From: an uncultured Anaerolineaceae bacterium
GTDB lineage: Bacteria > Chloroflexota > Anaerolineae > Anaerolineales > E44-bin32
Assembly (NCBI GenBank): GCA_964475265.1
Contig: CAYYVY010000006.1
Span: 761 to 64,760 of the forward strand
Direction of reading: 5' to 3'
Length of the DNA stretch: 64,000 nt
The notes beneath the pieces are model-generated. The model searched no databases. It was not told the origin of the DNA and saw only the letters and a program-made list of their open reading frames with translations. Positions within the stretch are counted from its first letter, which is position 1, and the number at the start of each line of letters is the position of its first letter. A program made the position numbers and the translations under genes. Shown piece after piece: positions 1 to 64,000 of this stretch.

Positions 1-854
1 ATCCAGTTGATCAGCCCTTCCGGGAGGTAACCTTCGTCGCGCAGTTCGGGGATGTAGATGCCTTTCACGCCGGCCTGGCGCTTGCTCATCTTCCCCTTTC
101 CGCTGGGATTGAGAAACACGGAAAGGTGCACCCACACCGGTTGTTCCCAACCGAAAGCTTGATAGACCATCACGTGCAGGGGGAACGTGGGCAGCCACTC
201 CGATCCGCGGAAAACGTGGGTGATGCCCATCAAATGATCGTCCACCATCGCCGCCAGATGATAAACCGGCAGACCGTCCGATTTGAGCAGGATGTAGTCG
301 TCCATGCTGGCGTTTTCGACGCTGATTTCGCCGCGCAGGAAGTCTACGGCCGTCGTTGTTCCATCCAGCGGTGTTTTGAAGCGGACGACGTGGGATTCAC
401 CGGCTTCGACCCTGGATTCAGCTTCTTCGGGGCTCAATTGGCGGCAGAGACGGTTATAGCGCGGCGGTTCTTTGCGTGATTGCTGTTCTTGGCGGACCTG
501 CGCCAAACGCTTCGGGGAACAGAAGCAGTAGTAGGCATGCCCGCGGCGGATGAGTTCTTCGGCGTGAGACTTATAGATATCGCCTCTTTCGGATTGGCGG
601 TAGGGGGTATGCGGTCCACCGACATCGGGTCCTTCGTCCCATTCGATTCCAAGCCAGTGGAGTGACTCTATCAAATCATCTTCCGCTTGCGGGTCGAAGC
701 GTTTGCGATCCGTATCCTCGATACGCAAAATGAACTGCCCTGCATGTTGCCGGGCGAGCAGGAAATTGTATAGCGCCGTGCGGCCACCGCCGAGATGGAA
801 GTGCCCCGTCGGTGAGGGTGCAAAACGAACGCGAACGGGTTTTGAAGATGTCAT
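1..854 (-). CDS. gltX: glutamate--tRNA ligase, N-terminal ~284 codons (3' end runs off the window)
   Basis: Reverse translation from ATG at 852-854 gives MTSSKPVRVRFAPSPTGHFHLGGGRTALYNFLLARQHAGQFILRIEDTD... and later PSGKGKMSKRQ...LPEGLINW (class I HIGH-like and KMSK motifs). It is absent from the ORF track because the window edge truncates it. Confidence 0.85.
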   Translation of the reverse strand, partial: MTSSKPVRVRFAPSPTGHFHLGGGRTALYNFLLARQHAGQFILRIEDTDRKRFDPQAEDDLIESLHWLGIEWDEGPDVGGPHTPYRQSERGDIYKSHAEELIRRGHAYYCFCSPKRLAQVRQEQQSRKEPPRYNRLCRQLSPEEAESRVEAGESHVVRFKTPLDGTTTAVDFLRGEISVENASMDDYILLKSDGLPVYHLAAMVDDHLMGITHVFRGSEWLPTFPLHVMVYQAFGWEQPVWVHLSVFLNPSGKGKMSKRQAGVKGIYIPELRDEGYLPEGLINW

Positions 855-879
855 ATACCTTCCCTGGTGGATTGCGGAA

Positions 880-1980
880 TTAGAGTTCGATTTTCTTGTG
901 ACGCAGAATCACGCTTTGCACGAGTCCGATGCCCAGGAGACTCGTCAGCAGTGAAGATCCACCGTAGCTGAAAAACGGCAGCGGGAGACCGGAGACGGGG
1001 AAGATGTTCAAATTCACGCCGATGTTGAAGGCTCCTTGGAAGAACAAAAGGATCGCCACGCCGTAGCAAATCAAGGCGCCGAATGTGTCGCGAGCCATGT
1101 GCGCAGCGCGCAGGCAGCGAAATATGATGAACATGAAAAGCAGCAGGAAAATTATGGCGCCGACGAATCCGAATTCTTCCGACATGGCGGAAAAGATGAA
1201 ATCGGTGTGGCGCACCTTCAAAAAACGCAGCTGAACTTGTGTCCCGTTGCCGTACCCCTTGCCGGAAAAACCGCCGGAACCGATGGCGATGCGTGCCTGG
1301 TTGACGTTGTAGGTGGCGCCGTAATTCGCTTCCGGATCGGGGAAGAGAAAGGTGATCACGCGAGCCTGCTGGTAGGGTTGGAGCAGGGGCCAGGCGAGAA
1401 TGGGCAGGAGCAAGACGATCGTTACCAGGATGACGATGTGCCGGTAGCGAATTCCGCCGGCCCAGACCAGGGCCGCCCAAATAACGCCGAGGACGATGGC
1501 GGTGCTTAAATCCGGTTGAATGAACACGAGCAGTGCGGGAAATCCAACCAGGGCCAGGCTGCGTACGATCGTACCAGGTTGATTCAGTTTGTGCTGGTTG
1601 CGGGAGATGAAACTGGCCAGCACCAGGATCATAAAGATCTTGGCCAATTCGGAAGGCTGCACGGTGGTCGTGCCAACCCGGAACCAGCGAGCGGATCCGA
1701 AGCCCACAACACCGGCCGCAGCGATCAATCCGAGCAGACCGATCGTAAGTATATAGATGGGGCGGGAAAGCGTTGCCCAGAATCGGTAATCGATCGCCGC
1801 AGTCAGGAGCACCACGGTGAAACCAACGATTGCAAAAAGCGTTTGCCGCGAGGGACTATCCGCCAGTTCCTGATTCCCGGCAATAGCCGAGCGGATCATG
1901 GCAATACCGGCGATCGTCAGCACCGCGACCGCGGCAAGAAGCCAAACATCAAAATGTCGCCAAATGCGAGTCTGACGCAT
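880..1980 (-). CDS. rodA: SEDS-family peptidoglycan polymerase RodA (FtsW/RodA/SpoVE family)
   Basis: 366-aa polytopic membrane ORF with family-typical stretches (NQARIAIGSGGFSGKGYGNGTQ; PVSGLPLPFFSYGGSSL). It is the last gene of the mre-mrdA-min cluster. Confidence 0.88.
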   Translation of the reverse strand: MRQTRIWRHFDVWLLAAVAVLTIAGIAMIRSAIAGNQELADSPSRQTLFAIVGFTVVLLTAAIDYRFWATLSRPIYILTIGLLGLIAAAGVVGFGSARWFRVGTTTVQPSELAKIFMILVLASFISRNQHKLNQPGTIVRSLALVGFPALLVFIQPDLSTAIVLGVIWAALVWAGGIRYRHIVILVTIVLLLPILAWPLLQPYQQARVITFLFPDPEANYGATYNVNQARIAIGSGGFSGKGYGNGTQVQLRFLKVRHTDFIFSAMSEEFGFVGAIIFLLLFMFIIFRCLRAAHMARDTFGALICYGVAILLFFQGAFNIGVNLNIFPVSGLPLPFFSYGGSSLLTSLLGIGLVQSVILRHKKIEL

Positions 1981-1983
1981 ACC

Positions 1984-2256
1984 TTATCTTGGCCTTCCGC
2001 GTCGAGAAGGTACAGGGGTCAGGGGAATATCTGCGACGAGGCGTTGCTGATTTCGGTCGCGCGTGAGGCTGACGCGAACCGAGTGTTTATCGATCTCAAT
2101 GTGCCTGGAAATCACATCGATAAGTTCATCTTTGAGTGCTTCCAATCTATTTGGAGAGAGCCCCGCTCTGTCGTGCACGAGAACGAGTTTGAGTCGTTCC
2201 TTGGCGGTCTGTGCACTGCTGGGCCGTCCAAATCGCAATTGGTTTCTGAGGCTCAT
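1984..2256 (-). CDS. minE: cell division topological specificity factor MinE
   Basis: 90 aa with a typical MinE N-terminus (AKERLKLVLVHDR). It has a 4-nt overlap with the minD stop. Confidence 0.9.
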   Translation of the reverse strand: MSLRNQLRFGRPSSAQTAKERLKLVLVHDRAGLSPNRLEALKDELIDVISRHIEIDKHSVRVSLTRDRNQQRLVADIPLTPVPSRRGRPR

Positions 2257-3059
2257 CCTTCGCCTCCTGTTTTGACGAGGCGGGATAAGCGTCCAAAGAA
2301 ACCATCATGCTCATCCAATGCCTCGAATGGAACGTCCTCACCGTTCAGGCGTCGAGCGATATTGCGGAATGCTCCACCAGCTTTACTGCGTGGATCGAGC
2401 ACGACTGCGAGCCCTTTGTTGGCAGCGACGATTACCGATTCGTCATCCGGCACGACCCCAACCAGATCGATGGCCAGGACGTCGAGTACATCATCCGTGC
2501 CCAGCATGTCCCCGCGCTTGATCATTTCAGGCTTCACCCGATTGATGATCAACTTCCCCGGTCCTTTGTCTTCCGCTTCGACCAGGCCGATGATGCGATC
2601 CGCATCACGGACGGCGGAAACCTCCGGGTTTGTAATGATCACCACGATGTCTGCCGGAGCGATAGCGTTGCGGAAGCCGCGTTCGATTCCGGCTGGCGAG
2701 TCGATCAAGATCCAATCAAAGTCCGCGCGCAATTCGTCGGACAGGCGGATCATGTCTTGCGGTGAAACCGCTGTTTTATCCCGCGTTTGAGCGGCGGGTA
2801 TGAGATAGAACTCTTCCAGGCGTTTGTCCCGGATCATTGCTTGGCGGAGCTTGCAGCGTCCCTCAACGACGTCAACAAGATCGTAGACGATGCGGTTTTC
2901 GAGACCCATGACGACGTCCAGATTTCGCAGTCCGATATCGGCATCGATACATACCACGCGCAATCCCATGTTGGCCAACGCAGCGCCGAGGTTTGCCGTG
3001 GCGGTCGTTTTACCGACTCCACCCTTTCCGGATGTGATAGTTGCTACCTTACCACTCAT
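2253..3059 (-). CDS. minD: septum site-determining ATPase MinD
   Basis: 268 aa with the deviant Walker A SGKGGVGKTT and a ParA/MinD fold sequence throughout. Confidence 0.95.
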   Translation of the reverse strand: MSGKVATITSGKGGVGKTTATANLGAALANMGLRVVCIDADIGLRNLDVVMGLENRIVYDLVDVVEGRCKLRQAMIRDKRLEEFYLIPAAQTRDKTAVSPQDMIRLSDELRADFDWILIDSPAGIERGFRNAIAPADIVVIITNPEVSAVRDADRIIGLVEAEDKGPGKLIINRVKPEMIKRGDMLGTDDVLDVLAIDLVGVVPDDESVIVAANKGLAVVLDPRSKAGGAFRNIARRLNGEDVPFEALDEHDGFFGRLSRLVKTGGEG

Positions 3060-3094
3060 ACACCAACTCCGTGTTCAATTTGCCGAAACGATGA

Positions 3095-3769
3095 TCACGT
3101 TTGCCAGGGCTCGGCGATCAATTGTCCATCCCGGATACAGGCGATTTCCGGCATCGTCTTGGATCGACGCCCGGGGGAGATGGCGATCTGTCCCGCGATA
3201 CGTAATTGTGTCGGCGAAAGATCGAGCGCACAAACCGTTGCGCTTTCGTTTCCGACAGCGCCGGCATGCACCGTGCCCCGCAGCCGTCCCCATACGATCA
3301 CGTGTCCACCAGCAACGATCTCCGCACCTGGATTCACGTCCCCGAGCACGATGACGTGTCCGGCGTAGCGGACGTTGTGACCTGAACGCAACGTTCGTTC
3401 CACGAGCACTGCTTCCTCGCCCTGCAATCGTGTTTCGAGTGGAAGTTCGTCATCCCTCTCGGCGTGCGTTGTCTTGGATAACTCCAGTTCCAAGCCCAGA
3501 TCGGCGGCAGCGCCTCGGGTTGTTGCGGAAGTCGTGAGAATCGCCCAGAGTGTGATCTCTTCCTCTGCGAGCATGTCGCGCAGACGACCGAGTTCTGCTG
3601 CACTTATATCCCGATTTTCAATTTGAAGGGCAAGACGAGCACCGCGAAAGAAATCCGCTTGTTTTTGAATTGCCTCGAGCAGATTTGGCAGCACCTCTGC
3701 CCAATCACCCTCAGGAACGGTGATCAGAATACCATCCCGGATCCCTTTAATCGCCAGCGGTGTGTTCAT
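3095..3769 (-). CDS. minC: septum site-determining protein MinC
   Basis: 224 aa. The C-terminal beta-helix repeat VVLGDVNPGAEIVAGGHVIVWGRLRGTVHAG is typical of MinC. It lies upstream of minDE. Confidence 0.85.
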   Translation of the reverse strand: MNTPLAIKGIRDGILITVPEGDWAEVLPNLLEAIQKQADFFRGARLALQIENRDISAAELGRLRDMLAEEEITLWAILTTSATTRGAAADLGLELELSKTTHAERDDELPLETRLQGEEAVLVERTLRSGHNVRYAGHVIVLGDVNPGAEIVAGGHVIVWGRLRGTVHAGAVGNESATVCALDLSPTQLRIAGQIAISPGRRSKTMPEIACIRDGQLIAEPWQT

Positions 3770-3864
3770 AGCCCGTTCGATTGGCGATTATAGCACGCGA
3801 TCGGCTCTAGTGCGACAAGCGGAACATTGCCTCCGTGCATCAAGTGGGAGGTTGCGGGAAAGTG

Positions 3865-6018
3865 CTATTCGACCAGGGCGACGTCGATCGCTTTGAGCGA
3901 AAAATAGGCGTCCATGACTTGTTTGACGATCGGACCTGCGGTGATTGCGCCTTCACCGCCGTTGTAGACGAAGGCAACCACGGCGATTTCGGGGTTCTCG
4001 AAGGGGGCATATGCGGTGTACCAGGAGTGGGTTGGCCAGGCGCCGGGTTTACATAAGCCCATGTTGTAGGCAACAGTGTCGCAGAATTCTCCCGTACCGG
4101 TCTTGCCGGCGGAAGAGATATTCTCAAGATTGGCATAGCCATGCGCCGTGCCTTCTGTGACCACCAAGCGCATACCCTGTTGGGCCAGCTCGAGCACGTG
4201 TGGATCGACGATGATGTCCGGGGAAAGTATCCCCTGATCCCGCCGTTCATCGATGATGAACTGCCGCAGATCCGCGGGAAGTGTGGGGCAGTCGGCGCCG
4301 ATCTCATCCAGGGGTGTAATGACATCGTCGGCGATGTCCCAGAGCACACAGGGGTCGTACTGGTATATCACGTTACCCTCACCATCGAGCACTTCTTTGA
4401 TCACGTGCGGCCACATGACTTTACCGCCGTTGGCGATCGTGACGATAGACGTGAGCACCTGCAAGGGGGTTGCGGCCACAAACCCCTGGCCGACGACGGT
4501 GTTGTACGTATCCCCGGTTGACCAACCTTCACCAAGATTGATACGTTTCCAGTCCTCGTTGGGAATTAAACCGCGGACTTCTCCGGGCAAGTCGATACCC
4601 AGGGGAGCACCGTAACCAAGTGCGGGCGCATAACGATTGATCCCCGAGACTCCAAGTCCTTCTTCTACCTCGCCCGGATATCCGCCGCCGATTTTGTAGA
4701 AGTAAACGTTGCAGGAGTACGCAATCCCATGCACGAAATCGACGAGGCCGTGACCTTCTTCTTTCCAACAGACGAAATCCTTCGCCTTCCCGGGATCGTT
4801 GGGGAAATAGCGGTTGGTGATGGTGATCTTGCCCGGGTCGTTGAGCTGGCGCTCGGGTGTAATCACGCCTTCATTGAGCGCGCCAACGGCCGTCACCATC
4901 TTGAACGATGAACCCGGGGGGAATACATCGGCGATGGCGTGATTCACGAGCGGTTTTCCCCGATCGTCCCGAATCAGTTGAAAATAGTAATCTTCCGGGA
5001 TGTAGCGGGCGAAACGATTGTTCTCGTAGGAGGGAAGCGAAACCATGGCGAGTATTTCACCCGTGCGCGGATCCATGGCGATGACGACGCCGATCGGGGT
5101 TCGCTCTTCACCTGCGTAGCGGTTGATGAATTCCATCCGGTTGCTGAGCGCTGCCTCGGCGGACGCCTGCAGGCGTGTGTCGATCGTCAGACGCAAGTTG
5201 TTGCCGGGAACAGGTTGCGTGACTTCTCCGACCTCTCGCAGTTGCCGTCCGGCGACGTCGATTTCGACTTGCTTGATTCCGTTTTGGCCGGCCAGAATTT
5301 CTTGATACATACCGACGTAAACGCCTTGAAAGTCACCCTGATCGATCACCGATCCAAATCCAAATTCGATACCGGAGTAGCCGATCTTGTCGCGTCCGGC
5401 GACAAATCCGTTTTCGGTGTAATACGGCTCGAAGATGGCCGGGATCGGACCTAGGTAACCGATCAATGCCGAGGTCAATGCTCCCGTGGTGTAGTCCCGC
5501 ACGGGGGTAATTTCGATGCTAACACCGGGCAAGTCGATCGATTCTTCACGCAAAATCCGCGCCGCCGTCTCATCAATGTCACAGGCTATGGGCCAGGCAT
5601 CGTAGGGGCTGTTGGTGAGCCCTTCTTCTACGAATTGCCGAATTCCACGGCCGGGGACGCAACGCGCTGCAGGCGGGCCTTCTTGGTCGATCGGTACTCC
5701 CGTGATTTCGGATAACCGTTGGTAGATGGCTTCGATTTCCGCGTTGCTGTCGGGAAGAAGGGCGGGTGTGATGACCACGTTGAAGGATGGAATGTTGCGT
5801 ACCAGTTGGAAACCGTTGCGATCGTAGATTATGCCGCGAGCCGCAGGGGAATTCACGGTTTTAAAGCGGTTATCGTCCGCCTGCGCCCGGTAAGTCTCAC
5901 CTTCGACGATTTGCAAGGTAAACAGGCGCACGAAAAAGAAGGCGAACGTTACCAGGATGATGAGGTAGGAGAGTCGAATCCTCGATCTGGGTATATTTGA
6001 TTCATTACCGATGGACAT
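3865..6018 (-). CDS. mrdA: penicillin-binding protein 2 (class B transpeptidase, elongasome)
   Basis: 717 aa with an N-terminal TM segment and intact catalytic motifs: SxxK (PPGSSFKM), SxN (YSCNVY) and KTG (AGKTGTGE). It follows mreBCD. Confidence 0.9.
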   Translation of the reverse strand: MSIGNESNIPRSRIRLSYLIILVTFAFFFVRLFTLQIVEGETYRAQADDNRFKTVNSPAARGIIYDRNGFQLVRNIPSFNVVITPALLPDSNAEIEAIYQRLSEITGVPIDQEGPPAARCVPGRGIRQFVEEGLTNSPYDAWPIACDIDETAARILREESIDLPGVSIEITPVRDYTTGALTSALIGYLGPIPAIFEPYYTENGFVAGRDKIGYSGIEFGFGSVIDQGDFQGVYVGMYQEILAGQNGIKQVEIDVAGRQLREVGEVTQPVPGNNLRLTIDTRLQASAEAALSNRMEFINRYAGEERTPIGVVIAMDPRTGEILAMVSLPSYENNRFARYIPEDYYFQLIRDDRGKPLVNHAIADVFPPGSSFKMVTAVGALNEGVITPERQLNDPGKITITNRYFPNDPGKAKDFVCWKEEGHGLVDFVHGIAYSCNVYFYKIGGGYPGEVEEGLGVSGINRYAPALGYGAPLGIDLPGEVRGLIPNEDWKRINLGEGWSTGDTYNTVVGQGFVAATPLQVLTSIVTIANGGKVMWPHVIKEVLDGEGNVIYQYDPCVLWDIADDVITPLDEIGADCPTLPADLRQFIIDERRDQGILSPDIIVDPHVLELAQQGMRLVVTEGTAHGYANLENISSAGKTGTGEFCDTVAYNMGLCKPGAWPTHSWYTAYAPFENPEIAVVAFVYNGGEGAITAGPIVKQVMDAYFSLKAIDVALVE

Positions 6019-6030
6019 GCGTCATCCGCC

Positions 6031-6531
6031 TTAGAGTTCGACTTCTTGTGGGAAGAGACGGTAATGCAAGGCTGAAGCAAGTTGTGAGGCCGGTAGGGCG
6101 ATGACGACGTTTAAAAATGTACTGGGCAGGATGATACGACGGAATACATACGCAAACGAAATGTCTTGCGCCAGAATCATGATCATGAACGTGCTCAGCA
6201 TGTGATACGTCAGTGATGCAACCAACATGACTCCCAAGGGCATTAACAAATGTGCCTCCCAAAACCGTCCTTCCAAGAAGGATACCAGAAATGTAACAAT
6301 GAGGAGAATAAGCGCGCTGCTCCCGAAGGGTAACCCGGAAAGCAAGTCAAGCGCAAAGCCGCCGATCACGCCCAACACCATGGCTTCCTCGCTGCGTCGT
6401 GTGAGACTCCATGAGACAACGGCAACAAGCACCAGATCGGCTCGGCCATCGAGCAGCTCGAAATAGCCCATCAATACGGACTGGAGAATAGCAAGCAAGG
6501 TCAATAATGGAATCCCAATAACGTAAGCCAT
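6031..6531 (-). CDS. mreD: rod shape-determining protein MreD
   Basis: 166-aa hydrophobic multi-TM ORF directly after mreC. The call rests on position and topology. Confidence 0.75.
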   Translation of the reverse strand: MAYVIGIPLLTLLAILQSVLMGYFELLDGRADLVLVAVVSWSLTRRSEEAMVLGVIGGFALDLLSGLPFGSSALILLIVTFLVSFLEGRFWEAHLLMPLGVMLVASLTYHMLSTFMIMILAQDISFAYVFRRIILPSTFLNVVIALPASQLASALHYRLFPQEVEL

Positions 6532-6541
6532 CGTCGTCTTT

Positions 6542-7375
6542 TTACGGAGCGGTCAGTTCTATGGGAATGGGTTGGAAATTGGTGATAACCAACACGATGT
6601 GCAGCGAGTCGAAATCGACGCTCGCCTGGACGCCCGCTTGTTGGAAGAGTTCGTAGTCACGCCGTCGAACGTTTATAATCTGACCGACGGGTATGTCGGC
6701 AGGGTAGTTGTTGCCCAGCCCGGATGTGAGCACCAGCTCCCCGATGGTAATTTCGGCGTTCTGATCGATCAAATCCACCGATAATTCGCCGTTGAATTCC
6801 GCTTTCAACACACCATCCGTCCTGGCCAGCTGCAGCGTGACGTTGACCGCAGCTTCGGGATCTGTGATCAATTGAACGCGTGAGGCGGTGGGGAAGACTT
6901 CGGCGATGCGTCCCACCAAACCCCTTTCCGTAACCACGGGCATGCCCTGGCTGAGGTTCGAATCCGAACCGCGGTCGATCCAGATGGAGCGGATGAAAGG
7001 GCTGGGATCGCGGCCGATTACGTTTGTTGCGATCGAGCGGCTTTCCGGCTGAGAACGGGCATAGTTGAGCAGCGAGGCAAGGATTTCGGCTTCTGCCGCT
7101 TGTTCACGCAGGGTAATGATCTCTTGTTCCAATCGAGCAACCTCGCTCTGCAGCCGGGATACCTCCGCCTGCAGTGAGGCGATGTCGCGCGGCGCCGTAA
7201 GTGTGTCGCGAATGGCGGACACGCGCAGGGCGATCCAGGCTTGCACGGCGCTGATCGGGCGCGAGAAAAAATCCCGCACGGGGGCGAAATACCCGCCGAT
7301 GCTGATGATCATGATTCCGATCGTAATCAATGCCAAAGTTCCGGCGACAAGTGAACGAGAGTTTGATCGATTCAT
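6542..7375 (-). CDS. mreC: rod shape-determining protein MreC
   Basis: 277 aa with an N-terminal TM segment, a coiled coil (SLQAEVSRLQSEVARLEQEIITLREQ) and a C-terminal beta domain (GMPVVTERGLVGRI). Confidence 0.9.
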   Translation of the reverse strand: MNRSNSRSLVAGTLALITIGIMIISIGGYFAPVRDFFSRPISAVQAWIALRVSAIRDTLTAPRDIASLQAEVSRLQSEVARLEQEIITLREQAAEAEILASLLNYARSQPESRSIATNVIGRDPSPFIRSIWIDRGSDSNLSQGMPVVTERGLVGRIAEVFPTASRVQLITDPEAAVNVTLQLARTDGVLKAEFNGELSVDLIDQNAEITIGELVLTSGLGNNYPADIPVGQIINVRRRDYELFQQAGVQASVDFDSLHIVLVITNFQPIPIELTAP

Positions 7376-7414
7376 CAGACGATTTTTCGGAAGATCGAGC
7401 CTCGACTCAGAAGG

Positions 7415-8479
7415 CTACGCCTTCTGTTGTCGACGGTCAAGACCGACGAGGAACCGGCCCAGGTTATCGAGGTCTTCGAGCACCAGGCCAGCACCGCGGG
7501 CTACACAGGTCATCGGGTCTTCTGCATTCCAGACGCGCATGTGAAGATCGTTGGAGAGGCGTTCGGTCAGGTTTTGAAGTTGGGATGTTCCACCGGCCAG
7601 ACAAATACCATCTTCCATCAGATCGGAAATTAACTCGGGTGGGATTTCGTCCAAGGCATCTCGTATGGTTTCTACGATGATGTTCACGGAACCGGACAAC
7701 GCTTCGCGAATCTCGACGGACGAAATCTCCACGGCTTCCGGCAGGCCACGCACCAGGTTGCGCCCGCGAACGCTCATCGTTTTTTCTTCCTTGAGTGGGT
7801 AGGCAGAACCGATGTTGATTTTCAATTGTTCGGCCATGCGTTCCCCAATGAGCAGGTTGTACTTGTTGCGGATGTAGTTCATGATGTCCTGATCCATCTC
7901 ATCACCAGCAACGCGTAAGGAACGTGAAACGACGATGCCGCCCATGGTAAAGACGGCAAGTTCGGTCGTACCGCCGCCGATGTCGACGATCATCGACCCA
8001 CGCACTTCGCTGATTGGGAGCCGGGCACCGAGTGCGGCGGCGGTCGGTTCTTCAATCAACAACGCTTCTCGGGCGCCGGCGGCCATGGCGGCGTCGTAAA
8101 CGGCGCGTTTTTCAACTTCTGTGGCTCCACTGGGTATCCCGACGACAACTCTTGGCCGAGGCACGGGGGAAATGCTTTGTTCGTGGGCTTTGGCGATGAA
8201 GTATTCCAGCATGCGCTCGGTGATCTCAAAATCGGAGATCACGCCGTCCCGCAAAGGACGAATCACGACCACGTTGTTCGGTGTACGTCCAACCATTTGC
8301 TTGGCTTCCGCGCCGATGGCTAAGGGGCGCTTGGTCTTCTTCTCGATGGCAACCCAGGAAGGCTCGTTGATGACGATGCCTTTGCCGCGCACATTAACGA
8401 GTGTGTTCGCCGTCCCCAGGTCGATTCCGATGTCGAGAGAAAAGAGTCCAAGCAGCCAATTCAGGGGGTTTAATGCCAC
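7415..8479 (-). CDS. mreB: rod shape-determining actin homologue MreB
   Basis: Carries the actin-fold motifs DIGIDLGTANTLV and DIGGGTTE. The track ORF extends to 8545, but an in-frame GTG at 8479 sits 10 nt after a GGAGG. That start gives a normal MreB N-terminus, so I prefer it. Confidence 0.9.
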   Translation of the reverse strand: MALNPLNWLLGLFSLDIGIDLGTANTLVNVRGKGIVINEPSWVAIEKKTKRPLAIGAEAKQMVGRTPNNVVVIRPLRDGVISDFEITERMLEYFIAKAHEQSISPVPRPRVVVGIPSGATEVEKRAVYDAAMAAGAREALLIEEPTAAALGARLPISEVRGSMIVDIGGGTTELAVFTMGGIVVSRSLRVAGDEMDQDIMNYIRNKYNLLIGERMAEQLKINIGSAYPLKEEKTMSVRGRNLVRGLPEAVEISSVEIREALSGSVNIIVETIRDALDEIPPELISDLMEDGICLAGGTSQLQNLTERLSNDLHMRVWNAEDPMTCVARGAGLVLEDLDNLGRFLVGLDRRQQKA

Positions 8480-8610
8480 AGTACGTGTACCTCCGTGAGG
8501 CCAGTTCCAGATTATAGCACAGACAAGTTTAACCTTTTGCAACATCGATGTCTATAGTTATGTAAAACGATATCTATACGCTCGTTCTACGATGCTATAA
8601 TCGCTTCGAT

Positions 8611-10095
8611 ATGGACGTCTGTCGAGAAATCGCGCTTTTCATCGATCAAGAAGAGCTGTTGCAAGAAAAGCAGGAGCTCGTGGCGGCTGTCTCCGGTGGG
8701 CCGGACAGTCTCTGCCTGCTGCATTGTCTGCATCGCCTGGGTTATCGTCCAATCGTGGCGCATCTCGATCACCAGCTGCGGGAGGAGAGCGTTTCGGAGG
8801 CCGAATTCGTCCGTCGGATTGCGGAGCGGCTCGGACTGGCGTATGTATCCGAGAAAGCCGACGTCACCGCTTTCGCCGAACAAGGTGCTTCGGTCGAGGA
8901 AGCCGCTCGCATCCTGCGCTATCGCTTTCTGGTTCGTGTAGCTCGGGATTACGGCGTTAACGCCATTGCCACGGGACATACTTCCGACGACCAGGCAGAG
9001 ACAGTGTTGATGCACTTTCTGCGCGGGTCCGGTCCTTCGGGATTGCGCGGCATGTTGCCCAAGACACCGCTCAGCGAGTGGGTCGGGATCACGCAAGACG
9101 AGGGCAGTGGATTGTCGCTGATCCGACCGCTGCTTTGCCTGACTCACCAACAAACGCTGGATTACTGTGAATCCCAGGAATTGTCACCCATTGTGGATGC
9201 CTCGAACCTCGATCCGACGTATTACCGAAATCGGCTGCGACATCATCTCATGCCGATCCTCGAAAACTACAATACGGAAATCCGCAAGGTATTGAATCGC
9301 ACTGGTCGGGTGATGGCAGCGGAAGCGGCCTGGCTTTCAGAGACCGTCGCGGAACATTGGCCGTCCATTGTCAGTTCCCAAGGGGAGTATGCGCTCGCGC
9401 TGCAAACGGCAGGATTCTTGTCCCTGCCGCTCGCGCTGCAGCGGGCGGTCATGCGTGAGATGATCTACAGGTTGAAACCCACGTTACGAGATGTGGGTTT
9501 TGAGGCCGTAGAAAGCGCACGACGTTTCGTGCAAGCGCAACAAGCGGGCAAGCGCATTCATTTGGTCGGAAATCTGACTTTAACCCGCTTAGCGGACAAA
9601 TTTCTGCTCTTCGACTCGGAGTCGGAGCCCCAGTATTCGGCGTATCCACAAATCGTTCCCGGTGCTCAATTTATCCTGCCCATTCCGGGGAAAGTGGATC
9701 TCGCCTGCGGATGGACCGTGGAAGCATCGCAAATGCCCCTGACCGAAAATCTGAGCGAGGCGGTGCTTAACGACGAGAACGGCAAAACGGTAGCGATGGA
9801 GGCCTCGAAAGTCGATACGCCTCTAGAAGTTCGAGGGCGAAAACCCGGTGATCGGATTCGGCCACTCGGAATGAGCGGAACGCTCAAGGTGGCGGATCTC
9901 TTCATCAACCGTCGCATCCCACGGTTGGTACGGGAAAGGTGGCCGCTGGTCGTCGGAGGAGGCAAAGTGCTTTGGGTCGCGGGGTTAAGGATGTCGGATG
10001 ATGTACGTCTCACGCAGCAGACGGAAGAAATCGTGATGCTTCGACTGCGCGATCCCGCTCATGATGGGACCGATTCTTCCACCGCGGGTGGATAA
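8611..10095 (+). CDS. tilS: tRNA(Ile)-lysidine synthase
   Basis: 494 aa with the N-terminal PP-loop SGGPDS and TilS-type central and C-terminal domains (GxKKLxDLFI-like: TLKVADLFINRRIP). Confidence 0.9.
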   Translation: MDVCREIALFIDQEELLQEKQELVAAVSGGPDSLCLLHCLHRLGYRPIVAHLDHQLREESVSEAEFVRRIAERLGLAYVSEKADVTAFAEQGASVEEAARILRYRFLVRVARDYGVNAIATGHTSDDQAETVLMHFLRGSGPSGLRGMLPKTPLSEWVGITQDEGSGLSLIRPLLCLTHQQTLDYCESQELSPIVDASNLDPTYYRNRLRHHLMPILENYNTEIRKVLNRTGRVMAAEAAWLSETVAEHWPSIVSSQGEYALALQTAGFLSLPLALQRAVMREMIYRLKPTLRDVGFEAVESARRFVQAQQAGKRIHLVGNLTLTRLADKFLLFDSESEPQYSAYPQIVPGAQFILPIPGKVDLACGWTVEASQMPLTENLSEAVLNDENGKTVAMEASKVDTPLEVRGRKPGDRIRPLGMSGTLKVADLFINRRIPRLVRERWPLVVGGGKVLWVAGLRMSDDVRLTQQTEEIVMLRLRDPAHDGTDSSTAGG

Positions 10096-10099
10096 AATC

Positions 10100-10128
10100 T
10101 TGACTCGGATTCGGGGCGTAGCTATAAT
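10100..10128 (+). promoter_or_regulatory. near-consensus sigma-70-type promoter (TTGACT-17 nt-TATAAT)
   Basis: TTGACT lies at 10100-10105 and TATAAT at 10123-10128 with an exact 17-nt spacer. It begins 5 nt after the tilS stop. Confidence 0.55.
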
Positions 10129-10273
10129 CCCGCGAGATAAAAACTAAGCTGTGAAAACAGCGTATGTGTTCCAGATGGTTTCTACGATTACGAAGATAAT
10201 GTTTTATATTATAAGGCGGGGTAAGCACCTGAAGACTCCGGGCAAAGTCGAAATATCAGCAGTTGCAACCCGA

Positions 10274-10302
10274 AAGGCACGCCCTGCGTGCCTTATTCTT
10301 TA
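10274..10302 (+). terminator. intrinsic-terminator-like hairpin inside the glnA leader
   Basis: The stem AAGGCACGC/GCGTGCCTT is a perfect 9 bp with a 3-nt loop, followed by the U-containing tail ATTCTTTAC. It lies ~140 nt after the predicted TSS and ~110 nt before the glnA ATG. Confidence 0.5.
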
Positions 10303-10339
10303 CATCCCTTTCTTGTTGACGAGGGTATAGCTTTCTTGC

Positions 10340-10371
10340 CGATCGGTGTAAACCTCTTAGTGACACGATCG
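10340..10371 (+). promoter_or_regulatory. long inverted repeat (operator or RNA hairpin) upstream of glnA
   Basis: The sequence is CGATCG(G)TGT-N13-ACACGATCG. Its core TGTAA-N9-TGACA resembles TnrA/GlnR-type half sites but has the wrong spacing. A second palindrome, ATTACgGTAAT, lies at about 10381-10391, abutting the SD. Confidence 0.35.
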
Positions 10372-10409
10372 CGTTCCGGTATTACGGTAATCCAAAGGAG
10401 GAGGGAACT

Positions 10410-11741
10410 ATGGTGAAAGAAGTGTTGAAAAAGGTGAAAGAGGACAACATCAAGTACGTATGTCTGCAGTTCACTGACGTAACAGGTGCGGTCAAGAGTG
10501 TGGATATTCCTGCTTCCCGCGTCGAAAAGGCACTGAAGGAAGGTGTTTGGTTCGACGGTTCATCCGTGCATGGCTTTGCCCGTATTCAGGAGAGCGACAT
10601 GCGTCTCCTGCCCGATGCGAATACATACGCAGTGCTGCCCTGGTCTCAACCCGAACGGCGGAGAGCACGCTTGTTTTGCGATATTTATCAGCCGGATGGA
10701 TCGTTATTTCCGGGCGATCCTCGGGGAGTGCTTAAAAGTATCCTGCAAAGGATTGAAGACCGGGGATGGAAAGCCAACATGGGACCCGAACCTGAATTTT
10801 TCCTGCTGCGCCGCAATGGTACGGACAGCATCAATCCAGTGCCCCACGATGTCGGCGGCTACTTCGACTTTTCTGCCAGTGATGAAGCGCAACGTGTCCG
10901 CACCGAATTGATGCTGGGACTATCGAGTATGGGTCTAGAAGTTGAGATGGGGCACCACGAGGTTGCTCTCGGGCAGCACGAAATCGATTTTCGCTTCGCC
11001 AACGCCCTGCACGCTGCGGACAACGTCGTCACGTTGAAGTACACCATCCGTGCTCTCGCGGCGAAGTATGGCTTGATCGCCACCTTCATGCCCAAACCGA
11101 TTTTCGGCATCAACGGATCGGGAATGCACACACATCAGTCGATCTTTTCCACGAAGGGCGAAAATCTCTTCTTTGATGAAAATGATCCGTTCATGCTTTC
11201 CTCCATTGCCTATGGCTACATCGCGGGACAGATCCAGCACGCACGAGCGTTGGCCGGAATCGTTGCGCCCACTGTGAATTCCTATAAACGCATCGTGCCC
11301 GGCTACGAGGCGCCGGTGTACGTATGCTGGGCGCAGATCAACCGCTCGGCGATGATCCGCATTCCGAAGTATTCGGGTCAGCCCGACTCGATTCGCGCCG
11401 AACTCCGCTTCCCGGATCCAACATGCAATCCCTACCTTGCTTTCGCCTGCATGCTTGCTGCCGGGTTAGATGGGATCGAACGAAAACTTGAATGCCCCGA
11501 ACCGGTCAACAACGTGAATATCTACGAAATGTCGCAAGAAGAGTTGACCGCCAGGAATGTCGGCCAATTACCCGGATCCCTTGGCGAAGCATTGGATGAG
11601 TTGGATAAGGATGAGGTATTGAAAGATACGCTGGGCGAAGAAGCCTATGAGGCGTTCGTACGAGCGAAGCGCGCAGAATGGGACGAATTCCGCACCAAAG
11701 TTATGGATTGGGAAGTTAAATACTACTTAGAGACGGCGTAG
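10410..11741 (+). CDS. glnA: glutamine synthetase, type I
   Basis: 443 aa preceded by the strong SD AAAGGAGGAGGG. GS-I sequence is present throughout (e.g. GSGMHTHQS, NPYLAFA). Confidence 0.95.
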   Translation: MVKEVLKKVKEDNIKYVCLQFTDVTGAVKSVDIPASRVEKALKEGVWFDGSSVHGFARIQESDMRLLPDANTYAVLPWSQPERRRARLFCDIYQPDGSLFPGDPRGVLKSILQRIEDRGWKANMGPEPEFFLLRRNGTDSINPVPHDVGGYFDFSASDEAQRVRTELMLGLSSMGLEVEMGHHEVALGQHEIDFRFANALHAADNVVTLKYTIRALAAKYGLIATFMPKPIFGINGSGMHTHQSIFSTKGENLFFDENDPFMLSSIAYGYIAGQIQHARALAGIVAPTVNSYKRIVPGYEAPVYVCWAQINRSAMIRIPKYSGQPDSIRAELRFPDPTCNPYLAFACMLAAGLDGIERKLECPEPVNNVNIYEMSQEELTARNVGQLPGSLGEALDELDKDEVLKDTLGEEAYEAFVRAKRAEWDEFRTKVMDWEVKYYLETA

Positions 11742-11781
11742 TTTTGCCTCTTTCACCCATGCGAGTCGAGGTTGAGGGGTA

Positions 11782-12471
11782 TTAGAACTGAAGGGGATTG
11801 AAATCCGTCCCCCGGTCGAAATAGTCTTCACCTTCGACTCGTTTGAGTGTGTTGACAATCTTGTAGGTCAGCGGCGTTGCCAATGCTTCGTAGCCGCTCT
11901 TGAAAAGCCATTGGCTCACGATCATGCCCACCAATATGGAAGCTGGGAGGGAGTAGAAAGCGATGGTGATGAAGATCAGTGAGTCGATGCCCTCACCTAC
12001 AAGGGTCGAAGCGATCGTCCGAATCCAGAGGAAACGGCCTTCTGTGGTCAGCTTGAGTCGGGCAAGCACGAGGGCGTTTAAAAATTCGCCGGCGAGGTAT
12101 GCCAGAAACGAGGCAAGCAGCAGCCGGGGAGTGAAACCCAGAATCGCCTGGTAGGCGCGCGTCGCTTCATCAGTGCTGGTGTAAACGCCGGCGGTCCATA
12201 TCGGGTCAGCGGGGAGCAGGCCGCCAATCCATATCGCGGCCACGGCCAGAAGGTTGCACCCAAATCCGATCCAGATCGCCTGTCGGGCACGGGCGTAACC
12301 GTATACTTCGGTCAGAACGTCCCCGAAAATGTAAGCAATGGGGAATAAGATCACCGCAGCCGGCAGGGTGATATTGAAAACGGTGAACAGCTTCACGGCG
12401 ATGATGTTCGATACGATCAACGTCGTGACGAAAACCGCGAGTACGGTCGGATACCAACGATATTTGTGCAT
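11782..12471 (-). CDS. queuosine-precursor transporter (YhhQ/Vut family membrane protein)
   Basis: A multi-TM ORF with the family-typical FGDVLTEVYGYARARQAIWIGF. I prefer the internal ATG at 12471 (MHKYRWYP...) because the longer form would overlap queF by 77 nt. Confidence 0.8.
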   Translation of the reverse strand: MHKYRWYPTVLAVFVTTLIVSNIIAVKLFTVFNITLPAAVILFPIAYIFGDVLTEVYGYARARQAIWIGFGCNLLAVAAIWIGGLLPADPIWTAGVYTSTDEATRAYQAILGFTPRLLLASFLAYLAGEFLNALVLARLKLTTEGRFLWIRTIASTLVGEGIDSLIFITIAFYSLPASILVGMIVSQWLFKSGYEALATPLTYKIVNTLKRVEGEDYFDRGTDFNPLQF

Positions 12472-12472
12472 T

Positions 12473-12886
12473 TCAGCCCAACTCTCCGCGCTTTCCGTGT
12501 TCGCAATCGACGCTGATGGCGATACCACCGCGTATGTTGAACTCGCCAACCACCCGACACCAGTGGGGATCCAACGCTTCGACGAGATCGTCCAGAATCG
12601 TATTCGTCACGTGTTCGTGAAAGACCCCTTCATCTCGAAATGACCATAAATACAGCTTGAAGGATTTTGATTCAAGGATTTTCTGATTGGGGATATATTC
12701 GACGTGAATCACGGCGAAGTCAGGTTGACCCGTCGCAGGGCATAAGCAGGTAAATTCTTCCGATTCCAAGCGCACCAAATAGCGGCGTTCGGGATGGCGA
12801 TTGGGGAATGCCTCCAGCTTCTTACTCGGCTGCGAGCCTTTTCCGAGCAGCGTGAGTCCTTCCAAATCTTTGGCATCCGTCATGTG
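12473..12886 (-). CDS. queF: NADPH-dependent 7-cyano-7-deazaguanine (preQ0) reductase, type I
   Basis: Contains the catalytic Cys context EEFTCLCPATGQPDF and the QueF motif ESKSFKLYLWSF. I prefer the start at ATG 12886 (MTDAKDLEG...); the upstream part of the track ORF overlaps the preceding gene. Confidence 0.9.
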   Translation of the reverse strand, partial: HMTDAKDLEGLTLLGKGSQPSKKLEAFPNRHPERRYLVRLESEEFTCLCPATGQPDFAVIHVEYIPNQKILESKSFKLYLWSFRDEGVFHEHVTNTILDDLVEALDPHWCRVVGEFNIRGGIAISVDCEHGKRGELG

Positions 12887-13839
12887 TGCCTCCCTTCGAC
12901 GGCTTTGGGCCGTCGACTGCGAATTTGCTCCCAGGTGCGACAGTATGCGCAGGTATCCGCTGCCGTCGTCGGCTGCCCGCAGGATTGGCATACCCGAAGT
13001 TCACGGAGGTCGTCGGAGCTGCCCTCACCGAGAAATCCGGATTCCTTCGCTCGCAGGAAAGAGAGGAAGAAGGACAGCTTCGCGCCCGGCTGTTTAGCTT
13101 CCATGGTGTTGAGCAGTTCCTTGTAATAGAGCGAGGTTGCCCCCGTTGCGTAAGGACACTCGTCGTGAATGTAATCGATTCCCCGCAGCAGCGCATAGGC
13201 AGCCGTTTCCCTCTCATAAAAGCGAAAGAACGGTTTGACCTTACGGGCTAATCCGGAACGCGCTTCGAGAACCGGACTTTGCCGCATGAGGTATCCGGTC
13301 GCCCAATTGATCGTATTGCCGAAAAGCACAGCGGCTTCGTCGTCTAAATTGTGCCCCGTGACGAGCACACCGTAATCCTGTTCTCGTGCGATTCGATTGA
13401 GGATATGCCGTTTGGCGAGGCCGCATACAGAGCACGGTCTGCCTTGTCCACGCAAGGTCAGTCGAGACGCTTCTGGAATCGAGAATCCTTCCAACGCCTC
13501 AATGGCCACAACCTGTAAACTCAATTTGCGGGTTTCGGCGAAGGTTTGCGCACACTGCTGGGACTTCAGGGAATAGTCCGTTCCGTTGTCGATACCCAGG
13601 TTGATATAGAGACCATCGGCATGGTATCCCAATCGGTCGAGAACGTCCCAGAGGCTCAAGGAATCCTTTCCACCCGAGACGGCGACAAGGATTCGTTCAT
13701 CCTTTGCGAACATGCTGTATTTTTCAATGAAGCGCTGCGTTTGCTGCGGGATCCAATCGAGGAAATGTTCTTTGCACAAGCCCAACTTGTGCTGTCGCAT
13801 GTTGATCACGGCTTTAACGCCGCATTTTTTACAATTCAT
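12880..13839 (-). CDS. TtuA/TtcA-family PP-loop tRNA 2-thiolation enzyme (Fe-S type, with terminal zinc fingers)
   Basis: 319 aa with an N-terminal CxxC...CxxH, the PP-loop SGGKDS, GHNLDDEA, cluster cysteines CSVC and DECPY, and a C-terminal CQSC...CAYC. Confidence 0.8.
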   Translation of the reverse strand: MNCKKCGVKAVINMRQHKLGLCKEHFLDWIPQQTQRFIEKYSMFAKDERILVAVSGGKDSLSLWDVLDRLGYHADGLYINLGIDNGTDYSLKSQQCAQTFAETRKLSLQVVAIEALEGFSIPEASRLTLRGQGRPCSVCGLAKRHILNRIAREQDYGVLVTGHNLDDEAAVLFGNTINWATGYLMRQSPVLEARSGLARKVKPFFRFYERETAAYALLRGIDYIHDECPYATGATSLYYKELLNTMEAKQPGAKLSFFLSFLRAKESGFLGEGSSDDLRELRVCQSCGQPTTAADTCAYCRTWEQIRSRRPKAVEGRHT

Positions 13840-13863
13840 GGATTAATACCGGCCCATCAGGAC

Positions 13864-14070
13864 TTATTCGTATTCGGAACCGCCAGAGATCACGGCGATC
13901 AAACGGATTTGCTCGCCGTCATTGAGAATCTCATCGTCTGTGATGAGTTCCCCATTTCTGGTAATGAGAACCGTCTCGGGCAGCACATCAATTTTCCTCA
14001 GTGCGTCTCGAGCCGTCATGCCCGCACGCACTTTGTACACTGCATCGCGTAACTCAATCGATATCGGCAT
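13864..14070 (-). CDS. ThiS/MoaD/TtuB-like ubiquitin-fold sulfur carrier, with a GG motif followed by 4 extra residues
   Basis: 68 aa ending ...IRLIAVISGGSEYE. Its size, the beta-grasp-like pattern and its position immediately upstream of the TtuA-like gene support the call. Confidence 0.6.
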   Translation of the reverse strand: MPISIELRDAVYKVRAGMTARDALRKIDVLPETVLITRNGELITDDEILNDGEQIRLIAVISGGSEYE

Positions 14071-14166
14071 ATTGAACCCAATTTCTCCCGGATTGTACCC
14101 AGCCGTCTGGGGTGAGTCAATGAAAGTTGAACCTGGCGACGAAACGGAGGGGATTGATTCTATGTA

Positions 14167-15081
14167 TCAAGGCGCGTTTGTCGATCCTTCGCCCACCAAT
14201 CGCTGTTCTTCTGTATACATGGCATTGAAAGCGGCGATGGCGATCGCCAGCATGTCGTCATCCGGTTCTTCTGTGGTCATGTTCTGGAGCCAGAGATTTG
14301 GGGTCGTGAGGATTTTCGCCAGGGAATGGTTGCGTATTTTCCCCGTGAAGCGGATGTACTCATAGGCCAGCGAAGCGAGCAGGGGGAGTAGAAGCAGGCG
14401 GCTTGTGATTCGAGCCAGCATGGGCAATGGACCTATGGCGCTGAAAAGCAGGATCGAAAATACAAACACGGTGAGTAGAAACGCCGTTCCACAGCGTGGA
14501 TGCTGGCGGGAGTAGGGCCGCACGTTTTCCACGCTCAATTCGGCGTCGTCTTCGAAGGCGTTGATCGTTTTATGTTCTGCACCGTGATACATGTAGACGC
14601 GGCGAATATCCGCAATGCCTCGAATGGCTGCGAGGTAGGCAAGCAGCAATCCCAGGCGCACGATCCCTTCAAGAAGATTGGATTGCCATGCGTTCCAGGA
14701 AAGAAATCGTTCCGTAAGGTAGGCGAATCCGATCGGCAGGAGCATGAAGACGGCTACGGCAAACAGGAGCGAGGGCACGAGCGTAAGGGCAAGCATTTTC
14801 CCTTCGATTTTCTCACCTTCCGGTACTTGAATGTTCGCCGAGAACACGAGCGCTCGAATACCGAGGGCGAGCGCGTCCCAGAGCGTAATCAAACCGCGTA
14901 TAAAAGGCAATTGAGCGATTCGGCTCTGATAAATTTTGCCGAGTTCTTCGGTTTCAACGACGATGGATTTGTCCGGCGCGCGAACCGCCATGGCGCAAAT
15001 CCGTTTTCCGCGCATCATCACGCCTTCGATTAAAGCCTGGCCGCCATACGACGGTAATCTTTCTTCCATGTTGTTCTTCAT
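14167..15081 (-). CDS. DUF1385-family membrane-associated protein
   Basis: 304 aa with an N-terminal GGQALIEGVMMRG and the central YHGAEHKTINAFE motif typical of DUF1385, plus several TM segments. Confidence 0.8.
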   Translation of the reverse strand: MKNNMEERLPSYGGQALIEGVMMRGKRICAMAVRAPDKSIVVETEELGKIYQSRIAQLPFIRGLITLWDALALGIRALVFSANIQVPEGEKIEGKMLALTLVPSLLFAVAVFMLLPIGFAYLTERFLSWNAWQSNLLEGIVRLGLLLAYLAAIRGIADIRRVYMYHGAEHKTINAFEDDAELSVENVRPYSRQHPRCGTAFLLTVFVFSILLFSAIGPLPMLARITSRLLLLPLLASLAYEYIRFTGKIRNHSLAKILTTPNLWLQNMTTEEPDDDMLAIAIAAFNAMYTEEQRLVGEGSTNAP

Positions 15082-15093
15082 CTCCCGATTGCC

Positions 15094-16464
15094 TTATTCT
15101 TTTACCGCTTCGAATAAGTAATGAATGTAGGTTTCGATGCCACGGTTAAACGTAGGGATGTGTTGTTTCTCGTTGGGGGCATGCAGGTTGTCGTCGGGTA
15201 AGCCGAATCCCATGATCAGGCTTTCCAATCCCAACAGCTCTTGAATGATGCCGACGACGGGAACGGAACCGCCCTGGCGCTGGAAGACGGGATCCTTCCC
15301 CCAAACTTCCCGAAAGGCTCGAATTGCTGCCCGCACGGAAGCCGAGTCGCGCTCACTGATCGACGGGTGGCCGCTCGATAGGTCCTCCAATTCCCAGGTC
15401 ACGGTTGGCGGGGCGTTCTCGGAGAGGTAAGCCTCCACTGCCGCTTTGATCTTCGCCGGATCCTGGTCGGGTACCAGGCGCAGGGAGAATTTCGCCATGG
15501 CTTTCGCAGGCAGCACGGTTTTCGAACCCTCACCTGTAAACCCGCTCAACAGGCCGTTTACGTCCAGCGTGGGGCGTGCAGTGGCTCGCTCCGCGGCAGT
15601 GTAACCCTCTTCGCCGAAAAGGACGGGAACCCCGGTCTGCTTGAGCCACCAGGAATCCGGCTTGGCGACCATCTCCCGACGGTCTTCATCCGTTAACGGA
15701 CGAACGTCGTCGTAAAATCCGGGAAGGGTGACCCTGCCGCTTCCGTCGCGCAGCCCTGCGATCAGCTCGCAAAGCACGTTGGCTGGATTATCGATCGCAC
15801 CGCCAAACAAACCGGAATGCAAATCGCTTTTTGCGCCCCGCAGGCGAAGTTCGAAATAAGCCAAACCGCGCAAAGTATACGTGAGAGAGGGGGTTTCAGG
15901 ATCCAGGATACCTGAGTCGCAGTTCAAACAAAATGTGCTGGAAAGGGTATCCTTGTGATCGCGGATAAAGTCGGCGAGATGGGGTGAGCCGACTTCCTCT
16001 TCTCCTTCGAGCATGAATTTGAGATTCACGGGAAGACGAGAAGTGCTCTGGATGGCCTTCACCGCAGTAAGAAAGGCGATCATCTGCCCTTTCATGTCGG
16101 AGGCGCCCCGAGCGTACAGATTTTCCCCACGTACCTGGGGATCGAAGGGATCGCTTTCCCATTCCTCCAGGGGTTCCGCAGGTTGTACGTCGTAATGACC
16201 GTAAACCAGGATAGTTGGACTCTCGGACTTGGCATCTAGGTACTCGGCGTACACCACAGGATGACCACCTGTTTCGATCGTTTTCGCGACTTTGCAACCC
16301 AGATCGCGCAGTTTGTCGGAGAACCACTCGGCCGCTCGATCAACGTCGGATTTATTTTCCGGCAGCGTGGAAATCGAAGGTATGCGCAGTATGGTCTTGA
16401 AATCATCGAGTGCGGCGTCTTGGTTTGTACGAGCCCAATTGATGGCAGACTCTCTGTCGGACAT
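15094..16464 (-). CDS. M20-family dipeptidase/deacylase
   Basis: 456 aa with the metal-ligand contexts VYGHYDVQP, ARGASDMKG and EGEEEVGS typical of the M20A/M20 dimerisation-domain family. Confidence 0.85.
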   Translation of the reverse strand: MSDRESAINWARTNQDAALDDFKTILRIPSISTLPENKSDVDRAAEWFSDKLRDLGCKVAKTIETGGHPVVYAEYLDAKSESPTILVYGHYDVQPAEPLEEWESDPFDPQVRGENLYARGASDMKGQMIAFLTAVKAIQSTSRLPVNLKFMLEGEEEVGSPHLADFIRDHKDTLSSTFCLNCDSGILDPETPSLTYTLRGLAYFELRLRGAKSDLHSGLFGGAIDNPANVLCELIAGLRDGSGRVTLPGFYDDVRPLTDEDRREMVAKPDSWWLKQTGVPVLFGEEGYTAAERATARPTLDVNGLLSGFTGEGSKTVLPAKAMAKFSLRLVPDQDPAKIKAAVEAYLSENAPPTVTWELEDLSSGHPSISERDSASVRAAIRAFREVWGKDPVFQRQGGSVPVVGIIQELLGLESLIMGFGLPDDNLHAPNEKQHIPTFNRGIETYIHYLFEAVKE

Positions 16465-16788
16465 GTGTGAACTCCTTACAGCCGAGTTGTATATCTGGTG
16501 TATCGCATTTCACGACACAACTGGGGCATGGCTATAATTTGCAATTCAATACGAAAGTTATGGAACGAATTATAATGGGTAACAGCGTTTCAACACATCA
16601 CACCAATTCTACCACTTCCAAATCCCATCATTCGTGCGGATCATTTTTCCTGGAAACGTTGAGCACGGTTAACTTTCGTATGTGCCAAATTTCACGATAT
16701 GTGATAGGTTTAACGTCTATCGGCTGGTCGTCTCGGGGTGCTATCATTCGTGAATGCAATATAATGGAGGACAAACGGGGTAACATCT

Positions 16789-17154
16789 ATGGAATTGCCC
16801 GTCGTCAATCCGTCTGAAGGAGATCTGCCGCCCGAAGAAGTCCGAATTCGGACGGTGTCGATTGACGTGCAAGCGGATCGTCGCCGAGTACGCATTTCGA
16901 TTGAGCTGACGCCGTTTCAAAGTCCCCCTGATCTTGCGGTGATGATTACAGATCGCGATCGTAGAGAACTGGTCAGTACGAATATCATCGGCGCCATGAA
17001 CAGTAAATTATCGTTTACCATGCATCTTCCCGAGCTCAGGCCTTCGAGTGATTGCATGCTTCATGCAGCAGTGGAATATCAGCAGCAGGGAAGAACTGAC
17101 GAGATGGAGAAGGCTTTTTCGCTAACCAGCACGTCGTCTGCAGCAGAAGATTGA
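16789..17154 (+). CDS. hypothetical protein (121 aa, no recognisable motif)
   Basis: This ORF follows a 325-bp AT-rich intergenic region. Its stop lies 7 nt before the start of the large regulator gene, which suggests co-transcription. I recognise no family. Confidence 0.5.
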   Translation: MELPVVNPSEGDLPPEEVRIRTVSIDVQADRRRVRISIELTPFQSPPDLAVMITDRDRRELVSTNIIGAMNSKLSFTMHLPELRPSSDCMLHAAVEYQQQGRTDEMEKAFSLTSTSSAAED

Positions 17155-17161
17155 GGGGCGG

Positions 17162-20100
17162 ATGGCAAGATACAGCTCCGTTCTACGGCACGCAATTACG
17201 CCACTGAGCTTCGATGTCGAATCCAAGGTGCATCGGGAGCACCTTGTCGATGAAATCCACGCGAACATTCCCCGCAAACTCATTATCGTGGCAGCCCCAG
17301 CAGGGTATGGGAAAACGACGCTGCTCGCCGATTTTACCAATCACACCGAATTGCCGGTTTGCTGGGTACGTCTTTCGGCGTTGGATCAAGACTTATTTCA
17401 TTTCGCCATGGTGCTCTCCAGCTCGCTGCAGCGACGTTTCAGGCGGTTGCAGGGGACGATTGATTTCAACTCGATTTCGGGTTATTCGCCTGAAGCCCTC
17501 GCACGCATGTTTGTCGAAGTGATCGATGCCAATATTAACGAGACCTTCGTCATCGCCCTGGATGACATTCATTGGATCAACAAATCCAAACCGATTCTGT
17601 CTTTTCTGGATCGTTTCCTGGAAGAACAGCCCGAACAGGTAACGCTCATCGCTTTGGGGAGGGAAGTGCTCGAGGTGTCCCTGGCAAAGTTCATGGCGGA
17701 GGGTAATCTGATTGGCTTTGGTCCGCAAGACCTGGCTTTGTCGAAAGAGGAAATCATTCAGCTGGCGCACATCCAATCCGATTTGGATATTGGTGAGGAC
17801 GCTGCAGAGCGGTTGCGGCACGATACGCGTGGTTGGATAACGGGCGTGATCCTTTCGGCGGAATTATCGGGTAGAGGGCTGCATGCGTTGAAGATGAGCT
17901 CGCGGCCAATGGTTTATGAATACCTGGCGTCGGTCGTGCTGAATCGGCAGCCGGACGATCTGCGTCGTTTCGTGCTAGACACTTCGGTTTTTCCGGTCAT
18001 GACGGTGGAGGGCTGTAATTATTTACTGCGGCGCGACGATAGTTCCGCCATGCTGGCTCGCATCGTCAGCCGGGGGTTGTTCGTCACGGCGACGGAGGAC
18101 AGTCCACGAACTTACGAATACCACCCGCAATTCCGTGAATTTCTATTGGAAACCCTCCTGGGTGGAGATGCCAGACATCACAAACGCTTGCTCATCCGTG
18201 CGGCGAAATACCTGGCCGATCACGATTCCCCTGAGTACGCCGTCGAACTTTTCTGCGACGCCGGAGAAGGTAAGAGTGCTGTTGAACTGGCCGAAAAACG
18301 TGCCCGCGAGATGTTTGTCAGCGGGCGTTGGCAAACCCTCGAAGTATGGGCGAGACGGCTTGAAGAGATTGATTCTCCCGCTCTGCGCGTGCTGCTGTTC
18401 CTCGCGGCGAAATATACCTATCAGGGAAGGATCGAGGAAGCGGAGCAAATCCTCGATCAAGCGAAGACAATGCTGGATCTGGATTCGCCTAAAAACGTGC
18501 GCGCGTATTACGAAATCCTTCGCGCCCACATCTCACTTCGTAGAGGATCATACGAGGTGGTTATCGAAATCGTCGAGCGCGCGGAGAAAATTTTAAAACC
18601 ATCCGGCAGACGATTGCAGAAAGCAGAATGTTATCGATTGCGTGCATGGGCATCCTCACGCCAGGGAGATCTACATTCAGCTGAATCCTATTGTGCGAAG
18701 GCGGTTGCATTACTGCGGAAGTCGGACGATCCATTGGAGTTGGCTTACGGTTTAATCGATCAATCCACAATGCAGATTGCCCTGGGCAAATCGTCGGAAG
18801 CGTACGCTACGACGAAGCAAGCACATCAAATCCTGCTGCAGGATGGCGCCCCACTGCCACTGTCGGTTTCCTTCATGAATCTTGCGCACGATTCGCATCA
18901 GCGTGGCGAGTATGAAGAGGCAATGGAGCTGTACAATGAAGGTCTCAAATATGCACGTCAGGCGGCTAGCCCACCGCAAGAAGCTTTAATTCTCTTCGGA
19001 CAAGCGGATTTATTTAACGATCTCAACCTCGCCCTGCAAGCCGCAGAGCTTTATGGTCTGGGATTGGATATCGCCATACATTTGGATGATTTTCAGCATA
19101 TCCGTTATGGCTGCGTGCAGACGAGTGTCCTGCATCGCAGGCGCGGGGGAAGCAGCCTGGCGCATGATTGGCTTCGACGTGCAATGAACCTCGAGAAAAC
19201 CAGCGATTTGACGCCGGAAATTTTGATCCAGTTGGCGGCCCTCGAATCGATGGTCAGACCTCAACAGGCTGTGATGAAGCTTAAATCGATCGTCTCCATG
19301 GAAAACGAAGTCGATGTTGGGATCATCACGTTGGGTCTCTATTTTCAATCGCGAGCGCAATATGCAATCGGGAATCGGGAGGAAGCCCAGAATACACTCA
19401 AACGTGCCCTCGATTGGGCAAACACCAACGGAACCGAGCAATTGCTGTCAGCAGAATTGTCTTTCGATGACGCTTTTCGTGAGTTTGCCAGAACTCGTCT
19501 GACCGGTCACCCGTCACTTTCAGTAGCCCTGCGCAGAGTGGAGACGATGCGAGCCGTCGCACAACATTACCGCAATATTGGCGAAGAAAAGGATCTTCGA
19601 GGTGTACGGCTTGTGTTTAAAGCATTCGGGGATGCACACGTTATCAAGAATGATACCCAGATTACGGATCTGAAACCGCTTGCCCGGGAAGTGTCGTTTT
19701 ATTTGATCGACCACCAGCATGTTGACCGGGATGTGCTCCTGGAGACTTTCTGGCGACACCATCCTCCTGGCCGACAAGTGGCGAATCTGCATACGGCTGT
19801 GTACAGCCTGCGGCGAGTTCTTGGCCGTTCGACAATTCTGCACGAAGGGTCGGTTTACTTGACCAATCCCGATATCCCCATTGAATACGATGTGGCTCGA
19901 TTTGAACGAGCTACGTCGGTGGCGGAGAGCCTGCCGATCGGTGATCCTCGCCGTATGTTCGCCCTCACAGAAGCGATCAACTCATACACAGGGTCCTTCC
20001 TATCGGAATTCGATTCAGATTGGGTCACCGAACGGCGCCGGGATTTGGAACTCCAGTATCTTGACTTGTTGGCGCAGCACGCCGAAGAGGCGCTGATCCG

Positions 20101-20320
20101 CGATCAACCGTTAAGAGCGGTGAATACACTTCGTCAGGCCCTGCAGATCGACCCCCTTCGTGATGATACCAACATCCAATTTCTGGAAGCCCTGGGGCGA
20201 TTAGGCCGGCGCAGTGAAGTCGTAGCCCACTATCAGAAATATGTGAGTCTGCTCTCGATGGAACTGGGACTAGATCCGCCGAAAACGGTCCGTGATCTGT
20301 ACGCTCGCCTGATTAAGTAA
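17162..20320 (+). CDS. STAND-type P-loop NTPase - TPR/helical repeats - C-terminal SARP module (winged helix + BTAD) transcriptional regulator
   Basis: 1052 aa. It has Walker A AAPAGYGKTTLL and Walker B FVIALDDIHW (MalT/LuxR-large-ATPase-like), followed by a long helical-repeat middle. The last ~250 aa match the OmpR-type wHTH (...LLETFWRHHPPGRQVANLHTAVYSLRRVLG) and the BTAD (...LRQALQIDPLRDDTNIQFLEALGRLGRRSEVVAHYQKYVSLLSMELGLDPPKTVRDLYARL). Confidence 0.85.
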   Translation: MARYSSVLRHAITPLSFDVESKVHREHLVDEIHANIPRKLIIVAAPAGYGKTTLLADFTNHTELPVCWVRLSALDQDLFHFAMVLSSSLQRRFRRLQGTIDFNSISGYSPEALARMFVEVIDANINETFVIALDDIHWINKSKPILSFLDRFLEEQPEQVTLIALGREVLEVSLAKFMAEGNLIGFGPQDLALSKEEIIQLAHIQSDLDIGEDAAERLRHDTRGWITGVILSAELSGRGLHALKMSSRPMVYEYLASVVLNRQPDDLRRFVLDTSVFPVMTVEGCNYLLRRDDSSAMLARIVSRGLFVTATEDSPRTYEYHPQFREFLLETLLGGDARHHKRLLIRAAKYLADHDSPEYAVELFCDAGEGKSAVELAEKRAREMFVSGRWQTLEVWARRLEEIDSPALRVLLFLAAKYTYQGRIEEAEQILDQAKTMLDLDSPKNVRAYYEILRAHISLRRGSYEVVIEIVERAEKILKPSGRRLQKAECYRLRAWASSRQGDLHSAESYCAKAVALLRKSDDPLELAYGLIDQSTMQIALGKSSEAYATTKQAHQILLQDGAPLPLSVSFMNLAHDSHQRGEYEEAMELYNEGLKYARQAASPPQEALILFGQADLFNDLNLALQAAELYGLGLDIAIHLDDFQHIRYGCVQTSVLHRRRGGSSLAHDWLRRAMNLEKTSDLTPEILIQLAALESMVRPQQAVMKLKSIVSMENEVDVGIITLGLYFQSRAQYAIGNREEAQNTLKRALDWANTNGTEQLLSAELSFDDAFREFARTRLTGHPSLSVALRRVETMRAVAQHYRNIGEEKDLRGVRLVFKAFGDAHVIKNDTQITDLKPLAREVSFYLIDHQHVDRDVLLETFWRHHPPGRQVANLHTAVYSLRRVLGRSTILHEGSVYLTNPDIPIEYDVARFERATSVAESLPIGDPRRMFALTEAINSYTGSFLSEFDSDWVTERRRDLELQYLDLLAQHAEEALIRDQPLRAVNTLRQALQIDPLRDDTNIQFLEALGRLGRRSEVVAHYQKYVSLLSMELGLDPPKTVRDLYARLIK

Positions 20321-20513
20321 ACGGCGCTGTTTTTAGGTTTCGCTTTTCTAAATTTCTGGAGAACTGTCATCGTCTGACCGCCAAGTAGTAAAAAATCGTC
20401 AATCCCCCATTGATCGCTGTGGCCTGCAATTTGCATCCCATCCGGCACGACCATTCAACTCCAGTCCAATGTAATTATGATCCGGTCTGAAATGCTTGAA
20501 TCGTCCATCTTTT

Positions 20514-20556
20514 GTTGATTGTCGTTGAGAATCTGTTGAGTACTTTATTGTAGAGT
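20514..20556 (+). promoter_or_regulatory. three direct GTTGA(G) repeats at 10/11-nt phasing plus a candidate -10 TAGAGT
   Basis: GTTGA occurs at 20514, 20524 and 20535, and the last two copies are GTTGAG. TAGAGT lies at 20551-20556, 9 nt after the third repeat. The layout resembles SARP boxes. Confidence 0.4.
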
Positions 20557-20594
20557 AATAAGCAGAGAGAGAACACAATCATAAGGAGGTTGCC

Positions 20595-20645
20595 ATGCCG
20601 AATGTACGCTGCGTTCGCGGTGGTGGTCTTATTGGCGGGGGCTAG
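20595..20645 (+). CDS. 16-codon micro-ORF MPNVRCVRGGGLIGGG (candidate small peptide or leader peptide)
   Basis: AGGAGG at 20584-20589 sits 5 nt before the ATG, and the ORF ends in TAG. A clean intrinsic terminator follows 43 nt later. It is too short for the ORF track. Confidence 0.35.
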   Translation: MPNVRCVRGGGLIGGG

Positions 20646-20687
20646 ATTTTTAGCCGTTTATATTTGAATCACACCAATAATACGCCT

Positions 20688-20724
20688 GGCAGCGAGGCGA
20701 AGTGACTTGCTGCCTTTTTATTTT
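20688..20724 (+). terminator. intrinsic terminator between the micro-ORF and the NHLP-like gene
   Basis: The stem GGCAGCGAG/CTTGCTGCC is 9 bp with one G-U pair, the loop is 9 nt, and TTTTTATTTT follows. Confidence 0.65.
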
Positions 20725-20757
20725 CTAGACCTTACGATATTCAGGAGGTTTTTAAAA

Positions 20758-21048
20758 ATGAGTATGCAAAGTCTAAATCAGCTCGTGGCACGTTCGATTA
20801 TCGATCCAGGTGTCGTGCAGGCTTTTACATCCGGCAACATGTCTGAAATCCTGAACGGAATGGATTTAACACCCAAACTTCGAGCTGATCTCGGTTGTCT
20901 CGAAGCGAGTTCGTTTGTGGAATTTGCGATCAAAGCATACCGAATTGTAAAAGCCGCGGAGATAAAACCACTCCAAATCGATTTGCCTTCTCCGATTACA
21001 GGCTTGATTTCGGATCAAGATCGTGCAGAAGGTGAACAAGCTGCATGA
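20758..21048 (+). CDS. small helical protein resembling NHLP/Nif11-type leader-domain proteins
   Basis: 96 aa, with AGGAGG 9 nt before ATG 20758. The TTG start at 20707 in the track lies inside the terminator stem. The pattern LNQLVARSIIDPGVVQAF...MDLTPKLRADLGCLEASSFVEFA resembles NHLP-clan leader regions. This assignment is from memory and is unverified. Confidence 0.55.
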   Translation: MSMQSLNQLVARSIIDPGVVQAFTSGNMSEILNGMDLTPKLRADLGCLEASSFVEFAIKAYRIVKAAEIKPLQIDLPSPITGLISDQDRAEGEQAA

Positions 21049-21545
21049 TCGCTTGCACGAAGAAGGAGCGGGAGTGGTTCTTGCAGAACATCGCACAGGG
21101 ACTTGTGGATTATCTCGGTGTGATGGAACCTCCCGTACCAATCGAAGATCTGCTTAAGAATCCCCCGGCATTATTCGATGCGGATTTCGGCGTCGTAGAA
21201 ATGAACTCCGAGCTATGGGACGCTACGTTCGCGCGGCTGCCCGATCAAAGTGGCAAAGTATTCGTCCATACAAACCTCGGACCAGAAGCTCGCCGTTACG
21301 CATTGGCGCGGGAGACCTTAAGTGCATTGATAACCAGCAAGCACGGACAAAACATGGGTCTTTTTGAATTGGTTGAATCCCACTTAAGAGAATCTGCGGA
21401 ATTTTTTGCAAGAATACTGCTCGCGCCGCCGCGTTTGCTACGTCGCTTCTGTTCCGGGGATGGCGCGGTAAAGCGGATTGTAACGGAATTTAAATTACCG
21501 ATGCACGCCGCTTCGAAACTTTGGGAAGAAATGAGTACAGCCTAG
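21045..21545 (+). CDS. ImmA/IrrE (DUF955)-like protein with a degenerate metal site
   Basis: 166 aa with an ATGA overlap to the previous gene. Its topology matches ImmA/IrrE (RRYALARETLSALI ... ESAEFFARILLAPPRLL), but HExxH is replaced by RETLS. Confidence 0.6.
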   Translation: MIACTKKEREWFLQNIAQGLVDYLGVMEPPVPIEDLLKNPPALFDADFGVVEMNSELWDATFARLPDQSGKVFVHTNLGPEARRYALARETLSALITSKHGQNMGLFELVESHLRESAEFFARILLAPPRLLRRFCSGDGAVKRIVTEFKLPMHAASKLWEEMSTA

Positions 21546-21570
21546 TACGATCATGTAGTACCGCATCGGG

Positions 21571-21600
21571 AGAGCCGACCTTGGGCCGGCTCTTTTTCTT
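21571..21600 (+). terminator. intrinsic terminator closing the island
   Basis: The stem AGAGCCG(A)CC/GG(C)CGGCTCT has one mismatch, and TTTTCTTT follows. Confidence 0.7.
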
Positions 21601-21724
21601 TCCCAAGTACCTGGATTAAGCGCTCACGGAAATCTTTTCTGTATCTCCTTTTTGGCACCTACCTTGCACGAAATGGCGTGAATGTAGAAGCCAGGTATAA
21701 TCGCATGCTTGAGGGTGAATATCT

Positions 21725-23647
21725 TTGACGAATCATGAGACATCTCTAAGCGATACAACATCTGGGGCTCGAAGGACAACGATAAAACCCTGGATTTTTC
21801 GATCCTTTCTATTTCTCGCTTTAATCGTTGTTGGTGGGATTGGATGGATAAGCGTTCGAATTCAAAATCGCCTGCGCGACTCGCAAATGGATCCGACGGT
21901 AATATCGTTAGCCACTTCGATGGCGTACACCGCAACGCCGAGTCCATCGCTTACGGTTTCTCCTGCCTTGCCGACCAATACTCCGGCGCCTACAAGAACC
22001 ACATCGTGGGGAACGATCATCTTTTCGGGAAGAGAAAATGGGCGGACACATTTGTGGGCTTATGTTCCGGGCGATTCGAGCCCATCTCGACTGACGGGCG
22101 GTGCGTGGGATGACCGTGATCCAGCCGTGAGTCCCGATGGATTGTCGGTTGCATTTTCCTCGCGTCGGAATGGACACTGGGATTTATATGTACTCGACTT
22201 GCAATCGGGTGAAATCCGACAGCTATCCAACACCCCAGGATATGAAGGAAACCCGACATGGTCTCCGGATGGAATGTGGTTGGCGTTCGAGGCTTACTAC
22301 AATGACAATTTTGACATTTGGATCGTTCCTGTCGATCTCGGACAGGCTCCGATCCAACTCACGATCTATCCGGGTGCGGACCTCAGCCCAAGCTGGGATC
22401 CTCAAGGGCGCAGGATTGCCTTTGTTTCCGATCGGGATGGCTCTCCTGATATCTTTCTGGCAAACCTCGATGAACCGGATGATCGTTTTCGCAACATGAC
22501 CAACACCAAATCGACCGTTGAGAGTACGCCGGTCTTTAGCATCGACGGATCTTCGTTGGCTTACAGTGAAACCTCCTCGGGAATTGATGTCGTCAAGGTG
22601 TTTGACATGAACGATCTCGATCGGCCGCCTTACGAAGCCGGGCAAGGCCGTCATGCGGCCTGGTCTCCCGATGGACGATACATGGTCACCATTTTGCGTA
22701 CGGCGTTGTACCGTCGCTTTCAGGTTTTCGCCCTCGATCATTCCGAAGCAACGGATTTGCCGGTCATGCCATGGGTTGATGTTGATGACGTAACGTGGAC
22801 GGCGGCAGGGATGCCGGGAGAGATCTACGCCGCCGAACGAATACCGGCCACCGATGCACCGTTGTTGGATACAGCGCTTGACGAACTACAGAACGAGAAT
22901 GAATTAAAGGACCTTGTTGATCTACCCGGCGTACGCGCCCCACATCCTTCTTTGTCTGAGGCCGTCGACCAGAATTTTCTTGCCCTCAAGCAACGCAGCA
23001 TTTCAGTCCTGGGATGGGATTTCCTGGAAAGTCTGGACAATGCCTTCGTTGGTTTGAACGATCCGATGCCTCCCGGATTTGCGTACAACGATTGGCTCTA
23101 CACCGGTCGGGCATTTGCTTTCAACAGCTCGGCGATACAGGCTGGTTGGGTGGAATTCCTTCGAGAGGATTTTGGCGGTCAAACATTTTGGCGGGTTTAT
23201 GTACTCGCGGCGCTTCAAGACGGCACGCTGGGAGAACCGCTGCGAGAACTGCCGTGGGATTTCGATACGCGTATTAACGGAGATCCGAGCACTTACGATC
23301 AGGGTGGATCGCTGCAAGAGTCCATCCCCCCTGGCTATTACGTCGATTTTACGCAGTTGGCCGCCGATTACGGTTTTGAACGACTTCCCGCGCTGTCCAA
23401 TTGGCGTACGTTCTATCACGGAACGCGCCTCAACGAGTTCGTTCGACGCGAGGGTTTAAGCTGGACAGAGGCGATGTTGGAACTGTATCCCGCCTCGGCA
23501 CTGGTGACACCCACGCCGTTCCAAACCCCGACAAACACGCCTACACGCACGCCGAAACCGACGGCAACGTCCTGGTGGTGGCGCTGGCGAACCCCGTCTC
23601 CAACACCAACGCAGCAGCCGGTATATACCCCCACTGCGACGCCATGA
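21725..23647 (+). CDS. membrane-anchored TolB-like (PD40 beta-propeller repeat) protein with an unknown C-terminal domain and a Pro/Thr-rich tail
   Basis: 640 aa with an N-terminal TM segment and repeated PD40-like units (DRDPAVSPDG, EGNPTWSPDG, DLSPSWDPQG, HAAWSPDG). The C-terminus is PTNTPTRTPKPTATSWWWRWRTPSPTPTQQP. Confidence 0.75.
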   Translation: MTNHETSLSDTTSGARRTTIKPWIFRSFLFLALIVVGGIGWISVRIQNRLRDSQMDPTVISLATSMAYTATPSPSLTVSPALPTNTPAPTRTTSWGTIIFSGRENGRTHLWAYVPGDSSPSRLTGGAWDDRDPAVSPDGLSVAFSSRRNGHWDLYVLDLQSGEIRQLSNTPGYEGNPTWSPDGMWLAFEAYYNDNFDIWIVPVDLGQAPIQLTIYPGADLSPSWDPQGRRIAFVSDRDGSPDIFLANLDEPDDRFRNMTNTKSTVESTPVFSIDGSSLAYSETSSGIDVVKVFDMNDLDRPPYEAGQGRHAAWSPDGRYMVTILRTALYRRFQVFALDHSEATDLPVMPWVDVDDVTWTAAGMPGEIYAAERIPATDAPLLDTALDELQNENELKDLVDLPGVRAPHPSLSEAVDQNFLALKQRSISVLGWDFLESLDNAFVGLNDPMPPGFAYNDWLYTGRAFAFNSSAIQAGWVEFLREDFGGQTFWRVYVLAALQDGTLGEPLRELPWDFDTRINGDPSTYDQGGSLQESIPPGYYVDFTQLAADYGFERLPALSNWRTFYHGTRLNEFVRREGLSWTEAMLELYPASALVTPTPFQTPTNTPTRTPKPTATSWWWRWRTPSPTPTQQPVYTPTATP

Positions 23648-24729
23648 GACGCTTCGGACTCCTTCTGCTTGCGATCGCACTAACGGCGGTTTTGCTCTTC
23701 GCCTGTGAATCCGAGGGCGGCGGTATCGCTCATCCCACCGAGTCGAGCGGCGTTGAGCCTCCGCTTTCTGCAACGGCGACACCCTCGGACGCGCAGGATG
23801 TTTCGAATCCCATGCTCGGCGACCCGGCCAAGACGCCGTTGCCCGTCGCGTTCCCCACAGTTGAGCCGAGTGAAGAGCTGGATTGGCGGCCGCCGCCTTA
23901 TCCCGCGCCTTGGGCACTGCGTGCGGAAGACCATTATTTCTTCTGGCGGCCCATTCCTTCAGGACAGGTAAATTGGCCCCATCCTTTTTACCGCTATGGG
24001 AGTTCCTATTTCGGCGAATCGGACATCCATACCGGTGTGGATTTGGGCGCCGATCGTGGTGCACCCGTACTCGCGGCCGGCTCGGGTGAGGTGGTCTGGG
24101 TTGGCTATGGACTTTACCGCGGCACGGAAGATCCGTCCGACCCGTATGGCCTCGCGGTGGCAATCCGGCACGATTTTGGCTATCGAGGGCAGGAACTCTA
24201 TACGGTTTACGCACATATGCAAGAGATCTTCGTCTGGGATGGGCAGCATGTAGAGGCCGGTGAGCAACTTGGGACCGTGGGATCCACAGGGCACTCCGAT
24301 GGTCCTCATCTGCACTTCGAAGTTCGGTTGGGGGAAAATCGTTACTTCAGCACGAGAAACCCCGAATTGTGGATGGTACCTCCCGAAGGCTGGGCGGTGT
24401 TGGCCGGACGAATTACGGATACCTATGGGAATCTAATGCCCGAATTTCCGTTGAAAATTCGATCGTTGGAAACGGACAAGAAGTGGGAAGTATGGACGTA
24501 CGTCCTCACGACGATTCATCCTGATGATTATTACAATGAAAATTTCGTGATCAGTGATTTGCCTGCCGGGCCGTACGAGATAACGATCGATTTCGTAGGC
24601 TTTCAATACGTCGCATATTTAACTCTATACGCAGGTGAAACCAACTTCATACTGTTTCGTGGCCGCAATGGTTTCGTCGTTCATCCTACGCCGACGCCGG
24701 TCGATCACTCCAGACCTCCCGATCTATAA
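23644..24729 (+). CDS. M23 (LytM-type) metallopeptidase lipoprotein
   Basis: I prefer ATG 23644 (ATGA overlap with the upstream stop), which gives MRRFGLLLLAIALTAVLLFAC, a lipobox-like signal. The M23 motifs HTGVDLG and GHSDGPHLHFEVR are present. Confidence 0.85.
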   Translation: MRRFGLLLLAIALTAVLLFACESEGGGIAHPTESSGVEPPLSATATPSDAQDVSNPMLGDPAKTPLPVAFPTVEPSEELDWRPPPYPAPWALRAEDHYFFWRPIPSGQVNWPHPFYRYGSSYFGESDIHTGVDLGADRGAPVLAAGSGEVVWVGYGLYRGTEDPSDPYGLAVAIRHDFGYRGQELYTVYAHMQEIFVWDGQHVEAGEQLGTVGSTGHSDGPHLHFEVRLGENRYFSTRNPELWMVPPEGWAVLAGRITDTYGNLMPEFPLKIRSLETDKKWEVWTYVLTTIHPDDYYNENFVISDLPAGPYEITIDFVGFQYVAYLTLYAGETNFILFRGRNGFVVHPTPTPVDHSRPPDL

Positions 24730-24749
24730 ACAGCGAAAGGGCGAGCTTG

Positions 24750-26309
24750 ATGCGAATGTCGGAAAGCTTTGGGCGCACGCTGCGTCAAGCCCCCGCCGGA
24801 CACGATCCCTCGACGGCGTACGCCTTACGAGCCGCCCTCGTTCGCTTCATTGACGAGCGGCTTGCATTCCTTCCCATCGGACTGCGTGTAGTCACTAATA
24901 TTTCTGAAGAACTGCTGCAGGATCACGAGGCGGGCAATCACATTGACGTACCTGGCGATGTCCATTTCGATACGTGGCGGAGATTGATCGATGACGAAAT
25001 CCAATCGTATCGCCCACTACCACTACGTTTGTTTTCGCATCGTTTTCTGCATTTCTCCGACCATCTAAGTGGCCTTGCCAGTCCGAAATGGGTGCGTGGA
25101 TTGCAATGGCAGTATGCCGCGGCTTCGGAAATCTCGCTGGCCGAACTGTGTGAGCAATGGTTGGATCGGTGCGAAAGACGGCTAGGTTCACTGGGTCTTC
25201 AATTGCAAAGGTTCGAGCGGGGTGAAGGGGCGGTAGGCTGGATTTACCTGTGTGATTTCGGCCCGCAAAAGCTGCTGGCCTGTTCCTCATGCTCCTACAT
25301 GGCTTCCCAGGCGAGGGCGCGATTTAACCGCAGTGATTTCGCACAGGAAGACCTGCGGACCATGGAGCTCGTTTCGACTCCCGGCACGGACACCATCGAG
25401 AGTCTGACGGTGTTCCTCGGGATCCCGGCAGCGAAGACGCTGAAAGCCGTGTTCCTACGCAGCAACGACGGGACTGTCGTATTGGTGCTCATCCGCGGAG
25501 ATCTGGAAATCAGCCTCGAGAAACTCGAGCGCGTGCTTGGCCGAGGATCGTTGATCCCAGCTACCCGTGAAGATATTGCGCAAATCGGCGCCGTGCCGGG
25601 CTATGCAAGCCCCATCAATTTACAGGTTCGCGCTCAAGTAGAATCCGAAGGAGTCCTGGTGGTGGCGGACCTTTCGATTGAACACGGGTCGAATTTCACC
25701 AGCGGCGCCAACAAAGCGGGATACCATTTCAGCGGCGTGAATTATCCGCGCGATTTCGAGGTGACGTTACTCGCAGATATCGCCATGCCCAGGGCGGGAG
25801 ATCGATGCCCGGAATGCGGAAAAGCACTCGAAATACGGTCCGGGATTCGTGTGGGAGATTGGGAAGCGCGTGGGAATGCTTTCCAATTTTCGGACGAAGG
25901 CGGAAATCTCGATCATGGCTGGCTGGGCACGGGGATCCTGTACATCGAACCTATCCTCGCGGCTTTGATCGACGTCTATCATCATGAGGGGGTTGCAAAT
26001 TGGCCGGGTCGATTGGCGCCGTATGATGTCTACCTGGTGGATCTTCGCTCCCCACAAGCGACGAACGAAGTGCTCGAAGAATTGCAAGCAAAAGGGTTGA
26101 GCGTGCTGCTCGATGATCGCGAAGTATCACCCGGCGTGAAGTTTACAGATTCCGATCTCTTCGGTTGCCTCTTCCGTATTACAGTCAGCAAGCGCAGCCT
26201 GGAACGAGGGGGAGTGGAACTCGTGTGTCGCGCTGGCCAAATAGAGACGATTTACTCCCTTGCAACGGTCGCGGCGGAGGCTGCGGCGTTGAAAAACAAA
26301 TTTATGTAA
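24750..26309 (+). CDS. prolyl-tRNA-synthetase-like paralogue with degenerate class II catalytic motifs (INS editing and anticodon-binding domains retained)
   Basis: The N-terminus MRMSESFGRTLRQAP is ProRS-like. The INS/YbaK-like block (TLKAVFLRS...GANKAGYHFSGVNYPRDF) and the anticodon-binding block (YDVYLVDL...LLDDREVSPGVKFTDSDL) are intact. At motif 2 and motif 3 the sequence reads HRFLHFSDHLSG and GTGILYIEP. Confidence 0.7.
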   Translation: MRMSESFGRTLRQAPAGHDPSTAYALRAALVRFIDERLAFLPIGLRVVTNISEELLQDHEAGNHIDVPGDVHFDTWRRLIDDEIQSYRPLPLRLFSHRFLHFSDHLSGLASPKWVRGLQWQYAAASEISLAELCEQWLDRCERRLGSLGLQLQRFERGEGAVGWIYLCDFGPQKLLACSSCSYMASQARARFNRSDFAQEDLRTMELVSTPGTDTIESLTVFLGIPAAKTLKAVFLRSNDGTVVLVLIRGDLEISLEKLERVLGRGSLIPATREDIAQIGAVPGYASPINLQVRAQVESEGVLVVADLSIEHGSNFTSGANKAGYHFSGVNYPRDFEVTLLADIAMPRAGDRCPECGKALEIRSGIRVGDWEARGNAFQFSDEGGNLDHGWLGTGILYIEPILAALIDVYHHEGVANWPGRLAPYDVYLVDLRSPQATNEVLEELQAKGLSVLLDDREVSPGVKFTDSDLFGCLFRITVSKRSLERGGVELVCRAGQIETIYSLATVAAEAAALKNKFM

Positions 26310-26379
26310 AGAATTCTTGACATCTTCTGTTCGCTTATGCTATGCTTCCGAGCGCTGTATTTTCCAGTCTGGAGGAAGA

Positions 26380-27216
26380 ATGATCCGCGAACGAGTCGCT
26401 GAGGACGTGCATCTCTTCACGAGCGAAATCTATGCCAAGGTTAATGCCGGGGCAGTAGTTGGTCCGGATTGGTCGGTATTGATCGACACACTTGCTTATC
26501 CCGAAGAAACCTTGGAGATTCGGGACTTCCTCGAAGAGCGACTCCAAAAACCGGTACGTTATCTGATCAACACACACTACCATGCGGATCACAGTCTGGG
26601 GAATTCATGGTTTCCGAATGCCATTATCGTTGGACACGCACGATGCCGGGAATTGCTGGATACGCTGGGAAGGACGGCATTACTAAACGCACAGCAGCAG
26701 AGTAAGGAATTGGCGGATGTACATATCGTTCTTCCAGATGCTGTGTTCGATCAAGGAGGAATCAGTCTGCGCGTTGGGAAACGAACTTTGCGGCTGGTCT
26801 ATTTGCCGGGACACAGCCCGGACGGTGTGGGAGTTTTGATCGAGGAAGATCGCGTGCTCTTTTCCGGCGACGTTATGATGCCCATACCTTACATTGTCGA
26901 CGGAGATTACGATACCATGATTGAAAGCCTGAGGCAGATTCCCGCCATGAAATTGGAGAATCTGATTCAGGGGCACGGCGAGGTGGTCTTACGTGGTGAG
27001 GTCCGTTCGAAGATTGACAATAACATCAACTACCTCGACCAACTTCGCCGGCATGTTCGTAAGGCAGCTCGACGTCGGGACCCAGAAGAATACTTGATGT
27101 CCGTTGACGTCGAGTCTTGCGGCAAGAGCCGTATTTTGTTGAACGGTTTGGCGGAAGAATTGCACATCAGGAATATACTCGCTTTGTATCAGAAATGGTA
27201 CGAAGAGGAGCAATAA
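26380..27216 (+). CDS. MBL-fold metallo-hydrolase
   Basis: Contains the HxHxDH motif (THYHADHSLG). GGAGGA sits 3 nt before ATG 26380, which I prefer over the TTG at 26317. Confidence 0.8.
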   Translation: MIRERVAEDVHLFTSEIYAKVNAGAVVGPDWSVLIDTLAYPEETLEIRDFLEERLQKPVRYLINTHYHADHSLGNSWFPNAIIVGHARCRELLDTLGRTALLNAQQQSKELADVHIVLPDAVFDQGGISLRVGKRTLRLVYLPGHSPDGVGVLIEEDRVLFSGDVMMPIPYIVDGDYDTMIESLRQIPAMKLENLIQGHGEVVLRGEVRSKIDNNINYLDQLRRHVRKAARRRDPEEYLMSVDVESCGKSRILLNGLAEELHIRNILALYQKWYEEEQ

Positions 27217-27269
27217 CTCCTGTTGATATTTCACAATTTTTTGAGCTACATGGTGAAGATTGCACATCG

Positions 27270-27671
27270 ATGAATGAATATATTCTCGTCTTTGACGGCG
27301 GTAGTAAGGGAAATCCAGGTTTGAGCTACGGATCGTATCGGCTTCAGGAAAAGGGGCGTAAACCGTTCCGGCCGATACGGATTGAATTTGGCCACGGAAC
27401 GAACAACGAAGCAGAATACAAAGCATTGATCGCGGGTCTCGAAGCGCTGATCGGCATGGTCGAATCGGAAAAAATTGACCCTGCTGCGTGCCGCGTCGAA
27501 ATCCGGGGCGATAGTCAGTTAGTGCTCAATCAGCTGCGTGGAGATTGGAAGGTAAAAAATTTGCGCATGAGAACGCTGTGCGACAAGGCGCAAGATCTGC
27601 TTTCTCGATTCGCCGATCAACGTTTTCACCATCAATCACGCAATCGAACGGTCGAAATCCTGGGGCATTGA
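27270..27671 (+). CDS. RNase H family protein (RNase HI-like)
   Basis: Starts MNEYILVFDGGSKGNPG, then ...TNNEAEYKALIAGLE...RGDSQLV (DEDD-type catalytic contexts). I prefer the start at ATG 27270. Confidence 0.8.
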   Translation: MNEYILVFDGGSKGNPGLSYGSYRLQEKGRKPFRPIRIEFGHGTNNEAEYKALIAGLEALIGMVESEKIDPAACRVEIRGDSQLVLNQLRGDWKVKNLRMRTLCDKAQDLLSRFADQRFHHQSRNRTVEILGH

Positions 27672-27687
27672 CCGTGTTTCCCGCTTG

Positions 27688-28005
27688 TGGCATAATCGTT
27701 CGAAACGTTAATAATCGATAAAAGCGGTGACGGAGACGAGTACACCCCTGTAGGGTGACAAGCGAGTCCGGGTTGGTGTGAGCCGGATTTACCCGGCGGG
27801 TGGAAAATCCCTCCTGAGCTGTGACCTGAATGCAGTTGGTCCGCTACTAAGGAAGCCGGCTTCGCCAGCCGTTATCCACGGCGCGAACATAATCCCGGAA
27901 CTCCGGGCCGTGTTCGAGCGAGCGCCTGCCTTGTTGCAGGAATCGGGGTGGTACCGCGGGAGTCACATTACCTCTCGTCCCTAGATAGGGACGAGATTTT
28001 TCTTT
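27688..28005 (+). promoter_or_regulatory. T-box riboswitch leader (candidate Ile AUC specifier) with an extended -10 promoter and terminator
   Basis: TGgCATAAT lies at 27688-27696. Stem I elements are present: a GA/K-turn-like TGACGGAGA, AGTA, the AG bulge AGCGAGTCCGG and the distal GGTTGGTGTGAGCC. In the specifier loop GGAAAAUCC the AUC is at 27807-27809. The T-box sequence AATCGGGGTGGTACCGCGGG lies at 27941-27960. The terminator TCTCGTCCCT/AGGGACGAGA plus TTTTTCTTT lies at 27973-28005. Confidence 0.85.
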
Positions 28006-28100
28006 GCGGGAGTGACTTTCTCAACCCAGACTCCCGTTCGTGGTGCCGGGTTAGGATCTTGCGGATGGCCGGTGCATTCCGTGGTCGAAAGGAGCGTTCA

Positions 28101-28811
28101 ATGACCGAACCCCTTTATTATCAGGATGCGTACTGTAAGACCTTCGAGGCCAGGATCGTCGCAGCTGCGGATGATGGAGTTGTTCTCGATCGATCTGCAT
28201 TTTATCCCGGTGGCGGCGGTCAACCTTGCGATGAGGGACTGCTCCGGGTGGGTAATGTGATATTGCCCGTTCGAAAGGTGAGGCGGAAGGAAGGACGAAT
28301 CTGGCATCAGATCGAAGGTGATCTGCCGCAGGTTGGTACAGTGGTGGAAGGTGAACTGGATTGGGAACGGCGCTATTCGTTGATGCGCGTCCATACCGCC
28401 ATGCACATCCTCTGCGGCGTCATCTGGCGTGATTATGGCGCGGCTGTAACGGGTGGGAACATGGAGCCGCTGCGGGGCCGGATGGACTTCGAATTTGAAT
28501 CGATGCACAAGGATCTCGTCGAGGAAATTGAAGAGAAGATCAATCGAGAGGTCGCTGCCGCAAGACCCGTGAAGACGGATCTGCTTCCCCGCGAGGAAGC
28601 GTTTCAGATTCCGGATCTCATTCGGACCAAAATCAACCTGCTGCCCCCGGCGATCCAGCAAGTTCGTATCGTGGAAATCGAGGGGCTGGATCTACAGGCG
28701 GATGGCGGCACGCACGTCGCCAATACGAAAGAAGTCAGGGGAATTCACATCGTGGATTATAAAAGCAAAGGCGCGATCAACAAGCGTTTGGTGGTCGAAT
28801 TGGATGCTTGA
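28101..28811 (+). CDS. AlaX-M-like aminoacyl-tRNA trans-editing protein (Thr/Ala-tRNA synthetase second additional domain)
   Basis: Starts MTEPLYYQDAYCKTFEARI...AFYPGGGGQPCD and carries HTAMHILCG (HxxxH). The second zinc motif reads DGGTHV where AlaRS/AlaX normally have CGGTHV. GGAG sits 6 nt before ATG 28101. Confidence 0.8.
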   Translation: MTEPLYYQDAYCKTFEARIVAAADDGVVLDRSAFYPGGGGQPCDEGLLRVGNVILPVRKVRRKEGRIWHQIEGDLPQVGTVVEGELDWERRYSLMRVHTAMHILCGVIWRDYGAAVTGGNMEPLRGRMDFEFESMHKDLVEEIEEKINREVAAARPVKTDLLPREEAFQIPDLIRTKINLLPPAIQQVRIVEIEGLDLQADGGTHVANTKEVRGIHIVDYKSKGAINKRLVVELDA

Positions 28812-28819
28812 GGTGAAAA

Positions 28820-31800
28820 ATGTTCAAAGCCGTACCTAGTCAAATCGATTTCGTTGCACAGGAACACGAAATCCTCAAGTTCTGGGAGCAGACGAAGGCT
28901 TTTAAGAAACTTGTCGCTTTACGTCAGGACGGTCCAACGTGGTCGTTCATCGATGGCCCGATTACTGCCAACAATCCGATGGGCGTACACCATGGTTGGG
29001 GCCGCACGTACAAAGATCTATTCCATCGCTATATGAGCATGCAAGGGCACCGTACGCGCTACCAGAATGGTTTTGATTGTCAGGGTTTGTGGGTCGAGGT
29101 GAATGTTGAGCGGGATAAAGGATTCAAGACCAAGCGCGATATCGAAGCCTTCGGCTTGGCGAAGTTTGTCGTTCTCTGTAAACAGCGTGTCCTCAACTAC
29201 GCCGCCGTCCAAACCGAGCAGAGCATCCGCTTGGGATACTGGATGGATTGGAACGATCCGCAGCGCCTGCGCTGGCTGAGTGAAAAATTGGGGGAAGATC
29301 CGGCCCAAAGTATCGAATTCCAGGGTCCCGATGGCCCGGTGCAAAATAGCGTGGAGCAAATCGTCGGCCATCTGGGAATGCCTGAATTGGGAGGCTCTTA
29401 CTTCACCTTTTCCAACGAGAACAATTACACCATTTGGTCGGTACTCAAATCGTGCAGCGAACGAGGCTGGGTCTATAAAGGAACGGACGTAATGCCGTGG
29501 TGCTGGCGTTGTGGCACCGGGTTGAGTCAGCACGAGATCGTAACCGAGGGGTACCAGGAAAAGACACATCCCAGCATCACGCTGCGTTTCCCGCTCAAGG
29601 ACCGACCGGGTGAGAATCTGTTGGTTTGGACGACGACGCCATGGACGTTGACAAGCAACGTGGCGGCCGCCGTAGGCCCGGATTTAACCTACGTGCGGGT
29701 GAAGCAAGGCGACGAATTTTTCTATCTCAGCCGCGGAACCCTGCACACGTTGAAGGGCGACTATGAAGTCCTCGAGGAGCTTCCCGGTTCAGAAATGGAA
29801 GGCTGGTCGTATGAGGGTCCGTTCGACGAGCTGCCGGCACAAATCGAGAAGAAGTCGCCACAGGCGCACCGCGTGATCCTGTGGGACGAGGTCGGAGAGG
29901 AAGAGGGCACCGGAATCGTCCACATCGCACCGGGCTGTGGTGCGGAAGACTTCGCACTTGGCAAGGAATACGATTTGCCCGTAATCGCACCGCTGTCAGA
30001 ATCCGGGCACTTCGTAGAAAATTTCGATTGGTTGAGCGGGAAGCACGTCGACGGAATCTCGCAGCCGATCTTCGAGAATCTTGACAAGAAGGGGCTGTCG
30101 TACCGTGTCGATGATTACACCCACCGCTATCCGGTTTGTTGGCGCTGTGGTGAGGATCTGGTTTTTCGTCTGGTGGATGAATGGTTTATCTCCATGGGGG
30201 CGCAGTTGGACAAACCGTACGACGAGGTCACGCAGGCGGAGAAAGCGGATAACTTACGCTACCAGATGATGGAAGTCGTGATCAACGAAACCCAGTGGTA
30301 CCCGTACTTTGGATTTGAACGCGAACTTGATTGGCTGCGAAACATGCATGATTGGATGATCTCGAAAAAGCGTTACTGGGGACTCGCCCTTCCGATTTGG
30401 GAATGCGGCCAATGTGGTAATTACGACATTATCGGCAGCAAGGAAGAATTGAAGCAACGTGCTGTCGCCGGCTGGGAAGAATTTGAAGGCCATTCGCCGC
30501 ATCGACCTTTTATCGATGCTGTGAAAATCGAATGCAGTCAGTGCGGAGCGCAAATCGAACGCATCCCCGATGTCGGTAATCCGTGGTTGGATGCGGGAAT
30601 CGTCGGTATGAGTACGCTCTCCTACAATTCGAATCCCGAGTTTTGGCGGAAGTGGTTCCCTGCCGACTTGATCAGTGAGAGTTTTCCAGGCCAGTTCCGC
30701 AACTGGTTCTACAGCCTGTTGGCGATGAGCACGATTCTCGAGCGCAAGGCGCCTTTCCGAAACGTCTTTACCTACGCGACGCTGCTTGCAGAGGATGGCC
30801 GTGCCATGCACAAGTCCTGGGGCAATGCCATCGAGTTCAACGAAGCCGCGGACAAGATGGGCGTTGACGTGATGCGCTGGCTGTACTGCAATCACAAACC
30901 TGAGCGCGATCTCATTTTCGGTTATCACCGCGCGGACGAAGTCAGGCGGCAGTTCTTGATTCCCTTGTGGAACGTCTATTCCTTCTTCGTTACCTACGCC
31001 AATATCGACGAATGGACTCCCGATGCGAGCCACAAGGCTTCATACAGCCAGATCGATCACTGGATTCTCTCCAGGCTTAACAAGTTGATGCTGCAGGTTA
31101 AGTATGGTCTCGACACCTACGAGCCAGACGCAGCAACCGATGCGGCCAATCAATTCCTCGACGATCTCAGCAATTGGTATTTACGGCGCAGTCGCAGGAG
31201 ATTTTGGGCAAAAGCCGGTGCGAGCCAGGCTTCCGACGAGGATAAAAATGCCGCCTATGCCACGCTGTATGAGGTGCTCACGTCGCTGGCCAAAGTCCTG
31301 GCCCCATTTGTGCCTTTTGTAACGGAGGCGATGTACCAAAACCTCGTTCGCTCGATCGACCCGCAGGCCCCGGAAAGCGTCCATCACTGCGATTGGCCGC
31401 TGGCAAAGGAGGATCTGATCGATCGAGATTTAATCGCGGACATGGCTCTGGTGACGAAGCTGGTCTCTTTAGGCCACGCGGCACGCAACAAAGCCAACCG
31501 CAAACTGCGTCAGCCGCTGGGGCAGGCTGCTTTCTTCGTGGGTACGAAGGACGAAGCGGAGACGGTGCGAAAACATTCGGATTTGATTCTCGAGGAATTG
31601 AACGTGAAGGAAATCCGGCTCATGGATGCCGTCTCCGAGGCCGCCGCCTTGCGTATCAAACCGCTGCCAAAGCAGTTGGGTCAGAAATTCGGTTCACGCT
31701 TTCCGGCCATTCGCCAGGTAATTCAATCCATGGACTCATCCGAGTCGGAGAGCATTGCCGTACAGCTATTGAATGAGGGCAAGGCTTTCTCGATCGAGGT

Positions 31801-32188
31801 GGAGGGGGAGCCGGTCGAAATACTGGCGGAAGAAGTGGAAGTTCGGATCGATGCCCATGAGGGCTTCGTCGCCGTCGCTGAAGGAGCGAAAGTCGTGGCG
31901 CTCAACACCGAGTTGACGCCGGATTTGATCCTCGAAGGTCTCGCCCGGGAATTCGTGCGGCGCGTGCAGGATCTGCGCAAGCAGGCCGATCTGCAGGTCG
32001 ACGACCGCATTCGCATCGAATACAAAGCCAGCGACCAACTCGGCGAAGCCGTCGAGCATCACCACGAGTACATCTTGGGCGAAACTCTCGCGGTCTCCCT
32101 TAAATTCGTCGAAGCGCCTTCGGGATTGGCTGCTGCTTCACACGAATTCGATGGAGAGACCCTCGTCGTTGCGCTGCAGGCAGCTTAG
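28820..32188 (+). CDS. ileS: isoleucine--tRNA ligase
   Basis: 1122 aa with a class Ia fold, CP1 editing domain, zinc-knuckle cysteines (CWRCG; CGQCG...CSQCG) and an anticodon-binding domain. The signature motifs read PMGVHHGW and AMHKSWGN. Confidence 0.93.
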   Translation: MFKAVPSQIDFVAQEHEILKFWEQTKAFKKLVALRQDGPTWSFIDGPITANNPMGVHHGWGRTYKDLFHRYMSMQGHRTRYQNGFDCQGLWVEVNVERDKGFKTKRDIEAFGLAKFVVLCKQRVLNYAAVQTEQSIRLGYWMDWNDPQRLRWLSEKLGEDPAQSIEFQGPDGPVQNSVEQIVGHLGMPELGGSYFTFSNENNYTIWSVLKSCSERGWVYKGTDVMPWCWRCGTGLSQHEIVTEGYQEKTHPSITLRFPLKDRPGENLLVWTTTPWTLTSNVAAAVGPDLTYVRVKQGDEFFYLSRGTLHTLKGDYEVLEELPGSEMEGWSYEGPFDELPAQIEKKSPQAHRVILWDEVGEEEGTGIVHIAPGCGAEDFALGKEYDLPVIAPLSESGHFVENFDWLSGKHVDGISQPIFENLDKKGLSYRVDDYTHRYPVCWRCGEDLVFRLVDEWFISMGAQLDKPYDEVTQAEKADNLRYQMMEVVINETQWYPYFGFERELDWLRNMHDWMISKKRYWGLALPIWECGQCGNYDIIGSKEELKQRAVAGWEEFEGHSPHRPFIDAVKIECSQCGAQIERIPDVGNPWLDAGIVGMSTLSYNSNPEFWRKWFPADLISESFPGQFRNWFYSLLAMSTILERKAPFRNVFTYATLLAEDGRAMHKSWGNAIEFNEAADKMGVDVMRWLYCNHKPERDLIFGYHRADEVRRQFLIPLWNVYSFFVTYANIDEWTPDASHKASYSQIDHWILSRLNKLMLQVKYGLDTYEPDAATDAANQFLDDLSNWYLRRSRRRFWAKAGASQASDEDKNAAYATLYEVLTSLAKVLAPFVPFVTEAMYQNLVRSIDPQAPESVHHCDWPLAKEDLIDRDLIADMALVTKLVSLGHAARNKANRKLRQPLGQAAFFVGTKDEAETVRKHSDLILEELNVKEIRLMDAVSEAAALRIKPLPKQLGQKFGSRFPAIRQVIQSMDSSESESIAVQLLNEGKAFSIEVEGEPVEILAEEVEVRIDAHEGFVAVAEGAKVVALNTELTPDLILEGLAREFVRRVQDLRKQADLQVDDRIRIEYKASDQLGEAVEHHHEYILGETLAVSLKFVEAPSGLAAASHEFDGETLVVALQAA

Positions 32189-32280
32189 GCACAATTTCGC
32201 GAATTTACGCGGATGAAGGACCAGCGATCGGTGCCCGTCGAGATCTCCGGGGCGTTCTTGCCCTTGGAGATCTCATATCC

Positions 32281-32913
32281 ATGCCAGAAGCGCACTACGC
32301 AATGTGCCGACGATTCGGTACAATTGCCCTCAGGGCAATTCCCGGTTTGGAGGTAGATTTGACGAAAGCACGGAAATACTTAACCTTGATCGGCATTGCG
32401 GGTGTCGTTGTTGCGCTCGACCAATGGACGAAGTACCTGGTGCGCACACAACTGCAGGTTGGAGAGACCTGGATGCCGATTGACTGGCTGGCACCGTACG
32501 TGCGTATCGTGCATTGGAACAACACAGGAGCGGCATTCGGGATGCTTCCTTCCGGAAGTATATTCTTCACCATCGTCGCCATTCTGGTTTCGATCGCCAT
32601 TATCATTTACTACCCCAGAATTCCCTCGGGGCAGTTCGCCGTGCGTATCGCTTTGGCGCTGCAGCTCGGAGGTGCGTTGGGCAATCTCACCGACCGTCTC
32701 ATCGCTAAGCTGACGGTGACGGATTTCATCTCTGTCGGTACTTTTCCGGTGTTTAACATCGCCGATTCGAGTGTGTCGGTGGGATGTGCGATTCTCATCG
32801 CTGCAATGTGGATCGAGGAGCGCAAAGAACGGGCTAGAGTGTCAGACGATCGCGCTTCCGCCGAGGATACGGGTGAGGATCCGGTTTCGAATCTGGAGCA
32901 ATCCGTTGAGTGA
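32281..32913 (+). CDS. lspA: lipoprotein signal peptidase II
   Basis: Contains LDQWTKYLV, WNNTGAAFG and VFNIADSSVSVG (catalytic Asp contexts). The ileS-lspA-rluD order is classical. The start is uncertain and could be an internal alternative about 60-70 nt downstream. Confidence 0.85.
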   Translation: MPEAHYAMCRRFGTIALRAIPGLEVDLTKARKYLTLIGIAGVVVALDQWTKYLVRTQLQVGETWMPIDWLAPYVRIVHWNNTGAAFGMLPSGSIFFTIVAILVSIAIIIYYPRIPSGQFAVRIALALQLGGALGNLTDRLIAKLTVTDFISVGTFPVFNIADSSVSVGCAILIAAMWIEERKERARVSDDRASAEDTGEDPVSNLEQSVE

Positions 32914-33824
32914 GTGAACAACGCGTCCGTTACCGAGTTCCGTCCCCTGGGGGAAGATTAGACCTATGTTTGGTCGACAACACGCGCAGCTTGTCCCGTA
33001 CGCGCATTCAACAATTAATCCGCGAAGGTCTGGTCACGATCGACGGCAGCGTGGTCCGCAAGCCGAGTCATCCGCTCGAAGGCGGCGAGTGGATCGAGGT
33101 GTGCGTTCCCGAACCCGCGCCATCCGATCTCGTTCCCGAAGCCTTTCCCCTCGACGTCGTTTTTGAAAATGAACAGATTCTGCTTATCAACAAACCGGCT
33201 GGCATGGTCGTACATCCATCGGCCGGACATTCTAAGGGCACCCTGGTTCAGGCGGCGTTGGCGCATGCGCCGGATATCGAAGGCGTAGGGGGCGAAATAA
33301 GGCCCGGCGTCGTGCATCGTTTGGATAAAGACACCTCGGGCTTGATTATCCTGGCGAAGAGCGACTCGGCGCATCGCTTCATTCAACGACAATTCAAGGA
33401 TCGCAAAGTCGAAAAAACCTATCTCGCTCTGGTCGACGGCAGGCCTCCTACGCCCGAAGGAAGAATCGAAGCGCCGATTGGACGCGATCCGCGCAACCGG
33501 AAGCGTATGGCCGTTCTTTCTCCAGGCCGGGGCCGGACAGCGACCACGATTTACCATACCGTCCAGGCGTATGCGGAGTATACTTTGCTCGAAGTACGGC
33601 CTCTTACCGGAAGAACGCACCAGATTCGTCTCCATCTTGATTTCATCGGATGTCCGGTGGTGGGCGATAAACAATACGGTAAACGCAGCTCGCGCGGTTT
33701 GCTCCCACGACAATTTCTCCACGCATATAAACTGTGTTTTATTCTCCCGGGCGATGAGCAGCCGAGGGAATTCGTGGCGCCTTTACCGGAAGTGCTAGAG
33801 CTCTTTCTGCAGAAACTCAGCTAA
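32910..33824 (+). CDS. rluD: RluA-family 23S rRNA pseudouridine synthase (RluD-like)
   Basis: Has an N-terminal S4 domain and the catalytic HRLDKDTSGLI motif. It overlaps the lspA stop by 4 nt. Confidence 0.9.
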   Translation: MSEQRVRYRVPSPGGRLDLCLVDNTRSLSRTRIQQLIREGLVTIDGSVVRKPSHPLEGGEWIEVCVPEPAPSDLVPEAFPLDVVFENEQILLINKPAGMVVHPSAGHSKGTLVQAALAHAPDIEGVGGEIRPGVVHRLDKDTSGLIILAKSDSAHRFIQRQFKDRKVEKTYLALVDGRPPTPEGRIEAPIGRDPRNRKRMAVLSPGRGRTATTIYHTVQAYAEYTLLEVRPLTGRTHQIRLHLDFIGCPVVGDKQYGKRSSRGLLPRQFLHAYKLCFILPGDEQPREFVAPLPEVLELFLQKLS

Positions 33825-33845
33825 TCAGTGGAGGCAGTACAACCC

Positions 33846-34886
33846 ATGGAAAATGTAGATTTTCGATCGGATACGGTGACACTCCCCACGCCCGAGATGC
33901 GCCAGGCAATGGCTGCGGCCGAAGTGGGGGACGACGTCTACGGCGAAGACCCCAGCGTAAACCGGCTGCAACGCATGGCTGCCGAACTCGTCGGGAAGCA
34001 GGCGGCGTTGTTTGTGCCTTCCGGGACGATGGGGAATCTGGCTTCGATCCTGGCCCATTGTCAGCGCGGGGATGAAGTGATCCTCGGTGATCAATCCCAC
34101 GTCTTCATCAACGAGGCAGGGGGCATCGCCGCTTTCGGCGGCGTCCAGCCACATACGCTCCCCAACGAAAGCGATGGGACGCTGGACTTGAAGGCGATCG
34201 AAAGCGCCATCCGGCATGATGACGTGCATTATCCCATCAGCCGTTTGATCGTCCTCGAGAACACCCACAATCGCTGCGGCGGCATCCCCTTGACACTGGA
34301 ATACAGCCGTGCTGTTGGCGAACTGGCGCATGAACATGATTTGAAATTTCACCTCGACGGGGCACGGATTTTCAACGCCGCAGTAGAGCTCGGTGTTTCT
34401 GCAGCCGATTTGGCCGCGCCGGCGGATTCCGTCACCTTTTGTCTTTCCAAGGGTCTGTGTGTGCCCGTCGGCAGCGTGATCTGCGGTGATGAAGCATTCA
34501 TTACCCGTGCACACCGTATACGTAAGGCGTTGGGCGGCGGAATGCGGCAGGCGGGAATTCTGGCGGCTGCAGGTATCGTAGCCTTGAATTCGATGATCGA
34601 ACGCCTGGCTGACGATCATCGCCGGGCGCGTTTGATTGCCGACGGATTGCGGGACATCCCCGGATTGTCGCTTCGCTATGAACGACCCGCGACGAACATG
34701 GTCTACATCGATTTCACGCCGCAGGCTAATATAGACGCATACGGCGTTGTCGAAGCGATGCGAGAGCAGGGCATCATACTGCGCGCATCCGGAGACGGAT
34801 CGATCCGGCTGGTCGTTCATTACTGGATCGATGACGATGCGGTCGAGCGCTTGATCTCCTATTTCAAGCGCTTGTTGGGCCGTTAA
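33846..34886 (+). CDS. ltaE: low-specificity L-threonine aldolase (PLP-dependent)
   Basis: Starts MENVDFRSDTVTLPT...GDDVYGEDPSVN and later contains CLSKGL (PLP lysine context). GGAGG sits 11 nt before ATG 33846, which I prefer over GTG 33828. Confidence 0.85.
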   Translation: MENVDFRSDTVTLPTPEMRQAMAAAEVGDDVYGEDPSVNRLQRMAAELVGKQAALFVPSGTMGNLASILAHCQRGDEVILGDQSHVFINEAGGIAAFGGVQPHTLPNESDGTLDLKAIESAIRHDDVHYPISRLIVLENTHNRCGGIPLTLEYSRAVGELAHEHDLKFHLDGARIFNAAVELGVSAADLAAPADSVTFCLSKGLCVPVGSVICGDEAFITRAHRIRKALGGGMRQAGILAAAGIVALNSMIERLADDHRRARLIADGLRDIPGLSLRYERPATNMVYIDFTPQANIDAYGVVEAMREQGIILRASGDGSIRLVVHYWIDDDAVERLISYFKRLLGR

Positions 34887-35054
34887 TCTGAGGTCTTGTG
34901 GTATCATAGCGGCGGGATGAAAAATCGTATGCGCAATGTCGTACTCACCTATATCTATCCTGGGGGCGATCAGCGCCCCAGCGAACTTGTATGAACACGC
35001 CCAGCGGATACTAGGAGATCTATCGGGTTTATTCCTGACTGTGAAACGACCAAT

Positions 35055-35088
35055 GCGTGGGCTGTGTCAGCTCACGCCTGATTTTTTT
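35055..35088 (+). terminator. intrinsic-terminator hairpin about 20 nt upstream of the tyrS start (candidate attenuator)
   Basis: The stem GCGTGGGCTG/CAGCTCACGC is 10 bp with one G-U pair and a 3-nt loop, followed by CTGATTTTTTT. A possible extended -10, TGgTATCAT, lies at about 34897-34905. Confidence 0.6.
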
Positions 35089-35109
35089 AACACCGACGGA
35101 GCCAGTGTG

Positions 35110-36345
35110 ATGGATGACTTAAAGTTCGAACAACAAGCCGATTTGCTGATGCAAGGAACTGAATACGGGGACGAGAATCTCAAGCAATCGATGCGAGATG
35201 AATTATTAAATCGCCTCCAACAGGCGAAGAAGGAAGGGCGAACGCTGCGCGTGTATTGCGGCTTCGATCCACGCACGACCGACCTGCATCTGGGCCACAC
35301 AGTGCCCATGCGTAAACTGCGCCAATTTCAAGACCTGGGACACGAGGTCATTTTCTTGGTCGGACGTTTCACGTCGTTGGTCGGCGATCCATCCGACAAG
35401 GACAAGGTGCGTGCACAGTTATCCCCGGAACAGGCTTTGAAAAACGCCGAGACTTACGCCAATCAAGCGTTTCGCATACTCGATCCGCAGCGCACCAAGA
35501 TCGAATACAACGATACCTGGTTATCGAAGCTGACGTTCGAAGACCTGATACATTTGGCCGCGAATTTCACCATACAGCAGTTCCTTGCGCGGGACGCTTT
35601 TCGAAAACGCTTGGATCAGGAAGATGCGATTTACCTTCACGAATTCTTTTACGCATTGATGCAGGGATACGATGCGTATCACCTGAAGACCGACGTGCAG
35701 GTCGGCGGGACCGATCAGCTTTTCAACATCGTCACCGCAGCCCGAAAATTAATGGAAGCCAAAGGGGTGAAACCAAATATCGCCATTATCCTCGGCATCC
35801 TTCCCGGGACGGATGGTGTGGTGAAAATGAGCAAATCGCTCGGCAATCACATCCCGCTGAACAGCACACCGGAGGACATGTATGGCAAGGTGATGAGCGT
35901 GCCCGATGCTGCGATGGGAGATTACTTCCGGCTGGTCACGCGCTGGACGCCTCCGGAGATCGAAGCTATCGAAGCCGGATTGAATTCCGGCAAGTCCCAC
36001 CCGCGAGACGTGAAGATGAAATTGGCGCGGGAAATCGTCGGAATTTATTACGGCGAAGATGCCGTGCAGCCGGCGGAAGATGCGTTTAAGAAGATATTTC
36101 AAGAGCAGGAAACGCCTTCCGACATACCGGATTTTGTCGTCCAGACGGGATCGTCGCTGGTGACAATCATGAAGGACGCAGGTTTGGTGAAGAGCAACAG
36201 CGAGGCTCGCCGCCTGGTCCAACAAAAAGGCGTACGCCTGGACGACGTCGTCGTCGAGGACGCGGATCAGGCTGTCGAAATCACAGCGCCGGCCGTACTG
36301 CGGGTGGGGAAACGCCGATTCGTGCGGTTGGTGCCCGGGGATTGA
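35110..36345 (+). CDS. tyrS: tyrosine--tRNA ligase (with C-terminal S4-like domain)
   Basis: Contains DLHLGH and KMSKSLGN, with a C-terminal S4 fold (SNSEARRLVQQKGVRLDD). I prefer the start at ATG 35110 or GTG 35107. The in-frame upstream extension to 34936 would encode the terminator hairpin. Confidence 0.9.
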   Translation: MDDLKFEQQADLLMQGTEYGDENLKQSMRDELLNRLQQAKKEGRTLRVYCGFDPRTTDLHLGHTVPMRKLRQFQDLGHEVIFLVGRFTSLVGDPSDKDKVRAQLSPEQALKNAETYANQAFRILDPQRTKIEYNDTWLSKLTFEDLIHLAANFTIQQFLARDAFRKRLDQEDAIYLHEFFYALMQGYDAYHLKTDVQVGGTDQLFNIVTAARKLMEAKGVKPNIAIILGILPGTDGVVKMSKSLGNHIPLNSTPEDMYGKVMSVPDAAMGDYFRLVTRWTPPEIEAIEAGLNSGKSHPRDVKMKLAREIVGIYYGEDAVQPAEDAFKKIFQEQETPSDIPDFVVQTGSSLVTIMKDAGLVKSNSEARRLVQQKGVRLDDVVVEDADQAVEITAPAVLRVGKRRFVRLVPGD

Positions 36346-36377
36346 CAATTCTCCGCCACGGGATAAGGACAAAGACT

Positions 36378-36410
36378 AAAAGGGCGCGGATACAATAGCG
36401 CCCTTTTTTT
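36378..36410. terminator. bidirectional intrinsic terminator between convergent tyrS and rtcB
   Basis: AAAA-GGGCGC-loop-GCGCCC-TTTTTTT: the stem is flanked by an A-run and a T-run. Confidence 0.8.
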
Positions 36411-36433
36411 CGTAAAGCGGATTTAGAATCGAC

Positions 36434-37885
36434 TCAGCCTTTAATCACGACCAGCGGCTTGAGACGGGCGACCTTTTTTGCGATTCCCGCCTCGCAGACA
36501 ACATCGACGACTTTATCCACATCTTTGTAAGCTTGTGGTGCTTCTTCCGCCAACCCCGGCATCGATCCGGCGCGGATGTGAATTCCCTGACTTTCAAGTT
36601 TGGTCAAGAGCTGTTCGCCTCGCACGGAGCGTTTCGCTTGCTTGCGGCTCATCGTTCGCCCAGCGCCGTGGCACGAAGAACCGAAAGCCAGGTTCATGCT
36701 CGCCTCCGTACCCAAAAGGACCCATGATCCCGTTCCCATGCTGCCGGGGATAATTACCGGCTGGCCTAGATCTCTATATTCCTCGGGAAGTTCTTCGAAG
36801 CCAGGGCCGAAGGCGCGGGTGGCTCCTTTGCGGTGCACACAGACAGTTACTTCTTCTCCATCGATGCGGTGTATCTCGATTTTCCCCATATTGTGGGCGA
36901 TATCATACACCAAGGAGAGATCCCAGTTGCCTACCTTGCCGGCCAGAACTTCCTCGAAAGCCATGCGGGCATGATGGGTCAGGACCTGACGGTTGGCAAA
37001 AGCGTAATTGGCGGCACATGCCATGGCGGCGAAATAGCGCTTCCCTTCGGGGGAATCCAATGGGGCGCAGACAAGTTCTCGGTCCGGCAGTCGAATGTTG
37101 TAGCGCTGGACGGCGTTCTGGAGTTCGCGTACGTAGTCCGAACACACTTGATGTCCAAATCCCCGCGAGCCGCAGTGGATCTGAACGGCCAGGTTGCCGG
37201 CATACAGGCCCATCGCCCGTGCAGCCTCGGCGTGGAAAATCTCTTCGATGATGTCGACTTCGATGAAGTGGTTGCCAGCGCCCAACGTCCCCAACTGAGG
37301 CCGGCCGCGTTGTTTGGCGCGATCGCTCACGCAGCTAGGATCGGCATCCGCCAGCCGTCCTTGTTCCTCCGTTCGTAGCACGTCCTCGAATGTGGCAAAT
37401 CCGTTCCTTTCAGCCCACTCCGAACCCTGGCGCAGGACTTTATCGAGAGCCTTCGCAGTGAGTCGAACGCTGCCTTTTACGCCAACGCCGCTGGGGCAAT
37501 GCGCGTACAGCGCGCTCGCCAGATCGTCGAGCCAGGGTTCAGCTTCATCCACAGTAATTTCACTCGACAGCACACGCACACCGCAGTTGATGTCGTAACC
37601 AATTCCGCCGGGAGAAATAACGCCGTCGGGCAGCTTCGTGGCCGCCACGCCGCCGATGGGGAAGCCGTAGCCCTGATGGACGTCCGGCATGACTACGACG
37701 TGACTCACGAGGCCAGGGAGTGTCGCCACATTAACGGCTTGCTCGATCGAGCGATCCCCGAGAGTCGCTTCCAAGATTTTTTCGCTGGCAAAGATGCGCA
37801 CAGGCACGCGCATGTCCTGGCGAAACGATTGTGGAATTTCCCAGGTGACGGGATTCAGACGACGAAAATCTTGTTTGCGGATCAT
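36434..37885 (-). CDS. rtcB: RNA 3'-phosphate/5'-OH ligase RtcB
   Basis: 483 aa with RtcB motifs ([35 protein letters not shown]). Confidence 0.95.
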
Positions 37886-37897
37886 ATTGCCCTCCCA

Positions 37898-38332
37898 CTA
37901 CACGTCAAAAACGATGGTCGTGATATAGCCGTCATCGGTCGCCTGGATTTTCAGGTCGTGGAACGTCACTGCCTTAATCTCTTTTTTGATACTTGCGAGC
38001 GGTGTTTCTTGAACGATTGCTCGTAGGCGGCAATTCTCCACTTCCCGAACCTCGATATCCGTGTAATTCACTTCGTGGGTCTCCATATTGAAGAGTAATT
38101 CCTCCAACCAAGTCACCATCAAGGTTTCGTTGTCGATCGCTCGTAGATCAACAAGCTTTGAGCGAGTTTTCCCGCGATGTGATGAAGCCTGGATGAAGTG
38201 CAGCATTCCCAGGGCGGCGTTTTGAAACAGTGTCTTGAGATCCTTGCCACGAATACGGATCGCCCAGTCTGCAGTATGTTCGATTTCTTCGATAGCAATA
38301 TTTTCTTGGTCGAGGCGCGCTGATTCGTCCAT
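37898..38332 (-). CDS. archease (RtcB activator)
   Basis: 144 aa with the EHTADWAIRIRG motif, immediately upstream of rtcB. Confidence 0.85.
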   Translation of the reverse strand: MDESARLDQENIAIEEIEHTADWAIRIRGKDLKTLFQNAALGMLHFIQASSHRGKTRSKLVDLRAIDNETLMVTWLEELLFNMETHEVNYTDIEVREVENCRLRAIVQETPLASIKKEIKAVTFHDLKIQATDDGYITTIVFDV

Positions 38333-38461
38333 CTGCTAACTTTTACTCCATCTATATAGTATTATATGGCATGATTGGATTAGCTAAGGATTGCATGAAA
38401 GTCCAATTAATCTTATTTGCTGAGGGTTTATTGAATCCAAGCAGTAGCTTATAATTTGAAT

Positions 38462-39313
38462 ATGGACGACCGACTTCAAACACTTGCAAAGACCATCCAA
38501 CTGGCGATTCACAACAGCGTCAAACTCTTGCCTTGGCGTGATTTTTCAGTTTCAACCCTTTCCCATCAAATCGCAACCGAAGTGTTAGCTACGGCTAAGG
38601 TCGATCGCGATGCGCAGAGTTTCGCCCCCGATCAATTTACATTGACCATTCATCCACACGAGACGGGTGAGCTGCAATCCGTCAAGCCTGAGATTCAGGA
38701 CGATTTGGCCGCGCAACTTCAAAAGGCGTTGAAGGAATGTAATTTCTCGTTTACCAGAGAACCGCATATCACCTTGGCGACGGATCCCACGCTGAAGAAG
38801 GGTGAAATACGGGTAATTGCGTGGCACAGTGCGGATCCGATGGAGATCACTCCCGATCCGAGATCTCTATCTGTTGTTCAGTCCGAGCTGCCCAGGACGA
38901 AAGCTTTCCTCGTTGTGGAAGGTCGCAGGCATTTCCCACTCAGCAAACCGGTAATCAATATTGGCCGTCGAGTCGATAACGATCTCGTGTTGGATGGCCA
39001 TCACGTTTCACGAAGACATGCGCAGTTACAAGCCCATGAAGGACGATATCAGATCGTCGATCTCGAATCGATGGCGGGCGTTAAGGTAAACGGACGCAAG
39101 GTTCAAAAACTAACATTGTTCGCCGGCGACGTGATCACCTTGGCCGATGTTGAGTTGGTTTACGCAGAAGGGGCGGAAGGTCCGCCCGCTGTCACACCAC
39201 CGTACAGTCCTCGCACGAAACCAGTTGATGAACGTGATGTCGAAACCCCACTCTATATGTCCAAGTCGGAACTCAATGGTGATACCACGCCGACGGGAAA
39301 GTCGGACGAGTGA
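38462..39313 (+). CDS. FhaA-like protein (N-terminal helical region + C-terminal FHA domain), paralogue 1
   Basis: The C-terminal FHA domain reads INIGRRVDNDLVLDGHHVSRRHAQL...VDLESMAGVKVNGRKV. The start is ATG 38462 or TTG 38456. Confidence 0.8.
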   Translation: MDDRLQTLAKTIQLAIHNSVKLLPWRDFSVSTLSHQIATEVLATAKVDRDAQSFAPDQFTLTIHPHETGELQSVKPEIQDDLAAQLQKALKECNFSFTREPHITLATDPTLKKGEIRVIAWHSADPMEITPDPRSLSVVQSELPRTKAFLVVEGRRHFPLSKPVINIGRRVDNDLVLDGHHVSRRHAQLQAHEGRYQIVDLESMAGVKVNGRKVQKLTLFAGDVITLADVELVYAEGAEGPPAVTPPYSPRTKPVDERDVETPLYMSKSELNGDTTPTGKSDE

Positions 39314-39347
39314 AATCCAGACCCACATCCATCTGAAGAATGAGTGC

Positions 39348-40169
39348 ATGAAAGAGCATTTTAGTAGACTAGAGGAGCGAATTGAAGGTCTCGTCGAGGG
39401 CGCATTGAGCCGCTTGCTCGGGGCTCAGGTTCAACCTGCGATGCTGGCGAGTCAATTGGCGCGGGCGATGAGCGATGGCGTGCGAAATGGAGAGGGGGAT
39501 CAATTACTCGCACCCGATCGATATGCGCTGACGTTCAATCAAACCGCTGTAGAGATGCTCTTACAGAAAATCCCCGATCTACGGGATGAGCTGGCTGCTG
39601 GTTTATTATCCATTGTGCGTGAGAGCGGCTATTTTCTCTCCTGCGAACCACATATAACGATTGCTGCCGATCCAACGCTGTCGGAGCACGAAGTGCGCGT
39701 TGTTGCCTGGCACAGCGAAACACTGATCGAGGCCACACAAGGGATGTCCCACGATCTCAGCACAGAACAAGGGGAGATGCCGATTGGCGCCTACCTCATC
39801 GTGAGTGGTTCTCGCCATTTTCCGTTGGACCGTCCGGTCATCAACATCGGACGCCGCCTCGACAATCAACTCATCCTGGACGATCCGCACGTATCACGAA
39901 CTCATGCCCAGCTGCGGCTGCGAGACTCTCGTTTCGTTCTGTTCGACCTTGGATCTACGTCTGGAACGCGCGTCAACGACCGCAAAGCGAAGCAGCATGT
40001 TTTGCAGCCGGGGGACGTGATTACCATCGCCAGTACGCGTCTTGTGTACGGCGAAGATCCCGACGGGCCGCCGGATGAGACTCCCTCTTATCATCCCCCA
40101 TTTCCACCTCGACCGGCTGGGGATCAACCGACCAGAACGACGCTAAAAAAGGATCTTTCGGAACGGTGA
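39348..40169 (+). CDS. FhaA-like protein (DUF3662-like N-terminus + FHA), paralogue 2
   Basis: Starts MKEHFSRLEERIEGLVEGALSRLLG (DUF3662-type). Its FHA domain reads INIGRRLDNQLILDDPHVSRTHAQL...FDLGSTSGTRVNDRKA. It is clearly paralogous to the preceding gene (EPHIT[LI]A[TA]DPTL...VRV[IV]AWHS). Confidence 0.8.
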   Translation: MKEHFSRLEERIEGLVEGALSRLLGAQVQPAMLASQLARAMSDGVRNGEGDQLLAPDRYALTFNQTAVEMLLQKIPDLRDELAAGLLSIVRESGYFLSCEPHITIAADPTLSEHEVRVVAWHSETLIEATQGMSHDLSTEQGEMPIGAYLIVSGSRHFPLDRPVINIGRRLDNQLILDDPHVSRTHAQLRLRDSRFVLFDLGSTSGTRVNDRKAKQHVLQPGDVITIASTRLVYGEDPDGPPDETPSYHPPFPPRPAGDQPTRTTLKKDLSER

Positions 40170-40612
40170 ACTACGACGTTCTGTTCCTGGTGCTGAGATT
40201 ACTCGCAGCGCTGATTCTCTACTTGTTCATTGCGGGAGTGATCCTCATGCTCTGGCGTGATCTACGCGCTGCGAGTTTGTACGCACTGCACATTCCCATC
40301 GCCTACCTCAGGATCGAAGGAATGGGGGAAGAATCCGGCCGGTTCAAGCTGCAAGAAGAAAACATCATCGGACGTGCGGTGGAGAACACGATTCCGATCG
40401 TCAACGAGACTGTTTCCACGCGGCATGCGCGATTGGCGTTTTACAAAGGTCAGTGGCTGTTGGAAGACTTGGGTTCCAGAAATGGAACGCGGGTCAACGA
40501 AGTCCCCGTGAATGAACCCCTCGTATTGGCGGATGGGGATCGAATTCAGTTGGGAAAAGTAGTGGCACGATTTGAAACGAACCTTTCGGAATTGGAACGT
40601 GTGCAAGGCTGA
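40166..40612 (+). CDS. membrane-anchored FHA-domain protein (FhaB/FipA-like)
   Basis: 148 aa with an N-terminal TM segment (LLAALILYLFIAGVILMLW). The C-terminal FHA domain reads IIGRAVENTIPIVNETVSTRHARL...LEDLGSRNGTRVNEVPV. A GTGA overlap joins it to the upstream stop. Confidence 0.75.
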   Translation: MNYDVLFLVLRLLAALILYLFIAGVILMLWRDLRAASLYALHIPIAYLRIEGMGEESGRFKLQEENIIGRAVENTIPIVNETVSTRHARLAFYKGQWLLEDLGSRNGTRVNEVPVNEPLVLADGDRIQLGKVVARFETNLSELERVQG

Positions 40613-40761
40613 GCGCCACGGAATAACTGCTTCTGGATAGCGTTTCGTTATCGTGAGAATCCCGCATTCGATTCGCCCTCCGTCTTGCCACCATGAGCCG
40701 TTCAATGACACTTCATCCTTGATATGTTAATATATCGCCTTGGAATCTCACGGGAGGAAGT

Positions 40762-41628
40762 ATGCAAGCTGCGCCTATCCTCGGAGTGATCGGTGGATCC
40801 GGTTTGTACGCCATGGATGGCCTCGAAAATGGGGAATATCATGAGCTTGAGACGCCTTTTGGAAAGCCGTCTTCCCCGTTATTCGTCGGGGAACGGGCTG
40901 GAAAGCGGATCGTATTTCTGGCACGACATGGAATTGGACACGTATATTCGCCCGCAGCGGTGAATTATCGGGCGAACATCTATGCATTGAAAATGATGGG
41001 TGTGGATCGTATCATCGCCGTAAGTGCATGTGGTTCTTTACGCGAGGATTATGCACCCGGCGAGATCGTCGTACCCGACCAGTTATTCGACCGGACAGAG
41101 GGGCGCCCTCGAACTTTCTTTGAGAGCGGCATCGTGGCACACATCAGTGCTGCCGAGCCGTTCTGTGCGGATTTATCACAGGCTTTGGCTGCGAGCGTTG
41201 AATCTGCTGGCGGCTGTGTCCATCGCGGCGGCACCTATATCACCATCCCGGGCCCGCGGTTTTCGACAAAGGCGGAATCGAACACGTATCGTGGTTGGGG
41301 GATGTCCATTATTGGCATGACTACCTGTCCGGAAGCATTTTTGGCTCGGGAAGCCGAGATGTGCTATGCCGTGATGGCGCATGTGACGGATTACGACGTT
41401 TGGCATACCTCCGAGGAACCGGTGAGTGTGGAGCGCATCGTGCGGACTTTACGGGAGAATACGAAGCTCGCGCAAGCCGCGATCATCATTCTCGTCGATC
41501 GTTTGGATGCGTCACGGACCTGTGACTGTGCCAATGCGCTGCAGGATACCATGCTTACTGATTCAGACCATCTCAAATCCGAGACAGCGAGGAGATTGGG
41601 CATTCTTGTCGAGCGCTATCTTCCGTAA
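40762..41628 (+). CDS. mtnP: S-methyl-5'-thioadenosine phosphorylase
   Basis: 288 aa starting ILGVIGGSGLY, with FLARHG..H and a PNP/MTAP family pattern throughout. Confidence 0.9.
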   Translation: MQAAPILGVIGGSGLYAMDGLENGEYHELETPFGKPSSPLFVGERAGKRIVFLARHGIGHVYSPAAVNYRANIYALKMMGVDRIIAVSACGSLREDYAPGEIVVPDQLFDRTEGRPRTFFESGIVAHISAAEPFCADLSQALAASVESAGGCVHRGGTYITIPGPRFSTKAESNTYRGWGMSIIGMTTCPEAFLAREAEMCYAVMAHVTDYDVWHTSEEPVSVERIVRTLRENTKLAQAAIIILVDRLDASRTCDCANALQDTMLTDSDHLKSETARRLGILVERYLP

Positions 41629-44284
41629 CCAGATTGAGGAAAACGATCGACGCGAGGCGCTGCTGTTGGGTCTCGCTTTCATTTTCCTTTGCCTATCGTC
41701 ACTGACTTTATATTTTGCACCCGCTGTGAAGATGCGAACAGTGGATGCGCTTGGGACGCGCTGGCAGCACTTTGGCCTCTTGCCCGTATGGCTGATCGCG
41801 GCGATTGCTTTACGACAGTCCTTGCGGCGCGTGCGGCCTCTTCGAGATCCTTTTCTCCTACCTCTCGGGTTGCTTCTAGGTGGTTGGGGCGTATTAACCA
41901 TCTGGAGATTGGCCCCCGGTTTCGGAATGCGGCAATTGGGGTGGTTTATTCTTGGCGTGGGGGCTATGCTGATCGTGTTCCGTTTGCCTGCGGATTTGCA
42001 CTGGTTGCGGCGTTATCGCTACTTGTGGCTGATCGTGGGTGTCGCCCTGACCGGCTTGACATTGCTGTTGGGCACCAATCCATCCAGTGTCGAACCGCGT
42101 TTGTGGTTGGGATGCTGCGGTATCTACCTTCAACCTTCTGAGCCATTGCGCCTGCTGTTGATCTCGTTTTTCGCATCGTATTTGGCGGATCGAATGGCGT
42201 TTCGTTGGGTGGAACGCTCGAGAATCTGGCCGATTGTATATGCCCCGTTGATCGTTGTGTGGGGTTTGTCTGTCGCTCTACTCGTCATGCAAGGAGACGT
42301 GGGTGCAGGCACGCTCTATCTTGTCATTCTCGCTGCGCTGCTTTACCTGGTAACCGGCAAGCGGCACATCCTCGTCATTGCATTCATCATATTGTTGATT
42401 GGTGGTTTGGCTGGATTTGGGCTATCCGCATCCGTGCAGAATCGCATTCAAGCCTGGATCGATCCGTGGTCCGACCCGAGTGGTGGTTCCTACCAATTGG
42501 TACAGGCACTCATTGCCGTCGCCTCCGGCGGCGTGCTCGGGCGTGGTCCCGGAATCGGCTCCCCCGCATTCGTCCCCGTCGTTCACTCGGATTTCGTTTT
42601 TACGGCGATCGTGGAGGAGTGGGGTCTTCTCGGCGGGCTTGGTCTGATCGCGCTTTTTGCCGTACTCGTGACTCGTGGATTTCGAGCAGCCGCGAGATCC
42701 AAAGAATCCTTCAACGTGATCCTTTCCGCTGGTTTATCGATCGGCTTTGCCTTTCAGGCGATCTTAATTGTCGGGGGCAACATCCGCATGCTGCCGCTCG
42801 TCGGCGTGACGCTGCCCTTTGTGTCCTATGGTGGCTCATCCCTGATGACCAACATGATTGCGTTGTCCTTTCTCCTCTTGCTCTCGGGCAGTTCTGGCGG
42901 CGCCGAACGTTTCTCACGACCTTTGCGCACGATTCATGCGTGGATCACCGCTGCATGGGTAGGTTTGGCCGTTCTACTCGGGTGGTGGACGATCTTCCGT
43001 GCGCCGACACTGACGGCGCGTACGGATAATCCTCGCAGGGCAGTGTCCGAGTTATACAACTTGCGCGGGAGTATCCTCGATCAGACGAATGAAGTGTTGG
43101 CGATGTCCACGGGTGATCAAGGGGCGTATGAACGCCTCTATCCCGCTCCGTGGGCTGCAACGGTAACGGGGTTCAGTTCTCTGGCGTACGGACAAACCGG
43201 CGTAGAGGCATCGATGGACAAATTGTTACGCGGAGAAGATGGCTACCCGCTGTCCGTAAGTTGGTGGAATCGACTGCTCACGGGGTATCCACCACCAGGT
43301 TTGGACGTGCGTTTAACGATCGACGGCGCCTTGCAGCGCAGCGCCTGGGAAACGTTACAGGGCGAGACTGGCGCGATCGTGATCCTCGACCCCTCGCGCG
43401 GCGATGTCCTGGCCATGGTTTCGTCCCCTTCATTCGATCCCAATCGCGTCGACGCGGACTGGTTATCCTTGATCGACCAAGAAGCTGCCCCCCTGTTGAA
43501 TCGCGTCACGCAGGGCCGCTACCAGCCGGGAATGACGTTTGCCCCGTTCGTCTTAGCCTGGTCTGAGATGACCGGTCTGATTGAATTGGATGATCGAGTA
43601 TCGAATGCCGCTGCGGTGATTTCCGTCGACGGTATGGAACTGCGCTGTTTGACGAGCGTGTCCACAGTGGAAGGAGTCGATTACGGCCAGGTACTGCGCG
43701 CAGGATGCCCTGTTCCGTTCGCCGAGCTGGGGGCTGATTTGGGTGAAAATGGCCTCGCAGACATGCTGCAGTCTTTCGGTTTCACCCGTCCGCCTGCAAT
43801 TCGCCTCGAAACCGCTCCTGTGCCGGCTGTGGAAATCGGTCTGAGCGAAACCGATTGGCAGTTTACTGCCATCGGGCAGAGTGAAGTTACCGTTACGCCG
43901 CTGCAAGTCGCACGAGCCTTTGCTGCCGTACTCACGGACGGCGAGCTCCCGGCATTGCGTGTCGTGGCTGCAGTGAAAGATAAGGACGGTCGCTGGCAGG
44001 AAGTCGCTTCTCTTGGTGAGCGAAACGCAGCGATCGATTCCGAAACCAGTGCAAAGGTACGATCGGCACTTACGGACGGGTCGAATTCAATCTTCCGTTA
44101 TGCAGCGGAGGCGGTCGCAGGAATGGAAGAGGAGCGTTTGAGCTGGTTTGTGTGCTCGAATCTCGATGACCTGGGTTCCGAGCGGATGGTGTTGGTGATC
44201 CTGGAAAATGCTCCGCTCGAACGAGCGCAAGCGATTGGCTTGATGCTGCTTGATTGGCAGGAGGCATCCCCCAACGCCCCTTGA
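41606..44284 (+). CDS. fusion protein: N-terminal FtsW/RodA (SEDS) domain + C-terminal class-B PBP-like domain with degenerate catalytic motifs
   Basis: The SEDS part has many TM segments and ...VTLPFVSYGGSSLMTNM. The PBP part aligns by eye to transpeptidases (GAIVILDPSRGDVLAMVSSPSFDPNR; IGQSEVTVTPLQVARAFAAV). However, SxxK reads MTFA (43532-43543) and KTG reads GMEE. The start is uncertain: I favour TTG 41606, 10-12 nt after GAGGAG, and the track ORF start at 41426 lies inside mtnP. Confidence 0.8.
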   Translation: MSSAIFRNQIEENDRREALLLGLAFIFLCLSSLTLYFAPAVKMRTVDALGTRWQHFGLLPVWLIAAIALRQSLRRVRPLRDPFLLPLGLLLGGWGVLTIWRLAPGFGMRQLGWFILGVGAMLIVFRLPADLHWLRRYRYLWLIVGVALTGLTLLLGTNPSSVEPRLWLGCCGIYLQPSEPLRLLLISFFASYLADRMAFRWVERSRIWPIVYAPLIVVWGLSVALLVMQGDVGAGTLYLVILAALLYLVTGKRHILVIAFIILLIGGLAGFGLSASVQNRIQAWIDPWSDPSGGSYQLVQALIAVASGGVLGRGPGIGSPAFVPVVHSDFVFTAIVEEWGLLGGLGLIALFAVLVTRGFRAAARSKESFNVILSAGLSIGFAFQAILIVGGNIRMLPLVGVTLPFVSYGGSSLMTNMIALSFLLLLSGSSGGAERFSRPLRTIHAWITAAWVGLAVLLGWWTIFRAPTLTARTDNPRRAVSELYNLRGSILDQTNEVLAMSTGDQGAYERLYPAPWAATVTGFSSLAYGQTGVEASMDKLLRGEDGYPLSVSWWNRLLTGYPPPGLDVRLTIDGALQRSAWETLQGETGAIVILDPSRGDVLAMVSSPSFDPNRVDADWLSLIDQEAAPLLNRVTQGRYQPGMTFAPFVLAWSEMTGLIELDDRVSNAAAVISVDGMELRCLTSVSTVEGVDYGQVLRAGCPVPFAELGADLGENGLADMLQSFGFTRPPAIRLETAPVPAVEIGLSETDWQFTAIGQSEVTVTPLQVARAFAAVLTDGELPALRVVAAVKDKDGRWQEVASLGERNAAIDSETSAKVRSALTDGSNSIFRYAAEAVAGMEEERLSWFVCSNLDDLGSERMVLVILENAPLERAQAIGLMLLDWQEASPNAP

Positions 44285-44410
44285 CCATGCCTCTCTTCAA
44301 GACTACAATGTTCCTGTGCGTAGGCATCGAGCGGAAGTATACCCGCCGGCCGGTTGCTGTCGTCAGACAGCCCGATCCGGCGGCTTGTGTGTACGGACGA
44401 CGTCTGAATT

Positions 44411-45727
44411 ATGTTTGAATCGCTGGCAGAACGCCTGCAAAGTACATTCCGATTACTCGCAAAGCGGGGGCGTCTGCGTCCCGAGGATGTAGACGCGGCG
44501 CTTAAAGAAATCCGCCTGGCTTTACTCGAGGCGGACGTACATTACAAAGTTGTCAAAGAGCTGCTCGAGGTCGTGCGCGAGCGTGCCCTGAGTGCAGAAG
44601 TTGCCAGGGCGCTCAATCCCGCCCAGCAGGTCATTGTGATCGTCCATGAAGTCCTGGTAACGACTCTGGGACAGCCTGTCACGCTCAATCTCACGGGAGA
44701 CAAGCCACGCACCATCATGCTGGTAGGTCTCCAGGGTTCGGGGAAAACGACCACGGCTGCGAAACTGGCCAGGTTGTTGAAAACACGCGGCGAGCGAGTT
44801 TGGTTGGCTGCCGTCGATCCATATCGACCTGCAGCCGCCGAACAGTTGGTCATCCTCGGCGAGGAAATCGACGTTCCCGTGGCTTACGAACACGATCTCT
44901 CGCCGTTGGCGATGAGCGCAGCCGGTTTCCATTCCGCTTCCAAGGCGGGAGCGAGCGTCGTCATTTTGGATACTGCAGGGCGTTCGCAAATCGACGAAAG
45001 CATGATGGGAGAGCTCAAGTCGATCCGCGATCGTCTTGCGCCGGTTGAGATCCTGCTCGTGGCCGATGCTATGACAGGTCAGGAAGCGTTGAACATCGCT
45101 CGAGGATTCCGTGAAGCACTGGACATCACGGGAATGATTCTGACGAAAATGGACGGCGATGCGCGTGGCGGTGCAGCGATTTCCATGCGAGCCATTACCG
45201 GTGTGCCGATTAAATTCATCGGCGTCGGCGAAGCGAGGGACGCACTTGAACCTTTCGATCCGGAGCGACTCGCTTCGAGAATCTTGGGAATGGGAGATAT
45301 CGGCGGCCTCGTCGAGAAAGCCCAAACGGGCATAAGCCCACAGCAGGCGAGTAAACAAGTCGAACGTCTGCGGAGCGGTGAGTTTACACTCGAGGATTTC
45401 CTGGACCAAATCACCATGATCCAGCGCATCGGACCTTTCGGAAAGGTGTTGTCGATGCTCCCGAGTGGGTTGGGCGGCGGTTCACAGATCGATCATGTTG
45501 TCGCTGAAAAACAACTGATTCGAACGAAAGCAATGATACAATCTATGACAGTGTACGAACGGCAGCATCCACAGGTTTTGAACGCCAAACGAAAACGACG
45601 TGTTGCTGCCGGGTCAGGAACGACGGTTGAAGAGCTAAATCAACTTCTGCGTCAGTATCGGCAGATGCAGAGGCTGCTGAAAAGCGCAGGCAAGGGTGCG
45701 CTAAAGGGATTATCTAATTTGATGTAA
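44411..45727 (+). CDS. ffh: signal recognition particle protein Ffh
   Basis: 438 aa with an NG domain (GLQGSGKTTT, DTAGR, TKMDGDARGG) and a Met-rich M domain. Confidence 0.95.
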   Translation: MFESLAERLQSTFRLLAKRGRLRPEDVDAALKEIRLALLEADVHYKVVKELLEVVRERALSAEVARALNPAQQVIVIVHEVLVTTLGQPVTLNLTGDKPRTIMLVGLQGSGKTTTAAKLARLLKTRGERVWLAAVDPYRPAAAEQLVILGEEIDVPVAYEHDLSPLAMSAAGFHSASKAGASVVILDTAGRSQIDESMMGELKSIRDRLAPVEILLVADAMTGQEALNIARGFREALDITGMILTKMDGDARGGAAISMRAITGVPIKFIGVGEARDALEPFDPERLASRILGMGDIGGLVEKAQTGISPQQASKQVERLRSGEFTLEDFLDQITMIQRIGPFGKVLSMLPSGLGGGSQIDHVVAEKQLIRTKAMIQSMTVYERQHPQVLNAKRKRRVAAGSGTTVEELNQLLRQYRQMQRLLKSAGKGALKGLSNLM

Positions 45728-45842
45728 AGACGCCGCTGATCGCAATTCGCTTTGAGGTGATACGTGCTAACCTTCCTGGCATACCTCTCCCCTCGGTGCG
45801 CAAATTGACGGCGATAATAAACATAGGAGAGTAGAAATCACA

Positions 45843-46535
45843 ATGGTTCGAATTCGATTACGCCGGGTAGGTTCTCGGAACCAAGCAAGTTTTCGAATCG
45901 TCGCTGCGGACAAGGAAAGCCCGCGCGATGGAAAATTCCTCGAAATTCTTGGGCATTACAACCCACGCACCGAACCTTCGACGATCCAGATCGATGAAGG
46001 CCGGCTATTTCACTGGCTTGAGAAAGGTGCGCAGCCATCTGATTCTGTAGTTGCTGCACTTCGATCCATCGGAACGTGGGAGCGTTGGGAACGCTACAAG
46101 GCCGGCGAAAAGCTGGAGAAATTGCTCAAGGAAGCCGAAGCGGCCATCCCGGAGGTCGATCCACGCACGAGACGGGACGACCTCACTGAAAAACGCGCAA
46201 CGAAGACACGAAAGAAGAAGGAAAAGGCGGCTTCCGCAGAACCTTCGAAGGATAAAAGCTCCAAGAAGGAGAAAGACGAAGCTGAGGGCGAAGCTAAAGA
46301 AGCCGAAGACGAAGCTGTAGCAGCCGAAGATGTAGCTGAGAGCGAAGCTGTAGCAGCAGAAGATGTAGCCGTAGCAGCCGAAAATGTAGCTGAAGAAGCC
46401 GAAGATGAAGCTGAGAGCGAAGCTGAAGCAGCCGAAGATGCAGCGGAAAAAACGGCAGAGGCGGAATCCGAGGAAACGATAGCCGAAGAAGATACGCAAG
46501 AATCCGACGAAACGGATGAAGCGCCGGAAGAATGA
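45843..46535 (+). CDS. rpsP: 30S ribosomal protein S16 with a ~140-aa Lys/Glu/Ala-rich C-terminal extension
   Basis: The N-terminal ~85 aa are canonical S16 (MVRIRLRRVGSRNQASFRIVAADKESPRDGKFLEILGHYNP). The remainder is low-complexity and acidic. Confidence 0.9.
   Translation: MVRIRLRRVGSRNQASFRIVAADKESPRDGKFLEILGHYNPRTEPSTIQIDEGRLFHWLEKGAQPSDSVVAALRSIGTWERWERYKAGEKLEKLLKEAEAAIPEVDPRTRRDDLTEKRATKTRKKKEKAASAEPSKDKSSKKEKDEAEGEAKEAEDEAVAAEDVAESEAVAAEDVAVAAENVAEEAEDEAESEAEAAEDAAEKTAEAESEETIAEEDTQESDETDEAPEE
46290..46445 (+). repeat. imperfect ~33-nt (11-codon) tandem repeats inside the rpsP extension
   Basis: GAAGCTGTAGCAGCCGAAGATGTAGCTGAGAGC is followed by GAAGCTGTAGCAGCAGAAGATGTAGCCGTAGCA and further degenerate copies. 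They encode (E)AVAAEDVA(ES)-type units. Confidence 0.7.
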
Positions 46536-46669
46536 TCCGTAAATGGATGGAATGCCTGATTCGTATGGTTATAGACCGGCGAATCTAGTTTCCGTTCTGT
46601 GCCTTTCTGTTGCCACAAACCCGTGCGTCGTGGGTCCTGGTTGCAGCGTGGGGAGAAAGATAACCTAGC

Positions 46670-46897
46670 ATGAAAGCCTTGATTGAATTCATTGCCAAAT
46701 CCTTGGTAGACGACCCCACACAAGTGAAGGTCATGGAATACACACAGCGTCGAAACGTGCGCATTACGCTAAGCGTTGCAGATGAGGACATGGGCCGAGT
46801 GATCGGCCGCCAAGGCCGGGTGGCAAATGCCATGCGTACCCTCCTGCGAGTCGCCGCGTCGCGAAGCGGGGATCGTGTTTCTTTAGACATCCTCTAG
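46670..46897 (+). CDS. KH-domain RNA-binding protein (YlqC/UPF0109 family)
   Basis: 75 aa with the GRVIGRQGRVANAMRTLL (GxxG KH) motif, in the conserved position between rpsP and rimM. Confidence 0.85.
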   Translation: MKALIEFIAKSLVDDPTQVKVMEYTQRRNVRITLSVADEDMGRVIGRQGRVANAMRTLLRVAASRSGDRVSLDIL

Positions 46898-46902
46898 GTT
46901 AC

Positions 46903-47448
46903 ATGGACTCTGATAATCCATCTGTAACGAATAGCGCCCGACAGCCACCGGAATTCCTGGCTGTCGGGCGTGTCGTTCGTCCTCATGGTATACGAGGCGG
47001 GCTGAAGGTAGCCGCCGATTCGGAACTTATTTACAAGCTTGAACCTTCCTCGCAGATATTTCTTGGAGTCGAAAAAGTATCGGCGATCGTGAAGACTTTG
47101 CGCCGACATCGTAAGGAATTTCTGTTGTTTATCGAGGGCTGCCGCGATCGCGAAACGGCCGATGAGTGGCGTGGGGCAATGATCTATATCCGTTTCGCAG
47201 TGTTGGAACCCCTTCCGGAAGGAGAATTCTTTCATTGGCAAATTGTAGGGCTGCAAGTTGTAACGACGACGGATGAAGAGCTCGGCAAGATCGAGGAGAT
47301 CCTGCAAACCGGAGCGAACGACGTGTACATCGTACGCGACGTATCTGGAAAGGAATTCTTGCTGCCGGCGATCGAATCGGTGGTCCGGACTGTCGATCTC
47401 GAGAATGGCAGAGTCGTCGTGCGTTTGATTCCGGGATTAATCGAGTAA
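46903..47448 (+). CDS. rimM: 16S rRNA processing protein RimM
   Basis: 181 aa with VGRVVRPHGIRGGLKV (N-terminal beta-barrel) and a PRC-barrel C-terminus. The rpsP-KH-rimM order is conserved. Confidence 0.85.
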   Translation: MDSDNPSVTNSARQPPEFLAVGRVVRPHGIRGGLKVAADSELIYKLEPSSQIFLGVEKVSAIVKTLRRHRKEFLLFIEGCRDRETADEWRGAMIYIRFAVLEPLPEGEFFHWQIVGLQVVTTTDEELGKIEEILQTGANDVYIVRDVSGKEFLLPAIESVVRTVDLENGRVVVRLIPGLIE

Positions 47449-47601
47449 CCAAACCCCAGCCTGATGTGTTAACAACTTATAGATTTTAGCGAACGGAAAG
47501 GTCATTCGTGCGTTCAAAGGACCGGACAACTCGAAGTGCTTGCTTCCTGCATACCCGTGTGGTAGACTCCGCTCGTTGTGTCAGGCACCAGGTAATGGAC
47601 G

Positions 47602-49757
<2,156 letters not shown>

Positions 49758-49809
49758 AATTATCCTGATTTGTTTGTTAAAACACTGTCGGGAGAAGGGA
49801 AGATTTTGG

Positions 49810-50298
49810 CTATTCGCCATCCAAAATTTCCGGTGCTTGCTCGGATACGTTGAGACGATCTGCCGTCAGCTTGGCGATACCGTTTCGTGTCTGGTTCACG
49901 AGGCGCAGTAGTTCCGCTTCGATTGCCCCCAACGATTCAACGATGTAATCGTCCGCCTCGCGGCGGATCAACTCCGCATCCGCTCTGGCCTGGGCCAGGA
50001 TTTGTTCCGCTCTGGCTTGTGAAGCTTCCACGATGGCATCTCGAGCGACAACCTCATCGGCGTTCTTCTTTGCCAGGCCGATGGTCCGATTGGCTTCTTC
50101 CTGAGCTTGGGCGAGTACGCGGTCGCGCTGCGCAAGCACCTGCTGCGCTTTTTTGACCTCATCCGGAATGGAAATTCGCATCTGATCGATGATTTCCAGC
50201 ATACGATCTTCGTCTACCACGACGTTGTGGGTCAGCGGAATCGGTCTGCTTTCGTTGAACAATTCCTCTAATCGATCCACTAGGTGTAGGATGTCCAT
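49810..50298 (-). CDS. hypothetical coiled-coil protein (ATP-synthase-b/DivIVA-like heptads)
   Basis: I prefer ATG 50298 (GGAGGAATGT upstream), giving MDILHLVDRLEELF... It has a long Ala/Gln/Glu/Arg-rich helix. The family is not recognised. Confidence 0.55.
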   Translation of the reverse strand: MDILHLVDRLEELFNESRPIPLTHNVVVDEDRMLEIIDQMRISIPDEVKKAQQVLAQRDRVLAQAQEEANRTIGLAKKNADEVVARDAIVEASQARAEQILAQARADAELIRREADDYIVESLGAIEAELLRLVNQTRNGIAKLTADRLNVSEQAPEILDGE

Positions 50299-50400
50299 AC
50301 ATTCCTCCGGTCCGGATTGCGGGATGAGAAGGACCGCATGCTTGATGTTGCAAGGTTTAGGCCGAAGCGTACACCGAATAAGCGTTCCGGTCAACCAGCC

Positions 50401-50928
50401 TCAATCGCGCAGGGAGGTATCCGGAACCCTGTTCGGACCATCATCTCCGAGTTCTTTGAAGCGCAGGTCGAGCGCATTTGCGACATGATCCGGAACGAGA
50501 CTGCTGATGTCGCCGCCAAAAGAAGCGATCTCCTTAACGGTACTTCCCGTGAGGAAACTGTGCTCCTCGCTCGTGATTAGCGCAACGACGTCAATCTCGG
50601 GCTCGAGGCGATGATTGGCCAAGGCCATGCGGAATTCGTGTTCGAAGTCCGAAAAAACCCGCAGGCCTCGGACGATGACTTGCGCGCCGACTTCCTTGCA
50701 GAAGTTTACCGTCAAACCGCTGAAGATGGTCGCGCTAATTCGTTTATCATCTTCGAATTCTTTTCGAACGAGTGCCAGTCGTTGTTCGGGTGTGAATAGA
50801 AGCACCTTGTTGGGTTTATCGTATACGGCAATTATCATTTCGTCGAACAAGCGGATTGCACGCCGGGCGATGTCGATGTGCCCGTAATGAATTGGATCGA
50901 ACGTGCCAGGAAAGACGGCTCGAACCAT
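50401..50928 (-). CDS. coaD: phosphopantetheine adenylyltransferase
   Basis: Starts MVRAVFPGTFDPIHYGHIDI (T/HxGH motif). I prefer ATG 50928, which shares one nucleotide with the recG stop (TAATG). Confidence 0.9.
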   Translation of the reverse strand: MVRAVFPGTFDPIHYGHIDIARRAIRLFDEMIIAVYDKPNKVLLFTPEQRLALVRKEFEDDKRISATIFSGLTVNFCKEVGAQVIVRGLRVFSDFEHEFRMALANHRLEPEIDVVALITSEEHSFLTGSTVKEIASFGGDISSLVPDHVANALDLRFKELGDDGPNRVPDTSLRD

Positions 50929-53480
50929 TAGCTCATTTCTCCCTTCTCGATTCCCCAATAACGCTGCATCTCCTCGGCGATCCGCGCATGTTCCGGCTGA
51001 GATAGCGTTGGATCGCTGGAGAAAACGTTCTGTGCCTCTCGGCGAGCTTTTTCGATTAACTTAACGTCCGTAATCTGCGCGGTGCGGAAGTCCGCGAAGC
51101 CCGATTGGCGGGTTCCCAGAAACTCACCCGGACCGCGTTGGTCGAGATCGAACTCGGCGAGCTTGAAGCCATCCGTCGTGGATTCCATGGCCGCCAGCCT
51201 CTCGTTATCTGTAGCATCATCACTGTCCGGGATGAGCAGGCAATAAGACGGCTGGTCACCTCGTCCGACGCGCCCGCGGAATTGATGCAGCTGTGCCAGA
51301 CCGAATCGATTGGCGCCTTCGACCAGCATGACAGTGGCATTGGGGATGTCGATGCCAACTTCAACCACGGAAGTAGAGACGAGAATGTCGATATTCCCTT
51401 CCCGAAACTGAGCCATGATCTCATCTTTTTCGTCCGGACGCATGCGGCCGTGCAGCAATCCGACTCGGAACTGGGGGAAGACTTCTTTGCTTAGGCTTTC
51501 GTACTCTTCCACGGCGGCTTTCGCCTCAATTTTCTCCGAATCTTCCACCAACGGATAGATGATAAACGCTTGGTGCCCCTGCTCGACCTGTTTGTTGATG
51601 AATTGATGTGCGCGGGTGCGTTCTTGCGGACGGAAGACCATTGTCTCGACTGGCAAGCGACCTTTGGGCATCTCATCGATGAGCGACAGATCGAGATCGC
51701 CGTAAACGGTCAGGGCGAGTGATCTTGGGATGGGTGTTGCGGTCATCACCAACAGATTGGGGTTGTCGCCTTTATCGCGCAGAATTGCCCGCTGCTCCAC
51801 GCCGAAGCGGTGCTGCTCGTCGATCACCGCGAGTCCCAAATTCGCGAATTTGACCGGGGTTTCCAATAGCGCGTGAGTCCCGACGATGACCAGGATGTCA
51901 CCGCTTTCCAGTTTTTTACGGATTTCATCTTTGTCGGCGTCCGAAGTAGCGCCGAGGATCATCGCGATTCGATCTTCGGGGATCCCGGCGGCAGAGGGCA
52001 AAATCTCACGCAGAGTCTGGTTGTGTTGTTCTGCGAGTATGCTGGTGGGAGCCAGGATTGCAGATTGCGCACCACATTCAGCCGCGATCCCCGCAGCGAC
52101 CGCCGCGACGACCGTCTTTCCTGATCCCACATCGCCTTGCAGCAATCGGTTCATGGGGTGGGGCGCTTCGAGATCGGATTGGATTTCTTTCAAGGCTCGC
52201 TTTTGCGATGCCGTCAACTCGTACGGCAGGGAGTTCTGGAAACGCTCGACCCATTCGTTATCCACACGCAGTACAGGGCAGCTGAGGCGTTCCCAGGCTT
52301 GCTTCTGGCGTAGAACGCCAAGCTGCAGCATGAACATCTCATCGAAGGCGATACGGTGCTGCGCCTGGTGCAGGTGATCCCAATCGTCCGGAAAGTGAAT
52401 TTGCTGCAGCGCCAGATTCAACGGGATCAGATCGGCCGATTCGCGAATCGATGCGGGGAGCGGATCGGGAACCCTTGGCGCCAAGCGCGTGACAACGGAA
52501 TGGATAACGCGACGCAGCCATTTACTGGAGACGCCTGCCGTGAGGGGGTAAATCGGTACGATGCGGTTGGTGTGCAGCTGCTTTCGCTCCAGCAGCTCCC
52601 ATTCCGGGCTGTTCATGGTGAGGTGCCCAAGGTACTGATCGATCTTGCCGGACAATACGATTGGGCGGTCAGGCTTCAGGCGGTCGGCAATCCAGGGCTG
52701 ATTGAACCAAGTCACTCGCAACGAGCCGGTACCGTCACTGATGACGGCTTCGACGAGCTTCATCTTTCCGCTGCGTACGGTTCTTGCATTCACATCTTCA
52801 ACCGTACCGATGACGGTCACTTCATCCCCGTAGAAAAGTTGATTGATGGTCTTCAGTTTCGAGTAGTCGTCGTAGCGGCGAGGTAGATGCCAGAGCAAGT
52901 CGCCCAGCGTGGATAAATCCAGTTTCTCCAACGTTTTAGCGGATTTCGGTCCTATGCCGGCGATGCTGGTCAATGGGGCGGAAAGTGCAGCCGGAGGACC
53001 TTGAGGTTTAGCCTGGCGGTCGGCTGCGTTCTTCTTTTCCGCTTCGCTTGTTTTTATATCGGCCGGTTCTTCTGAAATCTCCGCGCGCGTGTCTTCAGAA
53101 TCGAGTTCAATTACGTCTCTGGTTTCTGAAGCAGTAGATTTTTCAGCCTGTGATACTTGCTGAACGTCGACGGCCGGTTCTGCAGACTCGGTCGTCCCTG
53201 CGTGGGCCAAATCTGGAAGCGGCAGATCGGGGAACTCGGATTTTAAACGGCGTACAAGTCCTTCGAGCGCTTCCTTGCGTGAGGCGACCGATAACTGGGG
53301 ATAATCCCGGAGTCTCGCGACTACAGCTTCGATCACGTTATCCGGCACCCCTGTCGAACGCGCTTCGGCCTCCCAGGGTTCCAGCATGCGCTGCAGACCG
53401 CCGACGACGGCTCTGTTATCGAAGTTGCGATCCATTTCCAAACTTAAATACTTGGCGACTTTTTCCAATGATGAGTTCAT
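50928..53480 (-). CDS. recG: ATP-dependent DNA helicase RecG with an N-terminal extension
   Basis: Has a wedge domain plus SF2 helicase motifs (GDVGSGKT, DEQHRFG, TATPIPR, QFRGRVGRG). I prefer the start at ATG 53480, although 53564 is possible. About 195 aa precede the usual RecG N-terminus (...GIGPKSAKTLEKL). Confidence 0.88.
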   Translation of the reverse strand: MNSSLEKVAKYLSLEMDRNFDNRAVVGGLQRMLEPWEAEARSTGVPDNVIEAVVARLRDYPQLSVASRKEALEGLVRRLKSEFPDLPLPDLAHAGTTESAEPAVDVQQVSQAEKSTASETRDVIELDSEDTRAEISEEPADIKTSEAEKKNAADRQAKPQGPPAALSAPLTSIAGIGPKSAKTLEKLDLSTLGDLLWHLPRRYDDYSKLKTINQLFYGDEVTVIGTVEDVNARTVRSGKMKLVEAVISDGTGSLRVTWFNQPWIADRLKPDRPIVLSGKIDQYLGHLTMNSPEWELLERKQLHTNRIVPIYPLTAGVSSKWLRRVIHSVVTRLAPRVPDPLPASIRESADLIPLNLALQQIHFPDDWDHLHQAQHRIAFDEMFMLQLGVLRQKQAWERLSCPVLRVDNEWVERFQNSLPYELTASQKRALKEIQSDLEAPHPMNRLLQGDVGSGKTVVAAVAAGIAAECGAQSAILAPTSILAEQHNQTLREILPSAAGIPEDRIAMILGATSDADKDEIRKKLESGDILVIVGTHALLETPVKFANLGLAVIDEQHRFGVEQRAILRDKGDNPNLLVMTATPIPRSLALTVYGDLDLSLIDEMPKGRLPVETMVFRPQERTRAHQFINKQVEQGHQAFIIYPLVEDSEKIEAKAAVEEYESLSKEVFPQFRVGLLHGRMRPDEKDEIMAQFREGNIDILVSTSVVEVGIDIPNATVMLVEGANRFGLAQLHQFRGRVGRGDQPSYCLLIPDSDDATDNERLAAMESTTDGFKLAEFDLDQRGPGEFLGTRQSGFADFRTAQITDVKLIEKARREAQNVFSSDPTLSQPEHARIAEEMQRYWGIEKGEMS

Positions 53481-53520
53481 TAGATTAATAATAAAGGCGA
53501 TGCTGGAAATTTGCCAGAGA

Positions 53521-54366
53521 CTAAGTACATAGTCCGGCGATGCCCAGTGCAGCCGGGCCGACATAGACGCCCAACAGCGTCGTCGCGTCGACGATCATGG
53601 GCGGCGTTTTGGAAAAATCCGCCACCGATTCGGCCAACGCTCTGGCTTCTTCAGCGGCAGCAGTATGCAAGATTGCCAATCGTTGGAGCGAGCCCCATGA
53701 TCTTGCCAATGCTATTATTTCCTCAACAGCCTTGTGGCGCGTGCGCACGAGAGCTTTACGCACGACCTCTCCTTGTTCGACGCCGACAAGCAAACGGATG
53801 CGGAGCATCTTTCCAAGACTGGCGGTCGCCCAACTTACGCGTCCGCTTCGCAGCAGATAATCCTGCGTGTCCAACATGGCGATCAAGCGGATTCTTAACC
53901 TGGTTTTATCCATCTCTTGGAGAATGGACGGCAGCGGTACCCCTGCGGAAACCGCCAGGGCTGCTTCCATCACTTGAAAGCCCAATCCCAACGTAACTTG
54001 CTGGCTGTCGTAGATGTGGATTCGATCGCCGAATTTCTGCGCAGCTTGATTGACGACGTTGATCATCCCACTCAACTTCCCTGAAAGGTGAATCGAGAGT
54101 ACCTGATCACAGCCGGAAGCAAGTCGTTTCTCATAAACCTCTTCGTAGGCGAAGGGGGAAGGGGCGGCGGTTGTCGGCGGGGTCCGATATTGTGGCAAGC
54201 GTTGATAAAAATCGTTTCGAGCGATGTCGATGCCATCACGATAGGTTTCGCCTTCGATGGTGAGCAGCGCAGGCACAACATCGATGTCCAGGGCTTGTGC
54301 GTCCTGCTCCGGAATGTCGGAGGTGCTGTCGGTTACTACGGCAATTTTTGAGTTGGCGACTGTCAA
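53521..54366 (-). CDS. DegV-family fatty-acid-binding protein (FakB-like)
   Basis: Contains IAVVTDSTSDIP, typical of DegV. The start is probably TTG 54366 (LTVANSK...), since the ATG at 54435 would overlap the upstream degV by 64 nt. Confidence 0.8.
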   Translation of the reverse strand: MTVANSKIAVVTDSTSDIPEQDAQALDIDVVPALLTIEGETYRDGIDIARNDFYQRLPQYRTPPTTAAPSPFAYEEVYEKRLASGCDQVLSIHLSGKLSGMINVVNQAAQKFGDRIHIYDSQQVTLGLGFQVMEAALAVSAGVPLPSILQEMDKTRLRIRLIAMLDTQDYLLRSGRVSWATASLGKMLRIRLLVGVEQGEVVRKALVRTRHKAVEEIIALARSWGSLQRLAILHTAAAEEARALAESVADFSKTPPMIVDATTLLGVYVGPAALGIAGLCT

Positions 54367-54371
54367 GGCGA

Positions 54372-55226
54372 TTAATCCATGGCCTCCAGGACAACGATAC
54401 CGAGACTGTCCAATCCGAGATACGCCGTGAGGCAAGCGCCATACGAGGTCGTGGAGATGGAAACGTCCGGATAGACGGGTCTTAGCCGTTCGATAATCGA
54501 GAGGCTCTCCTGCGTTGTGTGGGAGCCTTCTTGAAGAATGGCCAGATGCTCGATGTTCGAGAATTCGAGCACGAACTCGATCAATTTTTCAACCGCACGC
54601 ACGCGGGAACGGACTTTCTCCATGGGAATCATCTTTCCTTCTTCTAGCGTGAGGAATGGGATGACCCCTAACATGTTTCCCAGGATCGCCTGGGATCGAC
54701 TGATATATCGATTTTCTTCCAGGTAGAAAAGGTCGTTCATGAAGAAAACCATGTAGAGCCGAGGGATGATGTTTCTCGTAAGGCGGATGAGGGATTCGAA
54801 ATCCGCTCCTTGCTTTGCTGCCTTAACCACCGCCTCTATCAGCAGACCCAAGCCGTAGGACACTGATTGGGAATCGATGACCTGGATTTTTGTTTTCCCC
54901 AAAAAGCGCTGGCTGGCGGCTTCCGCGTTTGCTACGGCGTTGCAGAGTCCCGCAGAGGTATGAATGGAAAGGATGTGGTCGCTCTCGGATTGTAGACGAG
55001 CGTAGATCGACGCTATCTGATCAACCGAAAACGGTTCGATCTTCGGGACACTCTGGCACTCCTCGATGACCGAGTGATAGCTGCTCATGTCTGCATCCGC
55101 TCGGTCCTCGATCGTTTGACTCCCACAGCGTATCTGCATCGGAGCGAAAGATACCGGGTATTGATGGACGATACTTTGGGCAGGAAAACGTGCAGAGTTA
55201 TCGGTTACGATGCTGATGTTGGCCAT
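54372..55226 (-). CDS. DegV-family fatty-acid-binding protein (FakB-like)
   Basis: 284 aa starting MANISIVTDNSARFP, with a DegV fold pattern. Confidence 0.85.
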   Translation of the reverse strand: MANISIVTDNSARFPAQSIVHQYPVSFAPMQIRCGSQTIEDRADADMSSYHSVIEECQSVPKIEPFSVDQIASIYARLQSESDHILSIHTSAGLCNAVANAEAASQRFLGKTKIQVIDSQSVSYGLGLLIEAVVKAAKQGADFESLIRLTRNIIPRLYMVFFMNDLFYLEENRYISRSQAILGNMLGVIPFLTLEEGKMIPMEKVRSRVRAVEKLIEFVLEFSNIEHLAILQEGSHTTQESLSIIERLRPVYPDVSISTTSYGACLTAYLGLDSLGIVVLEAMD

Positions 55227-55228
55227 GT

Positions 55229-56923
55229 TTATTCGATGGACATAATGATTTGATAGTGGGGTTGACAGCCCTCAACGACTTCTATTTCCTGATCCGTATA
55301 AATCTGGCGCAGATTGTCGGCGATGTCGTTCGCCTGCCTGGCATTGAGATCTGCACCGTAGTAGAAGGTTATCAGTTCCATCTCTCCCGCTTTGGCAAGC
55401 GCGAGCACATCCTTGGCGACCTGCTCAATGTCATCGCCCGATACGGTGAGACGACCGTTTAATAGTGCGATGATATGGCCTTCTTCGACCTGCACGCCGT
55501 CGATTTCGACGGATCGCGTCGCCGTAGTGATCTCGATACATTGGACGTCCTCTAGTGCGGCTGTCATTGCCTCGACGATTTTTTCGAAGTCACCTTGCTT
55601 ATTGAAGGCGAATAATGCGGAAATCCCTTGCGGCACCGATACGCTGGGTATGACGGCGACCTGCTTCACGGTCAGATCGATAACTTGCTTTGCGGCCAGG
55701 ACGACATTCTTGTTGTTGGGAAGAATGATGACTTTGTCGGTGGGGAGATTCTCGAAAGCGTTGAGGATTTCTTGTGTGCTGGGATTCATCGTCTGCCCGC
55801 CTTCGACGATCGAGGTAACGCCAAGGCTGGCGAAAACGCGGGCAATTCCGATCCCGGGCGCTACAACGATTGTCGCAATGTCTCCCGGTTGAATCGCCTC
55901 GAGTTGGATGTTATCCAAGGCTTGTTTTGAAGATTGCGCCGCCATCTGTGCCATTAAATTCTCGATGGCGACGTTGGTGATCGTTCCCAGCGTCTTCACG
56001 TATTCGATCGGTTCGTACTCCGTCTTGTCCGGCACGTGGATGTGCATCCGCATGATACCGTCACCTTCACCGACCTGGATCGAAGTGCCCAGCGTTTCGA
56101 GGTGGTTGTAAAAATCCTGTATGTTCAGCGTGGCTTCAGGCTGGAAGTCGATCACCACTTCCCAATCCTGTCCCGGTTCGATCGCTTCGGAGGCGTTGTC
56201 CAGATTGAGCGAACTCAGGGGTTGGACGCCGACCACGGGTTGATCGAGGGGCAGGGAATACACCGCGCGCAGCATGCCCTCGAGAATGAGGAACAAACCC
56301 ATACCACCGCTATCGACCACACCGGCCTCTTTCAGAACGGGAAGCAACTCCGGTGTTCTTTGGACAGATTCATCAGCCGCAACGACGATGCGCTCTAGCA
56401 GCTCGTATGCGGAATGCGTCCCATTCTTCACGGCCTTCTCCGCTTCGTCGGCAATGTCTTTCGTGACTGTAAGAATGGTTCCTTCGACCGGACGAACGAC
56501 CCCCTTGTAGGCGGTTTCCCGCGCCTCGGAAAGTGCCGCTGCCATGTTTCCGACATCCATCTTCTCCAGATCGTCCAGTACACGGGAAAAACCTCGCCAG
56601 ATCTGGGAGAGAATGACGCCGGAATTGCCGCGTGCGCCCATTAAAGCCCCATGCGCGATCGAGTGAGCTACCTGGCCGATCGAGCGATTGGTTTCCTTGG
56701 AGGTCTCATCCATGGCGGATTGCATGGTCAGTACCATGTTGGTGCCTGTATCTCCATCAGGCACGGGGAATACGTTGAGAGAGTTAACCAGCTGCTGATT
56801 GGTGCGCAGCCATGTTAGTCCAGCGGCTGTTAGTCGACGCAGCATGTTTCCGTCGACGGTTTTATACCGTCCGATCAAGCGTTGGCGGTCTGATTCGTCA
56901 ATCTGCGGGATCACATCGCTCAT
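55229..56923 (-). CDS. DAK2-domain protein YloV/FakA-like (fatty acid kinase ATP-binding subunit)
   Basis: 564 aa with NVFPVPDGDTGTNM (Dak2 motif) and a YloV-type C-terminal domain. It lies between asp23 and two degV genes. Confidence 0.85.
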   Translation of the reverse strand: MSDVIPQIDESDRQRLIGRYKTVDGNMLRRLTAAGLTWLRTNQQLVNSLNVFPVPDGDTGTNMVLTMQSAMDETSKETNRSIGQVAHSIAHGALMGARGNSGVILSQIWRGFSRVLDDLEKMDVGNMAAALSEARETAYKGVVRPVEGTILTVTKDIADEAEKAVKNGTHSAYELLERIVVAADESVQRTPELLPVLKEAGVVDSGGMGLFLILEGMLRAVYSLPLDQPVVGVQPLSSLNLDNASEAIEPGQDWEVVIDFQPEATLNIQDFYNHLETLGTSIQVGEGDGIMRMHIHVPDKTEYEPIEYVKTLGTITNVAIENLMAQMAAQSSKQALDNIQLEAIQPGDIATIVVAPGIGIARVFASLGVTSIVEGGQTMNPSTQEILNAFENLPTDKVIILPNNKNVVLAAKQVIDLTVKQVAVIPSVSVPQGISALFAFNKQGDFEKIVEAMTAALEDVQCIEITTATRSVEIDGVQVEEGHIIALLNGRLTVSGDDIEQVAKDVLALAKAGEMELITFYYGADLNARQANDIADNLRQIYTDQEIEVVEGCQPHYQIIMSIE

Positions 56924-56944
56924 CGTCTACCTGTCCTCAGTCGA

Positions 56945-57301
56945 TCAGTCTGTATCGCTGACACGCAGATCCTGCACGTGTACGTTTACTGCAGACACCG
57001 GCATGCCAATCGCTCGTTCGACTTGAAAGCGCACGGCGTTGGCGACGCTTCCAGCAACGGAGGAGATGCGTGTGCCGTACTCGACAATCACGAAAAGGTC
57101 GATCGATATGTGGTCCTCGTACGCGTTGACATCGACGCCGTGGCTAGGATCGCGTGCGATCACGTTGGCGATGCCGTCCACAAAGTTTTTGGAAGACATC
57201 CCGACCACACCGTAGGACTGAAGCGCAGCTTGTGATGCGATTGTGGCGATTGCCCTTGGGGCGATCGTGATTCGTCCCAAATACGTTGTTTCACCGGTCA
57301 T
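56945..57301 (-). CDS. Asp23/Gls24-family protein (YloU-like)
   Basis: Starts MTGETTYLGRITIAPRAIATIASQAALQSYGVVGM, typical of Asp23. I prefer the start at 57301. Confidence 0.85.
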   Translation of the reverse strand: MTGETTYLGRITIAPRAIATIASQAALQSYGVVGMSSKNFVDGIANVIARDPSHGVDVNAYEDHISIDLFVIVEYGTRISSVAGSVANAVRFQVERAIGMPVSAVNVHVQDLRVSDTD

Positions 57302-57407
57302 ATATTTTTGCCTCCGAGGTGGCAGCAATCAATTGATACATCCATAATCATGTGGTAAGATTTGTGCCGCTGGAGTGGATTGTCAACTCCTTTAGAAAGG
57401 GTATCTG

Positions 57408-57587
57408 ATGGCTAAGTGTGAAAATTGCGGCAAGACGACGGCATTCGGACACAACCGTAGCTTCTCCATGAAGGCTACGAAACGCACTTTTCGACCGAAC
57501 CTGCAAAAAATCCGCGTTGTTGAAAACGGTCGTTTGGTGCAGAAAACGCTGTGTACGAAATGTATAAAACGCCTCGCTCGGGTCTGA
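57408..57587 (+). CDS. rpmB: 50S ribosomal protein L28
   Basis: My own translation gives MAKCENCGKTTAFGHNRSFSMKATKRTFRPNLQKIRVVENGRLVQKTLCTKCIKRLARV (59 aa, below the track cut-off). It is divergent from the asp23-yloV operon, as in Firmicutes. Confidence 0.9.
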   Translation: MAKCENCGKTTAFGHNRSFSMKATKRTFRPNLQKIRVVENGRLVQKTLCTKCIKRLARV

Positions 57588-57612
57588 TCTCGAAAATCAT
57601 ACTTCTATTGAT

Positions 57613-57930
57613 TTAAACCCATACTTCGACCGCCGCCTCGGCGGTCTTTTCCATTAATTTAACCCGAAAATTCCCAATTGGCTTCGAATTCAAGCGATCC
57701 TTCAGTGAATCACCATCGTAAACGCGAATAAGGAATCCTGCGGTGTACATCGATCTCTTTTCAATCTGTTTGAACGGCTGTGTAGATTTGCGCCCGGGTT
57801 TAAGAAAGCGCCAAAGGGTCGGTATGGATGGATAACCCTTAAATGTGTACGCAATCATACCTTCTCGAACCCCGCTTGACAAGCTGAATTGGCGGACATC
57901 CATTTCCGAGGCGACGGAGGTTTGAATCAT
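57613..57930 (-). CDS. doubtful hypothetical ORF downstream of rlmN
   Basis: This is the only sizeable ORF in the 390-nt gap. The start at 57930 avoids overlap with rlmN. I see no recognisable motif, and its 3' end is encoded by the rpmB terminator hairpin. Confidence 0.3.
   Translation of the reverse strand: MIQTSVASEMDVRQFSLSSGVREGMIAYTFKGYPSIPTLWRFLKPGRKSTQPFKQIEKRSMYTAGFLIRVYDGDSLKDRLNSKPIGNFRVKLMEKTAEAAVEVWV
57628..57650 (+). terminator. intrinsic terminator after rpmB
   Basis: The stem GACCGCCG/CGGCGGTC is 8 bp with a 3-nt loop, followed by TTTT. It lies 40 nt after the rpmB stop. Confidence 0.75.
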
Positions 57931-57979
57931 GCTCTTCGCAGAGCGATTCGGCAGCGCGCTGAATTTGTGTCGAGAAAAT

Positions 57980-59029
57980 TCATGATGCCGTGCTCTTTTC
58001 AGTCGCCAGCTGGCCACAACCAGCCTGGATCTTAATCCCGCGGCGTAAGCGCATCGTCGCAGAGATCCCGCGGCTGGAGAGTCTTCCTAGAAAGATATCA
58101 GCGGCCTTCCTGGACGTCGCATCTCCATTAAAATCCGGAGTTGGATTGAGGGGAATGAGATTTACATGGCAATTCATATCGTGGATGAGTTCGGCAAGTG
58201 CATCCGCCTGATCCAGACCGTCGTTTACCTCCCGAATCAACGCCCATTCAAAGGTGATCCGCCGGCCAGATTTACGGACGTATTCCTTGCAAGCAGGGAT
58301 GAGAACTTCTAACGGATAGCGACGATTGACCGGCAGTAATTGGTCGCGCAACGAATTTGTGGCCGCATGCAGAGACACGGCCAGGTTGAACTGCCAACCT
58401 TCCTGGGTGAAACGTTCAATCCCCGCCACCAAACCGACGGTCGAGACCGTAAACCGTCTGACACCGAGATTGAATCCCTCCGCATGGTTGAGCCGCGAAA
58501 GTGCCTCCAGAACCGCGTCATAATTGTGAAAGGGCTCTCCCATACCCATCACAACGACATTGGTGACCTGTTTCCCTTGTTTGGCGAGCTGATCGGCAAA
58601 ACGCATGACCTGTTCAACGATCTCTCCACTGCTCAGGTTTCTGCCATATCCCATTTGCCCGGTGGCGCAGAACTCGCAGCCCATGGCACAGCCGACTTGT
58701 GAGGAAATACAAACTGTGTTGCGTTTCTCGTAATGCATGAGAACGGCTTCCACTTTTAGTCCATCGGAAAGTGTAAATAGTGTCTTTTGCGTGCTGCCGT
58801 CCTCGGAGTGTTCTCTCGCCGATTCGCTCAAATTCTTGAAGGAAAAATGATCCTTGATTTGCGCTCTCAGACCGGTGGATAAATCAGTCAGTGAGTCAGG
58901 CTCCGTGACCCTGCGCTGGTAGACGCCATGCCAGATCTGCCGGGCGCGGTAGGGTGGTTCTCCCCATCGGGCGAGGTAGTTTGTGAGTTCATCCAGGGAA
59001 AGATCAAAGATCGACGTTTGCGTACTCAT
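57980..59029 (-). CDS. rlmN: 23S rRNA/tRNA (adenine-C2)-methyltransferase RlmN (radical SAM)
   Basis: Has the CAMGCEFCATG radical-SAM cluster motif, the GMGEP motif and a C-terminal catalytic Cys context (AGCGQL). Confidence 0.9.
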   Translation of the reverse strand: MSTQTSIFDLSLDELTNYLARWGEPPYRARQIWHGVYQRRVTEPDSLTDLSTGLRAQIKDHFSFKNLSESAREHSEDGSTQKTLFTLSDGLKVEAVLMHYEKRNTVCISSQVGCAMGCEFCATGQMGYGRNLSSGEIVEQVMRFADQLAKQGKQVTNVVVMGMGEPFHNYDAVLEALSRLNHAEGFNLGVRRFTVSTVGLVAGIERFTQEGWQFNLAVSLHAATNSLRDQLLPVNRRYPLEVLIPACKEYVRKSGRRITFEWALIREVNDGLDQADALAELIHDMNCHVNLIPLNPTPDFNGDATSRKAADIFLGRLSSRGISATMRLRRGIKIQAGCGQLATEKSTAS

Positions 59030-59835
59030 GACGCCGCTACGGATAACTCTGCGGTGAGTGCTATGAGGTCTTCGAAAACCCAGTCCGGCTGGATCGAAGC
59101 GTCTTCAAGGTCGTGGCGAGAAGTCACACCCGTGAGCAGCAGCGCCGTGGCTAGACCTGCGTTCTTGCCTCCCAGGATATCCGTGTCGAGTCTGTCACCG
59201 AGTACCAGCGTCTCACTTGCCTGTGTGCCCAATTTGCGCAGCGCAAGCCGGAAAAGGTGGGTCTCAGGTTTTCCGATAATCAGGGGCGCTATACCTGTGG
59301 CGGCTTGAAGCGCAGCGAGCAGGGCGCCGTTTCCGATCGCAATTCCGCGTTCCGTCGGAATGCTCGGATCGGGATTGGTACCGATGAACACGGCGCCGGC
59401 CTGGAGGGCATAGGCCGCTTCCGACAGTTTCCGCCAGGAAGCTTCCCGATCTAAACCGACGACGACAGCGTTTGCACCGTTCGCTCCTTCGCAGATTTCG
59501 AAACCCGCGGAAAGGATCGCCTGTCTCAACGCGGGTTCACCGACCACGAAGACCTTTCCATCTCGATCGACATTCTGGCGTAGATAATCCGCTGCCGCCA
59601 TTGCCGAGGTGATCACCTGACTTGGGGGGATATGCACGCCAGCATCGCCAAGCCGATTTACGAGCAATTCCGGCGTCGTCGTAGCATTGTTGGTTGCAAC
59701 GACGAAGTCAAGTTTACGCGTGTCAAGCATGGTGAAGAATTCGGAGAGTCCCGGTAGGGGAGTAGAGCCACGCACCAGGACACCGTCCATATCGATGATC
59801 AAGGCGCGGATTTGATCCAATGTCGTCACATGCAT
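59026..59835 (-). CDS. HAD-IIA family hydrolase (NagD-like)
   Basis: Carries the IIDMDGVL motif I, ATNN, and GDRLDTDILGG motif IV. It overlaps the rlmN start by 4 nt. Confidence 0.8.
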   Translation of the reverse strand: MHVTTLDQIRALIIDMDGVLVRGSTPLPGLSEFFTMLDTRKLDFVVATNNATTTPELLVNRLGDAGVHIPPSQVITSAMAAADYLRQNVDRDGKVFVVGEPALRQAILSAGFEICEGANGANAVVVGLDREASWRKLSEAAYALQAGAVFIGTNPDPSIPTERGIAIGNGALLAALQAATGIAPLIIGKPETHLFRLALRKLGTQASETLVLGDRLDTDILGGKNAGLATALLLTGVTSRHDLEDASIQPDWVFEDLIALTAELSVAAS

Positions 59836-60000
59836 CCTTTCGGTAATTCGCCAGGGTCGTCAAGCTCGGTCGGATTGACCGCTTCAGAGATCATTATAAT
59901 GGCTTCCGGATTTTCATGGGGTCACGCACGAACGGAGATCGGGATTCGCGCGCCGATGCTGTCCATCGACTCATGCTTGTGACAGAGAGGGAAAGGGGGA

Positions 60001-60873
60001 TTATGCGCTGAATTTTTGTACGAGATAATCGAACACGGGCTGGTCGATTCGACCGGCTTTGAAATCCGTGCGGTCTTCGAAATTTTCGTTCCCGATGAAA
60101 CTCCGCAGGGACTTTTCGGTTTCTTCGTCGAACTCGCCATGAATTGGGCCCGTGTAGTAGCTCTGCCGCTGCATGATCTCCTGCAGCGTTTTCGCCACAT
60201 CTCCCGCGATTTGGAGCTCGTCTTCTTGGGCGCTTTTGCCGAAATACAGTCGATGCAGATTCAGCAACGCCGCCAATTGGGGAACCGGGTCGATATGGTC
60301 ATCCACACGGTAGTCAATCCAACGATCATTCATGCCGCCGTAGCCGCCTTCGGGTTTGACAACATAAAGCGCAGCGCTCTGCCGTCCCCGCCGGTCGCCG
60401 CCAGCGCGATCTCCGGCGAGCAGCGCGTTAAGCAAGCGTTCGGGGAAATCGCCCTCGAATTCTTGATATGCCCGGACCATTGCATCGACGGTTTCCGGGC
60501 CGGTAAGGATGTTCCCCTGGATGGCATAATGCTCGCCAATACGTCCGCCAGCCCAAGCATGGCAGTCGTCTCCTGTGAAAGTGGCCGCCTCACCACGCGC
60601 GTCGATCAGGCCAACTTGACGTAATTCTCGTTCCTCATCGTCTTTCAGCAACCGCTCGAGGGCTTCGCCCGCACGCAAACCTTCTTCCATCAAAGCCAGC
60701 CCCCGGGGTCCATACGTCGTATTGGCGTACGACTGCGTGGCGACGGCACCTACACTGGCTTTCGCCCAGGGAACCACGGCGCCCACTGCGGGGAATTTCG
60801 ATGCTACTGCGACTCCCCAAGCGGGCACGCTGGGGTCAAATGCCACGATGGAAAACGTAGACAATTTCGTCAA
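60001..60873 (-). CDS. DUF1028-family (Ntn-hydrolase-like) protein with a C-terminal peptidoglycan-binding-like repeat
   Basis: The N-terminus is MTKLSTFSIVAFDPSVPAWGVAVASKF (DUF1028 type). The C-terminus LQEIMQRQSYYTGPIHGEFDEETEKSLRSFIGNEN resembles a PG_binding_1 helix bundle. Confidence 0.7.
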   Translation of the reverse strand: MTKLSTFSIVAFDPSVPAWGVAVASKFPAVGAVVPWAKASVGAVATQSYANTTYGPRGLALMEEGLRAGEALERLLKDDEERELRQVGLIDARGEAATFTGDDCHAWAGGRIGEHYAIQGNILTGPETVDAMVRAYQEFEGDFPERLLNALLAGDRAGGDRRGRQSAALYVVKPEGGYGGMNDRWIDYRVDDHIDPVPQLAALLNLHRLYFGKSAQEDELQIAGDVAKTLQEIMQRQSYYTGPIHGEFDEETEKSLRSFIGNENFEDRTDFKAGRIDQPVFDYLVQKFSA

Positions 60874-60899
60874 GTAATGTTTCCTGGACTCGTGAAGAA

Positions 60900-62201
60900 C
60901 TAGGCGGCGTCAGGCAGAGTTTCATCGAGATAGGCAAGTTCCTTGCCTTTCTCGTCATGCAGCTGGGGTTTGCTATCGCCGCGTATTGCATCGGCATCTA
61001 CGGTTACTCTGCGTATTTCAGGACGTGAGGGGATTTCATACATCACATCGAGTAAAGCGCCTTCGATCGTGGAACGCAGCCCACGGGCGCCCGTCTCGTG
61101 TTCCATGGCCAACTGGGCTGCGGCTGCCAAGGATTCTTCATCGAATTGGAGTTCAACGTTATCCATTTCGAAGAGACGCTGGTATTGGCGCACGAGTGCG
61201 TTTTTAGGTTCGGTCAGAATCGCACGCAAGGCTTGGATGTCGAGCGGATCGATGCTGATCGCAACGGGGAGACGGCCGACGAGTTCCGGGATCATCCCAT
61301 AGCGCATGAGATCGTCGGGCGTAATGTAGCGCAGCAGTTGACTTTCTTGCGCCTCGATCGTTTTTGTGTCTGTTACCGTACCCGTGAAGCCCAGGCGGCC
61401 TCGTCGTCCCATACGCTCGGCGACGATCTGAGCCAGACCGTCGAACGTTCCCCCGCAGATGAACAGCACATCTATAGTGTTAACCTGGATGAATTCCTGC
61501 TGTGGGTGTTTTCTTCCACCCTGAGGAGGCACATTGACGGCGGCTCCCTCAATTATTTTCAACAGCGCTTGCTGAACGCCCTCTCCAGAAACGTCGCGTG
61601 TGATGCTGGGATTATCGCCGGTCTTGCGTGCCGTCTTGTCGATCTCGTCAATGTAGACGATGCCGCGCTCGGCGCGGGGAACGTTGAACTCCGCAGCTTG
61701 AAGAAGGCGAAGAAGGATGTTTTCGACGTCCTCCCCGACATATCCAGCTTCGGTGAGCGCCGTTGCGTCCGCAATGCAGAAGGGAACATCGAGGCTTTTT
61801 GCGAGTGTCTGGGCCAGCAACGTCTTTCCGCAGCCCGTAGGACCAACGAGAAGAATGTTGGCTTTTTCCAATTCGACGTCTGTACGGCCGCGGTGGGCGA
61901 TGCGTTTGTAGTGGTTGTATACGGCAACCGAGAGGACGCGTTTCGCAGGGTCTTGACTAACGACGTATTCATCCAGTTTTGCGTAGATCTCTCGAGGAGA
62001 AAGTGGGGGTTTCGCTGATACCGCCGCGGCGCTGGACAGCGTGGGTCTTTCGTCCTGCAGGATGTCGCGACACAAGTCGACACATTCGTTGCAAATGAAG
62101 ACGCCCTCAGGTCCCGCGATCAATCGTTTGACTTCCGCTTCAACCCGACTGCAGAAGGAGCACTCACGGATTTCGGTTTCTGACGAGCGTCTTCGGGCCA
62201 T
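60900..62201 (-). CDS. clpX: ATP-dependent Clp protease ATP-binding subunit ClpX
   Basis: Has an N-terminal zinc finger (CSFC...CNEC), Walker A GPTGCGKT and the GYVGEDV pore loop. Confidence 0.95.
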
Positions 62202-62207
62202 CGACCT

Positions 62208-62849
62208 CTATTTACTTTCCTTTTTCTTTTTATCCGCCGATTCTTTTTCATCGGAGGGGTACAGCACATGATCAATGATGCCGTATTTTTGGGCAGCATC
62301 CCCGTCCATGTAAAAATCGCGTTCCGTGTCGGACTCGATCATATCCAAGGACTGACCCGTGTGCTTTGAAAGTATAGTATTCAATTTTTCCCGCAGGCGC
62401 AAGATTTCTTTGGCTTGAATCTCGATGTCGGTCGCTTGTCCCTGCACGCCGCCCAAAGGCTGATGCAGGTGAATCGTCGCGTGGGGCAAAGCATAACGCA
62501 TGCCTTTGGTGCCCGCAGTCAGGAGCACGGTCCCGAATGACGCCGTAACGCCGACGGCGACGGTCGATATCGGCGCCCGGACTTGCTGCATCGTGTCGTA
62601 GATCGCCAGACCGGCATAGATCCCACCCCCCGGAGAATTGATGTACATGTAGATTTGCCGCTCGGAATCTTCTCGATCGAGATACAGCAATTGGGCAATG
62701 ATCAGATTGGAAACCTGATCGTTAATCGGTGTTCCCAAGAAGATAATTCGTTCCCTCAGGAGCAGCGAGTAAATATCGTACGCTCGCTCCCCACGACCGG
62801 TGGGTTCGATTACCATGGGAATGGCTGATCTTGGATCGGAAATTTTCAT
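62208..62849 (-). CDS. clpP: ATP-dependent Clp protease proteolytic subunit ClpP
   Basis: Carries the catalytic contexts GVTASFG(T) and [15 protein letters not shown] prefer ATG 62849, 8 nt after GAGGG, over the overlapping GTG at 62864. Confidence 0.93.
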
Positions 62850-62860
62850 TGTTTCTACCC

Positions 62861-64000
62861 TCACTCTTTTTCAGACGTTTCTTCCGTTTTGGATGACATT
62901 TCTTCGGATTTTGATTCACCCTTCGATTCTATTTTATCGCCTTCGCCCTTTGCGATGGCGATAATTCTTTGAAATGCTTTCTCGGTCAGCAGATCCAGCC
63001 GAATGCGGCGGCGCCCCTCTGGGTTGTCAATGACCTTACGGAATTCACCCGCACGTTCCTTGAAGGGCTGAACCATGCGTTCGATCTGCTCGTTAATTTC
63101 CTGCTCATCGATTTCCAGGCTTTCTTCTTCAACGATTTTACCCAATACGAGCGCCTTTAGCAGCCGGTTTTGAGCTTGCGGGAGCAGTTCCTCGCGTAAG
63201 TCGGCCAGCGTTTTCCCCTCGATCTTCAAGTAATCATCCAGAGCCATGTTCTGCGAAGCCAGGCTTTTACTCCATTCGGTGACCAATTCGTCGATTCCTT
63301 CTTCCAAAAGGATGGGCGGATATTCGAAATCGGCTTTTTCCACGAGGGCAGCCATGACTTCGTCTGTGTAAATTGAATTTGCTTCCTGCTGTGCCGATTG
63401 GAGGAGATTCTCACGCAGCTTCAAGCGCAGATCGAGCAGATCGTTGAATTCCCCCATGCTCTGGGCGAGATCGTCTGACCATTCTGGTATGAGGCGGGAT
63501 TTGACTTCCAAGCATTTGACATGAAACGTTGCAGCTCGTTTGCGCAGTGTCTCAACGGGGTATTCTTCTGGGAACACGGCTTCGAAATCGAGTTCCTTGT
63601 CCGCTTCGATGCCTACAAGATGCTCGGTGATGCCCAGGATCGGCCAGCGCGTATTCTCATTGAGAAGAATTTCTGTGCCTTTAATGTCCATAATGGCAGC
63701 ATCTTCACCTTCTTCGGGCGCCTTCAATTCGCTGGTCACGTCGACGATGACAACATCCGACATCTGCGCCGGGCGATTGGCGGGTTCGATCAATGCCCGG
63801 CTTTGCCGGATCTCCTCCAGGACTTTTTCGAATTCCTCGTCGCTGACTTCGGGTGCCTCGAAGGGAATACGGATCTTTTGATAATTGCCAAGTTCAACGT
63901 TGGGCTCCAACGGTACAGTGAAGCGCAGGACAAGAGGCTCCTGACTCACGATTTCTTCGAGAGTCCCCGGAGCGTAGGGATCAAGCTCAGATTCCTTGAT
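62861..64000 (-). CDS. tig: trigger factor, C-terminal ~380 codons (5' end outside the window)
   Basis: The reading frame stays open to the window edge (…[27 protein letters not shown]…). It shows trigger-factor PPIase and C-terminal arm patterns, and the tig-clpP-clpX order is classical. Confidence 0.85.

Follow-up and report, generated by a model that had tools for sequence, protein, structure and literature searches.

A syntenic STAND-SARP regulator module of Anaerolineales with a predicted leader-attenuated output operon

What kind of system is encoded by five co-directional ORFs with a large sensor-regulator among them, and what might that regulator control? The ORFs lie at positions 16789–21545 of the (+) strand of a 64,000-nucleotide stretch of DNA from an uncultured Anaerolineaceae bacterium (contig CAYYVY010000006.1), called the window below. 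An earlier note, made from the sequence alone, had described the five ORFs together with repeats, Shine-Dalgarno sites and two terminators, and all of them were found where it had placed them (Table 1). It had also left room for the locus to be an already named system; Pfam, NCBIfam, PADLOC, Rfam and a literature search gave no name for it. The module is an uncharacterised regulatory or signal transduction unit.

Table 1. Features of the module and its borders, in window coordinates
Feature	Position	Strand	Description
AT-rich intergenic region upstream of orf121	16465-16788	+	GC 0.426
orf121	16789-17154	+	conserved small protein of ~120 aa; stop 7 nt before the regulator ORF
Regulator, 1052 aa	17162-20320	+	MalT-type STAND P-loop NTPase, TPR sensor and C-terminal SARP (wHTH plus BTAD)
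Putative SARP box	20524-20545	+	two 11-bp direct repeats, GTTGAGAATCT and GTTGAGTACTT
-10-like hexamer TAGAGT	20551-20556	+	5 nt 3' of the second 11-bp repeat
Shine-Dalgarno and micro-ORF MPNVRCVRGGGLIGGG	20583-20645	+	AAGGAGG at 20583-20589; ORF at 20595-20645, 16 codons
Small hairpin enclosing the micro-ORF stop codon	20640-20655	+	GGCUAG-AUUU-UUAGCC
Intrinsic terminator/attenuator hairpin	20688-20724	+	GGCAGCGAG...CUUGCUGCC and U-tract; between micro-ORF and gene iv
Gene iv, 96 aa	20758-21048	+	acidic, all-helical; remote NHLP-clan relative; conserved C-terminal -AA
Gene v, 166 aa	21045-21545	+	ImmA/IrrE (Peptidase_M78) fold; ATGA overlap with gene iv
Intrinsic terminator closing the iv-v unit	21572-21601	+	GAGCCGACC-UUG-GGCCGGCUC and UUUUUCUUU; predicted fold

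The gene order DUF1385, M20, orf121, regulator, iv, v, PD40, M23 is held in ~80 Anaerolineales species genomes, with synteny reaching down to ~50% identity, which bears out the expectation that the module genes are located together in other genomes. Where the contig permits a view, the order orf121-regulator-iv-v is preserved in ~60 loci, four of them without the housekeeping flanks. Divergent loci retain the regulator, the micro-ORF and gene iv (25–30% identity) and have no gene v, which on this comparison is outside the invariant core of the module. Since the elements recur in order and register in ~60–80 independent species-level genomes, the features listed here exceed what chance would give. 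The locus had been proposed to be an AT-rich island. Its GC content, however, is only marginally lower than that of the window (0.515 vs 0.543); the clearly lower values are confined to two intergenic regions (0.43–0.44) and gene iv (0.46), and the shared, housekeeping-flanked gene order speaks against an island. Judged by its gene order, the module is a chromosomal, vertically inherited syntenic block of the order Anaerolineales.

The regulator was matched by the NCBIfam MalT model over residues 19–558 (E 6.6e-60), by the NCBIfam AfsR model over residues 811–1051 (E 6.2e-16) and by Pfam BTAD over residues 910–1050 (E 3.7e-21). TPR_MalT and AAA_22 also match, WHD_MalT was recorded in homologues, and the Walker A motif reads GYGKT. 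The protein had been called a permuted STAND-TPR-SARP regulator; the STAND, TPR and C-terminal SARP assignments hold, but it is not a permuted AfsR. From its domain matches, the most fitting description is a MalT-type STAND protein with a SARP module in place of the LuxR HTH. It resembles the large ATP-binding MalT/LAL regulators of the LuxR family in its N-terminal ~560 residues, including GYGKT and the MalT-like TPR. Nevertheless, it scores far under the MalT equivalog cut-off (203 vs 537 bits), it carries wHTH and BTAD where the MalT/LAL proteins have a C-terminal LuxR-type HTH, and instead of MalT boxes its proposed operator has a direct repeat that overlaps the -35 region.

Homologues of orf121 lie directly 5' of the regulator in ~35 loci, in most of them with a gap of -14 to +9 nt and in a few with a larger one, up to 331 nt; translational coupling between orf121 and the regulator is probable. 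The protein matches no named family of Pfam or NCBIfam, and weak matches to the Ig-like Pfam MG2 in 5 of 18 members accompany our view that it is probably a beta-sandwich. Upstream of orf121, a sigma-70-like promoter match (TTCACG-18-TATAAT, 16509–16538) was found by consensus match alone, and a search for a SARP box in 16465–16788 found none.

The putative operator lies 3' of the regulator gene. The pair of 11-bp repeats, GTTGAGAATCnGTTGAGA, is an exact match in the window and was found with ≤3 mismatches and in constant register in at least 48 loci, and TAnnnT occupies one alignment column in nearly all loci, in keeping with the -10 hexamer that had been proposed. Transcription would start near 20563. 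Three phased GTTGA repeats had been described, and all three are present (20514, 20524 and 20535); the weaker upstream copy, at 20513–20523, is specific to the window, whereas two are conserved elsewhere. An identical 18-mer with equal spacing to a TACAAT -10 occurs beyond two unrelated REC-wHTH regulators, whose DNA-binding domain aligns with residues 786–955 of the window regulator (E 9e-11) and shares with it a similar stretch, ANLxTA...R.VL. In published SARP promoters, direct repeats have an 11-bp periodicity and the 3' repeat lies ~8 bp from the -10 (PMC10936776); the predicted geometry here matches that of these promoters. The repeats are thus a probable SARP box, to which the regulator may bind.

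Downstream of this promoter region, a glycine-rich ORF of 9–19 codons with a strong Shine-Dalgarno sequence is found at the equivalent position in ~65 loci, nearly all of them. Its variable columns number 22, 16 and 49 by codon position (p = 2.4e-5), and its glycine codons vary synonymously. This third-position bias indicates translation, and by this measure the micro-ORF is a real translated gene under protein-level selection; the window copy has the 16 codons, near-perfect Shine-Dalgarno sequence and terminator of its own that had been ascribed to it. The peptides differ strongly across clades and have only a basic residue and a run of Gly in common. Many clades show an R-C-P-hydrophobic motif, which we take to resemble haem-regulatory Cys-Pro motifs, and Cys is missing in several clades. 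Hairpins spanning the stop codon were predicted in 64 of 66 loci (raw fraction), with a mean z of -1.07.

The terminator that follows has a folding energy of -16.4 kcal/mol, and its GGCAGCG...CUGCC is kept in ~60 loci. Each locus carries the 11-mer GGCAGCGAGGC a single time and only here, apart from a lone stray copy elsewhere in one locus (L052). Covariation gave no support for the hairpin, since its outer stem never varies across loci. In the window 33 nt separate it from gene iv, which leaves no room for a separate iv promoter. Significant complementarity between the beginning of the micro-ORF and the 5' arm of the terminator was seen in 41% of loci (mean z = -1.48); this complementarity is at chance level in the window itself (z = -0.04), and classical 2:3 pairing found no support in any locus (mean z = +0.09). 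Read together, these features suggest that the hairpin attenuates transcription into iv-v. The arrangement recalls the leader-peptide attenuators of the trp, his, thr and leu operons in its short translated ORF with a run of one codon type (here 3–6 Gly), in the hairpin terminator between this ORF and the structural genes, and, in many lineages, in an alternative pairing of leader ORF and terminator arm. It differs in that the genes downstream do not encode glycine biosynthesis, no support was found for the four-segment 1:2 / 2:3 / 3:4 logic, the promoter is proposed to be activator-dependent, and within clades the conservation of the peptide extends past the Gly run.

Gene iv had been likened to NHLP leader domains, and this likeness is weak: the window protein matched nothing in Pfam or NCBIfam, but 6 of 35 relatives gave sub-threshold NHLP-clan matches (NF038399 in 6/35, best E 1.1e-5; PF14407 in 3/35; TIGR04351 in 1/35). 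Its size and helical N-terminal domain are similar to those of the NHLP/Nif11-clan RiPP precursors (NF038399, Os1348 family; PF14407, Frankia_peptide). No relative, however, reaches a curated cut-off, the family is tiny (50 representatives among 1.84 billion proteins), its alignment has neither a Gly-Gly cleavage site nor a Cys/Ser/Thr-rich core, and no maturase or exporter was found among the flanking genes scanned. Beyond the helical domain lie a conserved PSPxxGL motif and an Ala at the C-terminus that never varies. The predicted fold matched no PDB entry, nitrile hydratase included, and Pfam found no HTH, a DdrO C-terminal domain at E = 9 being not significant.

The identification of gene v as a pseudo-ImmA proved right at the level of the family. 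Alone, the window protein had no match in Pfam or NCBIfam; Pfam M78 matched 23 of 26 members, five members scanned individually all exceeded the gathering threshold, and Foldseek returned CapP (7t5t, probability 0.99) as top match, with the PrpR fold also matching. RExxS replaces HExxH (ALARETLSAL in the window), with R89, E90 and S93 invariant in 26/26 aligned sequences and both zinc-binding histidines missing. Zinc-dependent cleavage by gene v is therefore very unlikely, and its residues point to a catalytically dead ImmA/IrrE-fold protein. In ImmR-ImmA, DdrO-IrrE and CapH-CapP, a small regulator gene is paired with an M78 metalloprotease that cleaves its product. The iv-v pair is similar in its small first gene coupled to an M78-fold protein, as the Pfam threshold and the CapP match attest. 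Unlike those systems, it has RExxS for the HExxH of a protease and a partner without HTH or fold match, and it is linked to no prophage, ICE or CBASS. The iv and v proteins may interact; this partnership is not universal, as gene v is absent from divergent clades.

The closest parallel to the whole is AfsR-afsS of Streptomyces, in which a large SARP activates the adjacent small gene afsS. Both systems have a STAND ATPase, TPR sensor and SARP in one protein, a target promoter (putative here) immediately 3' of the regulator gene, and a target encoding small proteins with unclear mechanism. In the AfsR-afsS promoter, two 11-bp direct repeats overlap the -35 region at a set distance from the -10, a layout shared by the promoter described here (PMC10936776). 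The differences lie in the reversed domain order (SARP N-terminal in AfsR, C-terminal here), the MalT-type ATPase indicated by the MalT model, WHD_MalT and TPR_MalT, with no NB-ARC Pfam match, the phylum (Actinomycetota versus Chloroflexota), the target (AfsS versus micro-ORF leader and iv-v) and the lack of a link to antibiotic clusters. A sensor-regulator driving an adjacent small-peptide/pseudo-protease operon had been the working hypothesis, and it is supported comparatively by the direct-repeat box in fixed register with the -10 and by protein-level selection on the micro-ORF. An AfsR-afsS-like circuit, in which the sensor-regulator would activate an adjacent leader-attenuated operon, is the best model, and we consider it reasonably probable.

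The micro-ORF could instead be mainly a functional micropeptide gene, encoding a 9–19-aa glycine-tailed effector or a ligand that feeds back on the TPR sensor in an intracellular RRNPP-like/NLR-like loop, with the terminator simply ending a tiny gene. TPR domains commonly bind short peptides, and the micro-ORF always lies directly 3' of the TPR-containing regulator, divergent clades included; selection on the peptide, the ORF's own Shine-Dalgarno sequence and terminator, and the R-C-P-hydrophobic motif fit as well. Yet the peptides diverge strongly, several lack Cys, they have no secretion signal, and iv-v shows no promoter of its own in the window. The R-C-P codons of many clades fall on a stretch of RNA with complementarity to the terminator arm, and this overlap can explain their conservation. 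We regard this reading as unlikely, though deserving of some weight.

SARPs typically control secondary-metabolite clusters, and the regulator could be a cluster-situated activator, as in antibiotic clusters, with gene iv as a RiPP precursor whose NHLP-type leader precedes a tail that gene v would help to mature or release. The sub-threshold clan matches and the conserved PSPxxGL and terminal Ala agree with this, but the missing NHLP match, fold match, Gly-Gly site and Cys/Ser/Thr-rich core of gene iv do not. Gene v lacks the zinc-binding histidines and is itself lacking in divergent clades, the flanking genes scanned were all housekeeping, with no maturase or transporter, and, in contrast to RiPP clusters, the locus occurs in one copy and keeps its synteny throughout an order; this makes the proposal improbable. 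Even less credible, and in our judgement very improbable, is a mobile island, toxin-antitoxin pair or anti-phage defence system. Such contexts often contain STAND NTPases and COG2856/ImmA proteins, the module GC is slightly below that of the flanks, and the structure closest to gene v is the CBASS-associated CapP. Against this stand the gene order kept in ~80 species genomes, no significant PADLOC match, the absence of tRNAs from the window and of any effector domain, the predicted inactivity of gene v, and a regulator C-terminus that is a transcription-activator module.

In the AfsR-afsS-like model, the TPR sensor of the MalT-type STAND ATPase would receive a signal, possibly together with orf121, the co-translated, probable beta-sandwich protein. 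The SARP module would then bind the two direct repeats, which overlap the -35 region of the neighbouring promoter, and would recruit RNA polymerase. The transcript would open with the strongly translated, glycine-rich micro-ORF and the intrinsic terminator, acting as a leader-peptide attenuator, so that only read-through transcripts would reach iv-v. The output would be a translationally coupled pair, a small acidic helical protein and a dead ImmA/IrrE fold, in which the gene v product would probably bind the iv protein, not cleave it.

The module forms a syntenic block that is conserved across genomes. When one genome per GTDB species was searched with the gene v family (the 166-aa ImmA/IrrE-fold protein), 80 loci were obtained. 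Their titles point to Anaerolineales, Anaerolineae or other Chloroflexota MAGs except for three contigs, two of them binned to other phyla (a Methanosarcinales archaeon and Desulfuromonadales by title) and the third called only 'uncultured bacterium'. Where the contig suffices, tblastn with the window proteins finds a fixed order, namely DUF1385 and M20 genes on the minus strand, orf121, the 1052-aa STAND-TPR-SARP regulator, the gene for the 96-aa helical protein (gene iv), gene v, PD40 and M23, and this order persists to about 50% amino-acid identity. Four loci (L015, L024, L030 and L073) are missing the housekeeping flanks but retain orf121, the regulator, iv and v. The earlier note treated these genes as one unit, and across the 80-locus species scan they do lie together in constant order. 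The ORFs and signals that it listed were all found in the window and are collected in the table.

Features of the module in the window.
Feature	Position	Strand	Detail
orf121	16789-17154	+	ORF; stop codon 7 nt before the regulator ORF
Regulator ORF, 1052 codons	17162-20320	+	
Spacer between regulator and gene iv	437 bp, 3' of regulator	+	GTTGA repeats, -10, SD, micro-ORF, hairpin
GTTGA copies	20514, 20524, 20535	+	sequence
-10-like hexamer TAGAGT	20551-20556	+	sequence
Shine-Dalgarno (SD) AAGGAGG	20583-20589	+	sequence
Micro-ORF ATG CCG AAT ... GGC TAG, product MPNVRCVRGGGLIGGG	20595-20645	+	
Terminator hairpin GGCAGCGAG/CUUGCUGCC with U-tract	20688-20724	+	fold, -16.4 kcal/mol
Gene iv, 96 aa, own AGGAGG	20758-21048	+	3' end overlaps gene v through ATGA
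Gene v, 166 aa	21045-21545	+	ATGA overlap with gene iv
Second terminator closing the iv-v unit	21572-21601	+	fold

The flanking genes scanned (TilS, the glutamine synthetase GlnA, Vut_1, TtuA-like, ThiS, DUF1385, M20, PD40, ProRS-like, MBL-fold, AlaX-like, IleRS and LspA) are all housekeeping genes. PD40 and M23 genes neighbor the module in most genomes; the M23 ORF beside it was named from its sequence. As mechanically called, the PD40/TolB-like ORF (21725-23647) and the M23 ORF (23401-24729) overlap by about 250 nt in a region of Pro/Thr-rich linkers, and the true start of the M23 ORF is probably further downstream than called. A T-box leader (Rfam RF00230) lies at 27718-27985 (+), 5' of the AlaX-like tRNA-editing gene and IleRS; its 93.8 bits are barely over the gathering score of 93.

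The regulator combines parts of two families. Residues 19-558 match the NCBIfam MalT model NF003420 (E 6.6e-60), with a score of 203 bits that is under the equivalog cut-off of 537, and the N-terminal 560 or so residues give AAA_22/AAA_16 and TPR_MalT matches, with the ATPase at about 27-167. The WHD_MalT winged-helix domain was recorded in homologues. At the other end, BTAD (Pfam PF03704) matches residues 910-1050 (E 3.7e-21, 76.5 bits against a cut-off of 22.1), and positions 23-266 of the NCBIfam AfsR model, its wHTH-BTAD part, match residues 811-1051 (E 6.2e-16). Trans_reg_C (Pfam) does not match the window protein itself, although its DNA-binding region aligns to a Trans_reg_C-positive regulator (E 9e-11). 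The protein thus has both a BTAD domain and, directly before it, the OmpR-type wHTH that define a SARP. Its domain order is the reverse of that of AfsR (PMC10936776): large SARPs of the AfsR type have an N-terminal SARP followed by NB-ARC/NOD and TPR, whereas here the ATPase is N-terminal and the SARP C-terminal, and NB-ARC gave no match in Pfam or NCBIfam. With the MalT/LAL family it shares the STAND ATPase, winged helix and TPR-like sensor, but it lacks the C-terminal LuxR/GerE-type HTH of that family; Pfam and NCBIfam find no such HTH, the C-terminus being wHTH and BTAD. By this combination it is a MalT/LAL-type STAND protein in which a SARP module stands in place of the C-terminal LuxR HTH. 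The orf121 homologues, which have weak Ig-like (MG2) matches only, lie directly 5' of the regulator, with gaps of -14 to +9 nt in most loci. Six loci (L015, L024, L028, L030, L065 and L073) carry two tandem STAND-SARP paralogues, 30-45% identical to the window protein, with a single micro-ORF-iv-v unit downstream.

Alignment of the spacers of about 65 loci, anchored at the micro-ORF, brings out two direct repeats of 11 bp whose consensus is GTTGAGAATCnGTTGAGA. This box is present with at most three mismatches in 48 loci, starts 58-81 nt 5' of the micro-ORF ATG in main-clade loci, and is always followed by a TAnnnT hexamer that begins 5 nt past the second unit. In SARP promoters, direct repeats one helical turn apart (11-bp periodicity) overlap the -35 region, and about 8 bp lie between the 3' repeat and the -10 (PMC10936776); in the module, 9 bp separate the 3' heptamer from TAnnnT. 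The predicted box therefore has the published SARP promoter geometry, and it would be used by the neighboring regulator. Independent support for the box comes from two unrelated, lower-GC metagenome contigs, L086 (6013-7000) and L104 (4181-5245), in which the identical box GTTGAGAATCCGTTGAGA comes directly after a REC-Trans_reg_C regulator and, as in the module, stands 5 nt ahead of the -10 (here TACAAT). The DNA-binding domain of these regulators aligns with residues 786-955 of the window regulator (E 9e-11), and the stretch ANLxTA...R.VL is common to both. This recurrence suggests a DNA-binding specificity shared across phyla. A 7TMR-DISM histidine kinase precedes the regulator (scanned in L086 only); the next gene in L104 is a second REC-domain gene, and the next long ORF in L086 has a weak GLUG-motif match. 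The exact box 18-mer has 30 sites in metagenomes, 11 in the module and two adjoining REC-wHTH regulators; the other sites are consistent with chance for the database size by our own estimate.

A second box in the window, as expected of autoregulation or a regulon, was considered and rejected. The sole other match, GGTGAGAATCTGTTGGT at 29609-29625 (+) inside the IleRS gene, has three mismatches and is compatible with chance; two or more box matches occurred in 6 of 100 shuffles of the window. A sigma-54 promoter reading of TGGCAGC...TTGCTGCC was likewise discarded, the spacing being 14 nt and not 5 and the motif being lost in other clades as judged by eye. At the inferred 5' end of the transcript (20563-20582 in the window) a purine-rich GAG(A/T)GGA(A/T) is conserved in most loci.

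An ORF of 9-19 codons with a strong SD occupies the micro-ORF position in nearly every locus, and it is missing from the called genes at all five loci that were retrieved with gene calls. Its products (for example MARCPMVGGGGT, MVSTRCPRDGALID, MTGVRCVVPAGGPGGGH, MRGSDGGFC and MAHDPVGGG, or MYSRTPMTGGNGGG and MPANDGGGN in the divergent clade) share a basic residue and a tail rich in glycine, and often have (C)P or D as well. In eight sub-clades, each of equal ORF length, variable columns fall at codon positions 1/2/3 in the proportion 22/16/49 (chi-square p = 2.4e-5), and the glycine codons vary synonymously. The third-position bias and the synonymous glycine changes argue that the micro-ORF is a real gene, translated and with its coding content under selection. 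At L065 it is tandemly duplicated (spacer positions 461 and 564 of an 856-nt spacer), and both copies encode MKSPRDQGVGSM, each with its own SD. Many of the peptides (e.g. those of L014, L019, L027 and L036), the window's not among them, contain R-C-P plus a hydrophobic residue, which we take to resemble haem-regulatory Cys-Pro motifs. Because the R-C-P codons are also complementary to the terminator arm, conservation of the RNA could account for them instead.

Downstream of the micro-ORF, about 60 loci have a hairpin GGCAGCG...CUGCC with a U-tract, which in the window lies 42 nt past the micro-ORF stop codon and 33 nt ahead of gene iv. With no more than those 33 nt between the U-tract and the start of iv, expression of iv-v most likely depends on read-through. 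A short translated ORF, then a terminator, then structural genes is also the arrangement of leader-peptide attenuators, and we read the leader as a putative attenuator. The outer stem of the terminator is invariant and the inner stem shifts register between loci, so that covariation could not be scored. Each locus has the hairpin-arm 11-mer GGCAGCGAGGC a single time, at the leader hairpin (one stray copy lies elsewhere in L052), and the 64-kb window has it only once, which rules out a genome-wide repeat as the cause of its conservation. In Rfam the leader had nothing at the gathering score and only noise (E > 1) in a permissive search.

How such a leader would switch may differ from the textbook case. 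A classical four-segment attenuator was rejected, as trp-like 2:3 (spacer-to-arm) pairing is at chance level and unsupported in any locus examined. A candidate antiterminator pairing is significant in 41% of loci, above all where A-R-C-P is encoded: there the first micro-ORF codons (GCUCGCUGCC) are the reverse complement of the terminator 5' arm. Compared with shuffles, its mean z is -1.48. In some of these loci the SD also pairs with the terminator 3' arm. With both pairings, translation of the micro-ORF and antitermination would exclude each other. The window's own ORF-start pairing does not rise above chance (z = -0.04). Many loci also have a hairpin around the stop codon (mean z = -1.07).

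Contig starts crowd the leader region (window equivalent 20500-20757). Of the 80 contigs, about 25 begin no more than 1.1 kb 5' of gene v, whereas only about six end no more than 1.1 kb 3' of it, and those starting in the leader region include L012, L014, L017, L020, L021, L035, L036, L038, L040, L047, L050 and L077. In several the contig opens right at the conserved hairpin (ACCAGGCAGCGAGGC...) or within the SARP box. Hypervariability between strains could be the reason, or else a repeat located in another part of the genomes.

The gene v product had been described as a pseudo-ImmA protein, and the family analysis agrees. Peptidase_M78 (PF06114) matches 23 of 26 family members (best E 5.6e-10); five members scanned singly gave 27-34 bits against a cut-off of 22 over residues 64-159 (profile positions 22-121). 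The window protein alone has no Pfam match, and is 51-92% identical to the aligned family, most of which match. Foldseek matches its AlphaFold model (pLDDT 77, pTM 0.80) best to CapP, a protease of the ImmA/IrrE type (probability 0.99), and also to PrpR of M. tuberculosis through its M78-like domain (0.94); a PDB sequence search with the family profile gave spurious luciferase matches only. The position of HExxH, which we assigned from the Pfam match coordinates and the known context of that motif, reads RExxS in all 26 aligned sequences, and none of these offers a substitute conserved His. Gene v is therefore predicted to encode an M78 pseudoenzyme, sharing the fold of the ImmA/IrrE metalloproteases but not their HExxH. 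ImmA/IrrE systems also have an upstream Xre-type HTH repressor, whereas Pfam and NCBIfam show no HTH in gene iv, and Foldseek matches its model to no HTH protein. The gene v family is limited to the lineage of the module. The divergent loci L081-L085 have gene iv relatives of 25-30% identity and, 5' of them, a MalT-BTAD regulator (1029-1054 aa), a glycine-rich micro-ORF and a GGCAG-type hairpin (in L085 also an orf121 homologue), but 3' of iv come unrelated genes or directly the PD40 gene, with no gene v. Since these loci dispense with v, the invariant core comprises the regulator, the box, the micro-ORF and iv, and gene v is a clade-specific addition, its product probably a binding partner of the iv protein.

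The likeness of gene iv to NHLP/Nif11 leader domains, proposed in the earlier note, bears on a RiPP-like reading of the locus. For the window protein itself NCBIfam gives nothing at E <= 1 and Pfam no family match, but its relatives have sub-threshold ones: NF038399 ('Os1348 family NHLP clan protein') in 6 of 35 (best E 1.1e-5), PF14407 (Frankia_peptide) in three (23 bits against a cut-off of 48) and TIGR04351 (a TOMM nitrile-hydratase-type model) in one, none with a listed score at the curated cut-off. These matches make a remote relationship to the NHLP clan plausible. NHLP/Nif11 RiPP precursors have a GG site, a Cys/Ser/Thr-rich core, a maturase and an exporter, none of which was found here: the tail in the aligned family (LPSPxxGL, a charged variable stretch, then -AA) contains neither a Gly-Gly cleavage site nor a conserved Cys, and the flanking genes scanned in the window include no maturase or C39-peptidase ABC exporter. 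A RiPP-like system is, on balance, very unlikely. The protein is acidic with an all-helical model (pLDDT 73), for which Foldseek against PDB found no match with E < 3 and a PDB profile search was empty; an exhaustive profile search of 1.84 billion representatives returned only 50 relatives, nearly all of about 96 aa. Of 35 sequences, 33 end in Ala (-AA or -VA), also in L081 and L085, where the stop codon has no overlapping gene, which makes the Ala a protein-level feature. A C-terminus of this kind can serve as a degron for ClpXP or Tsp, and we mention this role only as a lead. Still harder to credit is a mobile, defence or toxin-antitoxin element. The earlier note had seen an AT-rich island, and GC is indeed clearly lower in two intergenic regions (0.43-0.44) and gene iv (0.46), but not in the module overall (0.515 against 0.543 for the whole window). 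The conserved synteny and a GC difference of only 0.03 rule out a mobile or AT-rich island. The defence reading was dropped, PADLOC models giving nothing significant and only P-loop-level matches (E >= 0.01) in the window; the window has no tRNA genes, and tblastn of phages with a gene v relative found nothing.

We consider an AfsR-afsS-like circuit the probable regulatory architecture of the module. The STAND sensor would switch on the adjacent promoter through the SARP box, the transcript would bear a translated leader and an attenuating terminator, and read-through would give iv and, in the clade of the window, v. The selected coding content of the micro-ORF also admits readings in which the peptide is more than a leader. 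That the micropeptide itself is an effector, or the ligand of the TPR sensor, is unlikely, given that codons at the start of the ORF are complementary to the terminator arm at many loci. Somewhat less likely again is that this glycine-tailed, order-wide and so far unannotated micropeptide gene supplies, through its product or its translation, the signal read by the NLR-like STAND-TPR-SARP protein, closing an intracellular circuit that controls the NHLP-like/pseudo-protease pair; we know of no closed peptide- or translation-sensing circuit of this kind for bacterial STAND regulators. All parts of the module belong to known superfamilies, and we found no description of it in the literature on NHLP/ImmA proteins, on SARP/STAND/MalT/BTAD regulators, on NHLP in Chloroflexi and on Franean1_4349.

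Members of the Anaerolineales abound in sludge, sediments and the subsurface, and to our knowledge they have hardly been studied genetically. They gain here a complete predicted and testable circuit of sensor, operator, promoter, leader and output. The module would extend SARP regulators beyond actinomycetes and beyond antibiotic clusters, with a new architecture in which a MalT-type STAND protein carries a C-terminal SARP module, and it documents a conserved, apparently translated gene of only 9-19 codons. Two small protein families are defined, one NHLP-clan-like with a C-terminal -AA and the other an ImmA/IrrE pseudoenzyme with RExxS. If the assignment of the box is true, its motif could be used for regulon mapping in MAGs.

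Follow-up and report, generated by a model that had tools for sequence, protein, structure and literature searches.

Classical transcription attenuators, such as trpL, hisL, pheL, thrL and the ilv/leu leaders, combine a short translated ORF with alternative terminator and antiterminator pairings. In mccA-mccB, upstream RNA weakens a terminator that regains its activity once a ribosome occupies a tiny ORF, and the result is an abundant short transcript together with a minor read-through transcript (Zukher et al. 2014, PMC4231749). In Streptomyces, the large SARP regulator AfsR, which carries NOD/STAND and TPR regions, adjoins the small ORF afsS (PMC10936776, PMC10832544), and its product AfsS binds back to AfsR (PMC10832544). 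The 14-residue leader peptide peTrpL of a Trp attenuator in Sinorhizobium meliloti is reported to act also in trans, with an sRNA and antibiotics (PMC7298713).

Here we analyze a locus from an uncultured Anaerolineaceae MAG (contig CAYYVY010000006.1) that shares features with each of these systems and differs from each in others. All coordinates refer to the window, which is the whole 64,000-nucleotide stretch under analysis. Like mccA-mccB, the locus has a very short first ORF with a strong Shine-Dalgarno (SD) sequence and an apparent intrinsic terminator in the next intergenic region. Unlike mccA, which has seven codons ending in Asn and encodes the substrate of MccB, the ORFs described here are Gly-rich and mostly 9–24 codons long, and no ThiF/MccB-like or other modifying enzyme was found among the neighbors scanned in the window. 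While the structure that masks the mccA terminator is unresolved, a specific duplex between the ORF and the hairpin 5' arm is predicted here; the behavior that was measured for mccA is, in our case, deduced from sequence.

The resemblance to classical attenuators lies in a short ORF that comparative evidence indicates is translated, in the predicted alternative pairings, and in a run of one amino acid's codons within a peptide of ~15 residues whose other positions are little constrained. The candidate antiterminator strand, however, belongs to the 5' portion of the ORF itself and not to the RNA beyond it, at all but one degenerate locus 30 nt or more separate the stop codon from the hairpin, the polarity is possibly reversed, and the Gly run is unmatched by any downstream pathway (p96, a pseudo-IrrE, a PD40 protein and an M23 peptidase). 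As with AfsR and afsS, a large SARP with STAND and TPR regions adjoins a small ORF, and direct repeats with an 11-bp period sit close to the -10 element before that ORF. The domain order is nevertheless permuted (STAND-TPR-SARP), the phylum is Chloroflexota, and the ORF bears no resemblance in sequence or size to the ~63 codons of afsS and is followed by a terminator and an operon. peTrpL provides a precedent for a leader peptide that combines a cis with a trans role; no partners like those of peTrpL are known here. Finally, p166 shares its fold with the proteins of the IrrE/PprI-DdrO, ImmA-ImmR and CapP-CapH modules and is likewise coupled to a small partner, p96; it differs in having lost HExxH (replaced by R-E-x-L-S), and by no search is p96 an Xre-type HTH repressor. 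We know of no ImmA/IrrE-type module with a leader micro-ORF at its head.

Architecture and conservation of the locus

The features of the locus are as follows.

17162–20320, + strand: regulator of 1052 aa, with an N-terminal P-loop/MalT-like STAND ATPase, a TPR region and a C-terminal SARP module (wHTH + BTAD)
20514–20541, + strand: SARP-box-like direct repeats, GTTGAT at 20514, GTTGAG at 20524 and GTTGAG at 20535, with a period of 10–11 nt
20551–20556, + strand: -10-like hexamer TAGAGT, from sequence
20583–20589, + strand: Shine-Dalgarno AAGGAGG, from sequence, lying in a conserved GGAGGTTGCC-ATG block whose GGAGG does not vary in alignment A4
20595–20645, + strand: micro-ORF of 16 sense codons plus TAG (20643–20645), product MPNVRCVRGGGLIGGG, with orthologues at ~70 loci
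20607–20612, + strand: segment A, CGC-TGC (Arg5-Cys6), complementary to GCAGCG at 20689–20694; candidate antiterminator strand
20688–20696, + strand: segment B, hairpin 5' arm GGCAGCGAG, part of the near-invariant GGCAGCGAGGC
20706–20724, + strand: segment C, 3' arm CTTGCTGCC (20706–20714), and T-run TTTTTATTTT (20715–20724), which with B make up the putative intrinsic terminator
20758–21048, + strand: p96 (96 aa), five helices (residues 1–68) and a conserved disordered tail, LPSPxEGL
21045–21545, + strand: p166, ImmA/IrrE (Peptidase_M78) fold, with an ATGA overlap with p96
21725–24729, + strand: PD40/TolB-like propeller protein (640 aa) and M23 peptidase (442-aa ORF), from Pfam/NCBIfam

The SD sequence, micro-ORF, hairpin and T-run reported in a preliminary description of this DNA were all recovered at the same positions. 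The gene order is fixed and reads orf121, STAND-TPR-SARP regulator, micro-ORF, p96, the IrrE-like pseudo-peptidase p166, PD40 protein and M23 peptidase. Among 76 orthologous loci, all carried by uncultured Anaerolineales MAGs, p96 is present in 76, the PD40 gene in 65 and the M23 gene in 43, and the regulator lies directly upstream in 61, with the remainder mostly truncated by contig ends. This is a single-copy, syntenic core locus of an order-level clade. An SD-led ORF, mostly of 9–24 codons, occupies the same position in ~70 of the 76 loci, and the SD-ORF-hairpin arrangement recurs upstream of about as many of the orthologous genes (~70/76); because the arrangement is conserved across loci and not drawn from a single sequence, it goes beyond chance. 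Loss of conservation, stops and frameshifts, which the preliminary description had named as signs against a coding role, are mostly absent: a stop or frameshift occurs at one locus, and four loci have degenerate or atypical ORFs, with p96 and p166 intact in each case.

The micro-ORF is single copy, with no unlinked paralogues in its own genome. An Rfam scan of positions 19800–21300 (E ≤ 10) returned two chance-level matches only and no Rfam family, and a literature search found no description of the micro-ORF/hairpin element. Exact peptide look-up requires at least 20 aa, a minimum that the 16-residue peptide falls below; two 24-residue orthologues were looked up among 15 billion predicted proteins and were absent.

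Evidence for translation and the pattern of constraint

The preliminary description had proposed that conservation and synonymous bias be examined in related genomes, and both indicate that the ORF is kept as a coding sequence. For sequence pairs picked by DNA identity, the ratio of synonymous to nonsynonymous changes is 160:134 in the micro-ORF frame, as compared to 24:250 and 33:245 in the shifted frames, and third codon positions collect 328 changes versus 156 and 117 at the other two. The identical peptide MVSTRCPRDGALID is encoded at four loci with many silent differences. In the window, the SD sequence ends 5 nt before the ATG at 20595. These comparisons indicate that the micro-ORF is a translated, previously unannotated mini-gene.

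Constraint within the peptide is concentrated at the Gly positions (synonymous:nonsynonymous 75:36) and also on an R-C-P motif, while the positions outside these are nearly free (48:98, for an expected synonymous fraction of 0.24). Selection limited in this way is more in keeping with a leader peptide than with a bioactive one. The Gly content of the ORFs is 31.5% versus 7.9% genome-wide; counting back from the C-terminal residue, Gly occurs at position -1 in 38% of cases and at each of positions -2 to -5 in 47–66%. The product in the window, MPNVRCVRGGGLIGGG, contains 7 Gly, 1 Cys and 2 Arg, and the six clustered Gly codons noted in the preliminary description are indeed kept as amino acids, with the codons rotating among all four synonyms; more generally, at Gly, Asp and Pro positions the amino acid is conserved and the codon is free to vary. 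The peptides are basic and Gly-rich, lack a hydrophobic signal segment, are mostly 9–24 residues long and share no universal residue. Their classes include R-C-P, R-C-V/Q/A (the window's own genus), MANDPVGGR and MRGxDGGF. The idea that the peptide is more conserved than its neighbors was rejected, as peptide identity drops to ~30% where p96 and p166 hold 55–63%, showing that the peptide evolves faster. An internal SD-like GGAGG acting as a ribosome-holding site in the Gly run was likewise ruled out, since GGAGG is depleted within the ORFs rather than enriched (9 observed versus 20.5 ± 3.5 expected); this depletion adds to the coding signature.

The putative terminator hairpin

The hairpin begins 42 nt after the micro-ORF stop and has a 9-bp stem that includes one G-U pair, a 9-nt loop and an energy of -16.4 kcal/mol. 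It is present in both the minimum-energy and centroid structures from RNAfold; a simple terminator scan leaves it out of its list only because the 9-nt loop exceeds that tool's 8-nt limit. Judged from its sequence, 20688–20724 has the structure of an intrinsic terminator, a G+C-rich hairpin followed by a U-run. At least five T residues occur within the first 8 nt past the hairpin in 48 of 65 loci, and one subgroup of loci has AUUUCGCG in place of the U-run. The 5' arm is near-invariant, and the 3' arm differs between classes with pairing maintained. A role for the arm as a genome-wide repeat or protein site was rejected (5 matches versus 4 in the control).

Stop and hairpin are separated by 30 nt or more in 64 of 65 loci, all except the degenerate locus L081, where no real hairpin was found; a terminating ribosome therefore cannot block the hairpin (compare PMC4824070). 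Between the hairpin and p96 there is room of 33–110 nt across loci, and a promoter scan found no sigma-70-like promoter between them in the window (none in 20200–21100). RNA data come from three salt-marsh metatranscriptomes as single short, low-depth contigs that are uninformative on transcript ends; one low-depth piece (20647–20787) crosses the hairpin.

A candidate antiterminator within the ORF

The preliminary description had suggested that a partner for 20688–20696 might be found by RNA folding, and the Arg-Cys(-Pro) codons provide one, with 20607–20612 (segment A) complementary to 20689–20694 in the 5' arm (segment B). The A:B duplex is 6 bp in the window and 9–12 bp in the R-C-P classes, with 9 bp in leaders such as MVSTRCPRDGALID or MARCPMVGGGGT. 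In the R-C-P classes, its predicted energy is -16 to -21 kcal/mol with z-scores down to -5.5, and it is the minimum-energy pairing in RNA truncated before the 3' arm. The pairing persists in full-length RNA folds of five leaders (L031, L039, L052, L065 and L076) and is the RNAalifold consensus of 28 leaders. In most classes the A:B pairing dominates the predicted fold of the nascent RNA, and on these folds masking of the terminator by upstream RNA is predicted.

Codon choice and spacing point in the same direction. In 52 of 63 loci, the codons actually used form a better pairing with B than their synonymous recodings, and the median rank in the R-C-P classes is 0.07. The Arg before Cys is always encoded by CGY or CGA, with AGR or CGG in 0 of 35 cases, while the other Arg positions use all six codons. 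The distance from SD to A is 17 nt in 32 of 37 loci even though the SD-to-ATG distance ranges from 4 to 14 nt, and A lies 30–33 nt from the stop in 25 of 37. Conservation of R-C-P therefore appears to stem at least partly from RNA pairing.

No two-sided (compensatory) A:B covariation was found, only one-sided C-to-U changes, as neither strand varies to any extent. For the genus of the window (R-C-V/Q/A), the 6-bp duplex has a z-score of -0.8, and B pairs locally in the truncated-RNA fold. In the classes without R-C-P (MANDPVGGR, MRGxDGGF and others), complementarity between ORF and arm is not significant, yet the same arm is retained, which implies a further, unexplained constraint on it. Pairing of the ORF tail with the spacer after the stop, as a hairpin common to all loci, was also considered and set aside, as it is class-specific only (rank <0.1 in 38% of loci) and absent in the window.

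Promoter and upstream regulator

The regulator matches BTAD (Pfam, 3.7e-21, residues 910–1050), TPR_MalT and AAA_22/AAA_16, and in NCBIfam it matches MalT (6.6e-60, residues 19–558) and AfsR (6.2e-16, residues 811–1051), in an order permuted relative to AfsR itself. The last GTTGAG repeat ends 9 nt before the -10-like hexamer. The published rule for SARP promoters calls for direct repeats with an 11-bp (or 22-bp) period and a 3' repeat ~8 bp from the -10 (PMC10936776), and the geometry of the GTTGAG repeats agrees with it. Two GTTGAG copies with no more than one mismatch each and an 11-nt period are found in 52 of 71 distinct leaders, 47–60 nt before the micro-ORF ATG, and the exact GTTGAG-N5-GTTGAG occurs once in the 3.6-Mb genome, with 0 in the control. 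The SARP-box promoter is presumably activated by the upstream STAND-TPR-SARP regulator. Blocks TGTAnnnT and AGAGTGGAA align across classes, and a conserved CAGAGWGGAA-type block after the -10 probably marks the 5' end of the transcript. RRNPP-type peptide-TPR quorum sensing does not apply, as the peptides have no hydrophobic signal segment and the regulator is STAND-TPR-SARP, not RRNPP.

The downstream genes

The gene after the hairpin, p96, has AGGAGG at 20743–48 and begins at ATG 20758 (not 20759). Pfam, NCBIfam and fold searches assign it to no known family or fold, and no search supports an Xre-type HTH repressor. An NHLP/Nif11-like or RRE protein was also rejected: there is no PqqD/RRE or NHLP signal, with one of 72 members matching at E 0.099. 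From the ATGA overlap, p166 is taken to be translationally coupled to p96. PF06114 matches 65 of 71 p166 orthologues, the AlphaFold model has a pLDDT of 92, and the top Foldseek matches are PprI/IrrE, CapP and an Mtb regulator (prob 1.0, TMq 0.63); a PDB sequence search gave no match. In place of the HExxH zinc site, p166 carries an invariant R-E-x-L-S (R89, E90, L92), with both His residues missing in 71 of 71 sequences. The start of the 442-aa M23 ORF is probably over-extended. Pfam/NCBIfam scans of eight neighbors found no maturase, transporter or immunity gene and no glycine-metabolism gene.

Discussion

We consider it rather probable that the micro-ORF and hairpin form a ribosome-gated transcription attenuator at the head of a conserved operon of unknown function. 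The operon (micro-ORF, p96, pseudo-IrrE p166, PD40 and M23) would be transcribed from the SARP-box, its only recognizable promoter. Segment A (CGY-UGC-CC), 17 nt past the SD, would lie inside the footprint of an initiating ribosome. In naked RNA, A would pair with B, no terminator would form and RNA polymerase would continue into p96; a ribosome on the SD, AUG and first codons would mask A, leaving B to pair with C and stop transcription. Short transcripts of the micro-ORF would then be abundant and operon mRNA scarce, with the Gly/Pro/Asp-rich C-terminal half perhaps tuning ribosome dwell time or sensing on the ORF. By analogy with mccA, control may run in the reverse direction of classical attenuation, as a ribosome on the ORF would promote termination. 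That direction is what we infer, alongside the observed conservation, coding signature and complementarity. The peptide may also act in trans.

A trans role as the main function, with the terminator only setting a high peptide:protein ratio, seems to us rather unlikely. The partner could be the STAND-TPR-SARP regulator (as cofactor or ligand, in AfsS-like feedback), p96 or p166. This proposal is compatible with an attenuator and differs in the main target of selection. It would account for Gly, Asp and Pro being kept as amino acids irrespective of codon, for the strong SD and private terminator, and for a gene that adjoins a TPR-containing regulator and is preceded by that regulator's presumed, genome-unique box; the fast diversification of classes resembles that of pheromone or ligand families. 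AfsR activates the adjacent small gene afsS, whose product binds AfsR in turn and strengthens its binding to DNA (PMC10832544), and peTrpL is a reported example of leader peptides with trans functions (PMC7298713). Against it, residues beyond Gly and R-C-P are nearly unconstrained (48:98), R-C-P is at least partly explained by RNA pairing, identity is ~30% where p96 and p166 keep 55–63%, length varies (mostly 9–24 residues) around no universal residue, one broken and four degenerate or atypical ORFs stand beside intact p96/p166, and unlinked paralogues, a signal sequence and an export gene are lacking. A narrower and more doubtful proposal is that the micropeptide is more than a leader, being a dedicated ligand or cofactor of the permuted, NLR-like STAND-TPR-SARP regulator, or else the first Gly/Pro/Asp 'slow-peptide' sensor of translation capacity. 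The ligand version would amount to an AfsR/AfsS-like feedback pair shrunk to 9–24 residues, in which the ORF-embedded antiterminator couples peptide synthesis to a pseudo-protease/cell-envelope operon. If true, either version would represent a novel, Anaerolineales-specific type of regulatory module.

A classical amino-acid attenuator, in which a ribosome stalled at the C-terminal Gly codons, by scarce charged tRNA-Gly or the slow chemistry of a Gly/Pro/Asp-rich peptide, exposes A for A:B pairing and read-through, is improbable. The Gly content (31.5% versus 7.9%) with codon-independent conservation would suit it, as would the presence of both a terminator and a candidate antiterminator, and in many classes the ORF-tail:spacer hairpin resembles a 1:2 helix. 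With the fixed 30–33 nt from A to the stop, A would stay accessible while a ribosome pauses on the last codons. However, no downstream gene is tied to glycine synthesis or charging, our literature search found no Gly-codon leader-peptide attenuator, 30 nt or more separate the stop from the hairpin save at L081, no conserved segment 2 adjoins the stop, some classes keep the hairpin with two Gly only (MANDPVGGR), and a pure Gly sensor would not need the conserved Pro, Asp and Arg. The preliminary description had offered two readings, of which leader-peptide attenuation is better supported, by the A:B pairing and codon choice. Of its highly expressed small peptide, a terminator that yields an abundant short transcript fits, and the bacteriocin/RiPP context does not. 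We regard it as very improbable that the ORF encodes a RiPP or bacteriocin precursor, with a leaky terminator to set the precursor:enzyme ratio: a tiny strong-SD ORF followed by an intergenic terminator does recall mccA-mccB (PMC4231749), and the peptide has Cys and Gly, but no adenylating, YcaO, radical-SAM, lanthipeptide or other maturase, transporter or immunity gene is found among the neighbors, the locus is single-copy, syntenic and vertically inherited rather than a patchy cluster, 9–24 residues show no leader/core organization, and p166 is without its catalytic His residues. It is scarcely credible that the ORF is incidental, its frame a by-product of a conserved RNA leader or small RNA. 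Nucleotide-level conservation of the 5' arm and segment A, and an SD-to-A spacing that is maintained when the ATG moves, would fit such an RNA, yet third-position changes dominate (328 versus 156 and 117), the synonymous excess is confined to the micro-ORF frame, Gly codons rotate among four synonyms, SD and ATG are kept in ~70 loci, and no Rfam family matches.

Genes of this size are invisible to annotation. The ~70 natural variants show coding and RNA-pairing constraints that overlap within a few codons, which is rarely so clean, and make the micro-ORF a compact test case for selection on micro-ORFs. The micro-ORF also provides a handle on an opaque conserved module of p96, an IrrE-like pseudo-protease, a PD40 protein and an M23 peptidase. 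If the ribosome-gated attenuator model holds, ribosome-induced termination, so far shown for the microcin C operon, would also operate in a core operon on the chromosome of members of a little-studied phylum that is mostly uncultured, and would be linked to a SARP-type, NLR-like activator outside Actinobacteria.

Architecture of the leader and its operon

The Shine-Dalgarno (SD) sequence, 16-codon micro-ORF, hairpin and following SD reported in the preliminary description are all present in the window. These elements, read from the sequence, and the neighbouring genes are as follows.

16789–17154: orf121, 121 aa, no family; stop 7 nt before the regulator start
17162–20320, + strand: regulator, 1052 aa; N-terminal MalT-like P-loop/STAND ATPase, TPR region and C-terminal SARP module (wHTH + BTAD), from domain searches
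20583–20589, + strand: micro-ORF SD, AAGGAGG, 5 nt ahead of the ATG
20595 (ATG) to 20643–20645 (TAG), + strand: micro-ORF, 16 sense codons, peptide MPNVRCVRGGGLIGGG
20688–20696, + strand: hairpin 5′ arm, GGCAGCGAG
20706–20714, + strand: hairpin 3′ arm, CTTGCTGCC, after a 9-nt loop and followed by TTTTTATTTT
20743–20748, + strand: AGGAGG of p96, the next gene; ATG at 20758
21045–21545, + strand: p166, its start overlapping the p96 stop
Further downstream: PD40 propeller protein, M23 peptidase, ProRS-like paralogue, MBL hydrolase

RNAfold places the hairpin, a candidate terminator, in the minimum-energy and centroid structures alike (−16.4 kcal/mol); a simple terminator scan left it out only because its loop exceeds the scan's length limit. 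A subgroup of orthologous hairpins carries AUUUCGCG in place of the U-run. No Rfam family matches at the micro-ORF/hairpin locus, and a promoter scan of 20200–21100 returned no sigma-70-like promoter. The single metatranscriptome piece (20647–20787) spans the hairpin, with thin coverage.

Repeats of GTTGAG, spaced at an 11-nt period, stop 9 nt short of a TAGAGT and are retained in 52 of 71 leaders, 47–60 nt 5′ of the ATG. Their geometry is that of published SARP boxes (PMC10936776), and the genome contains a single exact instance of the pattern, which makes the adjacent regulator the likely dedicated activator of the micro-ORF promoter. The regulator has a permuted large-SARP order, with STAND ATPase and TPR first and wHTH + BTAD last, opposite to that of AfsR, and the clade conserves it along with its presumed target box. 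With tblastn recovering orf121 at 30 of the 76 loci, its product is probably a conserved regulator partner.

Domain searches assign p96 (96 aa, directly 3′ of the micro-ORF) to no family, and its predicted model, five-helical with a disordered, conserved tail that includes an invariant LPSPxEGL, has no match among solved folds. The p166 protein matches Peptidase_M78/IrrE in 65 of 71 orthologues, and its model (pLDDT 92) resembles PprI/IrrE, CapP and a mycobacterial regulator (prob 1.0, TMq 0.63). An invariant R-E-x-L-S stands where the HExxH zinc site would be, both zinc-binding His being gone in 71/71 orthologues; we read p166 as a conserved pseudo-peptidase of the IrrE/ImmA fold, predicted to be translationally coupled to p96. 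In the PD40–M23 stretch (21725–24729), the M23 ORF as listed (TTG 23401) runs about 250 nt into the end of the PD40 gene; translation of M23 probably begins close to the PD40 stop, which makes these genes, too, look translationally coupled. In the ProRS-like paralogue (24747–26309, 520 aa), syntenic in only 17/76 loci, the ProRS match begins at residue 165 and only tRNA_edit and anticodon-binding domains are recognised.

The micro-ORF is conserved as a coding sequence

A scan of species genomes gave 76 loci, nearly all from MAGs labelled Anaerolineales, Anaerolineaceae or Chloroflexota, with the fixed order orf121, regulator, micro-ORF, p96, p166, PD40, (M23). p96 occurs throughout the GTDB family, and the locus belongs to the vertically inherited core rather than to a mobile gene cluster. 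In about 70 loci an SD-led ORF, mostly of 9–24 codons, lies 5′ of p96 and encodes peptides such as MVSTRCPRDGALID, MTKARCPRDGGLSGG, MARCPMVGGGGT, MHNRCPKDGGGRKPKDGGG, MTGVRCVVPAGGPGGGH, MRGLDGGFG and MANDPVGGR, bearing out the coding conservation expected of the micro-ORF; an in-frame stop and a frameshift break it in one, L091. That locus (CAVSID010000002.1) carries the TAG and frameshift about 200 nt 5′ of p96 yet retains the GGT-GGT-GGT-GGC-GGT-CAC-TAG tail and the hairpin, and the defect reflects recent decay or else a misassembly. L081 and L083 keep only a 6-codon remnant, and L070 and L093 encode atypical peptides. The window's genome has one micro-ORF copy, and two 24-residue orthologues are not in a 15-billion-protein collection.

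Intergenic DNA identity within the genus is 69–87%. Codon differences between ORF pairs, selected solely on DNA identity, split 160:134 into synonymous and nonsynonymous in the micro-ORF frame, versus 24:250 and 33:245 when the frame is shifted, the substitution bias looked for in a coding sequence; this frame-specific signature rejects a purely non-coding RNA. Third codon positions hold 328 differences versus 156 and 117 at the other two, and at four loci an identical 14-mer is spelled with silently differing codons, AGA/CGA swaps among them. Gly positions show 75 synonymous and 36 nonsynonymous differences, R-C-P (Arg-Cys-Pro) positions are essentially fixed, and the remaining positions (48:98) are near the neutral expectation. 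Within Gly runs, SD-like GGAGG is rarer than expected (9 versus 20.5 ± 3.5). The peptide changes faster than p96 and p166 (78% identity at 95% for p96, about 30% at ≤70%) and is rich in Gly (31.5% versus 7.9% in the genome) and Gly+Pro+Asp (45.5% versus 18.9%). Micro-ORF stops are TAG 34, TAA 31 and TGA 4 (n = 69; window 20643–20645 plus L025–L100) and those of long ORFs in the same genome TGA 47%, TAA 30% and TAG 22%; from the scarcity of TGA, the family prefers RF1-read stops.

Complementarity between the hairpin arm and the R-C-P codons

The 5′ arm (segment B), GGCAGCGAGGC, shows almost no variation across the clade and is not a genomic repeat by genome search; the 3′ arm, which with the T-run forms segment C, differs among loci (CUUGCUGCC, GCCUCCUGCC, GCCUGCUGCC, UUCGGCUGCC). 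The complement of B is the R-C-P codons of the micro-ORF (segment A), (x)CU-CGY-UGC-CC. A candidate antiterminator partner for the arm, as envisaged in the preliminary description, thus lies in the micro-ORF itself, but in the window's own genus (R-C-V/Q/A) just 6 bp can form (z −0.8), and the truncated fold has the arm paired locally. In the R-C-P classes the duplexes reach 9–12 bp and −16 to −21 kcal/mol (z down to −5.5 versus shuffles). With the RNA cut before the 3′ arm, this pairing is the minimum-energy structure in L031, L034, L039, L052, L053, L065 and L076, and it persists at full length in L031, L039, L052, L065 and L076; in some of these full-length folds, most clearly L031 and L039, the 3′ arm joins the micro-ORF SD. 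RNAalifold of 28 leaders returns essentially this helix alone, and no two-sided covariation was found for it.

In 52 of 63 loci the natural codons give stronger pairing with the arm than do synonymous versions coding for the identical peptide (median rank 0.07 in R-C-P classes and 0.28 elsewhere; 0.5 expected). All 35 Arg codons that precede Cys are CGC, CGU or CGA, whereas Arg elsewhere in the ORFs is drawn from the full set of six. This codon choice supports an RNA-level constraint added to the coding one. Classes lacking R-C-P (MANDPVGGR, MRGxDGGF) show no significant complementarity, yet their arm (window 20688–20698) is still invariant, which points to a constraint beyond A:B and B:C pairing, perhaps imposed by a protein or by a further RNA.

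The SD lies 17 nt from the complementary segment in 32/37 loci, while SD-to-ATG spacing ranges from 4 to 14 nt; an initiating ribosome would therefore always cover that segment. In MARCP-class loci (e.g. L052, L054, L061) the ATG is shifted 6 nt downstream in frame, giving an SD-to-ATG spacing of 11 rather than 5 nt, and the SD to CGY-UGC distance stays 17 nt despite the shift. The segment lies 30–33 nt from the stop in 25/37 loci, and the hairpin 33–110 nt from the p96 ATG. Stop-to-hairpin spacing is at least 30 nt in 64/65 loci (median 48 nt; the exception is the degenerate L081), a distance at which termination after a translated gene can be efficient (PMC4824070).

A predicted ribosome-gated attenuator

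The conservation, coding signature and complementarity are observed, whereas we infer the polarity and ribosome dependence of the switch: the micro-ORF and hairpin most likely form a ribosome-gated attenuator resembling the one shown to operate at mccA in the microcin C operon (PMC4231749). In naked RNA, the ORF segment would pair with the 5′ arm and polymerase would carry on into p96. With a ribosome seated on the SD, AUG and first codons, the arm would be released and the terminator would form, yielding a short micro-ORF transcript. The leader-peptide attenuation proposed in the preliminary description is retained in this form, but not as classical Gly sensing, with which the Gly run agrees and the operon content disagrees. 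Its other suggestion, a bacteriocin or RiPP precursor, is rejected on context, as no maturase, transporter or immunity gene is found among the neighbours.

RNA pairing does not explain the amino-acid-level conservation of the Gly/Pro/Asp-rich tail. Gly, Pro and Asp residues react poorly in peptidyl transfer and in termination, and the tail may tune ribosome dwell or sensing, or reflect a trans function of the peptide. A mainly trans-acting micropeptide is plausible and compatible with the attenuator, with documented precedent in AfsS-like feedback on a regulator (PMC10832544) and in dual-function leader peptides such as peTrpL.

On the sequence evidence, this leader micro-ORF is genuine, conserved and unannotated, overlaps a predicted RNA switch, and heads an uncharacterised Anaerolineales operon under a putative SARP-type activator. 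The attenuation logic itself is known, and the micro-ORF arrangement here is a new variation on it.
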